Assembly: GCF_058153355.1 (NCBI RefSeq)
Contig: NZ_CM177019.1
Length of the DNA: 64,000 nt
Strand: one strand, 5' to 3'
Below are positions 1 to 64,000 of the stretch, in pieces (position 1 is the first letter of the stretch; each line of letters opens with the position of its first letter). The notes below the pieces were generated by a model. That model did not search any database and was not told where the DNA came from. It saw only the letters and a list, made by a program, of their open reading frames with translations. Both the position numbers and the translations under genes were made by a program.

Positions 1-14229: not shown

Positions 14230-15674
14230 CGCTGGATACACTTAATGTGATGCTGGCCGTCAGTGAAGAGGGATTGATCGAAGAGATGATCATCGCGCTG
14301 TTGGCCTCACCTCAGCTGGCGGTCTTCTTTGAAAAATTCCCACGACTGAAGGCGGCAATCACTGATGATGTTCCCCGCTGGCGTGAGGCGCTGCGCAGTC
14401 GGCTGAAAGATGCCCGAGTCCCGCCAGAACTCACCGAAGAGGTGATGTGCTATCAGGAAAGCCAGCTCCTCTCCACGCCGCAGTTTATTGTGCAGCTACC
14501 ACAGATCCTGGACTTACTGCATCGTCTGAATTCCCCATGGGCAGAACAAGCCCGACAGTTGGTTGATGCTAACAGCACGATCACTTCAGCGTTACACACA
14601 CTTTTTCTCCAGCGTTGGCGTTTAAGTCTGATCGTGCAAGCAACGACGTTAAATCAACAGCTATTAGAAGAAGAACGCGAACAACTGTTGAGTGAAGTTC
14701 AGGAACGCATGACGCTGAGCGGGCAACTTGAACCGATTCTCGCAGATAACAATACCGCAGCTGGTCGTCTGTGGGATATGAGCGCCGGTCAGCTTAAACG
14801 TGGCGACTATCAGTTGATTGTGAAATACGGTGAATTTCTTAACAAACAGCCGGAACTGAAACGCCTGGCAGAACAGTTGGGGCGTTCCCGGGAAGCCAAA
14901 TCAATACCGCGCAACGATGCGCAGATGGAAACCTTCCGTACCATGGTGCGCGAACCGGCGACCGTCCCTGAGCAGGTTGATGGACTGCAACAAAGCGATG
15001 ATATTTTACGCCTTCTACCACCGGAATTGGCGACGCTGGGGATAACGGAACTGGAATATGAGTTTTATCGTCGGCTGGTGGAAAAACAATTGCTCACCTA
15101 TCGCCTGCACGGTGAGTCGTGGCGTGAAAAAGTTATCGAACGCCCGGTAGTCCATAAAGATTACGACGAACAGCCGCGCGGACCGTTTATTGTCTGCGTG
15201 GATACTTCCGGCTCAATGGGCGGCTTTAATGAACAGTGTGCGAAAGCGTTCTGTCTGGCATTGATGCGCATTGCCCTCGCTGAAAATCGTCGCTGCTTTA
15301 TTATGTTATTTTCCACCGAGATCGTCCGTTATGAGCTTTCAGGCCCACAAGGCATCGAACAAGCAATCCGTTTTTTAAGCCAGCAGTTTCGTGGCGGTAC
15401 CGATCTTGCCAGTTGTTTCCGCGCCATTATAGAACGCTTGCAAAGCCGGGAATGGTTTGATGCCGATGCGGTGGTGATTTCTGATTTTATCGCCCAGCGG
15501 TTGCCTGATGATGTGACGAGTAAAGTAAAAGAGTTGCAGCAGATACATCAGCATCGCTTTCATGCCGTGGCGATGTCAGCGCACGGCAAACCCGGCATCA
15601 TGCGCATTTTCGATCATATCTGGCGCTTTGATACCGGGATGCGAAGCCGCCTGCTCAGACGCTGGCGGCGATAA
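14223..15674 (+). CDS. viaA: VWA-domain protein ViaA
   Basis: 483 aa; overlaps the ravA stop by 7 bp, indicating translational coupling; C-terminal VWA-like DTSGSM motif. Confidence 0.92.
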
Positions 15675-15678
15675 ATTA

Positions 15679-16671
15679 TTACAGCAGAGAAGGGATGCTC
15701 TCGCGAACAGCAGTAGGCCATACACCACACTGAACCTGACCGATATGTGGCAGTTGCAACAGCAGCATGGTCAAACGAGACTGGCCAATACCGCCGCCAA
15801 TGGTCTGCGGCATTTCACCGCGCAGCAGCGCCTGATGCCACTCCAGCTGCAGGCGATCTTCGTCACCGGTCAGCGCCAGCTGATGCTTCAGCGTTTCGGC
15901 ATCCACGCGAATCCCCATGGAAGAAAGCTCAAACGCATCTTCCAGTACCGGGTTCCACACCAGAATATCGCCGTTCAAACCCGCATGGCCCAGCTCTGAC
16001 GGGGTGCTCCAGTCATCATAATCAGGTGCGCGCACGTCGTGGCGATGACCATCACTCAACTTGCCGCCAATCCCGACGAGGAATACCGCGCCAAGATCTT
16101 TCGCAATCGCCCGCTCACGTCCTTTGGCATCGAGATCCGGATAACGAGCCAGTAACTCCTGGCTGTGTACGAAGTGGATCTGATCCGGCAGGAACGGTGC
16201 CAGGCCAAACTCTTCGCTAACCGCAGCTTCGGTTGCTTTAATTCCCGCCCAGATCGCCTCTACCGTGCTTTTCAGAGTCGAGAATTGACGCTCGCCGTCG
16301 CCCATTACGCGTTCCCAGTCCCACTGGTCAACATAGACCGAGTGCAACGGGGAAAGACGGTCTTCATCGGGGCGAAGGGCTTTCATGTGCGTGTACAGCC
16401 CTTCGCCCGCGCTGAAGTCGTGTTGCCCTAAGGTCTGACGTTTCCACTTCGCCAGTGAATGAACCACTTCGAACTGGGCATCAGGCAGAGCTTTCACTTT
16501 TACCTGCACCGCTTTTTCACAGCCCGACAAGTTATCCTGCGTGCCATCCCCCACACGGCTAAGAATCGGCGCCTGGACTTCAATCAGCCCCAGACGTTCT
16601 TCCAGTTGACGAGAAAAGTGAGATTTCACGAAGCTAATTTGACGTTGTTTGGCAATGTAAGCGGTTTTCAT
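15679..16671 (-). CDS. asnA: aspartate-ammonia ligase (asparagine synthetase A)
   Basis: 330 aa, [38 protein letters not shown]…; recognised as AsnA. Confidence 0.96.
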
Positions 16672-16822
16672 TTTTTATACTCCTGCGTCCTGTTGCTTAT
16701 GATTAAGCAACAAAAACCGACACACATGCAATAATTATTCAATAAAAAGCCTCATGCACTTTTGATTCATTAAAAAAGATGGCTAAAATAGAATGAATCA
16801 TCAATCCGCATAAGAAAATCCT

Positions 16823-17281
16823 ATGGAAAATTATCTGATCGACAATCTGGACCGTGGCATCCTGGAAGCATTAATGGGCAATGCGCGCACCGCTTACGCC
16901 GAACTGGCGAAACAATTTGGCGTCAGTCCGGGGACAATTCACGTTCGAGTAGAGAAAATGAAGCAGGCGGGGATCATTACCGGGGCACGTATTGATGTCA
17001 GCCCGAAGCAGCTCGGTTATGACGTAGGCTGCTTTATCGGCATTATATTAAAGAGCGCCAAAGACTATCCTTCCGCGCTGGCAAAGCTGGAAAGCCTCGA
17101 TGAAGTCACTGAAGCCTATTACACAACTGGCCACTACAGCATCTTTATCAAAGTGATGTGCCGTTCGATCGATGCTCTCCAGCATGTACTTATCAACAAG
17201 ATCCAAACAATTGATGAAATTCAGTCCACCGAGACACTGATCGTCCTGCAAAACCCGATCATGCGTACCATTAAGCCATGA
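16823..17281 (+). CDS. asnC: Lrp/AsnC-family regulator AsnC
   Basis: 152 aa, MENYLIDNLDRGILEALMGNARTAYAELAKQFGVSPGTIHVRVEKMKQAGII; divergent from asnA. Confidence 0.96.
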   Translation: MENYLIDNLDRGILEALMGNARTAYAELAKQFGVSPGTIHVRVEKMKQAGIITGARIDVSPKQLGYDVGCFIGIILKSAKDYPSALAKLESLDEVTEAYYTTGHYSIFIKVMCRSIDALQHVLINKIQTIDEIQSTETLIVLQNPIMRTIKP

Positions 17282-17370
17282 TCAGCTTTTTTAATCCCAT
17301 ACTTTTCCACAGGTAGATCCCAACGCGTTCACAGCGTACAATACGCCACTCTTAATAAAGGTGGCGGTTT

Positions 17371-17814
17371 ATGGCAGATATCACTCTTATCAGCGGCAGC
17401 ACCCTCGGCGGTGCCGAATATGTGGCAGAACACCTGGCTGAAAAGCTGGAAGAGGCGGGTTTTACCACCGAAACGCTGCACGGTCCGCTGTTGGAAGATT
17501 TATCTGCCTCGGGGATCTGGCTGGTTATCAGCTCAACCCACGGTGCCGGAGATATTCCGGACAACCTTTCTCCTTTCTATGAAGCATTGCAGGAACAGAA
17601 GCCCAATCTTTCTGCGGTCCGCTTTGGCGCTATCGGTATTGGCAGTCGTGAATATGACACCTTTTGTGGGGCTATCGATAAACTCGAGGCAGAACTCAAA
17701 AATTCCGGTGCAAAACAGACAGGCGAAACACTGAAGATCAACATCCTTGATCACGACATTCCGGAAGATCCGGCAGAAGAATGGCTGGGATCGTGGATTA
17801 ATTTACTCAAATAA
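17371..17814 (+). CDS. mioC: flavodoxin-like FMN-binding protein MioC
   Basis: 147 aa, MADITLISGSTLGGAEYVAEHLAEKLEEAGF; lies immediately before oriC. Confidence 0.96.
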   Translation: MADITLISGSTLGGAEYVAEHLAEKLEEAGFTTETLHGPLLEDLSASGIWLVISSTHGAGDIPDNLSPFYEALQEQKPNLSAVRFGAIGIGSREYDTFCGAIDKLEAELKNSGAKQTGETLKINILDHDIPEDPAEEWLGSWINLLK

Positions 17815-17829
17815 GTATACAGATCGTGC

Positions 17830-18095
17830 GATCTGTTGTGGATAACTCTGGTAGGAAACTTGGATCAACCGGTAGTTATCCAAAGAACAACGGTTGTTCA
17901 GTTTTTGAGTTGTGTATAACCCTTCATTCTGATCCCAGCTTATACGGACCAGGATCACCGATCATTCACAGCTAATGATCCTTGCCAGGTTGTTGATCTT
18001 AAACGCCGGATCCTTGTTATCCACAAGGTAGTGCGATCCTAATAAGAGATCACAATAGAACAGATCTCTAAATAAATAGATCTTCTTTTTAATAC
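17830..18095. other. oriC: chromosomal replication origin oriC
   Basis: DnaA boxes TGTGGATAA (17837-17845, R4-like) and TTATCCACA (18016-18024, R1-like); high GATC density; three AT-rich 13-mers of the GATCTnTTnTTTT family at about 18040-18092; placed between mioC and mnmG. Confidence 0.93.
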
Positions 18096-18191
18096 CCAGG
18101 ATCCCAGGTCTTTCTCAAGCCAACAAAGTTGAGTAGAATCCACGGCCCGGGCTTCATCCATTTTCATACCGCGTTATGCGAGGCAATCACC

Positions 18192-20081
18192 ATGTTTTAT
18201 CCGGATCCTTTTGACGTCATCATCATTGGCGGGGGTCATGCAGGCACCGAGGCCGCGATGGCCGCGGCGCGTATGGGTCAACAGACTCTGCTTTTGACAC
18301 ACAATATCGACACTCTGGGGCAGATGAGCTGCAACCCGGCGATCGGCGGTATTGGGAAGGGACATCTGGTAAAAGAAGTGGATGCACTCGGCGGTCTGAT
18401 GGCGAAAGCGATCGATCAAGCAGGCATCCAGTTTAGGATACTAAACGCCAGCAAAGGTCCGGCTGTTCGTGCTACCCGTGCTCAGGCGGATCGCGTACTC
18501 TATCGCCAGGCGGTACGCACGGCGCTGGAGAATCAACCGAATCTGATGATCTTCCAGCAGGCGGTTGAAGATCTTATTGTCGAAAACGATCGCGTGGTCG
18601 GTGCTGTTACCCAAATGGGACTGAAGTTCCGTGCCAAAGCCGTCGTGCTCACCGTTGGGACGTTCCTCGACGGTAAAATTCATATCGGTCTGGATAACTA
18701 CAGCGGTGGCCGTGCTGGTGATCCGCCGTCCATTCCGCTCTCTCGCCGTTTGCGTGAACTGCCGCTGCGCGTTGGTCGTCTGAAAACCGGGACACCGCCG
18801 CGTATTGATGCGCGTACTATCGACTTCAGCGTGCTGGCGCAACAGCATGGCGATAACCCAATGCCGGTATTCTCGTTTATGGGCAATGCGTCCCAGCATC
18901 CACAGCAGGTGCCGTGTTATATCACTCATACCAACGAGAAAACCCATGATGTGATCCGCAGTAATCTCGATCGTAGCCCAATGTACGCAGGGGTGATCGA
19001 AGGTGTCGGCCCACGCTACTGCCCGTCGATCGAAGACAAAGTCATGCGCTTCGCCGACAGAAATCAGCATCAGATCTTCCTTGAACCGGAAGGGCTGACC
19101 TCTAACGAAATTTATCCGAACGGTATCTCCACCAGCCTGCCGTTCGATGTGCAGATGCAAATCGTCCGCTCCATGCAGGGGATGGAAAACGCGAAGATCG
19201 TGCGTCCGGGTTATGCCATTGAGTATGACTTCTTCGATCCACGCGACCTGAAACCGACGCTGGAGAGCAAGTTTATCCAGGGGCTGTTCTTTGCTGGTCA
19301 GATTAACGGCACTACCGGTTACGAAGAAGCCGCTGCGCAAGGTTTGCTGGCCGGTCTTAACGCTGCCCGTCTGTCTGCTGACAAAGAAGGTTGGGCTCCG
19401 GCGCGTTCTCAGGCGTATCTCGGCGTACTGGTTGATGACCTGTGCACTTTAGGAACCAAAGAACCGTACCGTATGTTTACCTCGCGTGCAGAATATCGCC
19501 TGATGCTACGCGAAGATAATGCGGATCTGCGTTTGACTGAAATCGGTCGTGAACTGGGCCTGGTGGATGACGAACGTTGGGCGCGCTTTAACGAGAAGCT
19601 TGAGAACATCGAGCGTGAGCGTCAGCGTCTGAAATCGACATGGGTAACCCCGTCGGCGGAAGCTGCAGCCGACGTGAATGCTCACCTGACTGCGCCGCTT
19701 TCCCGTGAAGCCAGTGGTGAAGATCTGCTGCGTCGTCCGGAAATGACTTATGAAAAATTAACCATGCTGACGCCTTTTGCCCCTGCGTTGACAGACGAAC
19801 AGGCGGCGGAACAGGTTGAGATTCAGGTTAAATACGAAGGTTATATTGCGCGCCAGCAAGATGAGATCGAAAAGCAGCAGCGTAACGAGAATACCTTGCT
19901 GCCAGCGACGCTGGATTACCGCCAGGTATCCGGTCTTTCTAACGAAGTGATCGCCAAACTTAACGATCACAAACCGGCTTCTATCGGTCAGGCTTCGCGT
20001 ATTTCTGGTGTCACGCCTGCTGCCATCTCCATTCTACTGGTGTGGCTAAAAAAACAGGGTATGCTGCGTCGTAGCGCATAA
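18192..20081 (+). CDS. mnmG: tRNA uridine 5-carboxymethylaminomethyl modification enzyme MnmG (GidA)
   Basis: Starts [29 protein letters not shown] (FAD-binding GxGxxG); the ORF track begins 21 codons upstream inside oriC and that extension was not used. Confidence 0.96.
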
Positions 20082-20144
20082 CGCATTAAAAATGCCTGGT
20101 AAGCACCCGCTTACCGGGCTACGCATCAAGAACAGGTAATCACC

Positions 20145-20768
20145 GTGCTCAACAAACTCTCCTCTCTGCTGAAAGACGCAGGAATTTCGCTTACCGATCA
20201 CCAGAAAAACCAGCTAATTGCCTACGTGAATGTGCTGCATAAATGGAATAAAGCGTACAACCTGACTTCGGTCCGCGATCCTAATGAGATGCTGGTACGC
20301 CATATTCTCGATAGCATTGTGGTGGCACCGTATCTGCAAGGTGATCGGTTTATCGATGTCGGCACCGGACCAGGACTGCCTGGCATTCCACTCTCTATCG
20401 TGCGTCCTGAAGCCCATTTCACGTTGTTGGATAGCCTTGGTAAACGCGTGCGTTTCCTTCGTCAGGTGCAACATGAGCTTAAACTGGAGAATATTGAGCC
20501 AGTACAGAGCAGGGTAGAAGAGTTTCCTTCTGAGCCGCCATTTGATGGCGTAATTAGCCGCGCCTTTGCCTCTCTGAACGATATGGTGAGCTGGTGCCAC
20601 CATCTTCCTGGTGAGCAAGGTCGTTTCTACGCGCTGAAAGGCCAAATACCGGAAGATGAAATCGCTTTGTTGCCCGAAGAATATCAGGTCGAATCAGTGG
20701 TTAAACTTCACGTTCCGGCCCTGGATGGCGAACGTCATCTGGTGGTGATTAAAGCAAATAAAATTTAA
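20145..20768 (+). CDS. rsmG: 16S rRNA m7G527 methyltransferase RsmG (GidB)
   Basis: 207 aa, GTG start; SAM-binding motif [13 protein letters not shown]. Confidence 0.95.
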
Positions 20769-21384
20769 TTTTTATCAAAAAAAACATAAAAAAATGACCG
20801 GTTAGACTGTTAACAACAACCAGGTTTTCTACTGATATAACTGGTTACATTTAACGCCACGTTCACTCTTTTGCATCAACGAGCTAACGTGGCTTTTTTG
20901 GGTAAGCAGAAAATAAGTCAGCAGTGAAAATATCAGGCTGCTAAAAATCTGCGCTAAGAACCATAATCATCTGTTAAAACATTATTAAAAATGTCAATGG
21001 GTGGTTTTTGTTGTGTAAATGTCACTTATTAAAAGAGTGTCTGTTTTTGGACTTAAATATCATAAACTTGCAATGGCATCATTTGCCAAGTAAATAAATA
21101 TGCTGTGCGCGAACATGCTCAATATGTGATCTGAAGCACGCTTTATCGCCAGTGTTTACGCGTTATTTACAGTTTTTCATGATCGAACAGCGTTAGCAGA
21201 AAAGTCGCAATTGTATGCACTGGAAAAATATTTAAACATTTATTCACCTTTTGGCTACTTATTGTTTGAAATCACGGGGGCGCACCGTATAATTTGACCG
21301 CTTTTTGATGCTTGACTCTAAGCCTTAAAGAAAGTTTTATACGACACGCGGCATACCTCGAAGGGAGCAGGAGTGAAAAACGTG

Positions 21385-22589
<1,205 letters not shown>

Positions 22590-22617
22590 TTTACCAACAC
22601 TACTACGTTTTAACTGA

Positions 22618-22892
<275 letters not shown>

Positions 22893-22936
22893 TAAAGAGC
22901 AATATCAGAACGTTAACTAAATAGAGGCATTGTGCT

Positions 22937-23407
22937 GTGAATCTTAACGCAACAATCCTCGGCCAGGCCATCGCGTTTGTCCTGTTCGTTCTGTTCTGCA
23001 TGAAGTACGTATGGCCGCCATTAATGGCAGCCATCGAAAAACGTCAAAAAGAAATTGCTGACGGCCTTGCTTCCGCAGAACGAGCACATAAGGACCTTGA
23101 CCTTGCAAAGGCCAGCGCGACCGACCAGCTGAAAAAAGCGAAAGCGGAAGCCCAGGTAATCATCGAGCAGGCGAACAAACGCCGCTCGCAGATTCTGGAC
23201 GAAGCTAAAGCTGAAGCAGAGCAGGAACGTACTAAAATCGTGGCCCAGGCGCAGGCGGAAATTGAAGCTGAGCGTAAACGTGCCCGTGAAGAGCTGCGTA
23301 AGCAAGTTGCTATCCTGGCTGTTGCTGGCGCCGAGAAGATCATCGAACGTTCCGTGGATGAAGCTGCTAACAGCGACATCGTGGATAAACTTGTCGCTGA
23401 ACTGTAA
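22937..23407 (+). CDS. atpF: ATP synthase F0 subunit b
   Basis: 156 aa with a GTG start; N-terminal transmembrane helix then a long charged helix. Confidence 0.96.
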
Positions 23408-23421
23408 GGAGGGAGGGGCTG

Positions 23422-23955
23422 ATGTCTGAATTTATTACGGTAGCTCGCCCCTACGCCAAAGCAGCTTTTGACTTTGCCGTCGAACACCAAAGTGTAGAAC
23501 GCTGGCAGGACATGCTGGCGTTTGCCGCCGAGGTAACCAAAAACGAACAAATGGCAGAGCTTCTCTCTGGCGCGCTTGCGCCAGAAACGCTCGCCGAGTC
23601 GTTTATCGCAGTTTGTGGTGAGCAACTGGACGAAAACGGTCAGAACCTGATTCGGGTTATGGCTGAAAATGGTCGTCTTAACGCGCTCCCGGATGTTCTG
23701 GAGCAGTTTATTCACCTGCGTGCTGTGAGTGAGGCTACCGCTGAGGTAGACGTCATTTCCGCTGCCGCGTTGAGTGAACAACAGCTCGCGAAAATTTCTG
23801 CTGCGATGGAAAAACGTCTGTCACGCAAAGTTAAGCTGAATTGCAAAATCGATAAGTCTGTAATGGCAGGCGTTATCATCCGAGCGGGTGATATGGTCAT
23901 TGATGGCAGCGTACGCGGTCGTCTTGAGCGCCTTGCAGACGTCTTGCAGTCTTAA
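23422..23955 (+). CDS. atpH: ATP synthase F1 subunit delta
   Basis: 177 aa, [22 protein letters not shown]…. Confidence 0.96.
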
Positions 23956-23967
23956 GGGGACTGGAGC

Positions 23968-25509
23968 ATGCAACTGAATTCCACCGAAATCAGCGAACTG
24001 ATCAAGCAGCGCATTGCTCAGTTCAATGTTGTGAGTGAAGCTCACAACGAAGGTACTATTGTTTCTGTAAGTGACGGTGTTATCCGCATCCACGGCCTGG
24101 CCGATTGTATGCAGGGTGAAATGATCTCCCTGCCGGGTAACCGTTACGCTATCGCACTGAACCTCGAGCGTGACTCTGTAGGTGCGGTTGTTATGGGTCC
24201 GTACGCTGACCTTGCCGAAGGCATGAAAGTTAAGTGTACTGGCCGTATCCTGGAAGTTCCGGTTGGCCGTGGCCTGCTGGGCCGTGTGGTTAACACTCTG
24301 GGTGCACCAATCGACGGTAAAGGTCCGCTGGATCACGACGGCTTCTCTGCTGTAGAAGCTATCGCCCCGGGCGTTATCGAACGTCAGTCCGTAGATCAGC
24401 CGGTACAGACCGGTTATAAAGCCGTTGACTCCATGATCCCAATCGGTCGTGGTCAGCGTGAATTGATCATCGGTGACCGTCAGACCGGTAAAACCGCACT
24501 GGCAATCGATGCCATCATTAACCAGCGCGATTCCGGTATCAAATGTATCTATGTCGCTATCGGCCAGAAAGCGTCCACTATTTCTAACGTGGTACGTAAA
24601 CTGGAAGAGCACGGCGCACTGGCTAACACCATCGTTGTGGTGGCAACCGCGTCTGAATCCGCTGCACTGCAATACCTGGCGCCGTATGCCGGTTGCGCAA
24701 TGGGCGAATACTTCCGTGACCGCGGTGAAGATGCGCTGATCATTTACGATGACCTGTCTAAACAGGCTGTTGCTTACCGTCAGATCTCCCTGCTGCTCCG
24801 TCGTCCGCCAGGACGTGAAGCATTCCCGGGCGACGTATTCTACCTCCACTCTCGTCTGCTGGAGCGTGCTGCGCGTGTTAACGCCGAATACGTTGAAGCC
24901 TTCACCAAAGGTGAAGTGAAAGGGAAAACCGGTTCTCTGACCGCGCTGCCGATTATCGAAACTCAGGCGGGTGACGTTTCTGCGTTCGTTCCGACTAACG
25001 TAATCTCCATTACCGATGGTCAGATCTTCCTGGAAACCAACCTGTTCAACGCCGGTATTCGTCCTGCGGTTAACCCGGGTATTTCCGTATCCCGTGTTGG
25101 TGGTGCAGCACAGACCAAGATCATGAAAAAACTGTCCGGTGGTATCCGTACCGCTCTGGCACAGTATCGTGAACTGGCAGCGTTCTCTCAGTTTGCATCC
25201 GACCTTGACGATGCAACACGTAAGCAGCTTGACCACGGTCAGAAAGTGACCGAACTGCTGAAACAGAAACAGTATGCGCCGATGTCCGTAGCGCAACAGT
25301 CTCTGGTTCTGTTCGCAGCAGAACGTGGTTACCTGGCGGATGTTGAACTGTCGAAAATCGGCAGCTTCGAAGCCGCTCTGCTGGCTTACGTCGACCGTGA
25401 TCACGCTCCGTTGATGCAAGAGATCAACCAGACCGGTGGCTACAACGACGAAATCGAAGGCAAGCTGAAAGGCATCCTCGATTCCTTCAAAGCAACCCAA
25501 TCCTGGTAA
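23968..25509 (+). CDS. atpA: ATP synthase F1 subunit alpha
   Basis: 513 aa; Walker A motif GDRQTGKT. Confidence 0.98.
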
Positions 25510-25559
25510 CGTCTGGCGGCTTGCCTTAGGGCAGGCCGCAAGGCATTGAGGAGAAGCTC

Positions 25560-27832
<2,273 letters not shown>

Positions 27833-27852
27833 CGCCTTAATCGGAGGGTGAT

Positions 27853-28272
27853 ATGGCAATGACTTACCACCTGGACGTCGTCAGCGCAGAGCAACAAATG
27901 TTCTCTGGTCTGGTCGAGAAAATCCAGGTAACGGGTAGCGAAGGTGAACTGGGCATTTACCCGGGCCACGCACCGCTGCTCACCGCCATTAAGCCTGGTA
28001 TGATTCGCATCGTGAAACAGCACGGCCACGAAGAGTTTATCTATCTGTCTGGCGGCATTCTTGAAGTGCAGCCTGGCAACGTGACCGTTCTGGCCGACAC
28101 CGCAATTCGCGGCCAGGATCTCGACGAAGCGCGAGCCATGGAAGCGAAACGTAAGGCTGAAGAGCACATTAGCAGCTCTCACGGCGACGTAGATTACGCT
28201 CAGGCGTCTGCGGAACTGGCCAAAGCGATCGCGCAGTTGCGCGTTATCGAGTTGACCAAAAAAGCGATGTAA
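27853..28272 (+). CDS. atpC: ATP synthase F1 subunit epsilon
   Basis: 139 aa, [43 protein letters not shown]. Confidence 0.97.
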
Positions 28273-28294
28273 CACCGGCTTGAAAAGCTCAAAA

Positions 28295-28323
28295 GCCAGT
28301 CTGGAAACAGACTGGCTTTTTTT
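28295..28323 (+). terminator. Rho-independent terminator of the atp operon
   Basis: Hairpin GCCAGTCTG-GAAA-CAGACTGGC followed by TTTTTTT, directly after atpC. Confidence 0.85.
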
Positions 28324-28622
28324 ACGCGTATTGACCCGTCCTGAAGAGCGTTCACATAGATCCTGCTGATATAAAACCCCCTGTTTCCCGTTTATTCATT
28401 GATCGAAATAAGAGCAAAAACATCCACCTGACGCTTAAATGAAGGTACTGCCTTAATTTTCTGCAGACAAAAGGCGTGACGATGGTCGAAAATGGCGCTT
28501 TCGTCAGAGGGGATAATCCGTTATTGAACAATTTATCCTCTGTCCATTTCACGATGAAAAAAATGTAGTTTTTTCAAGGTGAAGCGGTTTAAATTCGTTC
28601 TCAAATTACAGTCAGGACGCGT

Positions 28623-29993
28623 ATGTTGAATAATGCTATGAGCGTAGTGATCCTTGCCGCAGGTAAAGGCACGCGCATGTATTCCGATCTTCCGAAAGTG
28701 CTGCATACCCTTGCCGGGAAAGCGATGGTTCAGCATGTCATTGATGCTGCGAATGAATTAGGCGCAGCGCACGTTCACCTGGTGTACGGTCACGGCGGCG
28801 ATCTGCTTAAACAGGCGCTGAAAGACGATAACCTGAACTGGGTGCTTCAGGCAGAACAGCTGGGTACGGGTCATGCAATGCAGCAGGCTGCACCTTTCTT
28901 TGCCGATGATGAAGACATATTAATGCTCTACGGCGACGTGCCGCTGATCTCTGTTGAAACACTCCAGCGTCTGCGTGATGCTAAACCGCAGGGTGGCATT
29001 GGTCTGCTGACGGTGAAACTGGATGATCCGACCGGTTATGGACGTATCACCCGTGAAAACGGCAAAGTTACCGGCATTGTTGAGCACAAAGATGCCACCG
29101 ACGAGCAGCGTCAGATTCAGGAGATCAACACCGGCATTCTGATCGCCAACGGCGCAGATATGAAACGCTGGCTGGCTAAACTGACCAACAATAACGCGCA
29201 GGGCGAATACTACATCACCGACATTATTGCGCTGGCGTATCAGGAAGGGCGTGAAATCGTTGCCGTTCATCCGCAACGTTTAAGCGAAGTAGAAGGCGTG
29301 AATAACCGCCTGCAACTCTCTCGTCTGGAGCGCGTTTACCAGTCCGAACAGGCTGAAAAACTGCTTTTAGCAGGCGTTATGCTGCGCGATCCGGCGCGTT
29401 TTGATCTGCGCGGTACGCTTACTCACGGGCGCGATGTTGAAATTGATACTAACGTTATCATCGAGGGCAACGTGACTCTCGGTAATCGCGTGAAAATCGG
29501 CACCGGTTGCGTGATTAAAAACAGCGTGATTGGCGATGATTGCGAAATTAGCCCGTATACCGTTGTGGAAGATGCGAATCTGGCAGCGGCCTGTACCATT
29601 GGCCCGTTTGCCCGTCTGCGTCCTGGTGCTGAGTTGCTGGAAGGCGCACACGTCGGTAACTTCGTTGAGATGAAAAAAGCGCGTCTGGGTAAAGGCTCGA
29701 AAGCTGGTCATCTGACTTACCTGGGGGATGCGGAAATTGGCGATAACGTCAACATCGGCGCAGGAACCATTACCTGCAACTACGATGGTGCCAATAAATT
29801 TAAAACCATTATTGGCGACGATGTGTTTGTCGGTTCCGACACTCAGCTGGTGGCCCCGGTAACGGTAGGCAAAGGCGCAACCATTGCTGCGGGTACAACT
29901 GTGACGCGTAATGTTGGCGAAAATGCTCTGGCAATCAGCCGTGTGCCGCAGTCGCAAAAAGAAGGCTGGCGTCGTCCGGTAAAGAAAAAGTAA
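28623..29993 (+). CDS. glmU: bifunctional GlcNAc-1-P uridyltransferase / GlcN-1-P acetyltransferase
   Basis: 456 aa, [28 protein letters not shown]…; C-terminal hexapeptide-repeat region. Confidence 0.97.
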
Positions 29994-30154
29994 TTCTGGC
30001 TGGGTAATCCGGCCATATGGGGTGAGGAGATAACATAATCTCCCGCCCACAAGCAGTAACTATAAAAATAACCCCACTCTCTACAAAGGCTCGGGGCGCC
30101 CGAAAAACGGGCATACAGGTTGACCGACAACGATATAAATCGGAATCAAAAACT

Positions 30155-64000: not shown

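Follow-up and report, generated by a model that had tools for sequence, protein, structure and literature searches.

Is the region between mioC and mnmG in this stretch of DNA an ordinary chromosomal replication origin and, if so, how did it come to differ from the origins of other E. coli genomes? The stretch, called the window below, is 64,000 nt long and comes from NCBI RefSeq assembly GCF_058153355.1, contig NZ_CM177019.1. An earlier note, made from the letters of the window, placed oriC at 17830-18095 and described it as the expected E. coli architecture of DnaA boxes, clustered GATC sites, and three AT-rich 13-mers. We put at roughly 95% the probability that the locus is the functional oriC of an E. 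coli strain and that its rare allele was most likely acquired through a recombination import of ~0.7 kb. The identity and architecture of the origin were read directly from its sequence, and its initiation activity is predicted from them.

The reverse complement of window positions 17770-18135 aligns with zero gaps to the origin_of_replication/oriC region of NC_000913.3, which lies between mnmG and mioC. Position 1 of the Oka numbering (the G of the BamHI site) falls at window position 18104, so that a window coordinate equals 18105 minus the Oka position. The interval given by the earlier note holds the whole minimal origin (18082 to 17838), and the alignment to K-12 oriC that it proposed as a check ran without gaps, with the 13-mers and the DnaA boxes present in the window. 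The segment 17838..18082 (minus strand) is, by its sequence, an ordinary E. coli chromosomal oriC, a well-known element that has kept all of its known functional parts. The landmarks of the locus are as follows.

17303..17311, plus strand: DnaA box TTTTCCACA, in the asnC-mioC gap, the expected place of the mioC promoter (compare PMC4585315)
17371..17814, plus strand: mioC, coding for an FMN-binding protein and reading towards oriC (NCBIfam NF006531 at 243 bits, cut-off 158)
17838..18082, minus strand: minimal oriC (Oka 23-267), L 13-mer through R4, from gapless alignment to the annotated K-12 oriC
18083..18104, minus strand: AT-rich sequence from the L 13-mer leftward to the BamHI site (Oka 1-22), same as in K-12
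18192..20081, plus strand: mnmG (gidA), transcribed away from oriC (NCBIfam TIGR00136, 1017 bits)

The neighbourhood is that of a chromosomal origin. The products of viaA, asnA, asnC, and mioC on the left and of mnmG and rsmG on the right pass their NCBIfam equivalog cut-offs, which bears out the flanking genes named by the earlier note, and dnaA lies just past the end of the window. The origin sits between mioC and mnmG at the GC-skew switch: cumulative G-C, taken over the whole window, is lowest at 18224, ~140 bp away. The mnmG leader (untranslated, between oriC and the start codon) carries a 1-bp deletion at window position 18155 relative to K-12 and other E. coli loci.

As annotation, oriC matters only as an anchor that fixes the window at the replication origin. 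The earlier note used it to place accessory islands, and three accessory regions do lie 14-41 kb to its right, which puts fimbrial and type III effector islets in an early-replicating part of the chromosome with high gene dosage. The operon for long polar fimbriae lpf-O113 (lpfA to lpfC and a fimbrial protein) occupies ~32300-37300 between glmS and pstS, ~14-19 kb from oriC; the closest E. coli genomes have it annotated. At ~42300-47300, between phoU and yieH, lies an islet of very low GC (31-39% G+C) that related genomes annotate as type III effector genes and a pentapeptide-repeat protein; we take this to be the position of the bgl operon in K-12. Relatives also annotate a type III secretion effector of the ShET2/EspL2 family in the part of their sequence that corresponds to window 52-64 kb, together with tnaA, tnaB, and mnmE. 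By position and low GC only, it was assigned to a 492-aa open reading frame at 58140-59618 (plus strand) in a low-GC patch at 56-60 kb and, if this assignment is correct, it would be a third accessory insertion, ~40 kb from oriC. At the left edge of the window, a tRNA-Glu gene (anticodon TTC; 232-307, minus strand) probably belongs, as spacer tRNA, to a ribosomal RNA operon ~18 kb from oriC.

Does the origin itself keep the parts that initiation requires? The unwinding element consists of three tandem AT-rich 13-mers at one end of oriC.

18070-18082, minus strand: L 13-mer GATCTATTTATTT, K-12-identical
18054-18066, minus strand: M 13-mer GATCTGTTCTATT, K-12-identical
18039-18051, minus strand: R 13-mer GATCTCTTATTAG, K-12-identical

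The 13-mers span a segment of 73% A+T, compared with 52% for the window, and the least stable 60-bp duplex of the neighbourhood (18035-18094) coincides with them. The earlier note was right that all three are present, but the R 13-mer has two mismatches to the consensus GATCTnTTnTTTT (PMC4451416), as it also does in K-12. The protein-binding sites adjoin this element and are given here in order from R1 to R4.

18017-18025, plus strand: DnaA box R1 TTATCCACA, high affinity, exact match to TTATNCACA
17986..17998, minus strand: IHF-binding core GATCAACAACCTG, K-12-identical; consensus WATCAANNNNTTR (PMC4585315)
17962..17970, plus strand: DnaA box R5M TCATTCACA, same as in K-12
17951..17959, plus strand: low-affinity site tau2, K-12-identical, placed by the 2-bp spacing rule (PMC6070618)
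17940..17948, plus strand: low-affinity site I1, variant TTATACGGA for TTATACGGT in K-12; 2 mismatches to the R-box consensus, 3 in K-12
17929..17937, plus strand: low-affinity site I2, K-12-identical
17911-17919, minus strand: DnaA box R2 TTATACACA, exact match to TTATNCACA
17885..17899, minus strand: candidate Fis site GAACAACCGTTGTTC, our own match to the consensus GNNYANNNNNTRNNC (PMC4585315) and not a mapped site
17871..17890, minus strand: low-affinity sites C3 and C2, overlapping R3, K-12-identical
17876-17884, plus strand: R3 TTATCCAAA, K-12-identical
17860..17868, minus strand: low-affinity site I3 TTGATCCAA, K-12-identical
17849..17857, minus strand: low-affinity site C1, variant TTCCTACCA for TTCCTGACA in K-12; 4 mismatches, 3 in K-12
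17837-17845, minus strand: DnaA box R4 TTATCCACA, high affinity, exact match to TTATNCACA

In the published architecture, the DnaA sites are packed within 190 bp adjoining the unwinding element, R1, R2, and R4 bind with high affinity, and each gap between them holds four low-affinity sites 2 bp apart (PMC6070618). The window has the three high-affinity boxes at the conserved positions and in opposed orientations, with 189 bp from R1 to R4 as in K-12. Nine exact TTATNCACA boxes occur in the whole window where shuffled sequences predict 2.4, and the chance of three within 245 bp is small (Poisson P = 1.3e-7). The low-affinity 9-mers were placed by the published 2-bp spacing rule (PMC6070618) and checked against the mismatch counts in PMC4585315. 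The placed map gives 3, 4, and 4 mismatches to TTWTNCACA for I1, I2, and C3 of K-12; these equal the counts stated in that paper, which validates the map, in which the exact position of tau1 is uncertain. Both predicted low-affinity arrays have four sites 2 bp apart with the K-12 spacing, and six of these eight sites are K-12-identical. Of all 12 tabulated DnaA sites, ten are the same as in K-12 (R1, R5M, tau2, I2, R2, C3, R3, C2, I3, and R4) and two differ (I1 and C1).

The predicted IHF site lies between R1 and R5M, the position reported for it (PMC5716108). All 11 GATC sites of the K-12 minimal origin are kept, where the GATC density of the window predicts 1.16 (P = 4e-8), and the densest 245-bp GATC cluster in the window is oriC, with 12 sites against at most 6 elsewhere. 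Thus the boxes, the GATC cluster, and the 13-mers described by the earlier note were all recovered where it had put them, on the minus strand relative to K-12. The allele is not that of K-12, from which it differs by 11 substitutions in the minimal origin and by two more just beyond R4.

From what is established for K-12 oriC, these parts would be expected to work together in the usual way. DnaA would sit on the high-affinity boxes R1, R2, and R4, IHF would bend the DNA between R1 and R5M, and DnaA-ATP would then load onto two opposed low-affinity arrays, R5M-tau2-I1-I2 and C1-I3-C2-C3. R1 and R4 donate DnaA to R5M and C1 (PMC6070618). The left subcomplex would melt the adjoining AT-rich 13-mers and so allow DnaB loading, and the 11 GATC sites would allow SeqA to sequester the newly replicated origin. 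It is scarcely credible that the locus is a relic which no longer fires while replication starts elsewhere. The elements that are essential, namely R1, R5M, the IHF site, and the 13-mers (PMC5716108, which also finds tau1 dispensable for unwinding), are all intact, and the skew minimum lies beside the origin. Nothing in the sequence speaks for a relic save that C1 has lost one consensus match, and the C1 form of the window is the majority form, found in 66/70 enterobacterial origins.

The locus is thus an origin of the usual kind with an unusual allele. That the oriC of the window is a rare, divergent allele was left unremarked by the earlier note, and it is a minor population-genetic curiosity, not a new kind of element. 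When 351 bp centred on the origin were compared with 5,424 matching complete E. coli genomes, identity was 95.7-97.2%, with 97.2% in one genome and 95.7-96% typical. The K-12 origin used as a query gave at least 98.3% in every full-length row when its ranking of complete E. coli genomes was sampled at regular intervals. The 13 substitutions that separate the window from K-12 cluster in Oka 76-270 (window 18029-17835), the DnaA-binding region; there are none in the unwinding element and two in the adjoining 190 bp of mioC. As a result of these changes, I1 has one mismatch fewer and C1 one more than in K-12. The other 10 substitutions fall outside the 12 tabulated DnaA 9-mers and the IHF core. 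One of them (Oka 213 A>C) is on an N position of the Fis consensus, and another (Oka 101) is in the upstream flank of the IHF core and hits a position of high variability in the family.

An origin only ~96% identical to those of E. coli raised the suspicion that the host is another Escherichia species. This was rejected, as the 22 kb around the origin match the closest complete E. coli genomes at 99.1% identity and the genes flanking oriC are 97-99% identical to E. coli but only 90-95% to other Escherichia species (E. albertii and E. whittamii). On this sequence evidence the host is E. coli.

Among 23 E. coli loci fetched, 21 had the C1 of K-12; the remaining two, which overlap and were excerpted from a single contig of the public-run assembly SRR8656992, have the form of the window. 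The SRR8656992 allele is identical to that of the window over 6.4 kb, and the two may share a source isolate. When the MioC, MnmG, and AsnC proteins were looked up by exact match, this contig alone shared the allele; none of the other lineages with an identical MioC, MnmG, or AsnC protein has it, and all of them carry the common origin. A distribution limited to one lineage, perhaps to one isolate, is what might be expected if the divergent bases were an artefact of assembly or contamination, for example reads of a second Escherichia species merged into the consensus. This is very improbable, since an independent assembler (Logan) gives the identical 6.4-kb sequence, the changes are coherent and keep every functional element, the GATC sites, and the spacing, and the differences in mnmG described below are synonymous. 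Moreover, a contaminant is not expected to be confined to ~0.7 kb with E. coli-identical flanks.

Where, then, did the divergent bases come from? For comparison, 74 orthologous origins were collected from species-representative genomes, and an alignment was built from K-12, the window, and the 69 usable ones; the species scan yielded no entry named E. fergusonii, E. marmotae, or E. ruysiae. The substitutions of the window fall at positions that vary in the family, with a mean variability of 0.42 compared with 0.12 elsewhere (Mann-Whitney p = 6e-7). Over the 204 bp of the DnaA-binding region, K-12 is separated from the window by 13 differences, from E. albertii by 15, and from E. whittamii and L014, the second diverged species representative, by 6 each. 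L014 (NZ_JAATUR010000025.1) is labelled Escherichia coli SCPM-O-B-8794, and in asnC and mioC it shares only 93-95% identity with the window, a level similar to that of E. whittamii; it probably belongs to a different Escherichia species despite its label. The DnaA-binding region of the window is ~94-95.5% identical to that of E. coli, E. albertii, and E. whittamii alike.

The changed positions overlap with those of E. albertii, as 9/13 of them also differ from K-12 in that species (hypergeometric P = 2e-7). At seven of the 13, the base in the window is that of E. albertii, of the family majority, or of both; the two C1 positions and the I1 position are among these seven. The window has the family-majority bases at both sites: A253 (66/70 origins) and C254 (45/70) in C1 and T157 (38/70) in I1. 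G133 and A182 are family-majority states as well.

A second cluster of differences lies in mnmG and, taken with the first, outlines a candidate tract.

17835..18545, no strand assigned: candidate imported recombination tract, comprising the divergent DnaA-binding region and mnmG codons 67-118, from sequence comparison

In codons 67-118 of mnmG (18391-18545, 155 bp), identity is ~90% with every E. coli examined, 91% with E. whittamii, and 86% with E. albertii, and each E. coli compared differs at 14-17 sites. Relative to L089, the closest E. coli compared, all 18 differences in mnmG are at third positions and synonymous. The boundary on the right is sharp, as the 355 bp immediately after 18545 are 100% identical to E. 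coli genomes. The ~350 bp between the two clusters (18039-18390) contain the unwinding element, the leader of mnmG, and its first codons; with even E. albertii at 99-100% there, this segment is conserved across species and cannot show differences. The two clusters suggest one tract that joins them across these ~350 conserved base pairs. The density of differences from the closest relatives is ~5.5 times as high in 17835-18545 as in the flanks (binomial P ~1e-9), which are 0.7-0.8% different in the same comparisons.

The simplest and most likely reading of this pattern is a single import of ~0.7 kb from a donor at species-level divergence. An Escherichia-like donor would have contributed the DnaA-binding region and the first ~350 bp of mnmG in one homologous-recombination tract. 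The import would have changed spacer positions together with I1, which gains one consensus match, and C1, which loses one, and would have left the spacing and the other elements the same. Two further patches, at 11750-12250 and 15250-15750, are 4-5% divergent from E200086, the closest genome, which is otherwise 99% identical and counts among the nearest relatives with 2020CK-00188, N96, and R32_14_1F. These short patches suggest that the origin-proximal region is a recombination mosaic.

The allele could instead have diverged by point mutation within the lineage, with no import, if constraint on the origin were relaxed or hypermutation acted there locally. All of the changes are single-base and at positions tolerant of variation across the family, which mutation would explain, and six of the 13 match neither E. 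albertii nor the family majority; one of these, Oka 247 C>T, is found in 0/70 other origins. We nevertheless consider it rather unlikely. Mutation would have had to recreate outgroup or majority states at 7/13 changes and to strike positions that differ in E. albertii at 9/13, and the contiguous 155-bp stretch of mnmG, with its sharp edges and synonymous differences, is a signature of imported DNA, in flanks that are only 0.7-0.8% different.

The search for a donor bears on both explanations, and its outcome is a point for mutation within the lineage. A 29-mer from the origin was absent from the GTDB species representatives and the JGI metagenomes, and a 33-mer from the mnmG tract was absent from the JGI metagenomes. 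The 74 fetched origins of enterobacteria included no plausible donor; none of the species sampled has the allele of the window, and the best reaches 193/204 in the DnaA-binding region. A more specific form of the import reading is that the DnaA-binding half was replaced by the allele of a deeply diverged, so-far unsampled Escherichia-like lineage, which would make this a natural chimeric origin in which the altered I1 and C1 could shift the timing of initiation or the discrimination of DnaA between ATP and ADP. We hold the chances for and against this form to be about equal.

Under the import reading, the rare allele can be regarded as a small natural experiment, in which the spacers, I1, and C1 appear exchangeable for the states of other species and the other elements are fixed. 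The form of C1 specific to E. coli could have a part in setting the time of initiation.

Relative to known systems, the origin is orthologous to and collinear with the oriC of K-12 MG1655 (NC_000913.3 3925744-3925975; the minimal 245 bp of Oka et al.), lies like it between mioC and mnmG, and has the same spacings. It agrees with the architecture in the literature (PMC6070618, PMC5716108, and PMC4451416). A survey of 59 strains found R1, R2, R5, tau1, tau2, I3, C1, and C2 to be fully conserved (PMC4585315), and the window falls outside that range, with a C1 that differs at two positions. The origins of other Enterobacteriaceae (E. albertii, E. whittamii, Citrobacter, Salmonella, and Klebsiella, and the classical consensus) are built in the same manner as that of the window, with invariant boxes, GATC sites, and spacing and with free variation between them.
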